A stretch of DNA of 64,000 nt from Thermodesulfovibrionia bacterium (GTDB lineage Bacteria; Nitrospirota; Thermodesulfovibrionia; UBA6902; BMS3Bbin08): assembly GCA_030694425.1 (NCBI GenBank), contig JAUXYI010000010.1:18595-82594 (forward strand). Reading direction: 5' to 3'. Made by a program: the position numbers and the translations under genes. The notes beneath the pieces were generated by a model. That model saw only the letters and a program-made list of their open reading frames with translations. It ran no database searches and was not told the origin of the DNA. Below, piece after piece: positions 1 through 64,000 of this stretch (position 1 is its first letter; each line of letters opens with the position of its first letter).

Positions 1-519
1 TTTGTAAAAGATGAATTTACAATAAATTCAATATTATGTTTTTTGAATAATCTTGCGGCGTTTATGGTTCCTGAAAAAGCGCCCTTTTGTCTCCTGAAAT
101 CATCATGAATTCCTTCTGAAGCGCCATCAAGGCTTAATGAGACAATCCTTATTCCAGACTCCTTAATTTTTTCACATATTTCATCGTTGACAAGCATCCC
201 ATTGGTTGCAAGACACATTCTCAAGCCTTTTTCTGTGCCGTATTTTGCTATATCAAAAACATCCTTTCTTAATAAGGGTTCGCCGCCGGAAAGCACGATA
301 ACAGGCTTTGCATAACTTGCGATGTCATCAATAATTCTGTAGGCTTCTTGTGTAGGAAAATCAGGGTGCTCGGATACTATAAGTTCAGAAGAAGAGCGGC
401 AGTGGATACATTTAAGGTTGCATCTTCTTGTTATTTCCCATGCAATCCATCTTGGTTCAAATTTTGTCACAATATAATTTTTGCATAACCTTTGATAAAA
501 AAACAACAAAATACCTCAT
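1..519 (-). CDS. radical SAM protein, C-terminally truncated by window edge (AhbD/NirJ/SPASM-like)
   Basis: Own translation of the minus strand gives ...[23 protein letters not shown]... with a CxxxCxxC motif, then [10 protein letters not shown] as the glycine-rich SAM motif. An ATG at 519 overlaps the hemW stop as ATGA; an alternative GTG start lies at 470. Confidence 0.6.
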
Positions 520-1835
520 ATAAATTTTATGAATACCTCGTTTGAAAGAAGAAGACCTTTTCTGGTTAACCTCATGTTATCTTCTCTCAATTCCAAAAGC
601 CCGGCTTCCTGAAGCTCTTTTATTTCTTTATGATAAACCGTCAATATATCACTGCCTTGGGTTTGATAAAAAGTTTTCAGGTTTATGCCTGTAGTCTTTC
701 TTAAGCCAAGAAAAATAGCTTCTGACATAGCCTTATCTTCAGTTATTTCCTCGGTTTCTTTAACAGGGCTCTTATCCGCTGAAATCAAATTTATGTAATC
801 ATCCAAAATAGCAGTATTATGAAACCTCTTCCTTTTTATAAAATAATGCGCCCCTAAGCCAACTCCATAATATTCTCCCCTATCCCAGTAATTCAGATTG
901 TGCCTGCAGAAATAATCAGGCAGTGCAAAATTGGATATTTCATAATGTACAAAGCCCTCGGATTCTAAATAATCTATTGCATAGTTATACATCTCAATAA
1001 TTTTTTCTTCTTTCAATGGTATTAGTTTGTGTTGTTCCTTGAATATCCTCCTTTGTCCTTTTCCGTCATTCCTGCGAAAGCAGGAATCCATGTCTTTCCC
1101 GCTTTGTTCTGGATTCCCGCCTACGCGGGAATGACAACTCCCACAGTTGTTATTCTTTGTGTTATTTGTGGCATAAGCATCCGCCTTCATATACTCATAA
1201 AGCAAAGTCCCCTTCTCCACAGTAAGTTCATAAGTAGAAATATGTTTTGGCTTTAAATTTACTGCCTTCTCAAGTGTTTTCTTCCAGCTTTCGATATTTT
1301 GTTCTGGGATGCCATATATAAGGTCTATTCCAATATTTTCAAAACCTGCATCCCTTGCAAGATAAACAGCCTGCTCTGCATCATGAGAGGAATGAAGCCT
1401 GCCGAGAAGATTAAGTTCATCGTCATTAAAAGATTGAACCCCTATACTAATTCTATTTATACCAGAAGAAAAGATCGCGGAAAGCTTTTCCTTACCGAGT
1501 GTCCCGGGGTTTGCTTCAATAGTCGCCTCATAATTTTTTACAAAGGATAATTGTTTAAAAATGCAGGTGATTAAATCAGACAAGGCATCAGCAGAGAGGA
1601 CAGTAGGTGTTCCTCCCCCTATATAAAGACTTGAGAACACCCTCCCCCTTACCCCCTCCCCTTGAGGGAGGGGGATGGGGGAGGGGTAATTTCCATAGGA
1701 GATATTGTGTATCTCTTTTTTTATCGCCTGAAGATAAGCCCCTTCTTTTTCAGGGTCATAAATACCGGATACAAAGTCGCAGTAGATACATCTCTTCAGA
1801 CAAAAAGGGATGTGGACATATAGAGAAAAAACCAT
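516..1835 (-). CDS. hemW: HemW/HemN-like radical SAM haem chaperone (oxygen-independent coproporphyrinogen oxidase family)
   Basis: The N-terminus MVFSLYVHIPFCLKRCIYCDF is the classic HemN/HemW radical SAM start, and the protein has a GGGTP motif. Two repeat-derived in-frame insertions are present. Confidence 0.8.
   Translation of the reverse strand: MVFSLYVHIPFCLKRCIYCDFVSGIYDPEKEGAYLQAIKKEIHNISYGNYPSPIPLPQGEGVRGRVFSSLYIGGGTPTVLSADALSDLITCIFKQLSFVKNYEATIEANPGTLGKEKLSAIFSSGINRISIGVQSFNDDELNLLGRLHSSHDAEQAVYLARDAGFENIGIDLIYGIPEQNIESWKKTLEKAVNLKPKHISTYELTVEKGTLLYEYMKADAYATNNTKNNNCGSCHSRVGGNPEQSGKDMDSCFRRNDGKGQRRIFKEQHKLIPLKEEKIIEMYNYAIDYLESEGFVHYEISNFALPDYFCRHNLNYWDRGEYYGVGLGAHYFIKRKRFHNTAILDDYINLISADKSPVKETEEITEDKAMSEAIFLGLRKTTGINLKTFYQTQGSDILTVYHKEIKELQEAGLLELREDNMRLTRKGLLLSNEVFIKFI
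1065..1135. repeat. GTCATTCC...GGAATGAC palindromic dispersed repeat, in-frame inside hemW
   Basis: gtcattcctgcgaaagcaggaatcca...tggattcccgcctacgcgggaatgac. The same architecture occurs at 2588, 8144 and 41461. Confidence 0.7.
1639..1690. repeat. GC-rich palindromic repeat (CCCCTCCCC...GGGGAGGGG family), in-frame inside hemW
   Basis: ccctcccccttaccccctccccttgagggagggggatgggggagggg. Related copies lie at 8231, 47673, 49432, 54125, 55391, 61001 and 62268. Confidence 0.7.
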
Positions 1836-1914
1836 AAATTATTTTAACAAACATTTTTCCAATTAGTAATTACTTTTTAAAAAAATCATGTATAGATGTG
1901 ATATAATCTGCTTG

Positions 1915-2361
1915 ATGTTAGATAATAACTTATTTGGTAAAAGATTATTGCTTGCACCAATTTTTGCTATTGCTTTAATAGCAGTTGGCTCTGGTTCATT
2001 GCTTCCGAGCGTAAAGGAAACGACAAAAACGTACTGGTGGGGATCTTTTGATGAAGCCAAAATTGCTTTTGAGCAAATAATCCCTTACAAGAGCACAACC
2101 GGGGAGTTGCAAAAACTCGGTTTTGACCCTTATCAAACGCCTAATTTAAAAATTCTAACCTATCTGGATATTATTCAACGCTTTATGTTTAACCCCTCAA
2201 TCAAAAAAGAAGAGCTTGACAAAGGGATACAGGACTGTATTAATGCAAAAACAAATTGCAGCGCCTATGAAATCCAGCTAAAAAATATTACAAAAAAACG
2301 GTATGGAAATGTTTTGCTTGACCTTTTTAATTTTAAAAGAATAACAAAAAAATCAGGATAG
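1915..2361 (+). CDS. hypothetical secreted/lipoprotein-like protein
   Basis: The ORF has a hydrophobic N-terminus, LLLAPIFAIALIAVGSGSLLP. No family was recognised. Confidence 0.4.
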   Translation: MLDNNLFGKRLLLAPIFAIALIAVGSGSLLPSVKETTKTYWWGSFDEAKIAFEQIIPYKSTTGELQKLGFDPYQTPNLKILTYLDIIQRFMFNPSIKKEELDKGIQDCINAKTNCSAYEIQLKNITKKRYGNVLLDLFNFKRITKKSG

Positions 2362-2587
2362 GAATTCGAAGCGCTCATCGTCATAGTTAACAATAATGTG
2401 GTCTATAAGCTCTGGGGAGGCAAACCGATAATAGATGAGAGCAGGGGAAATCAAAAATCCCCTGGGACCCTTGCAGAATCCTTCTGATTTACTCATAGAT
2501 ACGACAAAAGGGATGCTACAATAAAAATCCGTCTTCGTTAATTTATAGTAAACGCATTAAGTTAGGTTGACATAACCCTTTAGTATT

Positions 2588-2655
2588 GTCATTCCCGCTT
2601 GTCGTCCCGATGCATCGGGATTCTTAAAAAAAGATTCTGGACAAGCCAGAATGAC
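2588..2655. repeat. GTCATTCC...GAATGAC palindromic dispersed repeat
   Basis: gtcattcccgcttgtcgtcccgatgcatcgggattcttaaaaaaagattctggacaagccagaatgac is nearly identical in architecture to the copy at 41461-41520. Confidence 0.7.
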
Positions 2656-2668
2656 AGAAAATATAACA

Positions 2669-2871
2669 TTATTTACTTCGTTTACTATAAATGCCCTTTA
2701 GCGCCTTTTTAAATAAGCCTTCCAGTTTTTTATTTTCTTCTGCAATTTGCTTGAGTATTGCAGATAATTCTTTTTTTCCTAATATGCCCATTCTCTGTAA
2801 GCCTTAACATGGGCCTCATTGTGCTCTATCCAGTGTTCAATCAGGTGTTTTAATTTCTCCAGTTCGGTCAT
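2669..2871 (-). pseudogene. small His-rich ORF (MTELEKLKHLIEHWIEHNEAHVKAYREWAY) interrupted at an A7 run
   Basis: Own translation gives a 30-codon ORF that stops at 2779. After a 1-nt shift at the homopolymer 2771-2777, a coiled-coil-like frame continues to 2669 (KELSAILKQIAEENKKLEGLFKKALKG). It lies beside the nikR/rcnA-like genes. Confidence 0.25.
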
Positions 2872-2916
2872 CTTTTATTTAGAGTACGAATATAAAACAT
2901 CCAGTTTATGTGTTAA

Positions 2917-3630
2917 TTATAACCCAAGGAATTGAATTGATACTCCACATAAACATATTGTTGCACCGGCAATAGCATGAGTATATCTCTCTAATCGATT
3001 CATCGGGATAAGATTAACACCGAAAGTTGAGATAAGAACTATACCCAGCATAGTCAGAATTGTTGTTGCACTAAAAAGACCGGTAACCAAAACTACACCG
3101 AGCAGACTATTTTTTGCCGCCGGATACATCAGTAAGGGGATTAGCGGTTCGCAGGGACCAAAAACAAAAATTGTAAATAGGACCCACGGGGTAATATTCT
3201 TGGTCCCTTTTTTTCTATGAACGTGCATATGCACTTCAGTATGATTATGGGTATGCATATGACTAAAACCATCTTTATGTTTATGTAAATGTTCGTGTGG
3301 TTTACTCCTCAATGCACGACGCATTCCCCAAATGAAGTAAACAAGACCAAAAGCAATCAGAACCCATGCCGCGATACTGCCACGAAATGATTCTATTGCT
3401 TCTAATTTTGAAACAGCAATTCCTAAAGCAATACCAATAATACCAAGTAAAGCAGAACTCAATACATGACCGATTCCACATAGTACAGTGACTAATGATG
3501 TCTTACGCAACGACCAGTTGCGTGAGCGAGACATCACAATAAACGGCAGATAGTGGTCAGGTCCCAAGAGTGTATGGAAAAAGCCTATTGAAGCTGCAGC
3601 AATTATAAGGATTAACAATTCGTTAGACAT
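2917..3630 (-). CDS. NicO/RcnA-family nickel/cobalt transporter
   Basis: A multi-TM protein with the NicO signature HTLLGPDH and a His-rich loop, HEHLHKHKDGFSHMHTHNHTEVHMHVH. Confidence 0.75.
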   Translation of the reverse strand: MSNELLILIIAAASIGFFHTLLGPDHYLPFIVMSRSRNWSLRKTSLVTVLCGIGHVLSSALLGIIGIALGIAVSKLEAIESFRGSIAAWVLIAFGLVYFIWGMRRALRSKPHEHLHKHKDGFSHMHTHNHTEVHMHVHRKKGTKNITPWVLFTIFVFGPCEPLIPLLMYPAAKNSLLGVVLVTGLFSATTILTMLGIVLISTFGVNLIPMNRLERYTHAIAGATICLCGVSIQFLGL

Positions 3631-3685
3631 CTTAAAATCTCCATGTTGTTTCTGACTGAGAATATGTCCATGATGTTAAAAAGAA

Positions 3686-4102
3686 TTATTTAAGATGTTT
3701 ACCTGTTGTTGTCACCGTGAGTTTTCCGTGTTTTACACCTTTAGTGCCTATCAATCTATCAGCTATTGTTTTTATGTCTTTTGCCCTGCCTTTTACTACA
3801 ATGACTTCAAGGCAGTTATGCTCATCGAGATGTATATGCATGGCCGAGATTATTGAACTATGATAACGATGTTGAATATCAGTAAGGGTATCTGTTAACT
3901 CTCTGGTTTCATGTGAATAAACAATGGTGATGGTTCCTACGGTCTCAACCGTAGATGATTCCCATTCCTCCATAACGAGACTATCTCTGATAAGATCCCT
4001 GATAGCCTCACTTCTATTAGCATAGCCCTTTCTTGCTATAAGGCTGTCAAAGTTCCTTAAAAGAGAAGAGTCTAATGATATCCCAAATCGTTTAATTCCC
4101 AT
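3686..4102 (-). CDS. nikR: nickel-responsive transcriptional regulator NikR
   Basis: A ribbon-helix-helix N-terminus ([33 protein letters not shown]) is followed by a C-terminal metal-binding domain. It sits next to the NicO transporter. Confidence 0.8.
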
Positions 4103-4204
4103 AGTGTTACCTTTCTAAAAAAAGTAACACTACTTTATCACCATATCAACATTTATGTCAAGTTAAAACAGCCTGTTGAACGGCCTGTTGAAAAAGTATT
4201 TTTG

Positions 4205-4364
4205 CCGTCTTTGCGAGCCCTTCGCTTCTGTCATTGCGAACGAAGTGAAGCAATCTCCTTATTCTTGCTCAGGGTAAACTCCGCGAAGCAATCTCGCAGT
4301 TAAAGAAATCAATGAGTTAGAGATTGCTTCGTCGTCCCGATGTTTCGGGACTCCTCGCAATGAC
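4205..4364. repeat. composite GTCATTGCGA...TCGCAATGAC dispersed repeat cluster
   Basis: Copies of tttgcgagcccttcgcttctgtcattgcgaacgaagtgaagcaatct and agattgcttcgtcgtcccgatgtttcgggactcctcgcaatgac. Its end overlaps the 3' end of the 4368-5321 gene. Confidence 0.7.
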
Positions 4365-4367
4365 ATT

Positions 4368-5321
4368 TCAGGGGTTTTTCAACAGCCTGAAAATTCTTGC
4401 CCCATCAAGCCTCTTCAGTCCCGCATTAATTGCAGCTTTTACAGCTTTTTTGTATTCTTCATTTGTAATCCTTCTGTCAAGTGGTGGGTGTTCATATGCC
4501 TTATAATATGGATAATATTGGGCCATGATGTTTGTATATGTGTTTGGAGAAATTTCTTCAACGAGGAATCTCACCACCTCTTCAGTGCCTGCCAGACCCT
4601 CTGGAAGCACGAGATGCCTTACACGCAATCCTCTCAAAGCGACTCCTCTATGGTCAATAATTAAATCTCCAACCTGCCCATGCATCTCTTTTATCGCAGC
4701 CTTTGCTACCAGTGGATAATCTCTTGCCTTTGAATATTTCATTGCAACATCAGGATTTGAATATTTAAAATCAGGCATGTATATGTCAATAATTCCATCA
4801 AGTATTTTTAATGTTTCAATAGACTCATATCCTCCACAATTATAAACAATAGGAACTTTCAATCCCTTTTCTATTGCGATCTCAAGAGACCTTAAAATCA
4901 TGGGAACCTGATGTGTCGGGGTTACGAGATTTATATTGTGGCAGCAGTAGTTCTGCAGGCTTAGCATTATATCAGCAAGGGTATCAAAAGAAGTCTCGCT
5001 GCCTTCGCCGAGATGACTTATCGTCCAGTTCTGACAGAATAAACATCTGAGATTGCAGTTGGTAAAAAAGATTGTGCCTGAACCGTATCTGCCAACCAGC
5101 GGAGCCTCTTCTCCAAAATGCGGATTATAGCTTGAGACAAAAGGCTTATCTCCTGTTTTGCAGACCCCGACTTTGCCTGACGTTCTGTCAACTTTGCATC
5201 TGCGGGGACAGAGTGTGCAGTTCTTTACTATCTCTTCTGCTGCCCTTATCTTTTCTTTAAGGATATCCTTTGAGAGTTTCAGATAGGCTGCTTTAAAGAC
5301 TGGAGTTTTTTCTTTGTCCAT
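4368..5321 (-). CDS. radical SAM protein, PflX-like (pyruvate formate-lyase activase homologue, COG1313-like)
   Basis: The product contains CTLCPRRCKVDR...CNLRCLFCQNW, cysteine motifs typical of the PflX family. The annotated start overlaps the leuD 3' end by about 43 nt, so the start is uncertain. Confidence 0.6.
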   Translation of the reverse strand: MDKEKTPVFKAAYLKLSKDILKEKIRAAEEIVKNCTLCPRRCKVDRTSGKVGVCKTGDKPFVSSYNPHFGEEAPLVGRYGSGTIFFTNCNLRCLFCQNWTISHLGEGSETSFDTLADIMLSLQNYCCHNINLVTPTHQVPMILRSLEIAIEKGLKVPIVYNCGGYESIETLKILDGIIDIYMPDFKYSNPDVAMKYSKARDYPLVAKAAIKEMHGQVGDLIIDHRGVALRGLRVRHLVLPEGLAGTEEVVRFLVEEISPNTYTNIMAQYYPYYKAYEHPPLDRRITNEEYKKAVKAAINAGLKRLDGARIFRLLKNP

Positions 5322-5788
5322 TCAATAAGTCCGCCTGCAGAAATTAATTCCTGCATAAATTGAGGAATGGGTTTTGCTGTGTACTCTTCTTTTTTTGTGA
5401 TATTTTTAATTATGCCCTTATCGGCATTTATTTCAATCTCATCACCTTCTCTGATTTTTTCAGATGCATCCTCAGACTCAAAAATTGGAAGCCCAATATT
5501 AAATGCATTCCTGTAAAATATCCTTGCAAAACTCTTTGCAACAACAGCCTGTATGCCTGCTGCTTTTATTGCAATCGGCGCATGTTCTCTTGATGAACCG
5601 CAGCCAAAATTAGCGCCTGCAATTATCATATCACCTAATTTTACTTTGTTCGGGAATTCTTTATCAGCATCCTCCATTATATGTCTTGCAAGTTCTCTGG
5701 GGTCTGATGTATTTAAATATCGCGCAGGTATTATTGCATCAGTATCTATGTTGTCGCCGAATTTCCATACTTTCCCTCTTAGTATCAT
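5279..5788 (-). CDS. leuD: 3-isopropylmalate dehydratase small subunit
   Basis: The N-terminus MILRGKVWKFGDNIDTDAIIPARYL is typical of LeuD. Confidence 0.9.
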   Translation of the reverse strand: MILRGKVWKFGDNIDTDAIIPARYLNTSDPRELARHIMEDADKEFPNKVKLGDMIIAGANFGCGSSREHAPIAIKAAGIQAVVAKSFARIFYRNAFNIGLPIFESEDASEKIREGDEIEINADKGIIKNITKKEEYTAKPIPQFMQELISAGGLIEWTKKKLQSLKQPI

Positions 5789-5807
5789 GTATCCTCCAAA
5801 AGAATGA

Positions 5808-5907
5808 ATCCGCAGATTACACAGATTTCACAGATTTTCTTAAGAGTGGACAGATTAACTTAAATTCACTCGATTCAATTTGCGTAATCTGCGAAATCTG
5901 TGGATAT
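5808..5907. repeat. inverted arrays of tandem CACAGAT(T) units in the leuD-leuC spacer
   Basis: atccgcagattacacagatttcacagatt ... aatttgcgtaatctgcgaaatctgtggat. The same family occurs at 40248-40324 and 33539-33570. Confidence 0.6.
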
Positions 5908-5912
5908 TTTTT

Positions 5913-7169
5913 TTAAATTACCTCTTCAGGAACAGCTATTCTTCCTTTTACTGCTGACGCAGCGGCAACTGCAGGATTTGAGAGATAAACCTCGCTTTCA
6001 GGATGCCCCATCCTGCCGACAAAATTTCTGTTTGTTGTTGCAATTGCCCTCTCGCCCTTTGCAAGAACTCCCATGTGCCCTCCGAGACACGGACCGCATG
6101 TAGGAGTTGAAACAACAGCATCCGCATTTATAAATATTTCCACTAATCTCTCTTTAATTGCCTGCAAATAAATTTTCTGTGTTGCCGGGATTACAATCAT
6201 TCTCACATTTGGATTTACTTTTTTCCCTTTTATGACTTCTGCCGCCTCTCTTAAATCTTCAATCCTGCCGTTTGTACATGAGCCGATAACAACCTGGTCT
6301 ATAGCCACTTCAAAAAGTTCTGCTGCTGGTTTTATATTTGACGGCAAATGAGGACATGATACAGTAAGAGGTATTTTTGAGCAGTCATATTCTTTTACCT
6401 CAACGTATTTCGCATCTTTATCAGATGTATAAAATTTATATCCCCTCTTTGCCCTGCCTTTAACGTAACGTTCAGTTATGTCATCAGGCACAATAATGCC
6501 GTTTTTCCCTCCTGCTTCTATTGCCATATTGCACATTGTAAGCCTTGCGTGCATTGGAAGCGTTCTGATTGTTTCGCCTTCAAATTCCATTGCCATGTAA
6601 ATGGCGCCGTCAACTCCGATATCACCGATTGTGTGGAGTATTAAATCCTTTCCGCCAACCCATTTACTTAGTTTTCCGTAATAAATGAATTTCATTGATT
6701 CAGGCACTTTAAACCAGCACTCGCCCGCAGCCATTGCAGATGCGACATCTGTAGAGCCAACGCCTGTAGAAAAAGCGCCAAGCGCTCCATACGTGCATGT
6801 ATGGCTGTCAGCGCCTATGATTAAATCACCCGGGACAACAAGACCTTCTTCAGGAAGAAGAGCATGTTCAATTCCCATTCTGCCGACTTCAAAATAAAGC
6901 CCGAGACTATACTCTCTTGAAAAGTCTCTGAGCATCTTGCACTGCTCTGCAGCTTTTATGTCTTTTTGAGGGGCAAAGTGGTCAGGTATTAAAGCAACCC
7001 TATCTTTATTGAATACGTTTTTTGCTCCTATTTTTTTAAATTCAGTTATTGCTATTGGCGCGGTTATATCATTGGCAAGAACAAGGTCAACCTTTGCGTT
7101 TATTAACTCTCCGGGTGAAACCTCTTTTCTACCTGAATGTACTGCAAGGATTTTCTCTGTGATTGTCAA
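5913..7169 (-). CDS. leuC: 3-isopropylmalate dehydratase large subunit
   Basis: 418 aa aconitase-family protein with three Cys ligands, adjacent to leuD. Confidence 0.9.
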
Positions 7170-7283
7170 TGTTCCTCCAAAGATTTCCTGATGAAATACA
7201 GATAAAAACTCCTTCGAAAAAATGATTTAAAGAAAATACTTCAAGTATTGAGAATAGTCAATTAACTGTTAGATTATTCCTAT

Positions 7284-7526
7284 TTATCTGGCGCTCGCAT
7301 TTAATATGGTTATGCCAACAATTTTATTGCCATCTTTTCTAATCAAGATGTCATCATCGGTTTCTATCGTTTTTGTAGCCCTTTGTGGTCTTCTAAAGCT
7401 TAAATAAAGAACATCTGCTTCCCTGTCATAATCAACCCACATATGTTCCATTGGAAGCTTAACAAGGTCTGATGTCAAAGCTAAACAGTTTTTAATTAAA
7501 TCACCGCCCTTTAATTTTGTTGCCAT
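7284..7526 (-). CDS. DUF2283-family small protein (putative antitoxin partner)
   Basis: 80 aa ...VDYDREADVLYLSF... pattern. It overlaps the upstream DUF4258 gene. Confidence 0.6.
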   Translation of the reverse strand: MATKLKGGDLIKNCLALTSDLVKLPMEHMWVDYDREADVLYLSFRRPQRATKTIETDDDILIRKDGNKIVGITILNASAR

Positions 7527-7810
7527 ATCACTTCTCCTTTTGGTTTTTTATCTAAAAAATAGGCTGTTATAATAAATCCTTCAGTTTTAGAAACCTCTCT
7601 ATAAATAACTACAAGCCATTTATTCCTTCCCATATTTCTTGTTGCTTTTAGTGTTCCTTTATTCCCTCTGATAACAAAATCTGGTTTCTCAATTACATCC
7701 AGAAGTTCGTAATAATAACTGGCTAAGTCATCATGGTTTTCAATAATATGATACCATCTTTCATAAGTTAAGTGAATCGGAACACCATTTATCGAATTTG
7801 CTATATTCAT
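7511..7810 (-). CDS. DUF4258-family protein (putative toxin partner)
   Basis: 99 aa. It forms an overlapping two-gene arrangement typical of DUF4258/DUF2283 pairs. Confidence 0.55.
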   Translation of the reverse strand: MNIANSINGVPIHLTYERWYHIIENHDDLASYYYELLDVIEKPDFVIRGNKGTLKATRNMGRNKWLVVIYREVSKTEGFIITAYFLDKKPKGEVIWQQN

Positions 7811-7956
7811 CTGTTTTTCATATTATCATTCAATTTGAACTGCTAACTCTCTCACCTTCTCTGCTTTTTGTAAGATAAGCGGGGCTCTGTTTTATTGTTA
7901 TAATCTTACTAAAATAAAGAGTGGAACTTCAATAACTTTCTAAATAACTTTCTAAA

Positions 7957-7996
7957 TAAAAATGCCTGCCCTCCTGAATTATCAGGACAGCAAGCG
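7957..7996 (-). terminator. putative intrinsic terminator downstream of leuA
   Basis: The minus-strand reading is gctgtcctgataattcaggagggcaggc followed by ttttta ttt. The stem is imperfect. Confidence 0.35.
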
Positions 7997-8012
7997 TTAT
8001 ATTTTTTAAAAA

Positions 8013-8090
8013 TTAGTTAGAGTTAGTGAAGATAACAAATAGAAAAACAATAAATGCTGTTGCTAAAATTATCTTTATTTTGGTAAGCAT
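8013..8090 (-). CDS. possible 25-aa hydrophobic micro-protein (MLTKIKIILATAFIVFLFVIFTNSN)
   Basis: An ATG at 8090 is preceded by AAGGAG. The ORF is not in the supplied track because it is under 60 aa. Confidence 0.25.
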   Translation of the reverse strand: MLTKIKIILATAFIVFLFVIFTNSN

Positions 8091-8143
8091 AAGACAATCT
8101 CCTTTCGTATGAAAATAGTTATCTTAAAATAGTTCTATTTAGC

Positions 8144-8258
8144 CTTCATTCCAGTAAAAACAGGAATCCAGTCATTTATTTCCCCTGGATTCCGCATCAA
8201 GTGCGGAATGACACAACACCTACAAAATCTCCCCCTCCCCTTTGCTAAAGAGGGAAGT
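8144..8258. repeat. composite repeat (CATTCC...GGAATGAC unit plus CCCCCTCCCCTTTGCTAAAGAGGGAAG unit)
   Basis: Direct reading of the sequence. Confidence 0.65.
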
Positions 8259-8427
8259 AATGAAAATTAGTTTTTAAAAAGATCTGAGTTTCCTATCTAA
8301 ATAGAATCACATTTTTCGTTATATGTTAAGGATTATCAAATAAACTTATAGATTCTATAAATATTTTAAATTTGCATAGTTGCGCAAATAGGTAAGGATT
8401 TAAGATAAGAAATCAGACAATGCAACT

Positions 8428-8466
8428 GAGATTGCTTCATCCCGATGATGTGGGATTCGCAATGAC
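8428..8466. repeat. AGATTGCTTC...TCGCAATGAC repeat unit
   Basis: gagattgcttcatcccgatgatgtgggattcgcaatgac. Confidence 0.65.
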
Positions 8467-8485
8467 TAAGAGGAATGGGAATCTT

Positions 8486-9994
8486 TTATTTTTTCCTTGT
8501 TGCTAATTTATTCAGGGCATTGATATATGCCTTGGCAGCGGCTACAATAATATCAGTATCTGCGCCGTGGCCCCTTACAAATCTGCCGCCCTCTTCAAGT
8601 GAAACCATTACTTCTCCAAGTGCATCAGTCCCGCCTGTTATGCTTTTCACTTCAAATTTAAGTAAAGTGCTTTTTGTGTTTGTTATGGATGCAATTGCCT
8701 TATATGCAGCATCAACAGGCCCGTCGCCTTGTTCGGTCTTCTCTATTATATCTTTGCCAACTTTTATCTTAATCGTTGCAGTAGGTTTCTGGCTCATACC
8801 TGTAACTATATTTAAATCTGCAAGGCTGTAAGCTTCAGGGATTTTTTCAACCTCTTCAGAAATAAGCGCCTCAATATCCTCATCAAATATGTCTTTTTTC
8901 TGGTCAGCAAGTTTTTTAAATCGGTCAAACGCAATATTAAGTTCCTCATCGCTTAATTTGTAGCCGAGTTCATCGAGTCTCGTCTTAAAAGCATGTCTGC
9001 CCGAATGTTTTCCAAGAACGAGTTTTGTCTTGTAAAGACCTACTGTTTCAGGTTTTATAATTTCATAAGTACACTTTTCCTTAAGAAGACCATCTTGATG
9101 TATCCCTGATTCATGCGCAAAAGCATTAGCGCCTACTATGGCTTTATTAGGCTGAACTGATATTCCTGTTATCTTTGTAACGAGCTTGCTGCTGCGCATT
9201 ATCTCCTCTGTTTTAATATTTGTATCAGCATTAAAAACATCTCTCCGTATTCTTAATGCCATCACAACTTCTTCTAATGAGCAGTTACCCGCACGTTCTC
9301 CTATTCCATTGATAGTGCATTCTACCTGCCCTGCTCCGTTAAGCGCTGCTGACAGGGAATTAGCAACTGCAAGCCCAAGGTCATTATGACAATGAACTGA
9401 AATCACTGCTTTATCAATATTTTTTACTCTATCGTGAATTGCTTTTATTAATGCCCCGAATTCAACAGGGATGCCGTACCCTACTGTGTCAGGTATATTG
9501 ACTGTGGATGCGCCTGCATCTATCACGGCTTCTATGACTTCACATAAATAATTAATGTCAGTCCTTGAGGCGTCCATAGGTGAAAATTCCACATCTTCAA
9601 CAAAACTTCTTGCGAGCCTAACCATCTCAACAGACCTTTTCATTGCTTCTTCACGGCTGATGCGGAACTGATACTTAAGATGTATATCAGAAGTAGAATG
9701 AAATGTATGAATCCTTTTTTTAGGAGCATCTTTAACCGCTTCCCATGCCCTTTTTATGTCCTCTTCCTTCGCCCTTGCAAGACTGCAAATTATTGGACCT
9801 TCCACTTCTGCTCCTATGGTTTTTATTGCCTCAAAATCACCGGGAGAGCTGATTGCAAACCCTGCCTCAATAATATCCACTCCAAGACGCGCAAGCTGCC
9901 TTGCAACCTGAACTTTCTCCTCCACATTCATGGAAGCGCCGGGAGACTGCTCGCCGTCCCTGAGTGTTGTATCAAAAATCTTTATTATTCTCAT
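8486..9994 (-). CDS. leuA: 2-isopropylmalate synthase
   Basis: MRIIKIFDTTLRDGEQSPGASM... TIM-barrel HMGL-like fold plus a C-terminal LeuA regulatory domain. Confidence 0.9.
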   Translation of the reverse strand: MRIIKIFDTTLRDGEQSPGASMNVEEKVQVARQLARLGVDIIEAGFAISSPGDFEAIKTIGAEVEGPIICSLARAKEEDIKRAWEAVKDAPKKRIHTFHSTSDIHLKYQFRISREEAMKRSVEMVRLARSFVEDVEFSPMDASRTDINYLCEVIEAVIDAGASTVNIPDTVGYGIPVEFGALIKAIHDRVKNIDKAVISVHCHNDLGLAVANSLSAALNGAGQVECTINGIGERAGNCSLEEVVMALRIRRDVFNADTNIKTEEIMRSSKLVTKITGISVQPNKAIVGANAFAHESGIHQDGLLKEKCTYEIIKPETVGLYKTKLVLGKHSGRHAFKTRLDELGYKLSDEELNIAFDRFKKLADQKKDIFDEDIEALISEEVEKIPEAYSLADLNIVTGMSQKPTATIKIKVGKDIIEKTEQGDGPVDAAYKAIASITNTKSTLLKFEVKSITGGTDALGEVMVSLEEGGRFVRGHGADTDIIVAAAKAYINALNKLATRKK

Positions 9995-10016
9995 ACACTC
10001 TCTTTCAGAGTTTAAA

Positions 10017-10095
10017 ATTGTTCAAGATTGTTTAATGTTGTTCAATATTGAACTATCTTGAACTACCTTAAACTATGTTGAACTTAATTTGTTAA
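10017..10095. promoter_or_regulatory. array of about 10-bp-phased TTGAACTAYC / TTGTTCAA repeats spanning the pssA stop and the leuA upstream region
   Basis: attgttcaagattgtttaatgttgttcaatattgaactatcttgaactaccttaaactatgttgaacttaa shows helical-turn periodicity. Confidence 0.4.
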
Positions 10096-10798
10096 GTTTT
10101 CTCTTCCTGTAAAAAAGCACAGCATTTTCTATAATCCCCCAGAGCATATATGCCATAGAGAAAATAAAAATTACAATCTCTCGGTGCATAAATATAAGCA
10201 CAAGAACAATTACAACTATAACTAAAAGCCAGAAGGGTTTTCTGCTTCTCGGATCAATTTCTTTCAACCCATGATACCGTAATGTGCTGACCATAAGTAT
10301 TGCAAGTAGAAATGGGAATAAAAGTATTACATAGTTCTTCCCTGTTAAAACTCCCCATACCTCATCATAAAATAACACTAAAGAAGCCATTACTGTAGCA
10401 GCCCCTGGTATGGGCATACCCGTGAATGATTTACTCTCTGCAGACCCCATCTGCACATTAAATCTCGCGAGTCTTAATGCCCCGCAAATAACAAACAGAA
10501 ATGCAGCGCCCCATCCAAGACGTCCAAAGGACTGCAAAGCCCAGAGGTAAATAAGAACAGCCGGAGCAATCCCGAATGCAACAAGGTCAGAAAGGGAATC
10601 AAGCTCAATGCCGAATCGTGTAGTGCTGTGGGTTAATCTCGCAACCCAGCCGTCAAGACCGTCAAAGATATTTGCAATCAATATTGCCCATGCGCTGTAA
10701 ATATAGTGACCTTTAAGAGATGCAAGAATGGCATAAAAACCGCAGAACATCCCGCACAGCGTCAGGGTATTGGGTAATAAGTAAATTCCTTTTCTCAT
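10073..10798 (-). CDS. pssA: CDP-diacylglycerol--serine O-phosphatidyltransferase
   Basis: CDP-alcohol phosphatidyltransferase motif DGLDGWVARL in a multi-TM protein. Confidence 0.85.
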   Translation of the reverse strand: MRKGIYLLPNTLTLCGMFCGFYAILASLKGHYIYSAWAILIANIFDGLDGWVARLTHSTTRFGIELDSLSDLVAFGIAPAVLIYLWALQSFGRLGWGAAFLFVICGALRLARFNVQMGSAESKSFTGMPIPGAATVMASLVLFYDEVWGVLTGKNYVILLFPFLLAILMVSTLRYHGLKEIDPRSRKPFWLLVIVVIVLVLIFMHREIVIFIFSMAYMLWGIIENAVLFYRKRKLNKLSST

Positions 10799-10869
10799 AA
10801 AAAACAGTGATGCGTAATCAGTAACAAGTAACGGGAAAAGAATATATGCAGTCTTTAACTCGTCACCAG

Positions 10870-11505
10870 TTACTGTTCACTCGTTACTGCAATTACCGTT
10901 TCTCCTGCTTTTACTTTATCATTCAATTTTACTTTAATTTGAGTATTTAATGGTAGAAATATATCAAGCCTTGAACTGAATTTTATAATCCCGTATCTCT
11001 GCCCCTGTTTAAGCAAATCCCCGTCTTTTACCCTGCAGACAGCACGCCTTGCAATAAAACCTGCTACCTGCCTCACCACTATCTTTCCGTGCTCAGTCTC
11101 AAGCAGCATTGTTATATGTTCATTCTGTAATGATGATTCTTCTTTAAATGCAGCAAGAAATTTTCCGGGATAATGCTTTACATCTTTTACAACACCATTA
11201 CACGGCGCCCTGTTGACATGCACATCAAAAGGTGACATAAAAATACTTACTTCAAGCGCTTTTTCGTTTAACAGTTCATTCTCAACGGTTTCCTTTATAA
11301 GAATAACCTTGCCGTCTGCCGGAGAATAAAATGCATTTTTGTTTTCAGTGGTAATCCTTTCCGGGTCCCTGAAGAAAAAAAACATGAACAGCAGAAGCAC
11401 AAGCGGAACTGCAACCATCCATGGTTTTCCAAAGACTGCAGTTATTACTGCTGCCAGAGCAAATATGAAGAAAAATGGATAACCTTCAGGTGCGAATTTA
11501 AACAT
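10870..11505 (-). CDS. psd: phosphatidylserine decarboxylase (short archaeal-type)
   Basis: FMSPFDVHVNRAPCNG and the C-terminal GETVIAVTS are typical of the short Psd proenzyme. Confidence 0.8.
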   Translation of the reverse strand: MFKFAPEGYPFFFIFALAAVITAVFGKPWMVAVPLVLLLFMFFFFRDPERITTENKNAFYSPADGKVILIKETVENELLNEKALEVSIFMSPFDVHVNRAPCNGVVKDVKHYPGKFLAAFKEESSLQNEHITMLLETEHGKIVVRQVAGFIARRAVCRVKDGDLLKQGQRYGIIKFSSRLDIFLPLNTQIKVKLNDKVKAGETVIAVTSEQ

Positions 11506-11606
11506 TATACCGGTAACAAGTAATACGTGATGAGTAAGGAGTTATAAGAGAAGATTTATTTTGGAAATAATAATTCATACTTGTCACTCGTCACTTGTTA
11601 CTGTTT

Positions 11607-12760
<1,154 letters not shown>

Positions 12761-12762
12761 TT

Positions 12763-13251
12763 TTACGCCTTTTTCACTCCTTCTCTTGCCATTGCAACTT
12801 TACCAGTCCGGACAAATTCTTTTATCCCGTAACCCTTCATAAGCTCAACAAATGCCTCTATTTTTTTCTCATCGCCTGTAATCTCAATTGTAAAAGTTTT
12901 AGGTCCTGAATCCACTATTCTTCCTCTGAAAATTTCTGCAAGCCTCAACACTTCAGTCTTATCTTCTTTCTTAGGGGCAACCTTTACAAGCACCATTTCC
13001 CTCTCAACGTGGTCAACCTCCATGAAATCAACAACCTTGATGACATCAATAAGTTTATTGAGCTGCTTGGTTATCTGCTCAATAATCTGGTCGTCACCAG
13101 TTGTGACTATTGTCATAATGGATATCTGCGGGTCTATGGTCTCTCCGACAGAGAGGCTTTCAATATTATAGCCCCTTCCGCTAAAAAGTCCTGATATCCT
13201 TGAAAGAACCCCGAATTTGTTTTCAACAAGAACTGAAATTGTATGCCTCAT
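12763..13251 (-). CDS. ilvN: acetolactate synthase small (regulatory) subunit
   Basis: ACT-domain start [35 protein letters not shown]. Confidence 0.9.
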
Positions 13252-13264
13252 CTTTCTCCTTCGG

Positions 13265-13355
13265 AAAATTCAAAAATTAAAATTTAAAATGCAAAATTAA
13301 GAAATTTATTATTAAATTTTTTTCTTCCATAATTTTGATTTTTGAGTTTTGCATT
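13265..13355. repeat. AT-rich AAAATGCAAAAT / GTTTTGCATTTT inverted-repeat element
   Basis: Lies between ilvB and ilvN. Confidence 0.6.
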
Positions 13356-13359
13356 TTCT

Positions 13360-15096
13360 TTATTTCACTGCTCTAACTTTTTTCTCTTCTTTTTTTTCTT
13401 CCTCAAACAGCATCTCATCTATTGAGGCACCTGCGGGAACCATAGGATAAACTTTCTCTCTCCAGTCAACAACAAAGTCCATAAACACGGGTTTGTCTTT
13501 TACCTTGAGCGCCTCTCTTAGAACAGGCTCTACCTCTTCAGGTTTTGTTGCCCTCAGTCCGACAGCATTGTATGCCTCTGCCACTTTCACAAAATCAGGC
13601 ACCACGTCAAGATAGGTGTGTGAATAACGCTCTCTGAAAAATAACTCCTGCCACTGTCTTACCATCCCCAGATAATGGTTATTAAGTATTGCAACCTTAA
13701 CCGGCAGTTTATTTATAACAGCAGTTGCAAGCTCCTGTATGTTCATCTGAATACTGCCGTCGCCAGCTATATCTATAACCAAATCATTAGGGCATGCAAA
13801 CTGTGCTCCGATTGCAGCAGGGAAACCAAACCCCATCGTGCCAAGACCGCCTGAAGACAGAAATCTCCTTGGTTTATCATATTTATAAAATTGCGCAGCC
13901 CACATCTGATTCTGCCCCACCTCTGTACAGATTATTGCATTGCCTTTTGTCAACTCGTATATCTTCTCAATAACAAATTCGGGTTTAATGATTTTTTCAT
14001 CATATCTGTACGTAAGGGGTCTTTCCTTTTTCCACTGCTCCATCTGCTTTAACCATGATTTCCTTATCGCACTCCACTGTTCTTTTCCAACTTCTTCCTT
14101 AAGAATTTTCAATATCTCCTTTAATACCAGCTTTACATCCCCGACTACAGGCACATCAACTCTTACGTTTTTTCTTATTGAGGTCGGGTCAATATCTATA
14201 TGAACTATTTTTGCATTAGGCGCAAAAGACGCTGTCTTTCCGGTCACGCGGTCGTCAAATCTCACACCAATGCCTATCAACAAGTCTGCATTCTGAACAG
14301 CCATGTTGGCATAATATGTCCCGTGCATGCCAAGCATTCCCAGAGATAAATTATGTGTTCCGGGGAATCCGCCAAGACCCATAAGCGTCATTGTTACGGG
14401 TATATCCATAAACTCTGCCAGTTCTTTAAGTTCTTTTGAAGCTCCGGATAGAATCACGCCGCCGCCTGCCATAATAACAGGTTTTTTAGCGCGTGCTATC
14501 TCATGCGCTGCCTGCTTTATCATCCATTTATTGCCTTCATAAGTCGGGTTATAGCTTCTTATTTGTATGTGCTGGGGCCATATAAAATCAGTTTTGCCTG
14601 CTGTTACATCCTTTGGTAAATCAATCAAAACAGGGCCTGGTCTGCCTGTTGATGCAATATAAAATGCTTCTCTCACTGTTTTGGCAAGGTCATTTATATC
14701 TTTAACAAGATAATTATATTTCGTACACGGCCTTGTTATTCCTACGATGTCAGCTTCCTGAAAGGCGTCATTGCCTATTAACATTGTCGGCACCTGTCCT
14801 GAAAACACAACAATTGGCACTGAATCCATTGAAGCATTGGCAATACCTGTAACAGTATTAGTTGCGCCGGGCCCTGATGTAACAATAGCCACGCCTACTT
14901 TTCCGCTTGCCCTCGCATAACCGTCTGCAGCATGTACAGCGCCCTGTTCATGTCTTGTAAGGATAAGTTTTATGTCTTTTTCATCATAGAGGGTGTCAAA
15001 AATATTGAGGACCACACCTCCGGGATAGCCAAAGATGTGCTTTACCCCCTCTCGCTTTAAACATTCAACTAATATTTCAGCGCCGCTTTTTTTCAT
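13360..15096 (-). CDS. ilvB: acetolactate synthase large subunit
   Basis: [27 protein letters not shown]... ThDP/FAD enzyme. The first 54 codons of the track ORF are repeat-derived ([10 protein letters not shown]), so the start is set at 15096. Confidence 0.9.
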
Positions 15097-15120
15097 CTGT
15101 TCTCCATTTCTTTGCAAGGT

Positions 15121-15184
15121 GTCATTCCGAGCGAAGCGAGCAATCTCATGGAGATTGCTTCGGTCATAACGACCTCGCAATGAC
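15121..15184. repeat. GTCATTCCGAGCGAAGCGAG...CTCGCAATGAC palindromic repeat
   Basis: Lies in the ilvD-ilvB gap. Confidence 0.7.
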
Positions 15185-15194
15185 AATACTATTT

Positions 15195-16850
15195 TCAAAT
15201 TTTCATTATAGCCCCTGTACTTGCTGATGTAGCAAAGGCAGCGTATCTGGCAAGCCATCCTGTATTAATCTTGGGCTTAGGAGGCTTCCATGATGCAAAC
15301 CTTTTCTTCATTTCCTGATTGCTAATAAATATATCTATTTTTCTTTTTGGAATATCTATGTTTATTATATCCCCGTTTTTCACAATGGCAATAGGTCCTC
15401 CTTCCATTGCCTCAGGAGATATATGTCCGATGCACAGCCCTCTTGTGCCGCCGGAGAAACGGCCGTCTGTAATCAATGCTACTGATTCACCCAGCCCCAT
15501 GCCCGCAATAGAAGCGGTTGCGTTCAACATCTCCCTCATGCCAGGGCCGCCTTTAGGCCCTTCATAACGTATAACTACAACATCGCCTGCCTTAATTTTG
15601 TCGGCAAGGATTGACTTCATCGCATCCTCCTCTGACTCAAACACCCTTGCCCTGCCTCTAATCGTTAACATCTTATTAGTTACAGCTGTTTGTTTTACCA
15701 CAGCTCCATCCGGAGCAAGATTGCCTTTTAAGACAGCTATACCGCCCTCTTTATGATATGCCTGGTTAAGCGGCCTTATCACTTCTGAATTAACAATATC
15801 AGCATTATCCGCTATATCATAAATTTTTTTGCCTGATACCGTCAGGGCATTATTAAGTTTTGGTTTTAATCTCTTCAGCACAGCAGGAATACCGCCTGCA
15901 TATTCAAGGTCCTCAAGGTAATCTGTTCCTCCGGGAAGCATGTTAGCAATATGAGGGGTATCCTTACTTATTCTATCAAACATCTCAAGAGACACGAATA
16001 TCCCCGCTTCATGGGCAATCGCAGGAATATGTAAAACAGTATTTGTAGAGCCGCCAAGAGCCATATCAACTCTTATGGCATTCTCAAATGCCTTTGGCGT
16101 TAAAATTTTTCTGGGAGTAATGTTTTTCTTTACAATCTCCACTATCCTTACTCCGCTGTGAAAAGCTATCCTGCGTTTTTTTGATGAAACAGCAAGAGAT
16201 GTTGCGCACTCCGGAAGACTCATGCCCAGCGCCTCGGTTACACAAGCCATTGTATTTGCCGTGTACATTCCCTGGCATGAACCCGGACCAGGACATGCAC
16301 ACACCTCAAGCTCTGCCATTTCTGCGTCGCTTAACAGCCCTTTCTTGTATTTCCCTATTGCCTCAAATGTATCGTTTACAAGGGAAAGTCTCCTGCCCCG
16401 GAGATTGCCGGCAAGCATAGGACCTGCAGTCACAACAATAGACGGCACATTTACCCTTGCTGCTGCCATAAGCATTCCAGGGGTAATCTTGTCGCAGTTC
16501 GTAAGAAGCACCAATCCGTCAAACTGATGCGCTTCAGCAATCGTTTCAACCATATCCGCTATGAGCTCCCTTGATGGCAGACTGTAATGCATTCCCCTAT
16601 GCCCCATTGCAATGCCGTCACAGATGCCGGGTATGCCAAAAAAAAACGGGTAGCCGCCGCCAGTATGAATCCCCTTTTCTATAAACCTTTCAAGGTCACG
16701 CATGCCGATATGCCCGGGAATAATATCAGTAAAACTTGTAGCAACTCCTATAAACGGCTTGTTCATCTCCGTGCGAGGCATTCCCGTGGCATACAGCAAT
16801 GCCCTGTGCGGCAATCTTTCTACACCTTTTTTAATTAAATCGCTTTTCAT
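15195..16850 (-). CDS. ilvD: dihydroxy-acid dehydratase
   Basis: 551 aa ILVD/EDD family protein, [24 protein letters not shown]. Confidence 0.9.
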
Positions 16851-16868
16851 TTAAAATATTCCTAATTT

Positions 16869-16939
16869 GTCATTCCGAGTGAAGCGAGGAATCTCGTCTT
16901 TAAAGATTGCTTCTGCCGAAACTTCGGCATCGCAATGAC
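16869..16939. repeat. GTCATTCCGAGTGAAGCGAG...CATCGCAATGAC palindromic repeat
   Basis: Lies upstream of ilvD. Confidence 0.7.
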
Positions 16940-16975
16940 ATTTTAATTGTTATCTGCGCTATAGACTTTCAACTT

Positions 16976-17203
16976 TTAACTTTTCACTTTTTGCCTGTAT
17001 TCCCTTATAAGCTCTGCCATACGGTCCTTCTTGAGCAGTTTTTGTTTCTGGAGCTTTTTTCTTTCTATTTCTTCTTCAGGGGTCAGATATTTATTTTTGT
17101 CCATCTCTGCAAGTATACGGTCAAGCTCTTTATGTCCTTCATGTAGTTTTTTATATTCTTCATTTTCCTTTTTTAAAATTTCTGCTATTTCAGAGTCTTT
17201 CAA
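16976..17203 (-). CDS. DUF465 (YdcH-like) small coiled-coil protein
   Basis: 75 aa, ...KLHEGHKELDRILAEMDKNKYLTPEEEIERKKLQKQKL... Confidence 0.6.
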   Translation of the reverse strand: MKDSEIAEILKKENEEYKKLHEGHKELDRILAEMDKNKYLTPEEEIERKKLQKQKLLKKDRMAELIREYRQKVKS

Positions 17204-17743
17204 TAATAGTCCCTCCTCTCTTTTTAACCCAAAATTCGTTAAAATTAAAATATTAAATTAAGTAGTTCTGGGAAATGTCTGCCTTATTTGGTTCAAAGGA
17301 GAAATTATCATATTTTCGCCAAAAAAACAAGTTTTTGTATAACTCATAAGCGGGAACAAGACAGACAGGTCAGGATTCAAAGGGTTTTAAAATGCTTTCA
17401 CCTAAGATGCCTGCCTATATGAAAGTCAAATGTAGATTTGCAAACATTGATTGCAGATTATGGCAAATTGGAAGGGGTCGTGAGGCAAAAAAAGCTAACA
17501 TTTTAATTTTCTGAAAAAATCTATTTTGCTATCTCATCTGCCCATAGCCAACGTTCTTTGACTTCTAATTGTCTTGAGAGTCTTTCTAAAAATTCTTCAC
17601 TTTTTTGATTAAAACCTGTTTCTACGATTTTCCACCACTTCTTACTTGAACCTTTTTCGGCAAAAAGATCAGTCATTGGATAAATATAAACTACAATGCC
17701 CTGAAGTTTCTTCTCTATCCAAACGGTAAAAGGGAATCTTTTA

Positions 17744-19156
17744 CTATCTTTTCCATAATAAAACTTTTAGCCCTGTGTAAAACAATATAAAATATTTCCT
17801 TAATGATAAACCTTGAAGCTTGAGAATTCTTCTTATTATGTAAGATGGTCTTAAATAAAATCTTTTATATGCTTTTCTTATACATTCTTTCAGTTCCTCT
17901 TGTGTTCTCCCATATGGAATATATGTAGGATAGTCATATAATGTAGCTTTATGTAACTCATCTTTGAGGATAGTCCCATATTGAGAGCATAATTTATAAA
18001 AGGCTTCTCCAGATATATGAGGTATTGTAAGGCTAATTTGAACATAATCAGATTCTATTTCTATAGCGAACTTAATGGTTTGTTCTGATTCCTCACGAGT
18101 TTCCCCTGGAAGTGCCAACATGTAAGAGCAGATAGTCTCTATTCCTGCTTCTTTAGCTAACTTTATAGAGATACGAGCTTGGTCTAATGTAATGCCCTTA
18201 TTAATTAAATTTAAAAGACGTTGTGAACCAGATTCTATCCCATAATAAATCTGATAACAACCAGCTTCTTTAAGTTTTCTAAGTATTTTCTCATCTACCA
18301 AATCTACACGTGTGAAACAAGACCAAGGAAGATTTAAATTCTCGGCATTAAGAAGATCACAGAATTCATATACCCATTTTTTATTTACTGTAAAAGAATC
18401 ATCCCAAAACCTTATACTGTCAGCACTATACTCTTCTTTTAGAATTCGCATCTCTTCAACAACTCGTTTTGGACTGTGATACCTGACGGTTCTCCCAAAA
18501 GACTGTTGGATCCAACAAAAAACACATTTAAAAGGACAACCTCTTGAGGCTATCATGCTTAATGTCCTTATACCTCTTAAATGAGAAGTAGCATGATATT
18601 TATTCATAGGGAAAAGATGTTTTGCAGGAAAAGGAAGGATATCCAAATTCTCTATGAAAGGTTGTGGTTTATTTTTAATTATATTCTTCCCATCTTTCCA
18701 GACAATACCTGGCACTCCTGAAAAATCAACCCCATTTTGTAGGCAATCTAAAAGGTTCTTCATTACAAATTCACCTTCACCATAAACACCAAAATCTATA
18801 CTTTCATCTCTAATTGTTTCTTCTGGATACATTGTAATATGAGAGCCACCTAATACCACTTTAATGTCTGGATTTATTCTTTTAGCAATTTTAGCTATCT
18901 TATAACAGGACTCTAAATTGCTGAAAATAGTTTGTTGCCCTACAATATGGGGAGAAAAATCTCTTGTTACTCTTTCAATATCATCAAAATTTGACTTGGT
19001 AACAACAGCATCTATTACCTTTACCTCATGTCCATCTTTTTCTAAAAAAGCGGCAACGTATGCTAATCCTAAAGGGAAATATGGCTGAATTGAGGTATTA
19101 AATTTTCCAAATCCTTCTTTCCATGAACTTGGAGGTACTACAAGCAAAACCCTCAT
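17744..19156 (-). CDS. B12-binding (class B) radical SAM enzyme, substrate unknown
   Basis: An N-terminal B12-binding domain (MRVLLVVPP...GLAYVAAFLEKDGHEVKVID) is followed by a radical SAM core with RGCPFKCVFC. The AAGGAG RBS favours a start at 19156. Confidence 0.75.
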   Translation of the reverse strand: MRVLLVVPPSSWKEGFGKFNTSIQPYFPLGLAYVAAFLEKDGHEVKVIDAVVTKSNFDDIERVTRDFSPHIVGQQTIFSNLESCYKIAKIAKRINPDIKVVLGGSHITMYPEETIRDESIDFGVYGEGEFVMKNLLDCLQNGVDFSGVPGIVWKDGKNIIKNKPQPFIENLDILPFPAKHLFPMNKYHATSHLRGIRTLSMIASRGCPFKCVFCWIQQSFGRTVRYHSPKRVVEEMRILKEEYSADSIRFWDDSFTVNKKWVYEFCDLLNAENLNLPWSCFTRVDLVDEKILRKLKEAGCYQIYYGIESGSQRLLNLINKGITLDQARISIKLAKEAGIETICSYMLALPGETREESEQTIKFAIEIESDYVQISLTIPHISGEAFYKLCSQYGTILKDELHKATLYDYPTYIPYGRTQEELKECIRKAYKRFYLRPSYIIRRILKLQGLSLRKYFILFYTGLKVLLWKR

Positions 19157-19197
19157 TTTAGAACTTCTCCTTCTTCTTAGATTAATTAATGCCACGG

Positions 19198-19299
19198 CCC
19201 AGTAGGCAATGGAATACCACCTTCACCACCGCTACCTCCTCCATAGGAAGTCAATACCACTGCAAGCAAGAGAAACAATGGCGTTAGAATTGATAAACA
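19198..19299 (-). other. possible small ORF in the radical SAM 1 / radical SAM 2 spacer, in frame with and immediately after the upstream TGA
   Basis: Own translation gives ...LFLLLAVVLTSYGGGSGGEGGIPLPTGPWH*. It has no ATG; only TTG or GTG starts are available. Confidence 0.15.
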
Positions 19300-20886
19300 T
19301 CAACCTTTTTTAAACAAAGCAGGTTGTGTTTTTTTAAGCAAGGCTAACCTTTCACCGTATTTCAAATCTTTTTCGCCAAGATAGTTGTAGAGAAGTTTCG
19401 ATATTGCAGACCCCCAGTTGCCAAGAACCGTTCTTATAGTCCATGCAATATTGTAATTTAATGCCCTTGTGGTAATAAAAAAATACACAGTCGGTTCAAT
19501 AGTCCTTTTGACTATAAAAAATAAACTGTTTACTAATAATAAATGGAGTAGTTTTCTGGATTTCTTTGGCTTATTTAAATACCTTGTAATAATTCGAGGT
19601 ATATATGGGGTCATGTAAAGCAGTTTATTAAAATATGTTTTATCAATCTTAACCATGTACCTTGTAAGATAGGCTTCAGGGTCAATAATATTGTCTTTAA
19701 CAGCCTTTTCAGTTAGAGGAGTTCCCTGGAAAAATGTCAGATGAGCTAACGAAATTGCATAAGGCCTTTTTAGCCTTGCCATAGAATCTATAGTCTCCAT
19801 CTGGTCTTCCTCTGTCTCATAAGGGTTGTCCACTATCATTTCGTAAAACGGAGCTGCCTTTGTTTCAGCAACTATCCTTGCTGCATTTATAACCGATGAG
19901 AAGCTAACATTTCTCTCATAAACCTCAAAATTGACGCGGTCGCTTCCACTTTGAACACCCATGACAACCCAGCTCAACCCTGCCCCTCTGAGCAGAAATA
20001 TTTTTTCTCTGTCGAGGTTAGAAGGATATACACGAACCATAAAAGGCAGATTTATATACCTCTTGTATTCATTGCAGAATCTTCTAATCCACTCATGGCT
20101 ATGGATAAAAAACGAGTCATCCTCAAAATTTATATACAGAACATATTGGTCCTTTTTTACCTCCTTTAACTCTTTTATACAGTTCTCAACTGATCTTTCT
20201 CTAACCTTCTTTCCATAGATGGTCATAAGGTAAGAGTTAGCACAATATCCACAATGGAAAGGACAGCCTCTTGATGTTATCATCATGTGGCAGGTACCTC
20301 CGTACAGAGCATACTGGCGGAACAAACGTGGATTTTGTGCAAAATTATATATCTTATTTTTGTGAAAACCGTAAAAATAATCAGGCAGGTACTCCTGCAA
20401 TGGAAGGCTGTCAAGATTCATTTCAGGAGGAGCCATGGATTGTCTTAATATCTTTCCGTTATCATTTACCCATATGTTAGGAATTTCAGGTGGGATACTC
20501 TTATCTTTATCCTTTAGATGCTCTAATAACGAAACAACAACTCTTTCTCCTTCTCCACAGCATATATAGTCAGCATACTTTATACATTCATTCGGCCTGA
20601 TTACTACATGCACTCCACCCCATATTATCGGTATCTGAAACTTTTCACGAAGAAGGAATGTAAGGTTTTTTGCCGGGTAAAACTCGATAGACATAAGCCC
20701 TATTCCAATTAAATCAGGACTATAATCAAGGATAAAGTCTTCCATCGCAGGAGCCAATATCCGCTCAAAATAGCCTGGAAGAAGTAATATACGGGCATCA
20801 TGACCATTAGCCAACACATTAGCTGCTATGTACTTAAGCCCTGTAACATAAGCATTAGACTGTAAAGAAATCAGTAATAATCTCAT
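19300..20886 (-). CDS. B12-binding (class B) radical SAM enzyme, substrate unknown
   Basis: MRLLLISLQ... B12-binding domain and SRGCPFHCGYC. It is a paralogue of the downstream gene. Confidence 0.75.
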   Translation of the reverse strand: MRLLLISLQSNAYVTGLKYIAANVLANGHDARILLLPGYFERILAPAMEDFILDYSPDLIGIGLMSIEFYPAKNLTFLLREKFQIPIIWGGVHVVIRPNECIKYADYICCGEGERVVVSLLEHLKDKDKSIPPEIPNIWVNDNGKILRQSMAPPEMNLDSLPLQEYLPDYFYGFHKNKIYNFAQNPRLFRQYALYGGTCHMMITSRGCPFHCGYCANSYLMTIYGKKVRERSVENCIKELKEVKKDQYVLYINFEDDSFFIHSHEWIRRFCNEYKRYINLPFMVRVYPSNLDREKIFLLRGAGLSWVVMGVQSGSDRVNFEVYERNVSFSSVINAARIVAETKAAPFYEMIVDNPYETEEDQMETIDSMARLKRPYAISLAHLTFFQGTPLTEKAVKDNIIDPEAYLTRYMVKIDKTYFNKLLYMTPYIPRIITRYLNKPKKSRKLLHLLLVNSLFFIVKRTIEPTVYFFITTRALNYNIAWTIRTVLGNWGSAISKLLYNYLGEKDLKYGERLALLKKTQPALFKKG

Positions 20887-20930
20887 GGTTTAAATATTTT
20901 CCTTTCTAAAATAGCCGCCACTGTATTGTG

Positions 20931-20946
20931 AGCAACAACTATGCCA
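20931..20946 (-). promoter_or_regulatory. sigma-54 (-24/-12) promoter TGGCATAGTTGTTGCT upstream of the tandem radical SAM genes
   Basis: On the minus strand GG and GC are separated by 10 nt, matching TGGCAC-N5-TTGCW. It lies about 45 nt upstream of the 20886 start and directly downstream of the sigma-54 activator gene. Confidence 0.6.
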
Positions 20947-21145
20947 CAATTATGAAATTGTTTTATTATCCTTTAAAAACAAGAAGGCAGATAAAAATGA
21001 TTGCGCTCTTTAAAGTTATAGGGGGTGCAACAGAACTTTACGAAGAATTTGATAAAAAAGAGTAACTTCTGCTGAGATAAAGATTTTTTGGTATGCAAGA
21101 ATTCTTTACTGATATAAAAAACGTTGCAGTCTTTTTAGATGGGAC

Positions 21146-22561
21146 CTATGAGGATTTGGCTCTTCTCTTTAATCGCTGATTAAGTGCCTGACGTGTAATA
21201 CCTAAAAGGGATGCTGCAATCCCTTGATTGTCGTTTGCGCGCTTTAGCGCCTCGGATATAAAATAGTCTTCAACTTCTTTTAGGGTAGGAAAATGTCCGG
21301 AAAGGCTGATACCATAGGTTACATCTTGGGTTGTAGGCAACAGAATCGTTTGAGTACGTGAACGTCCTTCTTTTATAAATTCCTTAAAACTCTCTAAGGG
21401 AAGCATTCCTGATTCATGCTGCGCAACAGCATCAAAGACCATTGCCTGAAACTCACGGACATTTCCGGGATAGTTATAGTTAGAAAGCAACGTTGTAAGT
21501 TCAGGAGGAGGTGTAGGTTTTTTCTTTTTCATAGACCTTGCTGCATCATTTAGGAAATGGTCAAGTAATAAAGAGACGTCTTCAAGTCGTTCGCGAAGAG
21601 GTGGAATATGAATATGATGGGTACAAAGCCGAAAATATAAATCTCTGCGGAACTTTCCTTCTGATATCTGCTTTTGGACGTCATGATTGGAGATGGCAAC
21701 AATGCGTGTATTACTCTTCATGGGAATATCCGAACCGAGGGAATAATACATTTTTTCCTCTAACAAACGTAAGAGTTTAACCTGTGATGATTCGTTCAGG
21801 TCGCCGATTTCATCAAGAAGCAAGGTACCCCCGGATGCCTTAACAATCAGCCCCTCTCTTTCCACGTCTGCTCCAGTATATGCACCTTTTTTATGGCCGA
21901 ACAGGGCATCAGAAAACATAGTATCATCTAACCCGGCTACATTCACTGCAACAAACGATCCTTTAAGTCCGCTCGCCTGGTGTATTGACCTTGCGATTAA
22001 CTCTTTACCAACCCCTGTTTCTCCTGTAATAAAAACAGGTTTCTGGGATCTCGCAACGGCTTCAATGTAATGGAAAATGGCCCGCATCTTTTTGCTGTTT
22101 GTAATAATCAGGGAAAAAATATCTCCATGCTCCAGCTGGTCTGTAAGGAGATGCTGTTTTAGGGAGTTAACCTCATTGTGTAAATCCCTCAATTCCAGAA
22201 CCTTCTGTATACAAGAGATAAAGTGATTTTCTTCCACTGGTTTTACAAGATAATCCGATGCACCGGCCTTCATACTCTCTACAGCCTTTTCTACTTCATT
22301 TACTGCAGTCATGACAATAACCGGAATATGGGGAAAATCATTCTTGATCTTGGGAAGCAGTTCGATCCCTGAAATGTAGGGTATGATCAAGTCTAATACA
22401 ATTAATGCAACATCCTGTTTTTCAAGAAAGGGTAGAACCTCCCTGCTGTCCTTCAAGGTTAAAACATATTTAATTCCAGCGCTGCGGAGCGTTAAGCTGT
22501 AACTGAGTAAGATCTGCTCCTCGTCGTCTACGAGAAGTATGGGGAGTGAAGAATCGCTCAT
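21146..22561 (-). CDS. sigma-54-dependent response regulator (NtrC family: REC, AAA+, Fis-type HTH)
   Basis: REC (ILLVDDEEQILL...D), Walker A GETGVGKE, GAYTGA motif and a C-terminal HTH, AASLLGITRQALNQRLKR. Confidence 0.85.
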   Translation of the reverse strand: MSDSSLPILLVDDEEQILLSYSLTLRSAGIKYVLTLKDSREVLPFLEKQDVALIVLDLIIPYISGIELLPKIKNDFPHIPVIVMTAVNEVEKAVESMKAGASDYLVKPVEENHFISCIQKVLELRDLHNEVNSLKQHLLTDQLEHGDIFSLIITNSKKMRAIFHYIEAVARSQKPVFITGETGVGKELIARSIHQASGLKGSFVAVNVAGLDDTMFSDALFGHKKGAYTGADVEREGLIVKASGGTLLLDEIGDLNESSQVKLLRLLEEKMYYSLGSDIPMKSNTRIVAISNHDVQKQISEGKFRRDLYFRLCTHHIHIPPLRERLEDVSLLLDHFLNDAARSMKKKKPTPPPELTTLLSNYNYPGNVREFQAMVFDAVAQHESGMLPLESFKEFIKEGRSRTQTILLPTTQDVTYGISLSGHFPTLKEVEDYFISEALKRANDNQGIAASLLGITRQALNQRLKRRAKSS

Positions 22562-24090
22562 TTTAAACTATATACGGGGAGCCTCACTACAGCGGTTGTC
22601 CCCTTCCCTGGTTCTGATTCAAATTGCAGCATTCCGTTATGCTCCTTAATAATGGCATAGGAGATTGAAAGCCCCAGTCCTGTGCCTCCACTTTTAAGTT
22701 TTGTAGTAAAAAAAGGCTCTGTGATGCGCTCAAGAATATCCCCGGACATTCCGATACCTTCGTCTCTTACCTGTATTACCACATTGTCCTCTTTTTTACT
22801 AAAACAAGCAGATACCCAGACCCCACAATGCTTATCCGGTAATGCCTGCAATGAATTCATAATAAGATTGATAAGCACCTGCTCTATCTGCTGGGGATTT
22901 CCTCTTATAATCGGAACATCTTCCTCACAGGTGATGTTGAAATTATCGGTATACTGCTTAATCTGATTACCGAGAATGGTTATAGAGCCCTTAATAACCT
23001 TGCTGATGTCTACCTCATTAACTATGCTGGCTTTGTCCGGACGGGCAAAATCCCTCAAGTTGTCAACTATACTCTTAATCCTGAAGGCGCCATCATTTAT
23101 CCCTTTAAGCAGTTTTGGCATAACCTCACACACTTCCGAAAAAGGAAGTCCTCCCGGAGAAAAATTCTCATTATCCTGATAATATTCTTCAAGGATCTTG
23201 ATGACATCTCCCCAGACCTTAGAAAGCAAGTTGGAATTGGATATAATAAAACTATTCGGATTATTAATCTCATGGGCAATACCAGAAACAAGGGTACCCA
23301 GGGCAGTCATTTTGTTTGCTTGAATCAATTTTACCTGCATGAGTTTAGCCTCTTTTTCCATGCGGACCTTGGCAGTGATCTCTCTCGCTAACTCTATTAC
23401 GCTTTTTACCCTCCCGGTTTCATCTTTTATGGGGAATGCCCTTACATCCCAGACCCTTCCATCAGGGGTTGAAATCTCGCCTGTTTCCTCTTCCCCTGTG
23501 CGAAGACTTCTCATTGATGGATAGTTATCGTCTAAAGGAGATTTGCATATGCTAAAACAATATTGTCCTGTAAGTTCGGGGATATCTTTACCAAATGCAG
23601 AAGCAGCAGCTTTATTTGCCCACATTATTTTTAGATCAGGGGATAGGAGGACTAAGTTGTCAGGGATGGCATCAAGCAGGGCATTGAATTCCTGCTTTCG
23701 TTCAGTGATGTCACGACCGACAGCATATATCAAACCTTCATTAATATCTGAATAGGAAGTCCACGCCAGCCATTTAAAAGAACCATCTTTACAGAGATAC
23801 CGATGTTCACAATATATAACAGGCATGCCATCGCTCAAACTCTGCAATTCAGTGCGGTTGCTTTCACGGTCTTCGGGATGAACAAATTCATAAAACGGTT
23901 TTGCAAGAATTTCCTCTTTAGAGTATCCAAGTGTCCTCTCGAATGCAGGATTTACAAGCTTAAAATAACCATCCAATCCCGCAATACAGAGCATATCGTT
24001 TGAAAGGTTAAAAAAGTGCTCATATATTTTTTTTCTTAGGCCACGCTTTTTCTCCAAGGCTTTAAGTTTAGCAGTTCGTTGCTTAATCAT
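22558..24090 (-). CDS. PAS-domain sensor histidine kinase
   Basis: Two PAS-like regions, an H-box HEINNPNSFI, and a G2 box GGTGLGLSISYAII. It overlaps the response regulator gene by 4 nt. Confidence 0.85.
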   Translation of the reverse strand: MIKQRTAKLKALEKKRGLRKKIYEHFFNLSNDMLCIAGLDGYFKLVNPAFERTLGYSKEEILAKPFYEFVHPEDRESNRTELQSLSDGMPVIYCEHRYLCKDGSFKWLAWTSYSDINEGLIYAVGRDITERKQEFNALLDAIPDNLVLLSPDLKIMWANKAAASAFGKDIPELTGQYCFSICKSPLDDNYPSMRSLRTGEEETGEISTPDGRVWDVRAFPIKDETGRVKSVIELAREITAKVRMEKEAKLMQVKLIQANKMTALGTLVSGIAHEINNPNSFIISNSNLLSKVWGDVIKILEEYYQDNENFSPGGLPFSEVCEVMPKLLKGINDGAFRIKSIVDNLRDFARPDKASIVNEVDISKVIKGSITILGNQIKQYTDNFNITCEEDVPIIRGNPQQIEQVLINLIMNSLQALPDKHCGVWVSACFSKKEDNVVIQVRDEGIGMSGDILERITEPFFTTKLKSGGTGLGLSISYAIIKEHNGMLQFESEPGKGTTAVVRLPVYSLK

Positions 24091-24251
24091 ATCTTTTTAT
24101 AATTCACTACCGTCAGATATATATTATAGGTTTTTTATTGAATCTTTAACGGACACCGCAACTTAAAATAAGTATACCAAATATATGAAATTTTGAATAT
24201 CTTGAGAAAGCTCATACTTTACAAAATCCTTTAGTTTCACTAAGATAACAT

Positions 24252-25664
24252 TTGATAATGACAAAAATATACAAAGAAGATAGTCACAAATTGAAGCCTT
24301 TCCTCATAGACTCTCACTGCCATCTTGATATGGATGTCTTTGACAATGACAGAAGAGAAGTCATTAAGCGCGCCCAAGATGCATGTGTTAAGCATATAAT
24401 CAATATAGGCTCTGACAGAAAAGGGAATATAAAGAGTTTAAAAATCTGCCATGATTATCCTGAAATTTACACATCAGTCGGCATCCATCCTCATGATGCA
24501 AAAACTCTAAATGAAGAGCTTTATGCTGAAATAAAAGAGTGGTTAAAACAGCCAAAAGTTGTTGCCATAGGTGAAATCGGTCTTGATTATCACTATATGC
24601 ACTCTCCCAGAGAAACTCAAATAGACGCCTTTAAAAAGCAAATAGCCATAGCAAAAAATTCAGGTCTTCCTATTATAGTTCACAGCAGAGAAGCAAAAAA
24701 TGACACTATGCAGATACTCAAGGAGGACGCAACTAAGATTTCAGGCGTTCTGCATTGCTTTTCCGGGGATATGGACATGGCTAAAAAGGCTATGGAACTC
24801 GGATTCTACATATCAATTGCAGGACCGGTTACATTCAGCAATGCAAAAAATCTAAGGGAGGTTGCTAAATTTATCCCTGATGAGTATCTCCTCATAGAAA
24901 CAGATGCCCCATATCTAAGCCCTGTGCCAATGAGAGGCAAGAGGAATGAGCCTTCTTTTGTTAAATACACTGCTCAGGCAATTGCAGACCTGAGAGGCGT
25001 AGGCATCTCTGATATAGCAAGGATTACAACACTGAATGCAATGAAGCTTTTTAAACTCGGTCAGATTCCTGACAAAGGAGAAATAGCTTACAAAATCAGA
25101 GATTCACTTTATCTGAATATTACAAACAGATGCACTAACAGATGCGGGTTTTGCATAAGATTTGAGACAGACTATGTAAAAGGGCACAACCTGCGCCTTG
25201 AAAAAGAACCTTCAGCAGAGGAAATAATCAAATCAATAGGCAACCCGAACTTATATAAAGAAATTGTCTTCTGCGGTCTCGGCGAACCCCTTTTAAGACT
25301 TGATGTTGTTAAAGAGGTATCCGCATGGGTTAAACAAAAAGGCGGTAAAGTCAGGATAAATACAAACGGTCATGGCAATTTAATTCACGGAAGAAACATA
25401 CTCCCTGAGCTTCAGGGCATTGTAGACAGCCTCTCAATCAGCCTCGATGCCGAGGATGAAAAAAAATATGAAGACATCTGCAAGCCTGTTTATAAAAATG
25501 CCTTCCAGTCTGTTATCTCGTTTATAAAAGAAGCCAAGAGATATATCCCAGAAGTAAAAGTTACGGTCGTAAAATTACCAGAGATTGATATTGAAAAATG
25601 CAGGGCTATTGCTGAAGAGTTAGGGGTGGAACTAAGAGTAAGGGAGTTTAATGTGGTTGGGTAA
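24252..25664 (+). CDS. fusion protein: TatD-family metal-dependent hydrolase plus TatD-associated radical SAM-like domain
   Basis: Residues 1-260 are TatD-like (IDSHCHLD...HSRE...ETDAPYL). The C-terminal 200 aa carry CTNRCGFC (CxxxCxxC) and FCGLGEPLL. Confidence 0.7.
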   Translation: MIMTKIYKEDSHKLKPFLIDSHCHLDMDVFDNDRREVIKRAQDACVKHIINIGSDRKGNIKSLKICHDYPEIYTSVGIHPHDAKTLNEELYAEIKEWLKQPKVVAIGEIGLDYHYMHSPRETQIDAFKKQIAIAKNSGLPIIVHSREAKNDTMQILKEDATKISGVLHCFSGDMDMAKKAMELGFYISIAGPVTFSNAKNLREVAKFIPDEYLLIETDAPYLSPVPMRGKRNEPSFVKYTAQAIADLRGVGISDIARITTLNAMKLFKLGQIPDKGEIAYKIRDSLYLNITNRCTNRCGFCIRFETDYVKGHNLRLEKEPSAEEIIKSIGNPNLYKEIVFCGLGEPLLRLDVVKEVSAWVKQKGGKVRINTNGHGNLIHGRNILPELQGIVDSLSISLDAEDEKKYEDICKPVYKNAFQSVISFIKEAKRYIPEVKVTVVKLPEIDIEKCRAIAEELGVELRVREFNVVG

Positions 25665-25735
25665 GAAAGCGTGAGCTTGTTTCTCGCATCTATTTTGTGA
25701 TACAATTTTGTAATACAAAATTAAAAGGAGTAAAT

Positions 25736-25999
25736 ATGCCTGTAAGCGTCAGACTTGACAGAGAAACGGAAAGATTACTGGAAAAGGCAGCAAGGCTTAT
25801 GAGCAAGCCTAAGAGTAAGGTTATGAAAGAGTCAATCAAAGAATACTGTTCCCGGATAATAACCCGGGAAAAAAGAAGTCCTTATGAGCTTGCCAAAGAT
25901 TTAATCGGTAAAGAAGGCAGCGGCAGAGGCGACCTCTCTATAAGAGGAGAAGAAATCCTGAGAGAGCTTTTTAAGAGAAAAAGACATGATCGCCATTGA
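25736..25999 (+). CDS. ribbon-helix-helix antitoxin (VapB/CopG-like)
   Basis: MPVSVRLDRETERLLEKAARL. An AAGGAG RBS lies upstream, and the gene overlaps the PIN gene. Confidence 0.65.
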   Translation: MPVSVRLDRETERLLEKAARLMSKPKSKVMKESIKEYCSRIITREKRSPYELAKDLIGKEGSGRGDLSIRGEEILRELFKRKRHDRH

Positions 26000-26399
26000 C
26001 ACTGGCCCCATAGTTGCTCTTTTTGATAAAGAAGATGACAAGCATGCCCTCTGCACAAAAATCTTCAAAGAAATACACGAACCCCTTGTAACTACATGGC
26101 CTGTTCTTACAGAAGCATTTTATCTGCTCAGTTTCTCACCTACTGTCCATGATGATTTATGGGAATTTATAGAACGGGGTATTGTAATTGTCTATAATCT
26201 AAATACCAATTTATTTTCCACATGTAGAACGTTAATGAAACAATATCGTGACCTTCCAATGGATTTGGCTGACGCAACGTTGATAGCCATGGCAGAGGCG
26301 GAAAACATCCGGACTATTTTTACCCTTGACCATAAGGACTTCAAGGTGTACAAAACAAAACATAAGAAGCACTTCAAATTACTGCCGTCAGAGTTATAG
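25986..26399 (+). CDS. vapC: PIN-domain toxin VapC
   Basis: MIAIDTGPIVALFDKED... with the conserved acidic residues. Confidence 0.75.
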   Translation: MIAIDTGPIVALFDKEDDKHALCTKIFKEIHEPLVTTWPVLTEAFYLLSFSPTVHDDLWEFIERGIVIVYNLNTNLFSTCRTLMKQYRDLPMDLADATLIAMAEAENIRTIFTLDHKDFKVYKTKHKKHFKLLPSEL

Positions 26400-26474
26400 C
26401 TGATATTATGACGGTAAATTACTTTCAGAACATTAGATTGCCTGGGATAGATATCGGAAGTAGAAATACTAAAT

Positions 26475-26744
26475 TTACTTGGGTATTTTTATATTTAACT
26501 CTTTTAGCTTCCTGTGGAGATTCGACCTCTCGATACCAATAATTTCTGCCGTTCTAGAAATATTCCATTGATTCTCTTCAAGTTTTTTTATAATGAAATC
26601 TTTTTCAAAAGCATACCTTGCGTCTTTAAGTTTTATATATGAATAGCAATCTTGTGGTTGTGTTTCCTTGAACCATTCATGACAATGCTTACATTTGAGT
26701 GCTTCTTCTAAAACTTCTTCGGCACAATAAGGACACTTTTTCAT
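26475..26744 (-). CDS. zinc-ribbon plus Fis-type HTH small protein
   Basis: CPYC...CKHC at the N-terminus, and a C-terminus ISRTAEIIGIERSNLHRKLKELNI resembling the HTH of sigma-54 activators. Confidence 0.5.
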   Translation of the reverse strand: MKKCPYCAEEVLEEALKCKHCHEWFKETQPQDCYSYIKLKDARYAFEKDFIIKKLEENQWNISRTAEIIGIERSNLHRKLKELNIKIPK

Positions 26745-26804
26745 ACAGAACCATCTTTTATGATATTATTACAAGTATATCAAAAAATGTGAGAAAACAA
26801 AAAA

Positions 26805-27002
26805 ATGAGTATTGAAGAAATAATCAAGGGACAATATTCAAAATTTTTTAAAGAAAATAACTGGAGTACTTTCAAATTAGTCGCTGACTATTATTTTAGA
26901 AAAGCTGCTACCATAAAAAATAAGGACATTGATGTAAAGAAACAATTTAAATTGCTTTTTCGCAATATTCAAAAAAAGACTTTTTCTCGGAATTGGTTGT
27001 GA
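26805..27002 (+). CDS. hypothetical small protein
   Basis: ORF only. A weak hairpin plus T-tract lies downstream, at about 27010-27055. Confidence 0.25.
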   Translation: MSIEEIIKGQYSKFFKENNWSTFKLVADYYFRKAATIKNKDIDVKKQFKLLFRNIQKKTFSRNWL

Positions 27003-27116
27003 ATTAATGGTAAAAGCCTGCTACCTAAAAATAGACCGAGGTAGGCTTTTGTTCTCTTATTACCTTAAGTATCTGGAGTCTTTTATTATAGATAACGTAC
27101 TAAATACTGTTACGTT

Positions 27117-27167
27117 GTCATTGCGAGCCCGAAGGGCGTAGCAATCTTGTTCTCTTGAGATTGCTTT
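27117..27167. repeat. GTCATTGCGAGCCCGAAGGGCGTAGCAATCT...AGATTGCTT repeat
   Basis: Direct reading of the sequence. Confidence 0.65.
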
Positions 27168-27292
27168 AAGATACACCATTTCAAGTGGAAACAAATAAAT
27201 TGTTTTATATAAATATCATTTTTTTATTTGCAAATTATTTGTTTTGTGATAAATTGTTATATAACAAAGTCTATTCTCTGGTATAAGATTGC

Positions 27293-27619
27293 ATGCAAGA
27301 AAGAGCTTTTGAGAGAATCGGGTCAAGTTTAATGGCAAAATTTTTCTGTGCCGACTCAATATACTATGGAGTCGCGACGAATCTCTCAGAAAATGGCATG
27401 TGTTTTAAAACGGTGATGAATCTTTCCTCGGAATCAATTCCAGTAGGTTCGAGCATTAACATTTTTATCCATTTAATTGAAGAAAGATTAGAGATTCCTG
27501 TTAAAGTTGTCAGAATAGCAAAGACTATGGGTTTTTGCGATACTATGGGTGTAGAACTCTTAAAGCAACCCCCAAACTATTTAGAATTTATTAAAAGGTT
27601 CAAATCCTATACGGGGTAA
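27293..27619 (+). CDS. single-domain PilZ protein (putative c-di-GMP receptor)
   Basis: RAFER (RxxxR) and NLSENG (D/NxSxxG) motifs. It is a paralogue of the 33032 and 33706 genes. Confidence 0.7.
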   Translation: MQERAFERIGSSLMAKFFCADSIYYGVATNLSENGMCFKTVMNLSSESIPVGSSINIFIHLIEERLEIPVKVVRIAKTMGFCDTMGVELLKQPPNYLEFIKRFKSYTG

Positions 27620-27676
27620 AAAGCAATTTAGGATGGGGGCGAAGAACACATCCCAGATTTTGATATAGACTATTTA

Positions 27677-28444
27677 TTAATAAATAATTTCTTCAAGAAA
27701 TAATCCTTGCGCAGGCGCTGTTGGTCCTGAAAAACGTCTGTCTTTGAGGCCAAGTACTTCTTTTGTATATGATACAGGCTTCTTGCCTCTTCCAATCTCT
27801 ACCAGTGTGCCAACAATATTTCTTACCATGTGCCTGAGAAAAGCATCTGCCTGTACGCTTATCTTTATCAATGGGACATTAAATTTAAAGTTCATAAAAT
27901 CAACGAAGGAATCTTCCACTATTTCAATTTTGAATATTGTCCTGACAGGATTTTTTGAACTGCATCCCGAAGCACGAAAACAGGAAAAATCATGTGTTCC
28001 AATTAGATATTCCACAGCCTCTCTCATTAAATCGCAATTAAGTTGATATGGTATCTGCCATGAATATCTCCTCAGAAAAACAGCATAAGCGCCCTTGTGC
28101 GAAATACGATAGGAATATGTTTTGTTTTTTGCGCTGTACCGCGGGTGAAAATCTTCTGAACACCCCTCAGCCTTTATTACCCTTATATCATGAGGGATGT
28201 TGGCATTGATGGCACGGAGAAAAACCTGCGGCTCTAAGTTAGATTGGGTTTTAAAAGCAGCAATCTGTGCAAAGGCATGAACACCTGCATCAGTTCTGGC
28301 TGCCCCTGTAATTCTCAACCTCTCACCCGTAACAGTATAAATTGCATCTTCTATAATCTGCTGGATTGTTCTTTCTTTTTTCTGAACCTGCCAGCCTGAA
28401 TAATCAGTACCGTCATATTGGAGAGTAAGTTTAATGTGTTTCAA
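27677..28444 (-). CDS. truA: tRNA pseudouridine(38-40) synthase
   Basis: MKHIKLTLQYDGTDYSGWQVQ... Confidence 0.85.
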   Translation of the reverse strand: MKHIKLTLQYDGTDYSGWQVQKKERTIQQIIEDAIYTVTGERLRITGAARTDAGVHAFAQIAAFKTQSNLEPQVFLRAINANIPHDIRVIKAEGCSEDFHPRYSAKNKTYSYRISHKGAYAVFLRRYSWQIPYQLNCDLMREAVEYLIGTHDFSCFRASGCSSKNPVRTIFKIEIVEDSFVDFMNFKFNVPLIKISVQADAFLRHMVRNIVGTLVEIGRGKKPVSYTKEVLGLKDRRFSGPTAPAQGLFLEEIIY

Positions 28445-28477
28445 AGTAACCTCTTATTTTCAATATCCTTTTAATTT

Positions 28478-28580
28478 GTCATTCTGAGCGTAGCGAAGAA
28501 TCTCGCTTCTAAGATTCTGGAACCTGTTCCGAGCCTGTCTTTGAGATTGCTTCGCCTGACTTTGTCAGCCTCGCAATGAC
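28478..28580. repeat. composite GTCATTCTGAGCGTAGCGAAGAATCTCG...CCTCGCAATGAC repeat
   Basis: Direct reading of the sequence. Confidence 0.7.
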
Positions 28581-28585
28581 ATTCA

Positions 28586-29830
28586 TTAGCGCATCTTTAT
28601 ATTCGGTCCTCCACCCTTTACATACTGAACCAGAACAAGCCCGATAATGAAGAAAACAGACACAGCAAGTATCGCCGGTCTCTGGCTTCCAAGGGCTGAA
28701 GAAATATACCCAAACACAATTGGTCCTGCAATGGCAGAGGATTTGCCAACAAGCGAATATACGCCGAAATATTCACTTTCATGCTCAATTGGAATAAATT
28801 GAGAAAAGAACGCGCGGCTTGCAGCCTGAACCGTGCCAAGACCAAGACCTGCAAAAGTTGCAAGAACAAAGAAATGGCTTTTCACCTCTATAAAATATGC
28901 AATAACAGCCACAAAAGACCACAACAAAAGTGAGAGCGTAACAATTTTTTTTGGTCCCCATAAATCAATGGGCTTAGCCATGATAAATGCTCCGACAAGC
29001 GCTGTAATCTGAACAATGAGATAAAGCCCTATTAATTCCTTCGCATCAAAACCAAGGGTAGTTGCGGCGAAAATACCTGAAAACACAATCACAGTATTAA
29101 CGCCGTCTTCATAAATAAGAAATGACAGAAGAAATTTGCGCAGTTCTTTATGCTTACACATCTCTTTAAGTGTCTTCCATGAATATTTCCCCCCCTGGCC
29201 TGCAGAACGCAATAAGGTCTGACCTGTCTTTCTGTCAGGCGGAAGAAAAAAGAACGCGGGCAAAGAAAAAACTGCAAAAAAAACTGCAACCATGAACCAT
29301 GTTTCATTATAATGACCGCTTTTGACCAGTGGAAGGGCGATTAACAGAGATAGGATAGAGCCTGCATAACCTATTGCATATCCCCATGCAGAAACTCTTC
29401 CTTGATATTCTTTTTCTGCTAGTTCAGGCAAGAATGAATTGTAGAATACAAGACCGCCTTCCATCCCGATATTTGCAAGCATCACAAGGAAAAAACCTTC
29501 TATTATCATCCCCTTCTTTAACAAAGAAAAACTCGTTACTGATAAAACGCACAGGAGTGTATAAAACAAAAGGAGTTTTTTTCTTCTGCCGCTGTAATCT
29601 GCAATGCCGCCAAGAAACATTGATGTTACCGCCACAAAAGCCATGCTTGCTGATATAGCCCTTCCCCACCATAAATCCCCCAGTCCTGCTTCATTGCCGA
29701 CTATTGCAGATACATAATACACAGGAAAAACTACAGCGGCTATCACAGCAGAATAACTTGAATTTGCAAAATCAAAAAAACACCAGCTAAGGATCTGTTT
29801 CGGATTTTTTATTTTCATTAAACTTATCAA
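28586..29830 (-). CDS. MFS transporter
   Basis: A 12-TM-like hydrophobic profile with 414 aa. It overlaps the HepT remnant. Confidence 0.7.
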   Translation of the reverse strand: MISLMKIKNPKQILSWCFFDFANSSYSAVIAAVVFPVYYVSAIVGNEAGLGDLWWGRAISASMAFVAVTSMFLGGIADYSGRRKKLLLFYTLLCVLSVTSFSLLKKGMIIEGFFLVMLANIGMEGGLVFYNSFLPELAEKEYQGRVSAWGYAIGYAGSILSLLIALPLVKSGHYNETWFMVAVFFAVFSLPAFFFLPPDRKTGQTLLRSAGQGGKYSWKTLKEMCKHKELRKFLLSFLIYEDGVNTVIVFSGIFAATTLGFDAKELIGLYLIVQITALVGAFIMAKPIDLWGPKKIVTLSLLLWSFVAVIAYFIEVKSHFFVLATFAGLGLGTVQAASRAFFSQFIPIEHESEYFGVYSLVGKSSAIAGPIVFGYISSALGSQRPAILAVSVFFIIGLVLVQYVKGGGPNIKMR

Positions 29831-29912
29831 AAGAGATTTTTTTATAAGGCAATAGGTCGTTTAGATATTTAGTCATTGATACAAGCTTTTTCTTAACAAC
29901 GTCAGGCGACAT
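29787..29912 (-). pseudogene. truncated HepT/DUF86 (HEPN) toxin remnant
   Basis: Own translation gives MSPDVVKKKLVSMTKYLNDLLPYKKISFDKF.... Its ATG overlaps the MNT stop (ATGTCGCCTGA). Only 41 codons survive, and the remnant is overlapped by the MFS start. Confidence 0.35.
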
Positions 29913-30303
29913 TTCTCATTTTTCTTACAAATTCTTTGAGATATTTCCTTTGCATCAACCGTAATTTCTCTGTATCTATATACAGCTTCCACGCCCTTAA
30001 TCTCTCTTTATCAAAAAGGTCTGGATATTTTTCATAAAGAAGTCTTCCATTTAAAAAAATTTCAAAGAGGAGCAGCGGGTCAGTTTCAGTTCTGAGAATA
30101 ACAAGGTCTATATTCCTCCCGCTAAATAAATCATTAAGTTTATAAATCAGTTTAAGCTTTGAAATCTCTGCTCCCTGTCTAAATTTAACAGCCACGTCAA
30201 TATCACTTGAAGGGTGTATTTTCCCGGATGCCTGAGAGCCAAAAACAATGAGCAGTTCTATGTTATTTTCTCTGCAAAAACTTCTGACCTCTTTATTTTT
30301 CAT
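29902..30303 (-). CDS. nucleotidyltransferase-domain protein (MNT-type antitoxin)
   Basis: FGSQASGKIHPSSDIDVAV (GSx9-13DxD). Confidence 0.7.
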   Translation of the reverse strand: MKNKEVRSFCRENNIELLIVFGSQASGKIHPSSDIDVAVKFRQGAEISKLKLIYKLNDLFSGRNIDLVILRTETDPLLLFEIFLNGRLLYEKYPDLFDKERLRAWKLYIDTEKLRLMQRKYLKEFVRKMRNVA

Positions 30304-30349
30304 AAAATAATCATAAGATTGAGAAATGGTATTGTCAAGATAAATAGGG

Positions 30350-30520
30350 GCCTATCCGAGCCTTGCTGAAGCATAGCGAAAGATTGCAAGGCGAAGGACA
30401 AGCCCCGTATAGATATTTGAAAATCTTACGGGGCAGGCTTTGGTCGAGCGCCCTCCAGAGGCGGGTAAAAAGGCATAAAGCTTGCTCTCTACGAGTCGTA
30501 GACTGGCACGAGAAAGATTA
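30350..30520. repeat. composite repeat (ATAGGGGCCT...GAGCCTTGCTGAAGC unit plus CTCTACGAGTCGTAGAC palindrome)
   Basis: A related copy at 31178-31260 flanks the other side of the DUF433/DUF5615 pair. Confidence 0.6.
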
Positions 30521-30866
30521 GTCTTCTGTCCGAACTCTTACTCGAAATCTCTCAACAGTAATTAATGCTTTCTTCTCTATATCATTCTTATGCGTTTCTA
30601 TTAATCTAATAAGAAATTTACCCTGTTCTTTTGCTGGAATATCTACTAATCTTATTATTGTGGAATGGGGTTTGCCGAAGACAAAGACGAGTTCTCCAAA
30701 ATCTTTATCAGCAGTAACTAATACCCAGCCCTCATCAAATGCTTTTTTGATAATGGCTTCATCACCAGGGTCTTTGCCAATCTCTGGTATCCACAACACA
30801 TCAAAACCAGAATCTTAAGGTCTTCTACTGCAAAACTTGAAATACAACTGTCGAGCAGGAATTTCA
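30518..30866 (-). pseudogene. DUF5615 (PIN-like) toxin gene, frameshifted
   Basis: The ATG at 30866 encodes MKFLLDSCISSFAVEDLKI, the canonical DUF5615 start. The rest of the domain (...FDVLWIPEIGKDPGDEAIIKKAFDEGWVLVTADKDFGE...) is in another frame, and a 1-nt indel near ctggtttt would join the two. Confidence 0.5.
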
Positions 30867-30872
30867 TTAGAG

Positions 30873-31115
30873 TTACACAGTGAGAGCAGGTTCAACCCTT
30901 TCGTGTGCAATTATCCGATGGGCATAGACAAGGCATGCCTGTATATCTTCTTTTTCCAAAAATGGATAGCCTTCCAGTAATTCTTCAACTGCAGAGCCGG
31001 CAGCAAGCATTCCAAGAATATGCTCTACAGCTATTCTCATTCCACGGATGATTGGCTTTCCACCAAAAATCGCAGGATTAAAAGTAATACGCTTTAGAAG
31101 TTCTTCGTCTTTCAT
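30873..31115 (-). CDS. DUF433 antitoxin-like protein
   Basis: 80 aa in a canonical DUF433-DUF5615 two-gene arrangement. Confidence 0.6.
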   Translation of the reverse strand: MKDEELLKRITFNPAIFGGKPIIRGMRIAVEHILGMLAAGSAVEELLEGYPFLEKEDIQACLVYAHRIIAHERVEPALTV

Positions 31116-31177
31116 TTTCTTTCCCCTCGTTTGTCTGTTTTACACAGTATAACATATTAGGAGAAATCCTAAAACTA

Positions 31178-31260
31178 TATAGGGGCTTGCTCAAGCCTTG
31201 CGGAAGCTTGCTTTCCTTGAGCAGGACTCACTTTTATTTCTTGAGCAATCTGACGCCCGC
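31178..31260. repeat. ATAGGGGCTTGCTCAAGCCTTGCGGAAGC... repeat (paired with 30350-30520)
   Basis: Direct reading of the sequence. Confidence 0.55.
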
Positions 31261-31495
31261 TCCACTCTGCCTCTGTCTTGCAAAGAAAACGCAAGATTTT
31301 AACCTTTACCTCATTATTTAAAATCTTATCTAACGGGTTATGCACTCTCATAAATTCGCCTGCTTTTTTATGTTTTGGAGCATAAACATATGTTTACAAA
31401 TCTAAACATAATATATTTTCAATATAGGGCAATGTCAAGTCAAGTTAAAAAAGGAATTATTTTACACAGCTAAAACAATTAAAGTATAATGTCCT

Positions 31496-33028
31496 ATGCT
31501 TTCTAAGATTCTGAGTGCAGCACTGATCGGGATTGACGCCCATGTAGTTGAGGTTGAGGTAGACATTACCTCGCGAGGGCTGCCCCATTTCTCCACTGTC
31601 GGCCTTCCGGATGCAGCAGTCAAAGAAAGTAAAGACCGGGTGAGAGCGGCGCTCAAAAATACAGGTTTCAATTTCCCGTTAAAACAAATAACCGTAAACC
31701 TTGCCCCTGCTGATATTAAAAAAGAGGGATCTTCATTTGACCTTCCTATTGCAATGGGAATAATAGTAGCAGAAGGAATTATAGAGCCGCGCTCTGTTGA
31801 AGGATATATGATCTCAGGGGAACTGTCATTAGATGGAAGGATAAAATCTATAAAGGGCGCCCTTTCAATGGCTATTACAGCAAGGGAACAAAAATTTAAA
31901 GGATTGATACTGCCTAAGGAAAATGCAAAAGAGGCTGCTGTTGTGAATGGTATACAGGTCTATGGAGTTGAGAGTCTGCCTCAAGTCATTGAATTTTTCA
32001 GGGGAAACAATATCATAGATTCAACGCCAATAGACATAGATTCTGCGATGAAAGAAAATTCTGTTTATCAGGATGATTTCTCAGATGTAAAAGGACAGGA
32101 ACATGTAAAACGGGCTCTTGAAGTTGCTGCAACAGGCGGACACAATGTGCTGATGATCGGTCCGCCTGGTTCAGGAAAGACAATGCTTGCAAAAAGAATA
32201 TCAACGATACTGCCTGATATGACTTTTGAAGAGGCATTGCAGACAACAAGGATTCATAGCGTAATGGGTTTATTAAAAAGCGGACAGTCTCTTCTTGCGA
32301 TAAGGCCCTTTCGCTCCCCTCACCATACACTGTCAGATGTAGCAATGGTTGGAGGCGGTCAAGTCCCAAAACCAGGAGAAGTGAGCCTTGCACACAGCGG
32401 AGTTTTATTTCTGGATGAGCTTCCAGAATTTAAAAGAAATGTCCTCGAAGTCCTGAGACAGCCAATTGAAGACGGCTCTGTTACAATTTCAAGGGCAGTA
32501 AGCTCTATCACCTATCCTGCATCAATAATGCTCGTATGCGCCATGAACCCCTGCCCGTGCGGCTATCTTGGAGACCCTCATCATCAGTGCACATGCTCTC
32601 CTTCCCAGATACATCGTTATCGTCACCGGGTATCAGGGCCCCTGCTTGACAGAATAGATATTCATGTGGAAGTCCCCGCAGTTCCCTATAAGGAACTTTC
32701 AAAGGATTTCTGCGGTGAGCCTTCTGCAAATATCCGCAAACGAATCCAAAACGCAAGGGAGATTCAGGTTGAAAGATTTAAAAAAGATAACATTTATTCA
32801 AATGCAAAGATGCGCTCAAAACACATTAAAAAATATTGCGCCCTTAAGCCTGAGGCTCAGAGTATTCTTGAGGCAGCAATGCATAAACTTGGCCTATCTG
32901 CAAGGGCATATACAAGGATACTAAAGGTCTCCCGCACAATTGCAGATTTGGCAGAATCAGAGCAGATTAATGCTGAACACATCTCAGAAGCTATTCAATA
33001 CAGGACTCTGGATAGAGGGATGTTTTAA
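31496..33028 (+). CDS. comM: YifB/ComM-family Mg-chelatase-like AAA+ ATPase
   Basis: A Lon-like N-terminal domain, Walker [14 protein letters not shown], and a zinc-binding C4 motif. Confidence 0.85.
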
Positions 33029-33031
33029 GAC

Positions 33032-33343
33032 TTACTGACAGCGGACTTTAAGATTGCTTACAAATTCTAAATAATTCTTGGGGCGTTCCAGAAGTTCAAG
33101 ACCCATACCATCATAAAAATCATCTGTCTTTACTATTCTGCTGACTTTAACGGGGATTTTTAGAATCTCCTCATTAACGGGAATAAGTATTTCAAACTTT
33201 GATTCAAAAGGGAAACACAATCTTGCACTAATAAATATGCCATTTTCTGAGAGATTAGCAATCTCTCCTGTATAAATTGAATTGCCGTAGAAAAATTTTC
33301 CCTCTATATTTGCAGACACCCTTTCAAAAGCTCTTTTATCCAT
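33032..33343 (-). CDS. single-domain PilZ protein
   Basis: RAFER ... NLSENG motifs. Confidence 0.7.
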   Translation of the reverse strand: MDKRAFERVSANIEGKFFYGNSIYTGEIANLSENGIFISARLCFPFESKFEILIPVNEEILKIPVKVSRIVKTDDFYDGMGLELLERPKNYLEFVSNLKVRCQ

Positions 33344-33538
33344 AAATTTCTCTCAATATATTTTACATTAGCATAAGTATTACATTAATATAAATATAAA
33401 ATTCTTAAGCAAAAAATACTCCAGCATATAAATACTTAAAAATCAAAGAGTTAGAATTCACATCATTTCCTAACCATATCAAAATGACAATTTATCTGTC
33501 ATTTTGGCAATATATTTATTAACCTATAAAAAGCATTT

Positions 33539-33570
33539 GGCCACAGATAAACACAGATAACCACAGATAG
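33539..33570. repeat. tandem CCACAGATAA / ACACAGATAA units
   Basis: ccacagataaacacagataaccacagata. Confidence 0.5.
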
Positions 33571-33705
33571 AATAACAAATTATGCTTATTTCATATTTCA
33601 CCAAAAAGGTGAAATATGAACTTCTTGTAACTCATTGAAAAATCCGTGTCAATCTGCGTAAATCAGCGGCTAACTGCCATTTTTAGGATAAACTCTCACC
33701 ATAAA

Positions 33706-34017
33706 TTACAAATATATTTTAAGGCTGTTTATAAATTCTAAATACTCATCAGGCTGTTCTAAAACTTCAACGCCAATGCCATCATAAAAATCTTTTGTCT
33801 TTATCATCCTGGCAATTTTAACAGGGACTTTTAAATCCCCTTCTTTACGAGGGATAAACACTTCAAATCTTGGTTCAAAGGGGAAATTACATTCCGTCCT
33901 GATAAACATGCCGTTTTCTGATATATTTGTAATCTTTCCTGTATAATTTTCATTGCAGCAGGAAAATTTTACCTCTATATTATTTACAAATATCCTTTCA
34001 AATGCTCTTTTATGCAT
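33706..34017 (-). CDS. single-domain PilZ protein
   Basis: RAFER ... NISENG motifs. It is 103 aa, like 33032-33343. Confidence 0.7.
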   Translation of the reverse strand: MHKRAFERIFVNNIEVKFSCCNENYTGKITNISENGMFIRTECNFPFEPRFEVFIPRKEGDLKVPVKIARMIKTKDFYDGIGVEVLEQPDEYLEFINSLKIYL

Positions 34018-34177
34018 AAATCCCTAATAAAAATTTTAAAAATTTAGCATTTATAGAAGATTTTTATCATATTAAATGCAATTTGTCAATGCCGAAAAAA
34101 CTACACCAGCGTTAGAAAAAATTACACTCGTATGCAGGCTTGATACAGGATTGGAGGATTCAAGAAACTAAATTAAA

Positions 34178-34370
34178 GATTATCCCGAATAGTCGGGACA
34201 AAATGCAAAATTAATCATATCTCAAAGCTTAGAACTCAAAGTTCAAAACCACAACCTTATAACTTATAACTTTACAGTTTTTAGCTGTAGTTTTGACTTT
34301 TGACATTTGAGTTTTGAGTTATATACTTCACAACTTTAATTTTTGCTTTTTTATTTTTGATTTATTTCAC
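34178..34370. repeat. AT-rich element: TCCCGAATAGTCGGGA palindrome plus AAAATGCAAAATT plus imperfect long palindrome (AACTCAAAGTTCAAAAC / GTTTTGACTTTTGACATTTGAGTT)
   Basis: Direct reading of the sequence. Confidence 0.55.
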
Positions 34371-34401
34371 TTGAACCCTTGAATCCTTATAAATTTAAAT
34401 C

Positions 34402-35316
34402 TTAAACATACGTCAGCCATGATTGATAAGCCTTCTCTTCTCCGCCTACTATCTTAAAGAAAAGGCTTTGTAGTTTTTTAGTTACTGGACCGGGCTTGCC
34501 TTTCCCGATAATCCTGCCATCCACCTCTTTAATTGGCGTTATTTCAGAAGCTGTGCCTGTCAGGAAGGCTTCGTCTGCAATATAAAGCTCATCTCTTGTG
34601 AAGTTTGCTTCTTTTACCTGAATATTTTCATTCTGCGCAATCTCAATTACAGTATTCCTCGTAATGCCCTCGAGGACAGATGTGAGCGGTACCGTCTTTA
34701 AAACTCCCTTCCTGACAATAAAAATATTCTGGCCGCTTCCTTCTGCTACATAACCCATTGTGTCAAGCAGTAATGCTTCATCATAACCGCAAGAGATGGC
34801 TTCTCTTTTGGCAAGCAAAGAATTAACATAATCACCGCATGTCTTGCTCTTTGTCATGGTTACATTTACATGGTGTCTTGCGAAAGAAGATATTTTCAGT
34901 CTGATACCGTTTTTAATGCCATCTTCACCGAGGTATGCTCCCCACGGCCAGACCGCTATGGCAACCCTTACAGGATTCTGCTTAGGATAAATGCCCATGG
35001 TCCCGTAACCAAGATAAACTATAGGTCGTATATAACACTCTTCAAGTTTATTGACCCTCACTGATTCAATAACAGCCTTACTAATCTCTTCAGGAGTATA
35101 TTCAAGTTTCATCTGCAAGATATGGCATGAATTAAAGAGTCTTTCTATGTGCTCTTTTAATTTGAATACTGCTGAACCTTTAGATGTTTTATAGCATCTT
35201 ATTCCCTCAAATGCTCCAAGACCATAATGTAATGTATGCGTGAGAATATGAACATTGGCATCAGCCCAGTTAACAAACTTGCCATCCATCCATATCTTTT
35301 TTGATTCCTTAATCAT
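34402..35316 (-). CDS. ilvE: branched-chain amino acid aminotransferase
   Basis: A fold-type IV PLP enzyme, ...[24 protein letters not shown]... Confidence 0.85.
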
Positions 35317-35401
35317 TTTTTTTCTCCTAACCTATGGGTCATAGACAAATCTTTGACTGAAAAGCAGCATTAGATGTTTTACCTAAAAGGTATCCCTATT
35401 G

Positions 35402-36070
35402 TCAATAAGCAGGATATTGCGCTTCTGTCTCATCCCAGCCGTATTTGCCTATGAGCGGTACAAATACACAGGGAGTTGACGCTGATGTAGTTATGCCTGA
35501 AGGTGTTTTTCTAACCTGATAAAGCATCTGAGAAAATCTGCTGCCCACAGGAATAACAAGCCTGCCGCCGACTTTTAATTGCTTTATGTACGTATCAGGT
35601 ATCTGGGGCGCTGCAGCCGTGACTATTATGCCGTCAAAAGGCGCCTGCTCAGGCAGTCCCAGTGTCCCATCGCCAACCACCACATAGATATTTGTATATT
35701 TAAATCTTCTAAATCTCTCCTGCGTTTTTAGAGCAATCGTCTCAATTCTCTCCACGGTAAAAACTTCTGCAGCAAGCAGTGAAAGAACTGCTCCCTGATA
35801 GCCTGAGCCTGTCCCTATCTCAAGCACTTTTTCATCTCCTTTCAGTTCAAGTAATTCTGTCATTACCGCAACCATATAAGGCTGAGATATTGTCTGCCCT
35901 TCTCCTATAGGCAAAGCGCAATCATCATATGCCCTTTCCGGAAAAGCATCCCCAACGAATAAATGCCTCGGTACGGTTTCCATTGCCTTAAGAACACGCT
36001 CGTCTTTTATTCCCCGCGGTATAAGCTGCTGCTCAACCATCAGTTCTCTGAGTTTTTTAAAATCTTCCAT
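35402..36070 (-). CDS. pcm: protein-L-isoaspartate O-methyltransferase
   Basis: LEIGTGSGYQGAVL SAM motif. The gene pairs with surE. Confidence 0.85.
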   Translation of the reverse strand: MEDFKKLRELMVEQQLIPRGIKDERVLKAMETVPRHLFVGDAFPERAYDDCALPIGEGQTISQPYMVAVMTELLELKGDEKVLEIGTGSGYQGAVLSLLAAEVFTVERIETIALKTQERFRRFKYTNIYVVVGDGTLGLPEQAPFDGIIVTAAAPQIPDTYIKQLKVGGRLVIPVGSRFSQMLYQVRKTPSGITTSASTPCVFVPLIGKYGWDETEAQYPAY

Positions 36071-36077
36071 AGAAAGT

Positions 36078-36135
36078 CTAATGTAAAAATTATCCCGAAT
36101 AGTCGGGATGCATTTTGCATTTTTATTTTTGAATT
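36078..36135. repeat. TATCCCGAATAGTCGGGATG palindrome plus ATTTTGCATTTTT unit
   Basis: Direct reading of the sequence. Confidence 0.55.
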
Positions 36136-37508
36136 CTTCTTAATATCTCTCTCGCTGCAATTATTCCTGACGCTGAAGCCTGTATAAGTCCTCTGCTGAC
36201 ACCCGCACCGTCACCCACAGCAAAAAGGTTTTGAATCTCTGTCTCAAGGTTGCTGTCAAGTTTAAGTTGTCTTGAATAGAACTTAACTTCAACACCGTAA
36301 AGAAGCGTATGACGGCTGTTAACACCCGGGGCAATTTTATCCATTGCCTTAAGCATTTCAAGGATATTTGAAATATAACGGTAGGGAAGAACAAAACTCA
36401 GGTCCCCTGGAACAGCATCTGAAAGCGTTGGTTTCACATGGCCCCTCGCTATCCTTACAGGAGTTGACCTCCTGCCCGCATGCAAATCCCCGAGTCTCTG
36501 CAAAATAACCCCATTGCCTAAAAGATTCGCAAGCCTTGCAATATATCTTCCATATAAATGGGGCTCATCAAAAGGCTCTGTGAAAAAAGTACTCACAAGA
36601 AGGGCAAAATTTGTATTGTCAGTTGTCCTGTTGGAATAACTGTGGCCATTAACACTCCATACGCCTTTTACATATTCTTTCACAACCTCTCCATAAGGAT
36701 TTACACAAAAAGTTCTAACCTTATCATTAAATTTTTTTGAATAAAAAATCAGTTTCGGCTCATAAACAACCTTTGTAATCGGCTCCAGTACTGAGGCAGG
36801 AAGCTCAACCCTGACTCCTATATCCACAGGATTTTTCAATAGAGAAAGCCCCATAACCCTTGCCTGCTCTTCAAGCCAGAGGGAACCCTCTCTGCCAGGC
36901 GCAATAATTACAAAATCTCCATGGATAATTTCTCTATCCCTTGTTTCAACGCCAATAACTTTATCGTTCTCAAATAAAATTGTTTTAACTTCCTTAGAAA
37001 ATCGAATATCTATTTTAGAGTTGAGATCCGCCTTCATTTTCTTGAGAAGTTCAGGACATCGGTCTGTCCCGATGTGTCTTATACGGGACGGTATAAGTAT
37101 GAGCCTATTTTTTTCTGCTCGATTTTTAAGTGCATTAACTTTATCTTCATCCCCGCCGTAAACATTAGAAGGCGCTCCATATCGCAGATAGATTTCATCT
37201 GTATAATTTATAAGGTCCTGTAAAACCGCATCATCTACATATTTTGACAGATTGCCGCCGATATCCCTGGAAAGAGTAAGTTTGCCGTCGCTGAAGGCCC
37301 CGGCTCCTCCCCATCCGCATAAAAGACTGCACTCAGGGCATGTCCTGCAGGCGACCTTGTCAGCCTTTGTAGGGCAAACCCTTGCCTCTATGTCCTTGCC
37401 CTTTTCAAGTAAAAGTATCTTGAGCTTTTTATTATGGGATAGCAGCTCGAGTGCGGAAAAAATACCTGCTGGTCCGGCACCGATTATAATGACGTCATAG
37501 TGTTCCAT
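36123..37508 (-). CDS. FAD-dependent oxidoreductase (COG2509-like) with Cys cluster
   Basis: MEHYDVIIIGAGPAGIF dinucleotide motif and CPTKADKVACRTCPECSLLCGWGGAG. Confidence 0.65.
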   Translation of the reverse strand: MEHYDVIIIGAGPAGIFSALELLSHNKKLKILLLEKGKDIEARVCPTKADKVACRTCPECSLLCGWGGAGAFSDGKLTLSRDIGGNLSKYVDDAVLQDLINYTDEIYLRYGAPSNVYGGDEDKVNALKNRAEKNRLILIPSRIRHIGTDRCPELLKKMKADLNSKIDIRFSKEVKTILFENDKVIGVETRDREIIHGDFVIIAPGREGSLWLEEQARVMGLSLLKNPVDIGVRVELPASVLEPITKVVYEPKLIFYSKKFNDKVRTFCVNPYGEVVKEYVKGVWSVNGHSYSNRTTDNTNFALLVSTFFTEPFDEPHLYGRYIARLANLLGNGVILQRLGDLHAGRRSTPVRIARGHVKPTLSDAVPGDLSFVLPYRYISNILEMLKAMDKIAPGVNSRHTLLYGVEVKFYSRQLKLDSNLETEIQNLFAVGDGAGVSRGLIQASASGIIAAREILRRIQK

Positions 37509-37512
37509 ATCT

Positions 37513-37613
37513 AAAAATGCAAAAATTAAAATGCAAAATGTAAAATTAAGGAGTTATTTTATAAAATTTTTCTTCCTTAATTTTGTCCCGACTATTCGGG
37601 ATGATTTTTGATT
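37513..37613. repeat. AT-rich AAAATGCAAAAT...TCCCGACTATTCGGGATGATTTTTGATTTT element
   Basis: Direct reading of the sequence. Confidence 0.6.
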
Positions 37614-38372
37614 TTACATCCTCCATTTCTTCCTCATATACTCAAGCGCCTTATAATTTGTTAAGTCAAGATGAATCGGAGTAACCGAGATAAAGCCTTC
37701 CTGAATTGCCTCAAAATCAGTATCCTCGCCGCGGTGCCATAAAGGCGTACCGCCGCCAATCCAGTAATGTTTTCTCCCGCGCGGGTCTGACATTTCCTGG
37801 ATGGAATTATCATACGCCCTCTTGCCCTGTCGGGTGAGTCTCATGCCTTTAACTTTAAAGATATCTGGAACATTTACATTTAAAAGGGTGTCTGGCGGTA
37901 GACCTTCTTTAATAACCATAGACACAAGCCTTTGTGCAAATCTTGCTGCATCCTGAAAGCCTGAATATTTTTTTTTATTATTCAGGGGTTCCGTAACTAA
38001 AGATATAGCAATTGAGGGGATGCCAAGAAAAGTCCCTTCTATTGCTGCTGCTACTGTACCCGAATATGTTATGTCATCGCCCATGTTGCCCCCGTGATTT
38101 ATTCCTGAGACTATGATATCAGGTTTTTGAGGAAGTAGCCTGTTAACGCCCAGAATAACACAATCCGTCGGGGTACCGTTTATGAAATAGACCTTTTTGT
38201 TTAAGTTCGCAAATTTTAATGGCCTGTGAAGGGTGAGCGCATGTCCCACGGCGCTTTGCTCCCTCTCCGGGGCAACGACGTAAACATCTCCTAAAGAACG
38301 CAACGCCTTTGCGAGAGTCCTGATACCAAATGAGCCTACTCCGTCATCGTTTGTGACAAGAATGACCGGCAT
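37614..38372 (-). CDS. surE: 5'/3'-nucleotidase SurE
   Basis: MPVILVTNDDGVGSFGIRTLAKAL. Confidence 0.85.
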   Translation of the reverse strand: MPVILVTNDDGVGSFGIRTLAKALRSLGDVYVVAPEREQSAVGHALTLHRPLKFANLNKKVYFINGTPTDCVILGVNRLLPQKPDIIVSGINHGGNMGDDITYSGTVAAAIEGTFLGIPSIAISLVTEPLNNKKKYSGFQDAARFAQRLVSMVIKEGLPPDTLLNVNVPDIFKVKGMRLTRQGKRAYDNSIQEMSDPRGRKHYWIGGGTPLWHRGEDTDFEAIQEGFISVTPIHLDLTNYKALEYMRKKWRM

Positions 38373-38487
38373 AACATGTGTATTTTAACAAAACTTGGCT
38401 ATGTTTAGACTATATATTTTTTAAATACTATATTAAGTTCCTTGTAAAATTATAAATTAATGGTAAAATTTTAATTAAGGTCATTAA

Positions 38488-39224
38488 GGGAAAAAAGAAC
38501 CTTGCCCGCTCAGAAAAATCTTAAAAACAAAATCCCCTGTTATAGTGACACATACTCACTATGACAGCAAAGGAAACAAAATTCTTGTTGAGATTAATGC
38601 ATCACCTGTATTGGATAAAAAAGGGAATGTGGTTCAGATTATAGAGTTGTGCAGAGATATTACTGAACGCAAGAAAATCGACGAGGCGCTGAACGAAATA
38701 AATTAATAAAAGAACTTGAGCATACGTCACAAACAGACGGACTCACAGGTTTGCTGAACAGACAACATCTAAATAAACGGCTCTCTGAAGAAATCAGCAG
38801 AGCAAAAAGATACGGAAATCCGCTCTCTCTAATAATGTTTGATATTGATAATTTCAAAAAGATTAATGATAAATACGGGCATATTGCCGGAGACAAAATA
38901 TTACAAAAAATTGCCAGCGTCTTAAAGGAAACACTCCGGAATACTGATATAGCAGGAAGATTTGGCGGAGATGAATTTATTGTTATATTAGTTCAAACAG
39001 ATATAAATGTTGGCATGCAGGTAGCAGAACGCATTCATTCCCGGGTTGAGCAGGCGCGAATTACACCCAAAAAAGAACAATCTATCAATTTCATTATCAG
39101 TATGGGTATCTGCCAGTACAATAAAGGGATAAAAAGCCTTGAAGATTTTATCGCAAAAGTAGATGAAGGTTTATACAGGGCAAAACACACCGGATACAAT
39201 AAAATTTGTAAGGCAAAAGATTAA
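38488..39224 (+). pseudogene. PAS-GGDEF diguanylate cyclase remnant (5'-truncated, frameshifted)
   Basis: Frame A (38488-38703) encodes the end of a PAS domain, ...ELCRDITERKKIDEALNEIN**. The frame with IKELEHTSQTDGLTGLLNRQHL...RFGGDEF continues to 39224. A -1 shift in gaaataaattaataaaag joins the two. No start codon and no N-terminal PAS half were found. Confidence 0.55.
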
Positions 39225-39233
39225 ATAGGAAAT

Positions 39234-39309
39234 GGTCGGGGCGAGCAGATTTGAACTGCCGACCACTCGCACCCCAAGCGAGTGCGCTACCAGGCTGCGC
39301 TACGCCCCG
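39234..39309 (-). tRNA. tRNA-Pro (anticodon GGG)
   Basis: The minus-strand cloverleaf reads CGGGGCG-TA-GCGC-AGCCTGGTA-GCGC-A-CTCGC-TTGGGGT-GCGAG-TGGTC-GGCAG-TTCAAAT-CTGCT-CGCCCCG-ACCA. Confidence 0.85.
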
Positions 39310-39314
39310 TTTTA

Positions 39315-39423
39315 TCAAATTTAAAAATTAAATATCAAAATGTAAAATTAAGCAATTTTTAATTATTAATTTTTTACCACAATTTTGATTTTTGTCCCGA
39401 CTTATTCGGGATGATTTTTAATT
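39315..39423. repeat. AT-rich AAAATGTAAAATTAAG...TCCCGACTTATTCGGGATGATTTTTAATTTT element
   Basis: Direct reading of the sequence. Confidence 0.6.
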
Positions 39424-39765
39424 TTATCTCAGTATTTTTAAAATCTCTTTAAGCCGCTTTTTAACATTTTCAATTGTCTCTATGCCAACCGTTTTCTTCT
39501 TCAGCGAATCTTTCTTAAATTTCTCCTTAACGCCTGCAATTGTATATTTTTCATTATACAGAAGGTTTTTTATTTGAAGAATAAGTTCCAGATTATTTTT
39601 TGTATAAACGCGCTGTCCTGCTTTATTTTTTCGGGGTTTTAAAAAAGGGAATTCAGATTCCCAGTATCTTAAAACATAAGACTCCACCTGGGCTATTTCA
39701 CTGACTTCTCCGATTTTATAGAAAAGTTTCTCTGGGATTATCCTTTTCTGGAGTGCAGGCTCCAT
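39424..39765 (-). CDS. MerR-family transcriptional regulator
   Basis: The HTH KIGEVSEIAQVESYVLRYWESEF lies downstream of ihf. Confidence 0.7.
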   Translation of the reverse strand: MEPALQKRIIPEKLFYKIGEVSEIAQVESYVLRYWESEFPFLKPRKNKAGQRVYTKNNLELILQIKNLLYNEKYTIAGVKEKFKKDSLKKKTVGIETIENVKKRLKEILKILR

Positions 39766-39774
39766 AATTTAAAA

Positions 39775-40053
39775 TTACGCCTTTTCAACCACTGCCTTAA
39801 ACTCTAAACTCGGCTTAAATGTAATTACTTTCCTTGCTGTTATCTCCATCTCTTCTCCCGTCTTTGGGTTTCTGCCCCTGCGAGAACTTTTCTTCCTCAC
39901 TAAAAAAGTGCCAAATCCGGTTATCTTGATTGATTCTCCTTCTGAGAGAATGCTCTTCATGGAGCTAAAAAGCGTCTCAATCATTTCTACTGCTTCCTTT
40001 CTTGCAAGCCCCACTTTTTCATAAACCTTGTCCGCTAAATCTGCCTTTGTCAT
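39775..40053 (-). CDS. ihfA: integration host factor / HU-family DNA-binding protein
   Basis: ...GFGTFLVRKKSSRRGRNPKTGEEMEITARKVITFKPS... Confidence 0.8.
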   Translation of the reverse strand: MTKADLADKVYEKVGLARKEAVEMIETLFSSMKSILSEGESIKITGFGTFLVRKKSSRRGRNPKTGEEMEITARKVITFKPSLEFKAVVEKA

Positions 40054-40247
40054 AGTTCCTCCTGCTCTACGAGTCGTAGATTATTTCTCAAAGCAAAGAA
40101 CACAACAGCTTCCCGTGTGCTCTCAGGATGTAGATTTATTCTACGCCATCATATATATATATTTGTTAAATTATAAGGGGATATACATGCCTTGTCAAGA
40201 TAAATTAGTTTAATAAAAAATATAATTAGCTAATGATAATAAATTTT

Positions 40248-40324
40248 ATCCGCAGATTTCACAGATTAAAATATCAATATATCTTTTTTAAAAATCTGTG
40301 TAAATCTGAGTAATCTGTGGATTG
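40248..40324. repeat. inverted arrays of tandem CACAGATT units
   Basis: atccgcagatttcacagatt...aaaatctgtgtaaatctgagtaatctgtggat. Confidence 0.6.
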
Positions 40325-40333
40325 ATTTAGTTT

Positions 40334-41362
40334 TTAAAAAACCAACCACGGCTGCGGCAGGAATAATTTTTCATACATCATAAGTGCAAACCGGTCAGTC
40401 ATTCCAGCTATAAAATCACACACTATCCTTTCTTTCTTGTCTATTGTTTCCTTCGGTATCTCTTTAAACACTTCATCAGTATGCTTTAGATAATAATCAT
40501 ATAGGTCAAAGAGAATCTTTTTTGCCTTTTTAAATTCCCTTTTTGTCACTTCACTCTCATAAATATTTTCATAGAGGAAATCTCTCAGGGCATACGTTGT
40601 TTTTTTGATATCATCGCTCATCTGAATTTCTTTAAGCCCGTTAGCCTGTGAGGTATAAATAACATCCCTGACCAATGTATTAATCCTCTTAGAATGGGAC
40701 TCTCCTATCTTGAAGAACTCCTGTGGTATATCGGACTTCTTGAGCACGCCTGCCCTCATCGCATCATCAAGGTCATGATTAACATAAGCAATGATATCAG
40801 AAATCCTGACCACCTCGCCTTCAAGAGTCATGATTTCCCCTTGCTTTGAAAAAATTTTCCCTTTGCCCTTTGAATGTTTTAAAATCCCGTCCCTTACTTC
40901 ATGGGTAAGATTAAGACCCTGTCCGTTTCTCTCAAGGACATCCACAACCCGCAGGCTCTGCTCGTAATGCTCAAAACCTCCGGGATAAATTTCGCGAAGG
41001 ACATCTTCTCCTGCATGCCCAAAAGGCGTATGTCCAATGTCATGCCCGAGGGCAATAGCCTCTGTAAGGTCTTCATTAAGCCTGAGCGCCCTTGCGATTG
41101 TCCTTGCAATCTGTGACACTTCAAGGGTATGCGTCAACCGCGTTCTGTAATGATCGCCCTTTGGGGCAAGAAATACCTGTGTTTTATGTTTTAGCCTTCT
41201 AAATGCCTTTGAATGTATAATCCTATCTCTGTCCCTTTGAAAGCATGTCCTTATATCGCCTTCTTTTTCGGGTTTTAACCTGCCTTTACTCTGTGAACTC
41301 AGACATGCCTTTGGATGAAAGGTTTTTCTCTCTATTTCTTCTGTCTGTTCACGGATTGTCAT
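40334..41362 (-). CDS. dgt: dGTPase-like HD-domain phosphohydrolase
   Basis: [16 protein letters not shown]...[11 protein letters not shown]. Confidence 0.8.
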
Positions 41363-41460
41363 ACAAATAGATTAAATTGTCGGTTCTTTATATTCAAGAC
41401 CTCTTTTTAGATCATTTACTAAGCAGTTCATAAGTAGTAACACATCATTGGCTCCTTTTT

Positions 41461-41520
41461 GTCATTGCGGCTTGTCCGCAATCCTTCTTTAAAAAAAGAT
41501 TCCCGACAAGCGGGAATGAC
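41461..41520. repeat. GTCATTGCGGCTTGTCCGCAATCC...GATTCCCGACAAGCGGGAATGAC palindromic repeat
   Basis: Direct reading of the sequence. Confidence 0.7.
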
Positions 41521-41568
41521 ATACAAGGCAAGCTATTCATGGACTCATTAGTTATCATGTGACTTTAC

Positions 41569-43587
41569 TTATGACTGCCTTAGTAATTTGTTATTAGGGG
41601 TATTTTGGGAATCTGCAAGAAAATCCCTTATATCATCTATTGCTGTAGTCATCCTGCATTCGGGAAGGGAATTCAAAAAATGCACTCCGTAACCCTTTGT
41701 CATAAGTCTTGAATCAAGGATTGCAATAATGCCCTTATCTGTTTTTGTTCTTATCAATCTTCCAAAGCCTTGTTTAAGCAGGATTGCTGCCTGAGGGACT
41801 TGATAATGTGAAAAGGGGTCTTTGTCTTCTCTTTGAAGCGCCTCCATCCTTGCCTCAGTAATTGGCGCATCAGGGACAGCAAATGGAAGTTTTGTTATTA
41901 TCACACATTGTAAATCATCTCCGGGAACATCAATGCCCTGCCAGAAAGTATATGTGCCAAACAGTGCAGAATTATTATCATTTTTAAATTTTTCAATCAA
42001 CCTGTAACTGTCTGCATCTCCCTGTTTATAGATTTTAACTCCTGCTACATCAACGGTATCATAAGCCTTGTTAAGAAGGCTGTAACTTGTGAAAAGCACA
42101 AGCGTCCTTCCCCTCATTATTTCAAGAATCTTTTTCAGCCTGTCAATCAATCTTTCTTCAAAATCTTTCGCCCTTGGCTCTGAGAGGTCATCGGCTATGT
42201 AAAGGATAGATTGCTCTTTATAATTAAAAGGAGACTCCAGAAGAAGTCCCTCTGCATCCTGTAACCCGAGACGCTCTTTTATATAATCAAAATTATTATT
42301 GATGGAAAGCGTTGCTGACGTAAGAATAGCAGAACTTAGATTATCAAAAACACCTGTTTTAAGTAATTTTGCTATTTCTATGGGCGTTGCTACAAACCTC
42401 AACATTTTTCCATCTTTCTCAGTCCAGTAGACATAACCTTCAAGTTCCTGCATTAATATTGTTTTCAGGGAATTCAAGAACTCTTCACATCTATTCATAA
42501 GGGCGATTATCCCTTTCTTTTCATCCTCATCACCTGATGCTTTATATACACCGCCAAGCTGATTAAATAGTTTTGATAGAGGCTCAGATATTGTATCCCC
42601 CGCAAATCCCTTTTCATGGATTCTCAATGTGGTTAAATTATTCAATCTCTGAGCAAGCTCCTGAAAGAATATATCGCCTTTTATCCGCACCATGTTTAAA
42701 AGTGCATTTGCCTCTGAGAAGTCGCTCTGAGAAAGCCATTTAAGCCTTATGAGCAAACCCTTGCCGTGCGTGCTCAGAATGGAATCAAGCAGATGTTTGA
42801 GTTTATAGTTGGATATTTCTACTCCGAGATAATCTGCTGCCACATCCTCAAGCTCGTGTGCCTCATCAAAGACCGTAATATCAAAATGCGGCAGAACCTG
42901 CCAGCCTGAAGCAATATGCGCAAAAAAGAGATGATGGTTTGTGACAAGGACATGAGCGCGCCTTTCATTTGCCTTTGCCTTTTGATAAAAACATCTATTA
43001 AAAAGTTTGCAGTCCTTGCCATAGCATAAATCGCCTTCTCTGCAAACCTTCTGCCAGAGACTTCCTCTTATATCAATCTCAGCCCTGATGCCTGTGTCGG
43101 TTCCCCTTATCCAATTTAGTAATGCATCTGTTTCACGAATCTCATCTATTTCAAAAAGTCCGTGGGTCTTTGTCTGTTCCAGTCTCCTCAGGCACACATA
43201 ATTCTCACTTCCGAGACAGAGTGCGAACCGCAGATTTTTAAAGATATTATCTCTTAAGAAAGGAAGTTCTTTTTCAATAAGCTGTCTCTGGAGCGCCTTT
43301 GTGTATGTTGATACAACTACCCTTTTACTGCTTGAACCACTTAAACTGTTTGTCCCGAAATATCGGGATGAACTATTTTCATCAAGCACCCATTCAATAA
43401 CAGGGACAAGATAGGCAAGGCTTTTGCCGACGCCTGTACCTGCCTCTACTATCAGGTGGTTTTTATTTCTCAGGGCTTTATCAATTGCCTCTGCCATTGC
43501 CTGCTGTTCAGGTCTTTGTTCATAGGCATGAAGCGTCTTGGAGAGGACACCGCTGATACCAAAAAAATTATTTAACATTTTCATCAC
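41569..43587 (-). CDS. dinG: DinG/Rad3-family ATP-dependent DNA helicase
   Basis: Walker A AGTGVGKSLAYL, a DEAH-like VFDEAHEL motif, and an FeS Cys cluster. Confidence 0.8.
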   Translation of the reverse strand: MMKMLNNFFGISGVLSKTLHAYEQRPEQQAMAEAIDKALRNKNHLIVEAGTGVGKSLAYLVPVIEWVLDENSSSRYFGTNSLSGSSSKRVVVSTYTKALQRQLIEKELPFLRDNIFKNLRFALCLGSENYVCLRRLEQTKTHGLFEIDEIRETDALLNWIRGTDTGIRAEIDIRGSLWQKVCREGDLCYGKDCKLFNRCFYQKAKANERRAHVLVTNHHLFFAHIASGWQVLPHFDITVFDEAHELEDVAADYLGVEISNYKLKHLLDSILSTHGKGLLIRLKWLSQSDFSEANALLNMVRIKGDIFFQELAQRLNNLTTLRIHEKGFAGDTISEPLSKLFNQLGGVYKASGDEDEKKGIIALMNRCEEFLNSLKTILMQELEGYVYWTEKDGKMLRFVATPIEIAKLLKTGVFDNLSSAILTSATLSINNNFDYIKERLGLQDAEGLLLESPFNYKEQSILYIADDLSEPRAKDFEERLIDRLKKILEIMRGRTLVLFTSYSLLNKAYDTVDVAGVKIYKQGDADSYRLIEKFKNDNNSALFGTYTFWQGIDVPGDDLQCVIITKLPFAVPDAPITEARMEALQREDKDPFSHYQVPQAAILLKQGFGRLIRTKTDKGIIAILDSRLMTKGYGVHFLNSLPECRMTTAIDDIRDFLADSQNTPNNKLLRQS

Positions 43588-43621
43588 ACATAATGCATAA
43601 CTCTTGACAAATCCATTGGAA

Positions 43622-44578
43622 TCATTTCTCTGCGCTTATTAATACAGAATCCGCAAGGAGCTGTTTTTGTATTTTTCTGAAGCCTGTCTTTAAATACCAC
43701 CTTTTGACTTCTTCTGGAGAGTAACATCTTCCTCCGCTCGTATTTGCGAGCATGTTTATAGAGAAAAGCGCTGCTTGAACAGGATGGGTTCTGTCTTTAT
43801 CAATAAAGAATTCCTGAATTACAATTCTGCCGTTTTTGTTTAGTGCATTTCTGCATTTTTTTAAAACCATAATATTATCGTCTTCTGAATATGCATGTAA
43901 AATCTGACTTATAAAGATGAGGTCATAATCTCTTCCAAAATCATCAGCAAGAAAATCTCCCTGTAAAAAATTTATGTTTTTCACACCTGACTTCTTGATA
44001 ACTTCTTTTGCAATCTCTATAGTCTCCGGCGTATCAAAGATTGTTACTGAGATGCCTTTTTTTGCCATTTCGATTGTGTATGTGCCGGGACCGCCGCCGA
44101 GGTCAAGCGCCTCTTTTACTCCCTTCAGTCCAACTGCCTTAAGAACTTTGTCTGCTTTTAAAACAGCGAGGTTGTGCATTCCAAGAATAAAGGCTCTGTG
44201 ATCGTGTGATACATGATGCGGTTTGCCTGTCTTAACCACATTATCAAGTCCTGACCAGTTCTGCCATAAAGTATCTGCGTGCCTGATGATATCTCCCTGA
44301 TAGTAGGGACTTCCTGATACAAGAAATTGAGAGGCAAGACTTGAATTTTTATATTGAGCCTTTTGTTTTTTAAGAAGACCAAGCCCTGTAAGTGCATCAA
44401 GTAAAATCTCAGTTGCCCTTTTGTCCGCTCCTATATCTTTTGCAAGCCCTGCTGCTGCCTTTTGCTTTTTAAGATAATCAAATACCCTGTAATTATTCGC
44501 TGTGAGCAAAACCCGTGCTCCCTGAAAACCACCCCAGATTTTCCTTAATTCTTTAGACTGCTCAAGAATGTCTGCCAT
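43622..44578 (-). CDS. class I SAM-dependent O-methyltransferase (COMT-like)
   Basis: LDLGGGPGTYTIEMAKKG motif I and an N-terminal dimerisation region. Confidence 0.7.
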   Translation of the reverse strand: MADILEQSKELRKIWGGFQGARVLLTANNYRVFDYLKKQKAAAGLAKDIGADKRATEILLDALTGLGLLKKQKAQYKNSSLASQFLVSGSPYYQGDIIRHADTLWQNWSGLDNVVKTGKPHHVSHDHRAFILGMHNLAVLKADKVLKAVGLKGVKEALDLGGGPGTYTIEMAKKGISVTIFDTPETIEIAKEVIKKSGVKNINFLQGDFLADDFGRDYDLIFISQILHAYSEDDNIMVLKKCRNALNKNGRIVIQEFFIDKDRTHPVQAALFSINMLANTSGGRCYSPEEVKRWYLKTGFRKIQKQLLADSVLISAEK

Positions 44579-44589
44579 ATGAGTTATGA

Positions 44590-44670
44590 GATTGCTTCAG
44601 CACCCCGTGCTTCGCAATGACAGTATTATGTTCGTCTATTTTGTCATTGCGAGCTAAGCGAAGCAATCTA
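44590..44670. repeat. AGATTGCTTCAGC...TTCGCAATGAC / GTCATTGCGAGCTAAGCGAAGCAATCT repeat pair
   Basis: Direct reading of the sequence. Confidence 0.7.
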
Positions 44671-44751
44671 TTTTTTGCAGTATTTAGATAAATCTAATTC
44701 GGTTCATTTAATTAAATCTGCAATTTTAAATTTTCAATCTGCAATTTAGAA

Positions 44752-45030
44752 TTATAATCCCATTTTCTTTAATGCATCATCCCCGATGTCTTTGACTATA
44801 GGCGCCTCCTCAGGAAGATAAAGCATTACCCCGCCTTTAACAGGTCTGATAACTATCTTCCCTTCTTTAGCAAGTTTGTTTGTTGCGTCAACAGGGTTTT
44901 CACCATCAAAATATTTTTTAAACGCCGTGTTGAACCCTGAATAAACAGTGTGTATGCCTTTGTATCCTTCCTTTCTGAGACTGACAATTGCCTTCTTGAT
45001 AAACTCCTCTTGACTCAATTTTTCTGACAT
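44752..45030 (-). CDS. hypothetical 92-aa protein
   Basis: ORF only. Confidence 0.35.
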   Translation of the reverse strand: MSEKLSQEEFIKKAIVSLRKEGYKGIHTVYSGFNTAFKKYFDGENPVDATNKLAKEGKIVIRPVKGGVMLYLPEEAPIVKDIGDDALKKMGL

Positions 45031-45058
45031 AATGTCCTCCTTTGGTTAGGATTAAAAG

Positions 45059-46405
45059 TTATTGTTTATTCCCTTCATCTTCTATTTCTCCATTTTCAGT
45101 TGTTTCATCGGATATATATAATAAGGATTCTTGTGATGGCAATTCTTGCACGTTTTTAAGTTTTCGCTGAATCTGTTTTGTTCTGACCCCAACTAACTTA
45201 TCTATTTCATCGTCTGCTTCCTTTATCTTTTCTTGGGCTTTCTTTAAAACAACACCAAACCTTTCAAATTCTGTTTTGACAGCTCCTAAAATCTTCCATA
45301 CTTCACTTGATCTTTTTTCAATCACTAGAGTTCTAAATCCCATCAGCAAGCTGTTTAAAAATGCAGATAGTGTTGTTGGGCCAGCAATCATTATATTATA
45401 GCTTTGTAAGACTTCGAATAAAGCAGGCCTTCTTACAACTTCAGCATAAAGCCCCTCAATAGGTAAAAACATAATTCCAAAATCTGTAGTTTTTGGAGGG
45501 TCAATATATTTATCCCTGATATCTCTGGCAAATTTTTTTATATCATCTTCAAGAAGTTTTGCGGCCTTCTCGATAGTAGATGGATCTCCGTGTTCGTAAG
45601 CATTTACTAATAATTCATAATTCTCCCTTGGAAATTTTGAGTCCAGAGGTAAATAAACAACTTCTCCTAAATCGTCTTTCCCGGGGAGCTTAATCGCAAA
45701 TTCAACACTATTGCCTTTTTTGATAGCTACATTTCTACCATATTGCTCCGGAGTTAAAATTTGCTCCAAGATATTGCCCAACAAGATTTCGCCAATTATC
45801 CCTCGAGTCTTTACATTTGATAAGACTTTTTTCAAATCGCCAACCCCGACAGCTAAGGACTGCATTTCTCCCAATCCTTTATGAACCAATTCCAATCTTT
45901 CACTAACCATTTTAAAGGATTGACTGAGCCTGTCTTCGAGTGTTTTATGAAGTTTCTCATCAACAGTCTCTCTCATCTTATCTAATTTTTTGGCGTTATC
46001 TTCTTGAAGTAATTTTAATCTCTCCTCCACTGTTTCTCTCATCTTATCAAGTTTTTGCTCATTGGTCTGGGTTAATGTAGTAAGTTGTTTTGAAAAAATA
46101 TCTAACTGATCTTTCTGCATTGTCGCAATCTTCGTCATTTGGTTAAGAAGCAAATCATTAAATGACTTTAAAGAATTACTCACTTCTTCTCTTAGCTGTT
46201 TCGAGCTATTACCGGCCTCTTCTCTGTTCTGGGCTATTTCTTCTTTTAGAGTTCTTTCAGTCTTTTCCTGATTTTTTTCAAAAGATGCCAACTGGGTTTC
46301 AAATTGTAATAGCTTAGTGTTCGAACTGCGTATTAACAGCACAATTAATAAAATAACAGCCCCGACAACTAAGACCGTCAATATTATCAATAAGAATTCA
46401 ATCAT
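45059..46405 (-). CDS. rmuC: DNA recombination protein RmuC
   Basis: An N-terminal TM segment, a long coiled coil, and a C-terminal RmuC nuclease-like domain. Confidence 0.8.
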   Translation of the reverse strand: MIEFLLIILTVLVVGAVILLIVLLIRSSNTKLLQFETQLASFEKNQEKTERTLKEEIAQNREEAGNSSKQLREEVSNSLKSFNDLLLNQMTKIATMQKDQLDIFSKQLTTLTQTNEQKLDKMRETVEERLKLLQEDNAKKLDKMRETVDEKLHKTLEDRLSQSFKMVSERLELVHKGLGEMQSLAVGVGDLKKVLSNVKTRGIIGEILLGNILEQILTPEQYGRNVAIKKGNSVEFAIKLPGKDDLGEVVYLPLDSKFPRENYELLVNAYEHGDPSTIEKAAKLLEDDIKKFARDIRDKYIDPPKTTDFGIMFLPIEGLYAEVVRRPALFEVLQSYNIMIAGPTTLSAFLNSLLMGFRTLVIEKRSSEVWKILGAVKTEFERFGVVLKKAQEKIKEADDEIDKLVGVRTKQIQRKLKNVQELPSQESLLYISDETTENGEIEDEGNKQ

Positions 46406-46440
46406 TTAAGAGTCTCTAACCAATTTACTAAAAATAGCCG

Positions 46441-46905
46441 TCATTCAATCTCCTCTGGAGTTATCTTCCACTCTACTGACCATTTGCCGTCCTCAGACTT
46501 TTTCAAGCATACAACGCCACCCATCTTAAAATCTATTACATTCTTGTCTTTATCACCAGTAAGAATCAGCGATGAAAGTCTGCTTAAATGCGGCAGATGA
46601 CCTACAAGCATTATGTCTTCATTTATGTTAGAAATACGCTCAAACCAGATTTGAGGGTCATCAAGGGGCGCCAGCCCTTCTGTCTCAGATATTTTCTCTT
46701 CCACCTTAACATAATCAGCCAATACCAGAGCAGTCTGAAATGCCCTTATCTTATTACTATGTAATATCTGGCTTACTTTTATATTCAACCCCGCTATATG
46801 CTTAGCAACCTTCCTGATATCCTGAATTCCTTTTTCTGACAAACTGCGGGCTGCATCTTCCTCTTTGCTTACTGCCTCAGCATGCTGGACAAGATAAAGA
46901 AGCAT
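46441..46905 (-). CDS. sixA: phosphohistidine phosphatase SixA-like (histidine phosphatase superfamily)
   Basis: MLLYLVQHAEA has the RHG-type catalytic His. Confidence 0.7.
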   Translation of the reverse strand: MLLYLVQHAEAVSKEEDAARSLSEKGIQDIRKVAKHIAGLNIKVSQILHSNKIRAFQTALVLADYVKVEEKISETEGLAPLDDPQIWFERISNINEDIMLVGHLPHLSRLSSLILTGDKDKNVIDFKMGGVVCLKKSEDGKWSVEWKITPEEIE

Positions 46906-46929
46906 CGTTACCCTCCTTAGTTGTTAATA

Positions 46930-47490
46930 TTATATCCTCTCATACACCCAGACCCTTCCGCCACCTTTTATTTCATCTATTCTTTTTACAAGCCTTTTCT
47001 TGTGAAGATTTAATAATCTTGTGCCACTTGTATTAGCCTCAAGCTTCATAATCTCTGATAATTCTTTAGCAGTAATTTTGCCTTTTTTTACAATAAGTTC
47101 CAGAGTTTCCTTAAGATAATTGTTTAAGTTGCCGAGAAGTATTTTCTTCCCATTTTTCATATCTGCTATGACAGCTAAATCCTTCCTCTCCAGAGCTACT
47201 TCTATGTTCTCTTTTTGGTTGTCATTAAGACCCGCAAGAATGATGTATTTGTCTCCGTACTCGTTGCTCAATAAACGGGATATAAGTTTTGCCACAATCT
47301 CATCGGCACAGGAATAATCAATTATTCCTATCTTAGAGAAATCAAGGGCAATAACCTCTCCATCTTTTTCTTTCTCAATATCTCTCTTAATCCGCTCCCG
47401 TATCACCTGACCCGATTGTCTCGTAACAAGGTCGGATGAACCATTCTTGAGTTCTTCTTTAAGGAGTTTATAGAGATTATAAGTTTGCAT
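46930..47490 (-). CDS. STAS-like (DUF4325-like) plus C-terminal wHTH protein, last gene of a three-gene overlapping operon
   Basis: ...VIALDFSKIGIIDYSCADEIVAKL... followed by a C-terminal helix-turn-helix. It overlaps the MTase gene by 14 nt. Confidence 0.4.
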   Translation of the reverse strand: MQTYNLYKLLKEELKNGSSDLVTRQSGQVIRERIKRDIEKEKDGEVIALDFSKIGIIDYSCADEIVAKLISRLLSNEYGDKYIILAGLNDNQKENIEVALERKDLAVIADMKNGKKILLGNLNNYLKETLELIVKKGKITAKELSEIMKLEANTSGTRLLNLHKKRLVKRIDEIKGGGRVWVYERI

Positions 47491-48505
47491 AACTTTCTTT
47501 TAAATCTGAATTGTCTATCTTTGAACCGAATTTCAATTTCTTCGGGTCAATCTTTTTATCAAATTTAACAGGGTCTTTAAAGACATATGGCAGATTGAGG
47601 ATTTCTTTCTTAAAATCAATATCCTTCTTCTTCTGAATAATAATTTCAATTTTATTCGGATTATTATCTAAAAATCCCCCTGCATCCCCCTTTTTAGCAA
47701 AAGGGGGCAAGGGGGGATTTTTCTCACCATTTATTAGCTTCTCTTTAATTATTGGCAAGAAGTCCTTGTTGGTTTCATATCCGATAAAGTCCCTTCTGAG
47801 ATTTCTTGCAGCAAGGCATGTTGTGCCGCTCCCAAGGAATGGGTCAAGAACTGTATCTCCTACGAAACTGAACATTTTAATTAATCTTTTTGGTAATTCT
47901 TCTGGAAACATTGCAAGGTGTTTGTCCTGTTTTTCACCAGAGAAATTCCAGTGTCCATAAAAATATTCGTTCCATTCTTCAGTAGTAAGTTTAGATTTTT
48001 CTTTTATCTCTCGACTTACTTTCGGTGGATCACCGAGCTTCTTGAATATCAGAATAAACTCATAATCGAATTTGATGATTCCATTCCTTGGATACGGGAA
48101 AGACCCCATAATTGTAGCTCCGCCTGTTGTATTACATGTCGTAACCTTTTGCCAGATAATCGCTCCCATATAATCAAATCCAATTGTTTCACAGAATTTT
48201 ATTATTTCTTCTCTAATTGGAATAATTTTGTATCTTCCGTAATAAACAGACCTTGCGAACTGGTCTCCAATGTTTATGCATAAACGACAGCCGTTATGTA
48301 ATACGCGGTAGCACTCTTTCCATACAAGGTTCAGATTATTTATGTAATCCTCGTAACTGTCATTAAACCCTATCTGGCTTCCATTGCCATAGTCTTTCAA
48401 TTGCCAGTAAGGAGGTGAGGTGATGATGAGATGAACGCTTTCATCTTTTAGTTCATCCATCCTCCTGCTGTCGCCAATGATTATGTTTGTTTTAGGGTTT
48501 ATCAT
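47477..48505 (-). CDS. beta-class DNA methyltransferase (N4-C/N6-A, SPPY then DPFLGSGTT)
   Basis: Motif IV IITSPPYW precedes motif I LDPFLGSGTTCLAA. An in-frame GC-palindrome repeat insertion lies near the 3' end. Confidence 0.8.
   Translation of the reverse strand: MINPKTNIIIGDSRRMDELKDESVHLIITSPPYWQLKDYGNGSQIGFNDSYEDYINNLNLVWKECYRVLHNGCRLCINIGDQFARSVYYGRYKIIPIREEIIKFCETIGFDYMGAIIWQKVTTCNTTGGATIMGSFPYPRNGIIKFDYEFILIFKKLGDPPKVSREIKEKSKLTTEEWNEYFYGHWNFSGEKQDKHLAMFPEELPKRLIKMFSFVGDTVLDPFLGSGTTCLAARNLRRDFIGYETNKDFLPIIKEKLINGEKNPPLPPFAKKGDAGGFLDNNPNKIEIIIQKKKDIDFKKEILNLPYVFKDPVKFDKKIDPKKLKFGSKIDNSDLKESYANL
47673..47722. repeat. GC-rich palindromic repeat in-frame inside the MTase gene
   Basis: aaatccccctgcatccccctttttagcaaaagggggcaaggggggattt encodes PPLPPFAKKGDAGGF. 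Confidence 0.65.
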
Positions 48506-49349
48506 TTTTTATTTTATTCGCCCTATAGAGAAGTCCAAATTGAACACCATTCAGTGGATCAGGTTGTTTACCATAATGATCACTTAACACAGAAGTATTT
48601 CTCGATAATCCCAGCAAATAATTAGATGCTCGGTTCTTTTTTTCTATTTCCATTTTATACGCTACCAATTCAAAGCCGATATCAGATAACTGCCATCCTC
48701 CATATGTTTGCATATGTGTTAGAAGCTTCTTTTTCCCGAGTGATCTTATTGTAAAATTTATATCCCTTCCCCTCATTAGGTATTTAGTGAGCAATAAATT
48801 CTCTAAATCAGTATCGCTCATAAAACCATTTTTCTTGTCGCTTATGTCTATGCAAATCTTTTTAAGTTTTTCATTGACTGATTCTGAAAACTTAGCCATA
48901 TCTATCTGAGACTCTTTTTGTTCAACCTTCTTTTTGTCAAACCAACCTGCCTGCTTTAAGTCTTTGATAAACGATGTGATAGCCTTAACAATTGACCTGG
49001 GTTTGTCACGATCAAACGGGATATAGGGTTTTTGATCAATAGTTGGAACAGTACAGTTTTTATCTACTAAGTAAATCGCCTTTTCCGGCTTATTTTTGAA
49101 CTTTTGTGTTGCTTGTCCCATTTCATGAGAAACGCTTGAAGAAGGAGAGCTTCCTATTCGAGGCGTAATCAAAAAAATTGCTCCCTCAGCAGAGTCAAAG
49201 TAATGTTCTTCTTTATCTTGAAGGGTCTTCCCTTTATTAGAAGATAAAGGGATCATGCTTACTTCAATATCAAGTTCAGCAAGAAAATCCTTAAAGTCAC
49301 GCGCTAAATCTTCTTCTTGAGTGTCATATAAAAGTAAAATATTATTCAT
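48492..49349 (-). CDS. hypothetical protein with N-terminal TIR-like/nucleotide-binding alpha/beta domain and C-terminal wHTH-like region (tentative)
   Basis: MNNILLLYDTQEEDLARDFKDFLAELDIEV...AIFLITPR...AIYLVDKN. It is the first gene of the overlapping operon. Confidence 0.3.
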   Translation of the reverse strand: MNNILLLYDTQEEDLARDFKDFLAELDIEVSMIPLSSNKGKTLQDKEEHYFDSAEGAIFLITPRIGSSPSSSVSHEMGQATQKFKNKPEKAIYLVDKNCTVPTIDQKPYIPFDRDKPRSIVKAITSFIKDLKQAGWFDKKKVEQKESQIDMAKFSESVNEKLKKICIDISDKKNGFMSDTDLENLLLTKYLMRGRDINFTIRSLGKKKLLTHMQTYGGWQLSDIGFELVAYKMEIEKKNRASNYLLGLSRNTSVLSDHYGKQPDPLNGVQFGLLYRANKIKNDKP

Positions 49350-49431
49350 ACTTCCTCCTTCTTACCTTTCCTTCCTCACTCCCTTAAACGGCTCATTAGC
49401 CGTCTACTGGTCAATGAATCTCATTTAAAAA

Positions 49432-49520
49432 TCTCCCCACCCCCCTCTTTGTCAAAGAGGGAATGATTCCCGACAAGCGGGAATAACATCCTAAGCGCAG
49501 GCTAAAGCCTGCGGCTACCC
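49432..49520. repeat. composite repeat (CCCCACCCCCCTCTTTGTCAAAGAGGGAATG plus GATTCCCGACAAGCGGGAATAAC plus GCGCAGGCTAAAGCCTGCGGC hairpin)
   Basis: Direct reading of the sequence. Confidence 0.65.
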
Positions 49521-49541
49521 ATTCCAATTTCTCACAACCTC

Positions 49542-51362
49542 TCATACACTCACACCCTTCCGACATGCAAATAAAGACGGCTGATTTCCTTCTCGGTTTT
49601 TCACATTAGCAAACTGTTCACGGAAAGCAATCCATTCGCCTTCGTTTATATTAATTAACATTGTCTTGGCCAATGACAAAATCTGATTAACAATATCTTC
49701 ATAAGTCACGTCACAAGCAACCTGATTAATATCGAGTCTCATTAAGACATCTTTTGTATAAGGTCGTTTGGCATCTAAAAATGTTATTGAGGCAAGCAGT
49801 TCTTGAACATATATGCTATTGAGAATAGCCCATACAAAGACAGCTTCTGAAATATTTTCAAAACCTAATAAATAGCAGGTATCGTCCAGCATGAGAGGCT
49901 TGCCGTTCACAGGCAATATCAGAGAAAAGTTTGACCGCTTATAAAGACCGGAGATTGCAACTTTATACGGTTTGAAAGAATACTCTCCCACTCCGAATAT
50001 TGAAAACAACGGTTTGTTTTTATAAATGGTTGATTTCCGCTGATCAAAATAATGTTTATGTTCCATTAAATAACGATAGAGTTTAGGGAATTTATATTCA
50101 ATATATGTTGTGCTTTCTCCGATCATTCTTTGTGTTACAATTACATATTTTCTATGCTGCGTTATTACCGGAGAATTCAAATCGGAACTTTTTATCAACC
50201 CGTACACCAGTTCATCTTCAATATCTACTTCCTGTCCCAACCCGTTACGATATTTATTGTAGGGCAGTATTTCAAGCTCCATGATATTTGAGCAGTCATG
50301 TTTTATCCCCTGCCTCCATATGTATCGAGAAACGCCGTCATATTTTTTATGCGTTCCGTAAGAAGTCATATCGGAAACAAATTTATCTCCAACCCAGCCA
50401 AATGTATTTTCAACAACATTTGGAGCGGCGAGCATTGAGACCTTGCATGAAAAAGCGGATCGATTATCATTCTTGCCAAAGCTGCATTTGAATAATGAGG
50501 CCTCTACAGAAGCGTCAAAGTGTTCTTTGGCATTAATTCTCATGGCAACTGTATTGTGAATGTTGTAGTTCATCTTCGGCAAATCGCAGATCAAGTTTTT
50601 AATCACAGCATTCTTTGTCAGCATTGCCATATGTCCGTTATACTTTGAAAACAACTTAATCATCATTAGGATGATGTATTCACAGATGTCAAAATTTCCC
50701 TTGCCGGTAATAGCATCAAGTCCATTGAGCGCTTTGAAATTACTTTTATTGGGAAGGTTTCGGGCATTTAAGCTTCCCAATTCAGAGTTAGTCACCCACG
50801 GCGGATTGCCTAATATCAAAACATTTTTAGAGCCAATAAATCTTTCAATTTTTCCAAAATCAAATTCGAAAACATTATCAAGGTGTAGACATATCTTCGG
50901 TTTGTTTAATTCCGGCTTATTTATAAAATACTCAAGAATGCTGAATTTAGTCTGCCAATAATATGGCTCGTGAATTTCTACTCCGTGAATTATTTTTACT
51001 TTCTCAAAAAACTTGATGGCTGACAGTAAAAAAGAGCCTTTACCGAAAGTGGGCTCGATTATTACATCCGGCGATATATTCTCTGCAATCAAATATGAAC
51101 ATATTGAATCTGTCAATTCAGGAGGGGTCTGAAAATCTCCATACTCACGTCTGTCGATTCCATCGGAAACCATAAAGCATGGTTCAAGGATTTCCAGCAG
51201 CGTTAAGAAATCCTCCTGACTTCTGAAAAACGTTTCAATTCCCGAAATTTCAGCCAATAGATTATTGGCGAGTTTGAAATCGGTCATATTGCCGATTCTT
51301 GTCTTGAGGTATTGAATTGTATCAGGCTGTAGATGTCTTATTGCAGATCGCATTGTTATCAA
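49542..51362 (-). CDS. type II N6-adenine DNA methyltransferase (gamma-class, NPPW) with large C-terminal TRD
   Basis: Motif I EPTFGKGSF precedes motif IV LGNPPW. It overlaps the downstream REase-like gene by 4 nt. Confidence 0.75.
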   Translation of the reverse strand: MITMRSAIRHLQPDTIQYLKTRIGNMTDFKLANNLLAEISGIETFFRSQEDFLTLLEILEPCFMVSDGIDRREYGDFQTPPELTDSICSYLIAENISPDVIIEPTFGKGSFLLSAIKFFEKVKIIHGVEIHEPYYWQTKFSILEYFINKPELNKPKICLHLDNVFEFDFGKIERFIGSKNVLILGNPPWVTNSELGSLNARNLPNKSNFKALNGLDAITGKGNFDICEYIILMMIKLFSKYNGHMAMLTKNAVIKNLICDLPKMNYNIHNTVAMRINAKEHFDASVEASLFKCSFGKNDNRSAFSCKVSMLAAPNVVENTFGWVGDKFVSDMTSYGTHKKYDGVSRYIWRQGIKHDCSNIMELEILPYNKYRNGLGQEVDIEDELVYGLIKSSDLNSPVITQHRKYVIVTQRMIGESTTYIEYKFPKLYRYLMEHKHYFDQRKSTIYKNKPLFSIFGVGEYSFKPYKVAISGLYKRSNFSLILPVNGKPLMLDDTCYLLGFENISEAVFVWAILNSIYVQELLASITFLDAKRPYTKDVLMRLDINQVACDVTYEDIVNQILSLAKTMLININEGEWIAFREQFANVKNREGNQPSLFACRKGVSV

Positions 51363-52033
51363 CTCTCCGATTTACCGATAATTTTAACTATTCCTTGAAC
51401 GTCTTCATTTAAATCTAGAATTCTTCCATACTGTAACCGCCATTGCAGTGCATTTGATATGGTCAGATATCCTTGTTCAGGCGGACTGTCAAGTATTTCT
51501 TGTGCCAACTTATTCATGGTAATTTCATCGGCGGGAATGTTTCTGTCAGTTAAGTATGCGACAATATCCTCTGCATTTGCGTTGTTCTCCAGCATTTGAC
51601 TGATAGTTCGCGTTAATTGATAATCTGCTGTTCGATTTTTATCTATAAACGTACAGCTTAGAAAATTAAGTCTGGATATTTTCTTTGCAGGATCATCATT
51701 TTTTTCATAAACAAACACTAACAGGTTATATCCTAAACCATATATTTTTTGACGTGCATTTCTAAAAGGGCATGATGATTGAGGTTGTTTAATAGAGGTA
51801 ACTTTAATATCTGTATTTATATCTTCGGAGGGCATGTCAATGCCGTTTGCAGACGAGCCTATTATGTAATCATACTTTGATGAAAGATAGTCCTGAAACT
51901 TGTGTTCAATAAAAGTTCCAACAGCCTTGCCATCCGTTATTCCAAACAAGGCAGAATTATCATATTGGGATTCAGCTTCACAAAAAGCCTTTGCTTCTTT
52001 AATCAAAATATCAATGGTCAGTTTCTGCCTCAT
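51359..52033 (-). CDS. putative type II restriction endonuclease
   Basis: The protein has 224 aa. A PD-(D/E)xK-like IDMPSEDINTDIK segment is present. The gene is translationally coupled to the MTase. Confidence 0.45.
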   Translation of the reverse strand: MRQKLTIDILIKEAKAFCEAESQYDNSALFGITDGKAVGTFIEHKFQDYLSSKYDYIIGSSANGIDMPSEDINTDIKVTSIKQPQSSCPFRNARQKIYGLGYNLLVFVYEKNDDPAKKISRLNFLSCTFIDKNRTADYQLTRTISQMLENNANAEDIVAYLTDRNIPADEITMNKLAQEILDSPPEQGYLTISNALQWRLQYGRILDLNEDVQGIVKIIGKSES

Positions 52034-52143
52034 TTTGACTTCCTCAACTCCTCCATCCTTCTGCTATCACCGATGATTATGGTGGTTTGGGTTTTGTAGG
52101 GTTTAACAATTAGAACCGTCCCCTTTTTGTTTTCTCTTAAAAA

Positions 52144-53151
52144 TTAATTAACCAATGAAGAATGTTTAAGCAATTTGCTGATATTTGGCTTGTTCGATGT
52201 CTTCAACATTTCTGACTCTTGCCCTTTAAGAATAGTATTAACCGGCGGAATATTCCATGCAGTGATTGAATCGCAAAGCCATCTATCATGAAAGCTTGAG
52301 AGTATATCCTGGTCAATTATAGTTTTCCATTCAATAGTTATTCCTTTATTATGTAATTCAGCCCTTAATCTTAAAAATTCATTTACTGCTGATTGTGTTT
52401 TATTTTGATCGCCAGAAATTATAACGAAGCTATTTAGCTTAGAAGCATCAAGACTATCGGCCAGAATCTCAAAAGCCTTTTTATCAAAATGCTTATCTAT
52501 CCAGTAGGCTGTTCCTTTTAAGGATTTTATTATCTCTTGTAGTCTTTTTATATTTGAAAATGGTGTTTCTGGTGAAATAAATTGATGAGCAGGTATCTGT
52601 GTAATATCCTGCTGCCATAAGACTTTGACATCTCTGGTATTTTTGTTATATGAAACAATACCGCCGAGTTTTAGAATTTCTAGGAAATTATTAAGCACAA
52701 CATCTTGGAAATCCAGGTGAAAATTGTGATGTTTTAATAAATTGTAGATATTTATTCGTTTAATGTTTTTACTGCCGCTTAAAACCTGAGAAATTAAAAT
52801 GACAGCAGGATGCAATTTAAGTGCTTCACCAAGAATTCTTTTTGCTTCGACTCCATTATTTTTTATGTACTTTTGGTTATAGTATTCTTTACCGAAAGAT
52901 GTTAGAGACACGCTTATTTCTTTAATTTTGTTTTCGATATTATTACTCGTAATGAAGTCGTACCCCTGCACAACTTTCTCTTTTTCTTCGGTCTTTATAA
53001 AATCCATACTTTCAAGAAATGCTATTTCGTCACTGTAATTTACTGTCTTCGACAATTCGCCATGTGCAATTCGCTTTATCAATTCATCAAAATATTTCCA
53101 TGGAAGATTTGTAATAATATATTTAGTATCCTTAGTTTCTGTCTCTTCCAC
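52144..53151 (-). CDS. hypothetical protein (335 aa), unknown function, defence-island context
   Basis: No family recognised. A possible Rx5H (HEPN-like) segment RLRAELH is present. The start codon shares the ATGA overlap with the upstream gene. Confidence 0.4.
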   Translation of the reverse strand: MEETETKDTKYIITNLPWKYFDELIKRIAHGELSKTVNYSDEIAFLESMDFIKTEEKEKVVQGYDFITSNNIENKIKEISVSLTSFGKEYYNQKYIKNNGVEAKRILGEALKLHPAVILISQVLSGSKNIKRINIYNLLKHHNFHLDFQDVVLNNFLEILKLGGIVSYNKNTRDVKVLWQQDITQIPAHQFISPETPFSNIKRLQEIIKSLKGTAYWIDKHFDKKAFEILADSLDASKLNSFVIISGDQNKTQSAVNEFLRLRAELHNKGITIEWKTIIDQDILSSFHDRWLCDSITAWNIPPVNTILKGQESEMLKTSNKPNISKLLKHSSLVN

Positions 53152-53834
53152 TATTTATTCTCTCCAAAAACAGACTTTTTTGCGCTATAAATATTTTTGA
53201 AAAGTTCTTCGATAGCCTCTCTCGATACCCCAATATCCAAATTTATATTTAAATTGAGAATTAACTTGATATCTCCAGAATGGGGTTTGTGAGGATCGAT
53301 GACTGTTGCCCGCGATTGTGCTTTTTCTTTTTTATTTATATTCTCAGGCGTTTCCTTTATAGGTTTTTTTTGTTGTGATTCTAAAGAAATAAGATCCCCA
53401 TCACTGTTGACGACATCTCTCAGGGCTAAAAAACAGTTAGTTATCATTCTTAACATGCTTTGCTTAACATCCGTAAAATGATTTTTAAAATAGTTTCTAA
53501 CTTCATTGTCATTTTCTGAATTTAAAGCATCTTTTACTGTGTTAAATAAATCTTCGTATACAACACTAATTTTATCCTTCAGACATTGCTTAAATTTGTC
53601 TGGCGTTCCTCTTAAATCATTTGCGGTATTGCTTAAGGTATTGTCGTCATTGAGGAACCCTAAAGTGTTTAACATAGCAATAACATAGGTGGGAGAGCCT
53701 ATGCCAAGAGTCTTCAGTTTTTGATTGTTTATTGGTTTAGGTTCTCTTCTCTCATGGATTAATTTAAAAATTTTGATTGTATCCCCACGCCCAGCATAAG
53801 GTAATTTTGGTTTTTCTTCTGAAGCTCTAGCCAT
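53151..53834 (-). CDS. hypothetical protein (227 aa), unknown function, coupled to 52144-53151
   Basis: ORF with a 1-nt overlap (ATGA) to the downstream gene. No recognisable motifs. Confidence 0.4.
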   Translation of the reverse strand: MARASEEKPKLPYAGRGDTIKIFKLIHERREPKPINNQKLKTLGIGSPTYVIAMLNTLGFLNDDNTLSNTANDLRGTPDKFKQCLKDKISVVYEDLFNTVKDALNSENDNEVRNYFKNHFTDVKQSMLRMITNCFLALRDVVNSDGDLISLESQQKKPIKETPENINKKEKAQSRATVIDPHKPHSGDIKLILNLNINLDIGVSREAIEELFKNIYSAKKSVFGENK

Positions 53835-53936
53835 CTCTAAGTTCCTCCTTTAAATACTGTTTTTTTCCTTCCTCACCCCTTCAACCATTCCCTTATCCGC
53901 CTTCTGGCCAATAAGCCTTCTTGCCTCTTTCTGCTG

Positions 53937-54116
53937 TCAATGTAAAATTTCATTTTGCATAGCCATATCAATTGCGCTATACCAGTCTATATAATCGCCA
54001 ATTTTATCTTCAATAACTTGCAACTCCTTTTTCGTAAACTTTCTTCCAAGTTCTTCTTCTGCAACATTTTGAACATCTTCAAGATTAATTGAATAAATGA
54101 TTTTTGAGGTATTCAT
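53937..54116 (-). CDS. hypothetical small protein (59 aa from MNTSKIIYSINLED...)
   Basis: The ORF's upstream extension is repeat-derived, so the start is set at 54116. Confidence 0.3.
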   Translation of the reverse strand: MNTSKIIYSINLEDVQNVAEEELGRKFTKKELQVIEDKIGDYIDWYSAIDMAMQNEILH

Positions 54117-54124
54117 ATTCTCTG

Positions 54125-54175
54125 TACCCCTCACCCTAACCCTCTCCCGCAAGGGGAGAGGGGAATGGATGACAC
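54125..54175. repeat. GC-rich palindrome CCCCTCACCCTAACCCTCTCCCGCAAGGGGAGAGGGGAATGG
   Basis: Direct reading of the sequence. Confidence 0.65.
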
Positions 54176-54199
54176 TACCGAGGGAATTGGGAGTCTCCC

Positions 54200-54424
54200 T
54201 TATTTCTGTATAAAACCCGCTGCCTTTTGCAGGCCTTCGCTAAAAGATTGAATGTCCTCTTCAAAGACCATTACCCTGTTATGCTCACGGGACTCTCCGA
54301 CCTTCCTCGATTCACTAATTACCAGATACTTTGAACCGCTGGTCGCCTCTTTGACATCAAAGAAATAGGTGCGACTGCCAGCCCTTACTTTTTCTGAAAA
54401 TAATTCCTTTTTTTCTGCAGACAT
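54200..54424 (-). CDS. DUF3276/PUR-like small nucleic-acid-binding protein
   Basis: ...RTYFFDVKEATSGSKYLVISESRK... Confidence 0.45.
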   Translation of the reverse strand: MSAEKKELFSEKVRAGSRTYFFDVKEATSGSKYLVISESRKVGESREHNRVMVFEEDIQSFSEGLQKAAGFIQK

Positions 54425-54497
54425 AGATATTCTCCTTTTACTTCAATTGATTCAATTGAACCATGTTTTTATACTTTTGTCAAGGGGAAAATAAAAG

Positions 54498-55340
54498 TCA
54501 AATTTCAGGCAAGAGGATGTTTATTTGGGCGCCTGGGAAATAGGCAAGATTAGCCTCTTTTTCTTTTCCCCTTGCCCAATCAGGTATTATCGAAAGCTTT
54601 GCTGTTCCCGAACGGATAGAAAGTTTACCACCCCACTGTTTGGCAAAACGCCTTACTGCTGCAAGTCCATGCCCTCTTCCCTTATCTGCATATCGTGATG
54701 CTCCATGTAGAAGGGCTTTTTCAATAGCATCAATATCTTTTTTAAAAGAAAACCTTTCTGACAACGATTTTCTGAAACCAACTCCGATATCCATAACAGC
54801 AATCTTAACAATATTTTTATCAATATTCTGAAAATGATATTTCTGTATTCCAACAAATCCGATATTTTTGCTATGCTCAAGGATATTTTGGCATACCTCT
54901 GAAAGGGCAACAATAAATCCATTGATTGCCCTGTTATCGTAGTGGAGATGCGTCATAAGGATAGCATGCGCACGTTCTTTTACCCTACCGACAATAAAAT
55001 GGATGTCATCTGACTTTTCTATCGGCGTAATCTCAAGTAAGACATCAGAATAAGAGCTTCTCAGATATTTATTTGATAATTGTGGCTTAGAGGGTTCAAG
55101 CTTAAAATATTTACCGGCAAATTTAAAAAAATCCATTCGCTCAAGATATTTCAGAACATCTTCTGATTCAGGAAGTTTGATGGTTTTCTGGATACCCTCT
55201 GACTTGAGAAGTTCACCAATTTCAAGAATGCCAACCATTCCATAAGGGTCTATAAATGTTACATCCTGAAGATTAATAACATCTACTTCATTGAAAAGTT
55301 TTAGAACTTGCTCAAAGGTATCTTCTGTTATCTGTGACAT
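54498..55340 (-). CDS. STAS-like N-terminal domain fused to GHKL (HATPase_c, anti-sigma-factor-kinase-like) ATPase
   Basis: N-box EVCQNILEHS, G1 box MDIGVGF and G2 box GRGHGL. The N-terminal 110 aa resemble SpoIIAA/STAS (VINLQDVTFIDPYGMVGIL). Confidence 0.55.
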   Translation of the reverse strand: MSQITEDTFEQVLKLFNEVDVINLQDVTFIDPYGMVGILEIGELLKSEGIQKTIKLPESEDVLKYLERMDFFKFAGKYFKLEPSKPQLSNKYLRSSYSDVLLEITPIEKSDDIHFIVGRVKERAHAILMTHLHYDNRAINGFIVALSEVCQNILEHSKNIGFVGIQKYHFQNIDKNIVKIAVMDIGVGFRKSLSERFSFKKDIDAIEKALLHGASRYADKGRGHGLAAVRRFAKQWGGKLSIRSGTAKLSIIPDWARGKEKEANLAYFPGAQINILLPEI

Positions 55341-55390
55341 TTGATATTTGAACTATGCAGGAAATTCTGCGCAGTAAAAAAAGTTATATG

Positions 55391-55485
55391 CCCCTCACCC
55401 TGACCCTCTCCTCTACGAGCCATGGCCGCAAGGGGAGAGGGGACTTGCTTATTCTCCCATCCCTTGATGTGAGGGGATGAAGGGG
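55391..55485. repeat. GC-rich palindrome (CCCCTCACCCTGACCCTCTCCTCTACGAGCCATGGCCGCAAGGGGAGAGGGG) plus GAGGGGATGAAGGGGATGG
   Basis: Direct reading of the sequence. Confidence 0.65.
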
Positions 55486-55502
55486 ATGGTGTTAATTTCA
55501 AG

Positions 55503-56174
55503 CTAAACAATCCTTCCATCCAGCATCCTGATAATTCTTTTGCATTTTGATGCGAGATGTTCATTGTGGGTCACAATTATAAAGGTTATGCCTTTCTTAT
55601 CATTTAGCTCCATCAAAAGCCTGAACAACTCCTCACCCGTCTGGGTATCAAGGTTCCCTGTAGGCTCATCAGCCAGTACAACAGCAGGCTCAAGCATAAG
55701 CGCCCTTGCAACAGCAACCCTCTGCTGTTCTCCACCTGAAAGTTCGCCAGGCTTATGCAGTAATCTATTGGAAAGCCCAACCTCTCCAAGAATTGCCTCT
55801 GCCCTTTTATATGCTTCTTTTTGATTAATACCGGAGATAAGCGCTGGCATCATTGTATTCTCTACTGCATTAAATTCGGGCAAAAGATGATGAAATTGAA
55901 ATACAAAACCAACTGTTTTATTCCTGAAATCAGACAGGGCATCGTTCTTTAAACTGAAAATATCCTTACCGTCATAAAAAATATTTCCTGACGTAGGCCT
56001 ATCAAGAGTGCCAAGTATATGAAGCAGGGTGCTTTTGCCGACGCCAGATGGTCCCATAATTGCTGCCATCTCACCCCTGTATAAATCAAGTGTTATGCCC
56101 TTTAACACATGGAGTTCTCTCCCCGGGGTCAGGAAGGATTTGTTCAGATTATTTATTTTTATGAACGTCTCCAC
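55503..56174 (-). CDS. lolD: lipoprotein-releasing system ATP-binding protein (LolD/MacB-type ABC ATPase)
   Basis: Walker A GPSGVGKST, the LSGGEQQRVAVARAL signature, and Walker B LADEPTGNLD. Confidence 0.8.
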   Translation of the reverse strand: METFIKINNLNKSFLTPGRELHVLKGITLDLYRGEMAAIMGPSGVGKSTLLHILGTLDRPTSGNIFYDGKDIFSLKNDALSDFRNKTVGFVFQFHHLLPEFNAVENTMMPALISGINQKEAYKRAEAILGEVGLSNRLLHKPGELSGGEQQRVAVARALMLEPAVVLADEPTGNLDTQTGEELFRLLMELNDKKGITFIIVTHNEHLASKCKRIIRMLDGRIV

Positions 56175-56439
56175 CTTTATCCTCTAATTGTTCTTCCTGC
56201 CTGCTGTTTTGTTTCAGGTCTAAATTTTCTTTAAGTTCCATTATCTTCTTCTTTATTTTTCCACTGCCTTTTTTTATTCCGTCAATTGCATCCCCAAATG
56301 CCTCAATTGCCCTGCCCGCGGTTACTACTTTTGCACCTGTCCATCTGAATGGTTCCCCGCCCTTCCAAATGGCAAGAACTACAGTAACTACAAACAGAAT
56401 AAATATAATCAATATTGTCCTGAAAATCAGTCTAAGCAT
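56149..56439 (-). CDS. hypothetical small membrane protein
   Basis: An N-terminal TM helix, ILIIFILFVVTVVLAIW. It overlaps the lolD start by 26 nt. Confidence 0.35.
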   Translation of the reverse strand: MLRLIFRTILIIFILFVVTVVLAIWKGGEPFRWTGAKVVTAGRAIEAFGDAIDGIKKGSGKIKKKIMELKENLDLKQNSRQEEQLEDKGGDVHKNK

Positions 56440-56469
56440 AACCAGCCCTTCATTAGTGTTTAAAGTTAG

Positions 56470-56575
56470 AGATTGCTTCGCTTCGCTCGCAATGACACAT
56501 TAGATGATAGCGTAACTTTCTTGTCATTGCGAGGAGTCGCGTAATATCGGGATGACGTGGCAATCTCATTGGTAA
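56470..56575. repeat. composite AGATTGCTTCGCTTCGCTCGCAATGAC ... GTCATTGCGAGGAGTCGCG...GCAATCTCATTGG repeat
   Basis: Direct reading of the sequence. Confidence 0.7.
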
Positions 56576-56605
56576 AAACGGTTTCACTTTTAAATTTTGC
56601 TTTCA

Positions 56606-57838
56606 TCACTCATATCTCAATGGCTCTACAGGATTTAATCTTGCTGCCTGCCACGATGGATAAATAGTTGCAAGGAAGCTGATAATAATTGCTGTCGCGG
56701 GAACAACAATAAAGTCAAACAAACTCATTCTAACAGGAAGATAGCTTAAATAATAAATATCAGGAGGAAGGTTTATAAATTTGTAAGTTTTTAAGAGATA
56801 GCATGTAATATATCCGCCTGCAAGACCAAGCAATGTCCCGATAATACCAATAGCAATTCCGTGAATCATAAAAATAGACATCACACCCCTGCTTGTAGCT
56901 CCCATAGCCCTGATTATAGCTACCTCACGGGATTTCTCTATAACAATCATAATCAGGTTGCTTATGATATTAAAAGATGCAACAAGAACAATTAAAACAA
57001 GGATTATAAACATAACTAATTTTTCAAGTTTGAGCGCTGAAAAAAGATTCCTGTTCATCTGCATCCAGTCTTTTGCATAGTAAGGTGGGCCGAGTGCGGT
57101 TTCTATTTTATCTGCGATTGCTGCTGAATTGTCAACATTATTCACTTTAACCTCAAAGCCCGTAATCGCATCACCAAATCTGAAAAAATCCTGAGCATCA
57201 TGGATATTAATAATCGCAAGGTTTGAATCATACTCATACATGCCTATTTCAAAGATGCCTGCTACTTTGAATTTCTTCATCCTGGGAATCATTCCAAGAG
57301 GACCGATATCTCCTGTTGGAGAAATCATTCTAACCTCATCACCTATTAATAAACCGAGGTTTCGCGCAAGTTCTCTGCCGATTATTATGCCCGGAACTTC
57401 TAAATTGTCTTTCTTGAGACCTTTCACGCTTCCGTCTTTAAGATATTTAAGGATATCTGTTGTATCTGCCTCCTGCTCTGGCTTAATGCCTCTAACTATA
57501 ACACCAAAAGCCCTTTCTCCAAAGCTCAGCATCACCTGACCAAAGATAAAAGGCGAGGAATATTTAACCCCCTGAATACCGTTAATTTTTTCTCTAAGGG
57601 GTTCATAATTTTGAATCCTTCCGCCATAATTTAAAACCACAATATGCGCATTTGCTCCAAGGATTTTCTTTTGAAGGTCTTCATGAAACCCTCCCATTAC
57701 AGAAAGCACCACAATAAGAGCCATAACTCCAAGGGCAACTCCTCCGATAGATATTAAGGTATTAATTGAAATGCCTTTATGTCTTTTTTTGGCTTTAAAA
57801 TAACGGAGGGCTATAAAAAATTGATAGGGAAAATTCAT
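56606..57838 (-). CDS. lolE: lipoprotein-releasing system permease (LolC/E, FtsX family)
   Basis: An N-terminal TM helix, a MacB-like periplasmic domain, and a C-terminal FtsX four-helix region. Confidence 0.8.
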   Translation of the reverse strand: MNFPYQFFIALRYFKAKKRHKGISINTLISIGGVALGVMALIVVLSVMGGFHEDLQKKILGANAHIVVLNYGGRIQNYEPLREKINGIQGVKYSSPFIFGQVMLSFGERAFGVIVRGIKPEQEADTTDILKYLKDGSVKGLKKDNLEVPGIIIGRELARNLGLLIGDEVRMISPTGDIGPLGMIPRMKKFKVAGIFEIGMYEYDSNLAIINIHDAQDFFRFGDAITGFEVKVNNVDNSAAIADKIETALGPPYYAKDWMQMNRNLFSALKLEKLVMFIILVLIVLVASFNIISNLIMIVIEKSREVAIIRAMGATSRGVMSIFMIHGIAIGIIGTLLGLAGGYITCYLLKTYKFINLPPDIYYLSYLPVRMSLFDFIVVPATAIIISFLATIYPSWQAARLNPVEPLRYE

Positions 57839-57840
57839 AA

Positions 57841-57917
57841 AAATTCAAAATGCAAAGTTCAAAATGCACAATTGAGGAATTCCATAATTTTGATTTTTAA
57901 TTTTTAATTTTTGCATT
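57841..57917. repeat. AT-rich CAAAATGCAAAGTTCAAAATGCAC...TTTGATTTTTAATTTTTGCATTT inverted-repeat element
   Basis: Direct reading of the sequence. Confidence 0.6.
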
Positions 57918-57921
57918 TATT

Positions 57922-59439
57922 CTATTGTTCCGGTTTAAGCTGTGGAAACAATACCACATCTCTTATGGATGGAGAATTGGTAAAAATCATAAACAGCCTG
58001 TCAATGCCTATCCCTTCACCTGCAGCAGGCGGCATACCGTATTCAAGCGCCCTTACAAAATCCTCATCCATATAACCTGCCTCTTCATCCCCCATGTTCC
58101 GCGCTTCAACCTGTTTTAAAAATCTTTCTTTCTGGTCGGCAGGGTCATTAAGCTCGGAAAAGGCATTGGCAATTTCTCTTCCGGCTACAAACAACTCAAA
58201 CCTTTCCACAAATTCAGGATTATCTTTCTTCCTCTTCGCAAGGGGTGAAAGCTCAACAGGATAATCTACAATGAAGACAGGCTGGATGAGCTTTGGCTCA
58301 ACCTTTTTCTTAAATATCTCATCCAGTATCTTCCCGTATGTAGCCTTTCTGCTGATATCGATATTATTCTGGATTGCGTACTCTCTCGCCTTTTCTATAT
58401 CACTGAACACTGCAGAATCAACTCCCTGCTGTTCCATTGCATCCTTCATGCTTAATCTTGGCCACGGAGGAGTAAAATCAATTATCTGTTCCTGAGATTG
58501 TGCTGCACCGGCATCATGAGATGCAGAACTTTCACTGTAAGGTATGCGCAGTCCTCCTGCGATTTCCCTGCAGAGATGTGCAATGAGCGCCTCTGTGAAA
58601 TCCATCAGATATTTATAATCTGCATATGCAATGTAAAATTCCAGCATGGTAAACTCAGGGTTATGTTTTGTGGATATGCCTTCATTCCTAAAGTTTTTAT
58701 TGAGCTCATAGACCTTTTCATATCCGCCGACAAGAAGTTTTTTTAAATAAAGTTCAGGCGCTATCCTGAGGTAAAGGTCAATCCCTAATGCTATATGGTG
58801 GGTTTTAAATGGCCGTGCAGTTGCTCCGCCCGGTATCTGGTGCATCATTGGGGTCTCAACTTCTATAAAATCCCTCTCATCAAAAAAAATCCTGATTGCC
58901 TTTATCAGTCTGCTGCGTTTTAAAAATATTTCTCTCACGTGCGGATTGACGATAAGGTCAACGTACCTCTGTCGGTACCTGGTCTCAACATCCCTGAGCC
59001 CGTGCCATTTCTCAGGCAGCGGCCTCAAAGACTTGCACAGCAATACAAATTCCATAACCTCAATAGTAAGCTCGTTTGTCTTTGTCCTGAAAAGCGGTCC
59101 TTTTAAGCCAATTATATCTCCGACATCAAGATTTTTCAGTACATCATATTTTTTGCCAAGGACGTCTTTCTTAAAATATATCTGCAGCTTTCCGCTTGCA
59201 TCCTGAACATGTGCAAAGGCAGCCTTGCCAAAACTCCTTAAGGCAATAATGCGGCCCGCGATAGTGTAGTTTTCATTTTTAGTCTCTAATTCTTCCTTGC
59301 TTATATTCTCATATTTTTCAAGTATGTCAGATACCCTGTCTTTGACTTCAAACACACCGCCGTAAGGGTCAATGCCCAGCTCTCTAAGCTGTTTAAGTTT
59401 TTTAATCCTCTCCTGCATCAGTTCATTAATTTCTTCCAT
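57922..59439 (-). CDS. lysS: lysine--tRNA ligase (class II)
   Basis: An OB-fold anticodon-binding N-terminus plus class II motifs. The protein has 505 aa. Confidence 0.9.
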   Translation of the reverse strand: MEEINELMQERIKKLKQLRELGIDPYGGVFEVKDRVSDILEKYENISKEELETKNENYTIAGRIIALRSFGKAAFAHVQDASGKLQIYFKKDVLGKKYDVLKNLDVGDIIGLKGPLFRTKTNELTIEVMEFVLLCKSLRPLPEKWHGLRDVETRYRQRYVDLIVNPHVREIFLKRSRLIKAIRIFFDERDFIEVETPMMHQIPGGATARPFKTHHIALGIDLYLRIAPELYLKKLLVGGYEKVYELNKNFRNEGISTKHNPEFTMLEFYIAYADYKYLMDFTEALIAHLCREIAGGLRIPYSESSASHDAGAAQSQEQIIDFTPPWPRLSMKDAMEQQGVDSAVFSDIEKAREYAIQNNIDISRKATYGKILDEIFKKKVEPKLIQPVFIVDYPVELSPLAKRKKDNPEFVERFELFVAGREIANAFSELNDPADQKERFLKQVEARNMGDEEAGYMDEDFVRALEYGMPPAAGEGIGIDRLFMIFTNSPSIRDVVLFPQLKPEQ

Positions 59440-59488
59440 TGCTCACCTTATTATTAAAATAAAAAACGGGAAAAATGAATAATTTTAG

Positions 59489-59755
59489 TTATTCTAATAA
59501 ACCCGACAGAATCTTTGTTTTTTCTGCAATTATCCTGTCCAGATTCTCCTGTTCCATTTTGAGTTTGAAAAATTCATCTGCTATGCCGAAGGCAGCCATG
59601 ATTGCCGCCTTAACATGAGTTATATTCGGTGCAACGTTGTAAATCTCGTTTAATTTCTCATCCACATACTGCGCAAGGCTTCTTATGTATGCCTCGTCCT
59701 CCTCTGTTCTGATAGAATAACTCTGGCCTAATATTTTGACTTCTACGGAACGCAT
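59489..59755 (-). CDS. zapA: cell division protein ZapA
   Basis: MRSVEVKILGQSYSIRTEEDEAYIRSLAQYVDEKL. Confidence 0.75.
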   Translation of the reverse strand: MRSVEVKILGQSYSIRTEEDEAYIRSLAQYVDEKLNEIYNVAPNITHVKAAIMAAFGIADEFFKLKMEQENLDRIIAEKTKILSGLLE

Positions 59756-59773
59756 TGTTATTGCCCCATTGTC

Positions 59774-60118
59774 TTAATTATCTTTGGTTATGAGCTCTAC
59801 TGACTCAAGTTCTTTTATCAAACCTTCTACCTGAGATTTTATGGTTGAACGCTCATTATTAAGCCTGTCAACATCAGCTTTAAGTTTTACAATTTCCTTC
59901 ATATCCTGCTTTGCTGCCTTTAATTCATCATCCTTTTTCTTAAGCTCTTCATGGTAAGTCTTTATCTTTGCATTTAATGCCTTATTTTCTTCAGTTAAAG
60001 CCTTAATCTTATCAACTACTTTCGCTATCTTTTCTTCAAGCATTCTTATATTTTCCACAGATGACTCCCCCCTTATAGAATCAAACATATTTTGCTGCAT
60101 TTGCATGTAAATTATCAA
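59774..60118 (-). CDS. ZapB-like coiled-coil cell-division protein
   Basis: The whole protein is a heptad coiled coil. It lies immediately upstream of zapA. Confidence 0.5.
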   Translation of the reverse strand: MIIYMQMQQNMFDSIRGESSVENIRMLEEKIAKVVDKIKALTEENKALNAKIKTYHEELKKKDDELKAAKQDMKEIVKLKADVDRLNNERSTIKSQVEGLIKELESVELITKDN

Positions 60119-60166
60119 AAATAAAGTTGAAAAGTAAACCTTTATTATTATTTATGCCTTTAACTC

Positions 60167-62719
60167 TCAATAAATCGAGAGACCGTTTATTGCTCTGTAC
60201 TGCCAGTAGCTCCTCATCACCCTTTTTACATAGTTCCTTGTCTCCTGATATGGTATATCCTCGATAAACTCTTCTATGTCCTTATGTTTGGAGCTAAGCA
60301 GCCACTTCCTTATCGTACCCTCTCCTGCATTATAAGATGCAATGGCTAAAGGTAAAATACCGAATTCTTTTACAAGCTGCGAAAAATAATGTGTGCCTAT
60401 TGATATATTTTTTTTGACATTATAAATCTCTGAATCATTTTTCAGCTCTATTTTTAATTCTTTTTTAAATTCATGCGCAGTAAAAGGCATAAGCTGCATA
60501 AGTCCGATTGCTCCTGCCTGAGAAAGCGCATCAGGCTCAAACCGGCTTTCTTCCCTGATTAATGCAACGATAAGGTACGGGTCAATGCCTTCTCTTTCAG
60601 AAGCCTGCTTCACAATATTCCAGAAACCAAGTGGATATGCAAGCGGAAGCACTTCTTTACTTGCCAGACCTTCTACAGAATAAATTACACTTCTATATTC
60701 ATCCAATTCAAACGCAATCTGTCCGAGATATTTTAATTCTTCAAGACTCTTTGCAAACCTGATAGCTGTCCTTATTTCATCTACTGCCTCTTTATTCATC
60801 TCTAAAGATTTAAGCGCCTCTATCATTTCATATACTTGACCTTCAGGCGCTTTAGGTTTTGGGAATTCAATTTTATTAATTGTGTTATCTTCCTTAAGAT
60901 GCCTCTTTGCAAGAAAACCATAATAGCCTGCGTCTTTTAAAAGTCTGTGATACATGACAGAAGTATCTGCATCAGAGCAGGCATTATTCCCACCTGATAA
61001 TCCCCCCTTCCCCCCTTTGTCAAAGGGGGGTGAGGGGGGATTATTTTTGTTGTCCTTTGCATTAATATGTAACATGTTTGTCTCATCTTCTGTGTTTAAA
61101 CCTGCCTTTTGCTCCATACAGGCTTTAGATAGCATTTCACGACTCTTTGCTTCCCAGTAAAGATATCTGCCATTACCTTTTAAAGACATAAGTTTAGAGA
61201 AAATTTTTTCTGATTCCTTATAATTTCCATTAGTATAACTTATCCAACCAATGCCCCAGAGCGCATCTTCAGCTTCTTCTGGAAAATCATTTGAAACTTT
61301 TTTAAAGATTTCCTCTGCTTCGTTTAAATTTCCCATCCTCCTCTTCCCGTCACCAAGTAAAAGAAGAAGCCTGGCAAGGTATTGATTGCCCGGATATTCT
61401 TTTTCAAGTCTTTTTATAATGCCCTCGAAACCTCTTGTATCATCAACCCTGTAAACAGCCCGCGCCCTCCAGTACATTGCCTCAGGAGTTTTGACAAGTT
61501 CAAAAGTTTTAGCTGCCTCGCTATATTTTTTCTGTTTGAACTGGCATGTGCCGATTGAAAATCTGATTTTATCCTTAAGCACAGAATCTTTTATAGATTT
61601 AAGAATCTTTTTAAAAGCAGTTTCTGCACTCTCAAAACTGCCATTTTTTAATAGATTCTCAGCCCTCTTCAAAGTTTCTTCCAATGTAAATTTAGCGGCG
61701 TTGATGCCTTCCAGTTCTTTTAGTGCATCTGCTGAAAAAGGACTTGCACTGATATAAACCTCATTAAGAAGGCTAATTGCTTTATCTCTTCCTGTTTTTT
61801 TAAGAAGCTGCGCTAAAAGCAACTTATAATTCCACTCTGCCGGATATCCTTTAATATATTGATAAAGCATCGTTACAGCAGTTTCTTCGTCTTTTAATGC
61901 AAGCAACGAGGCAATTTCAGATTGTTTTGCTCCCTGTATCAGAGTCTTATGCTGAATCTGCCTGGTGGTTTCCACGGCTTTATTGAATTCTCCCTTGGCA
62001 AAATAAGTATCAGCAAGCAATTTCAAGGCATAATCTCTTAGTAAATAGCTGTTAACAGAAGCCTTCTTAAAACAATCCTCTGCCTTATCAAAAAAACCCT
62101 GTTCTTTGTAGAGCCTGCCGAGCAAAAAATATACCTTGTCCAGATAGATGTCATGCGCTACAAAACTTAAAAGAACATTTTCCGCTTCCTTATAAGACCT
62201 TATATCAATAAGATGAAGGGCATTTTTAAATTGTTTGTCTAATTCAGATGAAAATACATCGTTCACCATCCCCCTCGCCCCCTCTCCCGATATCTCGGGA
62301 AGGGGGATGGGGGAGGGGTAATTTTCACCTGAAAATACTCCTAACTTGTCATTGCGAGCCCCTTCGCTTCTGTCATTCTGAGCGTTAGCGAAGAATCTCG
62401 CCTTATCGCTCAGGGCAGGCTCCGGCGTGGCAATCTTGTCTTTAGAGATTGCGGAGCCTGCCCCGAGCGTGCCTTGAGATTGCTTCGAGACTTCGTCTCT
62501 CGCAATGACAGGCAAAGGGGTCTCGCTCCTCGCAATGACATTTTCATAGTCCTTTGCGTCTCTTTGAGATATGAGTGTTTCTCTTTGTAATTCATTTGAG
62601 GAAAATTCAGGAGAACTACTGGAATTTGAAAAAGTGTATGTCAATGGATAGATAAGGGTAAAAAAGAAAAATGCTAAGAATTGAATAAAGATTTGGAATT
62701 TCCTACATTCTATACGCAC
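60167..62719 (-). CDS. TPR-repeat soluble lytic transglycosylase (Slt-like) with repeat-derived in-frame insertions
   Basis: C-terminal SLT domain (ESRFEPDALSQAGAIGLMQLMP) and multiple TPRs. The N-terminal hydrophobic signal/anchor at 62719 is separated from the TPR body by about 90 codons encoded by the 62268-62540 repeat cluster. A second insertion at 61001-61042 encodes PPSPPFDKGGKGG. An alternative start lies at 62260. Confidence 0.7.
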   Translation of the reverse strand: MRIECRKFQIFIQFLAFFFFTLIYPLTYTFSNSSSSPEFSSNELQRETLISQRDAKDYENVIARSETPLPVIARDEVSKQSQGTLGAGSAISKDKIATPEPALSDKARFFANAQNDRSEGARNDKLGVFSGENYPSPIPLPEISGEGARGMVNDVFSSELDKQFKNALHLIDIRSYKEAENVLLSFVAHDIYLDKVYFLLGRLYKEQGFFDKAEDCFKKASVNSYLLRDYALKLLADTYFAKGEFNKAVETTRQIQHKTLIQGAKQSEIASLLALKDEETAVTMLYQYIKGYPAEWNYKLLLAQLLKKTGRDKAISLLNEVYISASPFSADALKELEGINAAKFTLEETLKRAENLLKNGSFESAETAFKKILKSIKDSVLKDKIRFSIGTCQFKQKKYSEAAKTFELVKTPEAMYWRARAVYRVDDTRGFEGIIKRLEKEYPGNQYLARLLLLLGDGKRRMGNLNEAEEIFKKVSNDFPEEAEDALWGIGWISYTNGNYKESEKIFSKLMSLKGNGRYLYWEAKSREMLSKACMEQKAGLNTEDETNMLHINAKDNKNNPPSPPFDKGGKGGLSGGNNACSDADTSVMYHRLLKDAGYYGFLAKRHLKEDNTINKIEFPKPKAPEGQVYEMIEALKSLEMNKEAVDEIRTAIRFAKSLEELKYLGQIAFELDEYRSVIYSVEGLASKEVLPLAYPLGFWNIVKQASEREGIDPYLIVALIREESRFEPDALSQAGAIGLMQLMPFTAHEFKKELKIELKNDSEIYNVKKNISIGTHYFSQLVKEFGILPLAIASYNAGEGTIRKWLLSSKHKDIEEFIEDIPYQETRNYVKRVMRSYWQYRAINGLSIY
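61001..61042. repeat. GC-rich palindrome TCCCCCCTTCCCCCCTTTGTCAAAGGGGGGTGAGGGGGGA, in-frame inside slt
   Basis: Direct reading of the sequence. Confidence 0.7.
62268..62540. repeat. large composite repeat cluster (GC palindrome plus at least four GTCATTGCGAG/CTCGCAATGAC-type units) in-frame within the slt 5' region
   Basis: Direct reading of the sequence. Confidence 0.7.
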
Positions 62720-62964
62720 AAAAATATATTAGCTCAAAAACTTATGGACAGGCAAGAATTAATAAATAGTTTGTCGGAATTCCTTACATAAATTTAAGAA
62801 ATCCTCTGAAAAACTCATAAAAATGTCTGAAAAACTTTACACTTAATCTTTTTTATATCCCCCCCTAAAAAAAATCAATAAAATCAATATATTATAATTT
62901 GGCATGGGATTTGCATATTAAGTTAATTAAAAATAATTTAATAAAAGGAAAGGAGGTGAAAAAG

Positions 62965-63657
62965 ATGAAAAAGAAATTTCTGACAGGTTTGTTAACAACA
63001 TTGTTTTTACTTGCAACGGTAGGCATGTCCAATGGTGTTATCGTTGACTTCGCTGGTGGCACGGCAACATTAAACGATGGCACTACTGTTGTCACAACAA
63101 ACACAGGACTTTGGAATAGTATAGTAGATTACTATGTGGAAGATGGAATAAAAGTAGATTTCATCGGTGGTTACGGGACTATCGGAGATTACTATTCAAT
63201 AGGTAGCGGAACGGGAGGAGGCCCCCCTTATGAAAATAGCGTAATCCATGCCCATCTATTTACTGATATTTCTGTATTTTTCTCAAAGGTGGATAGTTCA
63301 TCGTTCGATCTCAATTATGTAGATATGACCTCAAACACTGAGGTAGGCGGTGACCTGGCAACTGGGGAACGAAATATCATGGATCACGGCATCAAACGGT
63401 TACTCGATGCTCTTACCCTCGTCCGACTGGGGACTTGACTATACTTATTTTGGTAATCCAGGTGACGGTATTCAAAGGCTATGGCTTGATAGTAATTTCG
63501 ACAGTATTACTTCCTTTACACTGACTTCACAGAATGCATATTGCTTTGGAATGGACAATTTCTATATTGATGAGCCGCCACCACCCCAACAACCTTGCTT
63601 CTTCTTGGCAGTGGATTAATAGGGCTGGCAGGGATTAGAAAAAAGTTTAAGACTTAA
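62965..63657 (+). pseudogene. PEP-CTERM-anchored secreted protein, reading frame broken twice
   Basis: An RBS AAGGAGG precedes an ATG at 62965 and the signal peptide MKKKFLTGLLTTLFLLATVGMSNG. Frame 1 stops at 63438, and frame 2 runs 63350-63619. Frame 1 resumes after the C-run ccaccaccccaacaacc, giving DEPPPP-TTLLLLGSGLIGLAGIRKKFKT*, a PEP-CTERM sorting signal. Confidence 0.5.
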
Positions 63658-63683
63658 AATTCAAGATTCAAAATTATAAGAAG

Positions 63684-63733
63684 AAACGCCCATTGGTCTG
63701 ATGTCTCAGGATGATGGGCGTTTTTATTTTTTT
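63684..63733 (+). terminator. rho-independent terminator
   Basis: The stem aaacgcccat / atgggcgttt is followed by a T-run (tttttatttttttg). Confidence 0.65.
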
Positions 63734-63795
63734 GTGAGGCTTTTACGATAAACCTATTTAAAAACTCTAATAATATACATCTACAATGCTACAAG

Positions 63796-64000
63796 CTATA
63801 CTTCTACTAATTCAACCTTCACGTTATAGCCGAGTTTGTGAAGAAAATCATAACAATCATCATCCCATGTAAGCCCAAATTCACGGACATCTGCAAGCCC
63901 TATCCTTGCAAGTATGTCTCTTATGAGTTCAAAGCTTTTGCTTTCAAAATCAGATTCCCTTATCATGTACTCTGCCCAGTTAACAAGACCCTGTAAGTCT
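63796..64000 (-). CDS. C-terminal part of an unidentified protein (5' end outside window)
   Basis: Own translation gives ...SDFESKSFELIRDILARIGLADVREFGLTWDDDCYDFLHKLGYNVKVELVEV*. Confidence 0.3.
   Translation of the reverse strand, partial: DLQGLVNWAEYMIRESDFESKSFELIRDILARIGLADVREFGLTWDDDCYDFLHKLGYNVKVELVEV

Follow-up and report, generated by a model that had tools for sequence, protein, structure and literature searches.

A conserved two-gene pair of a DUF5343-family protein and a phospholipase D-fold protein as a candidate defence- or toxin-type module in a bacterial defence island

The question raised by this locus is what two adjoining genes, at first credited with no recognisable family, are doing beside restriction-modification (RM) systems. 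The window, by which we mean the whole 64,000-nucleotide stretch of DNA analysed, carries two open reading frames (ORFs), here gene A and gene B, for which the original prediction proposed translational coupling, a joint function within a defence island and, weakly, an RNase motif in the longer protein. With moderate confidence, we suggest that A–B is an autonomous, horizontally mobile two-gene module of defence or toxin type, in which A would be the regulator or sensor and B a phospholipase D (PLD)-type nuclease, and whose most likely role would be anti-phage. A further-reaching version, which we put forward only tentatively, is that the pair may be a stand-alone, previously unnamed defence system found across bacteria and archaea, in which the C-terminal peptide of the DUF5343-like partner would gate a winged-helix/HDR-PLD nuclease.

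The two ORFs of 227 and 335 residues lie where they had been placed, both on the minus strand with gene A as the upstream member, and base 53151 is common to both (Table 1). The junction had been read as an ATGA overlap; an overlap does exist there, but it is a single base, the sequence reading ...AAATAGTGGAA, in which a TAG stop and a GTG start (TAGTG) have one G in common. Relatives read TAATG at the same junction and, since the one-base stop/start overlap is kept in them, we conclude that it is no chance feature. The GC content over the pair is slightly low (33-34% versus about 37-40%), and a promoter and terminator scan of the minus strand around the pair gave no usable signal.

Table 1. 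Coordinates in the window of the A–B pair, its predicted elements and its neighbours
Feature	Position	Strand	Description
Gene A	53151..53834	minus	227 aa, ATG start, TAG stop at 53153-53151; DUF5343-family partner protein
Gene A DUF5343 region, residues 12-140	53415..53801	minus	Pfam match; helix-helix-helix-hairpin (residues 16-67), then helical bundle; pLDDT >90
Gene A linker, residues 157-188	53271..53366	minus	pLDDT 27-43, disordered; conservation falls in both partner families
Gene A C-terminal tail, residues 189-227	53154..53270	minus	IKLILNLNINLDIG.S.EAIEELFKNI...VFG, strand then helix; conserved
Gene B Shine-Dalgarno GGAGAG	53160..53165	minus	Within gene A 3' end, 8 nt before GTG; read from sequence
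Gene B	52144..53151	minus	335 aa, GTG start 53151-53149; base 53151 common to gene A stop
Gene B MIT_C / PB-PLD1-like phospholipase-D-fold domain, residues 195-335	52147..52569	minus	Foldseek; predicted effector
W217-I-D219-K-H221 motif	52489..52503	minus	End of first strand of the PLD-like domain, 213-219; D219 = conserved acidic residue
HDR motif H288-D289-R290	52282..52290	minus	CAT GAT AGA; predicted catalytic His and phosphate-binding Arg
REase, downstream of pair	51359-52033		NCBIfam NF052465, 2.9e-103
MTase, downstream of pair	49542-51362		PADLOC MTase_II, 2.3e-134
DUF4325 (STAS-like) protein, 186 aa	46930..47490	minus	Pfam DUF4325 1e-5; far end of variable island; membership uncertain
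HATPase_c protein, 280 aa	54498..55340	minus	Upstream of pair; Pfam HATPase_c, residues 145-246; membership uncertain

The pair is syntenic elsewhere. Of 31 non-redundant loci whose upstream DNA is long enough to judge, 30 show a gene on the same strand directly before the B homologue, with an overlap or abutment of -1, -4 or -23 nt, and the partner encodes 141-321 residues (220-285 in 25 of the 30). Such loci occur in Nitrospirota, Bacillota, Patescibacteria/Saccharibacteria and one archaeon (Ferroglobus), and the reciprocal search starting at gene A agrees in returning B-family genes, all of which bears out the proposal that the two genes form a functional module. The identities of A and of B to the window proteins are correlated (r = 0.96, n = 12), with A always diverging faster than B in the same 12 comparisons, as would be expected of a sensor or antitoxin relative to an effector. 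The sole exception among the 31 loci is L029, where a B homologue stands without A; a decayed copy, L007, retains a B-like ORF. The solo B of L029 and the single-gene definition of the PADLOC candidate PDC-S05 (discussed below) suggest that B may not depend strictly on A. Searching with tblastn, we found no match to gene B in phage records and one weak match in plasmids, and none in plasmids for the Gemmiger B homologue; the module is rare. Genes for recombinases or integrases are present in the vicinity of some copies of the pair.

Neither protein had been credited with a recognisable family signature, and for the 227-residue protein this has to be revised. Gene A matches Pfam DUF5343 (PF17278; 57.3 bits against a cut-off of 27, E = 2.7e-15, residues 12-140), a family that is also annotated, in precomputed form, on 30 of 32 gene A homologues, and it matches the PADLOC family PDC-M34A (PDLC04589, E = 7e-16; PDLC04588, E = 4.5e-6). 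In the AlphaFold model (mean pLDDT 76), residues 16-67 appear winged-helix-like, judging by the pattern of secondary structure. Foldseek found no significant match to this model in the PDB, the best being helical regions of DEAH helicases at E of about 0.7, and for this reason we only infer a DNA-binding role for A. The tail contains four residues that are invariant in the homologue alignment (N194, N196, I197 and D200) and is the only part of gene A detectably common with the partner at locus L008 (hhalign E = 0.005). A comparable tail, likewise highly conserved, is found in a second partner family, and the layout of N-terminal domain, disordered linker and conserved tail is common to both families. 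We propose that the tail of gene A may be a docking element for gene B. Literature searches on DUF5343 and on PDC-M34 found no papers.

Several of these features recall toxin–antitoxin (TA) systems. As a classical addiction module, A would be a DNA-binding antitoxin and autorepressor whose tail neutralises B, a PLD-type toxin, and the pair would be maintained on mobile islands by post-segregational killing, with no dedicated anti-phage role. The putative antitoxin does come first, the stop/start overlap and the domain-linker-tail layout of A resemble those of type II antitoxins, A evolves faster than B, a MazE-PIN pair is present in the island at L005, and the recombinase or integrase genes near some copies would suit such a life cycle. 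However, gene A is much larger than typical antitoxins, B is found alone at L029 and its counterpart is kept in the decayed L007, and most fusions of the B-type domain are to the sensors and NTPases that characterise defence systems. We consider an addiction module unlikely, and since TA behaviour and abortive-infection defence are not mutually exclusive, this explanation overlaps with the defence- or toxin-type module that we favour.

The lack of a family signature does hold for the 335-residue protein at the level of sequence profiles: gene B has no match among Pfam, PADLOC or NCBIfam profiles, even at E up to 10. Profile searches of the PDB with alignments of the B family and of its C-terminal domain gave only spurious hits to prohibitin and NSMCE1 and did not recover MITD1, and a viral structure library held no meaningful match. 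The AlphaFold model (pLDDT 83) is more informative and shows an N-terminal alpha/beta and helical, DNA-binding-like region, conserved in homologues from position 1 on, followed by a C-terminal domain with a PLD fold. Foldseek placed MITD1 first for this domain (2ymb, E = 3.1e-4, probability 1.0, with a TM-score of about 0.5 over 113 columns; then 4a5z), followed by FAM83, PLD3 and Streptomyces PLD. Taking the model at face value, the C-terminal domain of gene B is a member of the phospholipase D superfamily at fold level, and its closest solved structure is the C-terminal domain of MITD1. Because the Pfam MIT_C and PLDc models are unmatched at E up to 10, the PLD assignment comes from one Foldseek search with a modest E-value. 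The modelling and structure comparison that had been advised for both proteins thus yielded a PLD fold for B and no significant PDB match for A.

The segment RLRAELH (residues 261-267), offered earlier as a possible HEPN-type RNase motif (Rx5H), is indeed present in the window protein, and its presence is the only observation in favour of a HEPN RNase. It lies inside helix 253-268 of the alpha/beta PLD-fold domain and not in an all-helical fold, only 12 of 20 close homologues have H267, and it is not among the five commonest residues in the 137 relatives. The companion idea, that both ORFs are the remains of a decayed subunit of a type I or III RM enzyme, fares no better: neither gene is such a fragment, since nothing similar to HsdR/M/S or Res/Mod came up in Pfam, NCBIfam, PADLOC or the PDB, and both proteins are full-length with respect to their homologues and conserved as separate genes across phyla. 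We reject both ideas.

Conservation within the PLD-like domain is concentrated elsewhere. Across 137 diverse domain representatives, H288 and R290 are invariant and D289 is found in 127; in the model this HDR motif directly precedes strand 291-293. W217 is present in 136 of the 137, and the position of D219 is occupied by Asp in 120 and by Glu in 16; with N200, E265, N300, P302 and E314, these two complete the set that is near-invariant in the relatives. As far as an alignment can tell, the invariant and near-invariant residues point to an active or ligand-binding site. The canonical HKD motif, HxK(x)4D(x)6GSxN, is not matched: Arg takes the place of Lys, there is no GSxN, and the Asp of HxKxxxxD is not conserved, position 294 varying among S, T, A, G and D in the family.

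The company kept by the domain is also instructive. It is a mobile C-terminal module across architectures: SNF2 helicases and GmrSD_N/DUF262 proteins end in it, and it also follows BpuJI_N, AAA_35/STAND, Roc COR-A/COR-B, UDG-family and RVT_1 (reverse transcriptase) domains. No DUF1524 nuclease domain was detected in the four GmrSD_N proteins that carry a B-type domain, which implies an equivalent effector role for the latter. This range of fusions is the pattern of a conflict-system effector, and we predict that the C-terminal domain of B is probably a nuclease.

The same data can be read differently, with the PLD-like domain as a non-catalytic element that binds a ligand, a membrane or a nucleic-acid end, and the pair as a DNA-binding regulatory or sensor complex. 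The closest structure, that of MITD1, has been described as a PLD fold that binds membranes, B lacks the canonical HKD motif, and winged-helix-like regions are predicted in both A and B. Yet a His and an Arg retained in 137 of 137 relatives, together with the conserved Asn, Glu and Asp, fit catalysis better than lipid binding, the domain is placed like an effector after helicases and STAND ATPases and in GmrSD_N proteins with no detected DUF1524, and a recent computational study argues for enzymatic activity (PMC12065111). A purely binding role therefore seems to us distinctly unlikely.

The pair sits in a defence island, as had been suggested. Two RM systems lie downstream of it in the window, and in related genomes the pair recurs as the constant element around which RM systems and TA genes vary, so that other RM or TA cargo occupies the same place; at L005 the island holds a MazE-PIN TA pair and a methyltransferase remnant. 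The A–B pair may thus be the third probable defence module of an island that already holds two RM systems. A type II RM pair is directly downstream and a HATPase_c protein is upstream. The STAS-HATPase fusion that had been reported for the latter was not confirmed: Pfam showed only HATPase_c, a search of its residues 1-128 against PDB sequences revealed no STAS domain or anything else, and the STAS-like Pfam match (DUF4325) belongs to the separate gene at 46930-47490.

Proximity to RM genes raises the possibility that A–B is an accessory of the adjacent RM system, for example as its controller or as a type IV-like nuclease that depends on modification and cooperates with the methyltransferase next to it. 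Immediately downstream, an RM system or a methyltransferase is found in the window and at L001, L004, L018 and L021, with the remnant at L005, and the combination in B of a DNA-binding region and a nuclease-like domain resembles Mrr- or GmrSD-type enzymes. However, a methyltransferase motif scan was negative near most of the distant loci, so there is no general RM linkage, and the RM type is different at every locus, which argues against a specific RM partnership. We consider an accessory role highly improbable.

The flanking genes suggest another arrangement, restricted to the close clade. Orthologues of the HATPase_c protein (78-80% identity) are upstream of the pair at L001-L006, L021 and L022, always so in the close clade, and orthologues of the DUF4325 protein (83-85% identity) close the island at L001, L004 and L005. 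The pair, the HATPase_c protein and the DUF4325 STAS-like protein could then form a larger system, in which a partner-switching kinase/antagonist circuit would control the embedded genes. Both bracketing genes (78-89% identical) are indeed present at each of the six distinct close-clade loci long enough to show them (L001, L004, L005, L006, L021 and L022), the genes outside the brackets differ between loci, and at L021 the HATPase_c gene is 37 nt from gene A. Against this, the HATPase_c gene is absent beside distant pairs, and both brackets are missing at the pairs of 30-40% identity (Ferroglobus, Saccharibacteria, Gemmiger, Bacillota and Patescibacteria). Moreover, unrelated cargo (a GroES-like gene, MazE-PIN and RM systems) lies between the brackets and the pair, and the close-clade loci are few and related, so that shared ancestry could explain the linkage. 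A larger system of this kind is in our opinion very unlikely.

Returning to the two-gene module, we suggest the following mechanism. Gene A would be translated first and coupled to B by the one-base stop/start overlap. Its product would be the regulatory or sensing partner, composed of a winged-helix-like and helical domain, a flexible linker and a C-terminal strand-helix peptide; this peptide probably docks on B and may hold it inactive, or direct it, until a trigger such as infection. Gene B would be the effector, with its DNA-binding-like N-terminal region joined to the MIT_C / PB-PLD1 HDR domain, and would cut phosphodiester bonds, most likely those of nucleic acid, through His288, with Arg290 replacing the Lys of HKD enzymes. 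As there is one HDR motif per B chain, B probably acts as a dimer, like the single-HKD nucleases. Of all this, the pairing, the fold, the invariant residues, the fusions and the island setting are what our data show, whereas catalysis, its substrate, binding between A and B, the direction of regulation and protection against phage are predictions. If this is correct, the pair provides a compact two-gene system in which to ask whether an HDR-type PLD domain is an enzyme.

What the pair has in common with type II and AbiE-like TA systems is an upstream gene whose product starts with a DNA-binding-like part and is flexible towards its C-terminus, and whose translation is coupled to that of a putative toxin downstream; unlike those systems, gene A and gene B match no known antitoxin or toxin family by sequence or fold. 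With the single-HKD PLD nucleases (Nuc, NucT and the nuclease domain of BfiI), gene B has in common a PLD fold and a single His motif in each chain, placed where a strand begins. In Nuc the residues are His94, Lys96, Asn111 and Glu122, a spacing similar to that of gene B, where an Asn follows H288 by 12-17 positions and a Glu by 26. B differs from these nucleases in having HxR for HxK and in that the Asp of HxKxxxxD and GSxN are not conserved, and they are absent from the best 50 Foldseek PDB matches for gene B. The GmrSD/BrxU type IV enzymes are similar in their defence-island setting and in that relatives of the B domain are C-terminal in GmrSD_N (DUF262) proteins, whereas gene B has no DUF262 NTPase and encodes a short protein of two parts, its partner being a product of its own gene.

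Two PADLOC candidates come closer. PDC-M34 is a candidate two-gene cassette that sits within BREX, DISARM or type I RM loci (bioRxiv 10.1101/2024.01.29.577857), for which the PADLOC supplement gives family identifiers only. The locus resembles it as a two-gene cassette in a defence context with a matching A component. No PDC-M34B match was found for gene B or for any of 71 diverse representatives of the B family, so gene B is of a different family and PADLOC would not call the locus PDC-M34. The same 71 representatives include nine matches to PDC-S05 models, from at least four distinct members (best E = 1.8e-67), with no match for the gene B of the window. PDC-S05 is a single-gene candidate that likewise occurs inside BREX, DISARM or type I RM loci, and in E. 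coli one representative cut plating about 1000-fold for both T7 and T5 (bioRxiv 10.1101/2024.09.26.614923). That representative is described with a RhuM domain, and the phenotype is not transferable to B. PDC-S05 is defined with no partner gene, whereas here the partner of the B family is nearly universal. One conserved operon can thus unite relatives of PDC-M34A with a family to which the PDC-S05 models apply in part, and the occurrence in a single operon of candidates that PADLOC lists separately would change the annotation of such loci.

The closest likeness is to the PB-PLD1/MIT_C group. A computational study of 2025 described PB-PLD1 in Menshen NsnC, in MIT_C and in the C-termini of BrxL, predicted nuclease activity, and gave as signatures an acidic residue after a strand (beta2) and HDR before a strand (PMC12065111). 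Set beside PB-PLD1 by these described signatures and by fold, gene B agrees in having a PLD fold nearest to 2YMB, D219 after an early strand and H288-D-R290 before a later one, and the two are also alike in their defence contexts and their association with ParB-DUF262 proteins. In NsnC, PB-PLD1 follows an inactive PIN domain, whereas the domain of gene B follows a winged-helix-like region, and gene B gives no hit with the Pfam MIT_C model (PF16565) at E up to 10. The one sequence-profile link to the HDR clade is a weak match of the B homologue P0034 to a PADLOC NsnC model (E = 0.026). The locus is not a Menshen (NsnABC) system, for it has neither NsnA (ParB-DUF262) nor NsnB (an ABC ATPase with DUF3696) and gene B is instead accompanied by a DUF5343 protein; the scanned region contains no DUF262 gene, and the only ABC ATPase there (55503-56174) is paired with an FtsX/MacB permease. 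The title of a paper cited in PMC12065111 presents MITD1 as a membrane-binding, non-catalytic PLD fold, and PMC12065111 itself raises the activity of the HDR-type PLD domain as an open question, no member of the clade having a reported activity. If our reading of gene B is right, it would supply the first enzymatic activity for an MIT_C-like HDR domain, which would bear on BrxL of BREX, on Menshen NsnC and on human MITD1.

In this window, which comes from a metagenome-assembled genome of Thermodesulfovibrionia, the two open reading frames of the defence island lie where the original prediction placed them, both on the minus strand; we call the upstream one gene A and the downstream one gene B. 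The proposed ATGA start/stop overlap has to be replaced by TAGTG: the junction reads GGAGAGAATAAATAGTGGAA on the minus strand, the TAG stop of gene A and the GTG start of gene B having one G in common, and a Shine-Dalgarno sequence (GGAGAG) is located 8 nt 5' of the GTG. This start is supported by the B homologues, whose alignments begin at residue 1. TAATG is found at the junction in eight of the ten relatives read (loci at 62-82% identity); in L021 and L027 a few bases separate stop and start. The one-base overlap has thus been kept for the most part, and chance does not account for the coupling. GC content over the pair is 33-34%, slightly below that of the flanks.

Features of the gene pair and its surroundings in the window
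Feature	Position	Strand	Remarks
DUF4325 STAS-like protein	46930-47490	-	186 aa
Second methyltransferase, N6_N4	47477-48505	-	match 1.9e-44
285-aa gene	48492-49349	-	no Pfam match; 14-nt overlap with N6_N4 methyltransferase
Gene B	53151..52144	-	335 aa, GTG start
Gene A	53834..53151	-	227 aa, ATG start
71-aa ORF	53937-54152		TTG start
HATPase_c protein	54498-55340	-	280 aa

That the pair forms a module was borne out by synteny elsewhere. Loci carrying B relatives were collected from exact-protein look-ups, a species-genome scan and a metagenome scan; 41 extended 700 nt or more 5' of B, and 31 were left after collapse at 90% identity. At 30 of these 31 a same-strand gene overlaps or abuts the start of B, typically at -1, -4 or -23 nt, L029 being the sole locus with no adjoining same-strand partner. 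The partner has 141 to 321 residues (220-285 in 25 of the 30), and a search from the A side found B-family genes downstream. The hosts include Thermodesulfovibrionia, Ignavibacteriales, Bacillota (among them Gemmiger formicilis), Saccharibacteria and other Patescibacteria, the archaeon Ferroglobus and one contig labelled Planctomycetota. On the latter (contig_4244, 2.9 Mb; loci L004/L014), HATPase, A, B and DUF4325 have 55-85% amino-acid identity to the window; either the island was transferred horizontally as a unit or the taxonomic label is wrong. At each locus compared, A has diverged more than B (e.g. 69% versus 82%, 54% versus 71%), and the two identities correlate (r = 0.96, 12 loci). 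One pair (L007, 7411-8837) is decayed: its A homologue, 158 aa, has lost the N-terminal 70 residues, its B homologue is shortened to 278 aa and lies 113 nt from A, and defence genes are not nearby. In Ferroglobus (L015, 191-1552), the gene immediately 5' of the pair overlaps its start; the product, of 454 aa, has several weak winged-helix matches and may be a third component there.

The view that neither protein belongs to a recognisable family fails for gene A, which matches Pfam DUF5343 (57.3 bits against a cut-off of 27, residues 12-140) and PADLOC PDC-M34A (7e-16), and stands for gene B at the level of sequence searches, as Pfam, PADLOC, NCBIfam and PDB sequences gave no match. Of the partners, 13 loci make up a DUF5343 group once the profile had been iterated a single time, 25 belong to a second family, and two are singletons. 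The DUF5343 group and the second family share a conserved N-terminal domain, a variable linker and a highly conserved tail, in which strand-(S/T)x(D/E)(D/E)A-helix patterns resemble each other, and align collinearly in hhalign (125 columns, E = 2.7e-4, probability 41%); they are likely to be homologous. The AlphaFold model of gene A (18 homologues, pLDDT 76) has a confident N-terminal block at residues 16-156 (helix-helix-helix-hairpin, then a helical bundle), a low-confidence linker at 157-188 and a tail of one strand and one helix; few stretches of the protein are as well conserved as this tail, IKLILNLNINLDIG.S.EAIEELFKNI. The model had no significant match in the PDB, so our description of the N-terminus as winged-helix-like is a reading of its secondary-structure pattern.

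The AlphaFold model of gene B (20 homologues, pLDDT 83) begins with an alpha/beta unit that bears a long hairpin (residues 18-83); next come a helical unit resembling a winged helix (85-177) and a short linker of low confidence, and a compact alpha/beta domain (198-333) closes the chain. In a Foldseek search of the PDB the C-terminal PLD-like domain of MITD1 ranked highest (2ymb with E = 3.1e-4 and probability 1.0; 4a5z with a TM-score of about 0.5 and rmsd 3.5 over 113 columns), followed by the FAM83 pseudo-PLD domain, PLD3 and Streptomyces PLD; a viral structure library gave only weak PLD-type matches. A HEPN RNase motif had tentatively been proposed at RLRAELH, but these residues (261-267) sit within helix 253-268 of the alpha/beta domain, and of 20 close homologues 12 have His at position 267, where the broad family has K, A, S, E or N; we have rejected the assignment.

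An exhaustive profile search reached 540 representative clusters (E up to 0.001). In 137 diverse copies of the C-terminal domain of gene B, H288 and R290 are kept in all, W217 in 136, N200 and E265 in 134, P302 in 133, N300 in 128, D289 in 127 and E314 in 117, and position 219 is D in 120 and E in 16. The same domain forms the C-terminus of SNF2 helicases, GmrSD_N (DUF262) proteins in which the DUF1524 nuclease domain was not detected, one BpuJI_N + GmrSD_N protein, an AAA_35/STAND ATPase, a Roc COR-A/COR-B protein, a UDG-family protein and a reverse transcriptase. It is a mobile, strongly constrained module with a fusion range typical of conflict-system effectors. The nearest described domain is the 'PB-PLD1' effector domain of Menshen NsnC, assigned to the PLD superfamily with MIT_C (2YMB) as its nearest relative; the HDR domain also occurs at BrxL C-termini (PMC12065111). 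Gene B carries both PB-PLD1/MIT_C signatures, D219 and H288-D-R290, and one B homologue weakly matches a PADLOC NsnC model. In place of the canonical HKD motif gene B has HxR, with neither a conserved Asp nor GSxN, and the Pfam MIT_C model does not match it; the label 'MIT_C/PB-PLD1-like', under which we file the domain, therefore rests on fold and motif and does not denote demonstrated membership of a sequence family. Separately, one B-family representative of about 300 aa (alignment A5) matches PADLOC BrxC/PglY models (8e-35 and 2.9e-14); some models of BREX ATPases thus seem to contain a stretch with homology to the B family.

We have, then, a conserved, translationally coupled two-gene unit in a defence island, a PLD-fold domain with an invariant His-x-Arg, effector-type fusions and a partner whose conserved tail follows a flexible linker. 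We suggest that gene B would be a phosphodiesterase, most likely a nuclease, with His288 as nucleophile and Arg290 in place of the HKD Lys, and probably a dimer since each chain has a single motif. The tail of gene A would bind gene B, restraining or targeting it, and the unit would protect against phage or other mobile DNA, possibly via abortive infection. Taken jointly, we regard these proposals as about equally likely to be right or wrong. A plain toxin-antitoxin addiction module, which overlaps with this model, is unlikely; about as unlikely is that the PLD-like domain binds without catalysing, which is what has been reported of MITD1.

Downstream of gene B follow, in order, a type II restriction-modification (RM) pair, the second methyltransferase with the 285-aa gene, DUF4325, a gene of the histidine-phosphatase family (His_Phos_1) and RmuC; upstream of gene A are the 71-aa ORF, a short ORF matching DUF3276 and the gene for the HATPase_c protein. 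The region 47477-49349 (minus strand) is a probable second RM system, the 285-aa gene possibly being the endonuclease. A GC-rich inverted repeat at 54127-54163 (CCCCTCACCC ... GGGAGAGGGG, arms 17 nt apart) lies in an AT-rich spacer and may be a hairpin terminator or repeat element; because the repeat extends into the 5' end of the 71-aa ORF, this ORF is doubtful. The DUF3276 ORF (74 aa, 54200-54424, minus strand) matches only positions 7-82 of the 131-position profile and may be a truncated gene. Beside RmuC, a few kilobases past the island, are, at 40334-43587 on the minus strand, a 342-aa, dGTPase-like protein with HD and HD_assoc domains and a DinG-type helicase of 672 aa.

In related genomes the A-B pair is constant and the cargo varies: an N6_N4 methyltransferase and MjaI-type enzyme (L001), a methyltransferase and GIY-YIG nuclease (L004), MazE-PIN and a methyltransferase remnant (L005) or a 997-aa methyltransferase-containing protein (L021). 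A motif scan of the distant loci found no methyltransferase nearby in most, so the RM neighbourhood reflects co-location in the island and not a specific partnership; with the changing cargo, this makes an RM accessory role very improbable. HATPase_c and DUF4325 flank the variable region, and with it the pair, in every close-clade locus that extends far enough (L001, L004, L005, L006, L021 and L022), and the genes beyond them differ. These bracket orthologues are 78-89% identical (78-80% and 83-85%, respectively, to the window's own) and could form a system that hosts the genes lying between them, or else mark where a mobile island ends. That the pair belongs to a larger HATPase/DUF4325 system in this clade would fit the constant flanking, yet we consider it quite improbable.

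PADLOC lists 145 candidates located inside BREX, DISARM or type I RM loci, among them PDC-M34 and PDC-S05 (bioRxiv 10.1101/2024.01.29.577857). PDC-M34 is a two-gene cassette; gene A matches PDC-M34A, whereas PDC-M34B is matched neither by gene B nor by any of 71 relatives. PDC-S05 is a single gene; its models account for nine matches among the 71 B relatives but for none with gene B itself, and the locus thus falls outside both candidates as defined. A cold-seep PDC-S05 representative gave about 1000-fold protection of E. coli against T7 and T5 (bioRxiv 10.1101/2024.09.26.614923); it is described as RhuM-like, and we do not carry the result over to gene B. The locus is a new combination of a DUF5343-type partner and a predicted effector of MIT_C/PB-PLD1-like type. 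The A-B pair is a real, non-random, conserved module whose parts have precedent in defence-island modules with predicted PLD-type effectors, and it offers a minimal system in which to ask if MIT_C domains of the HDR type have enzymatic activity.
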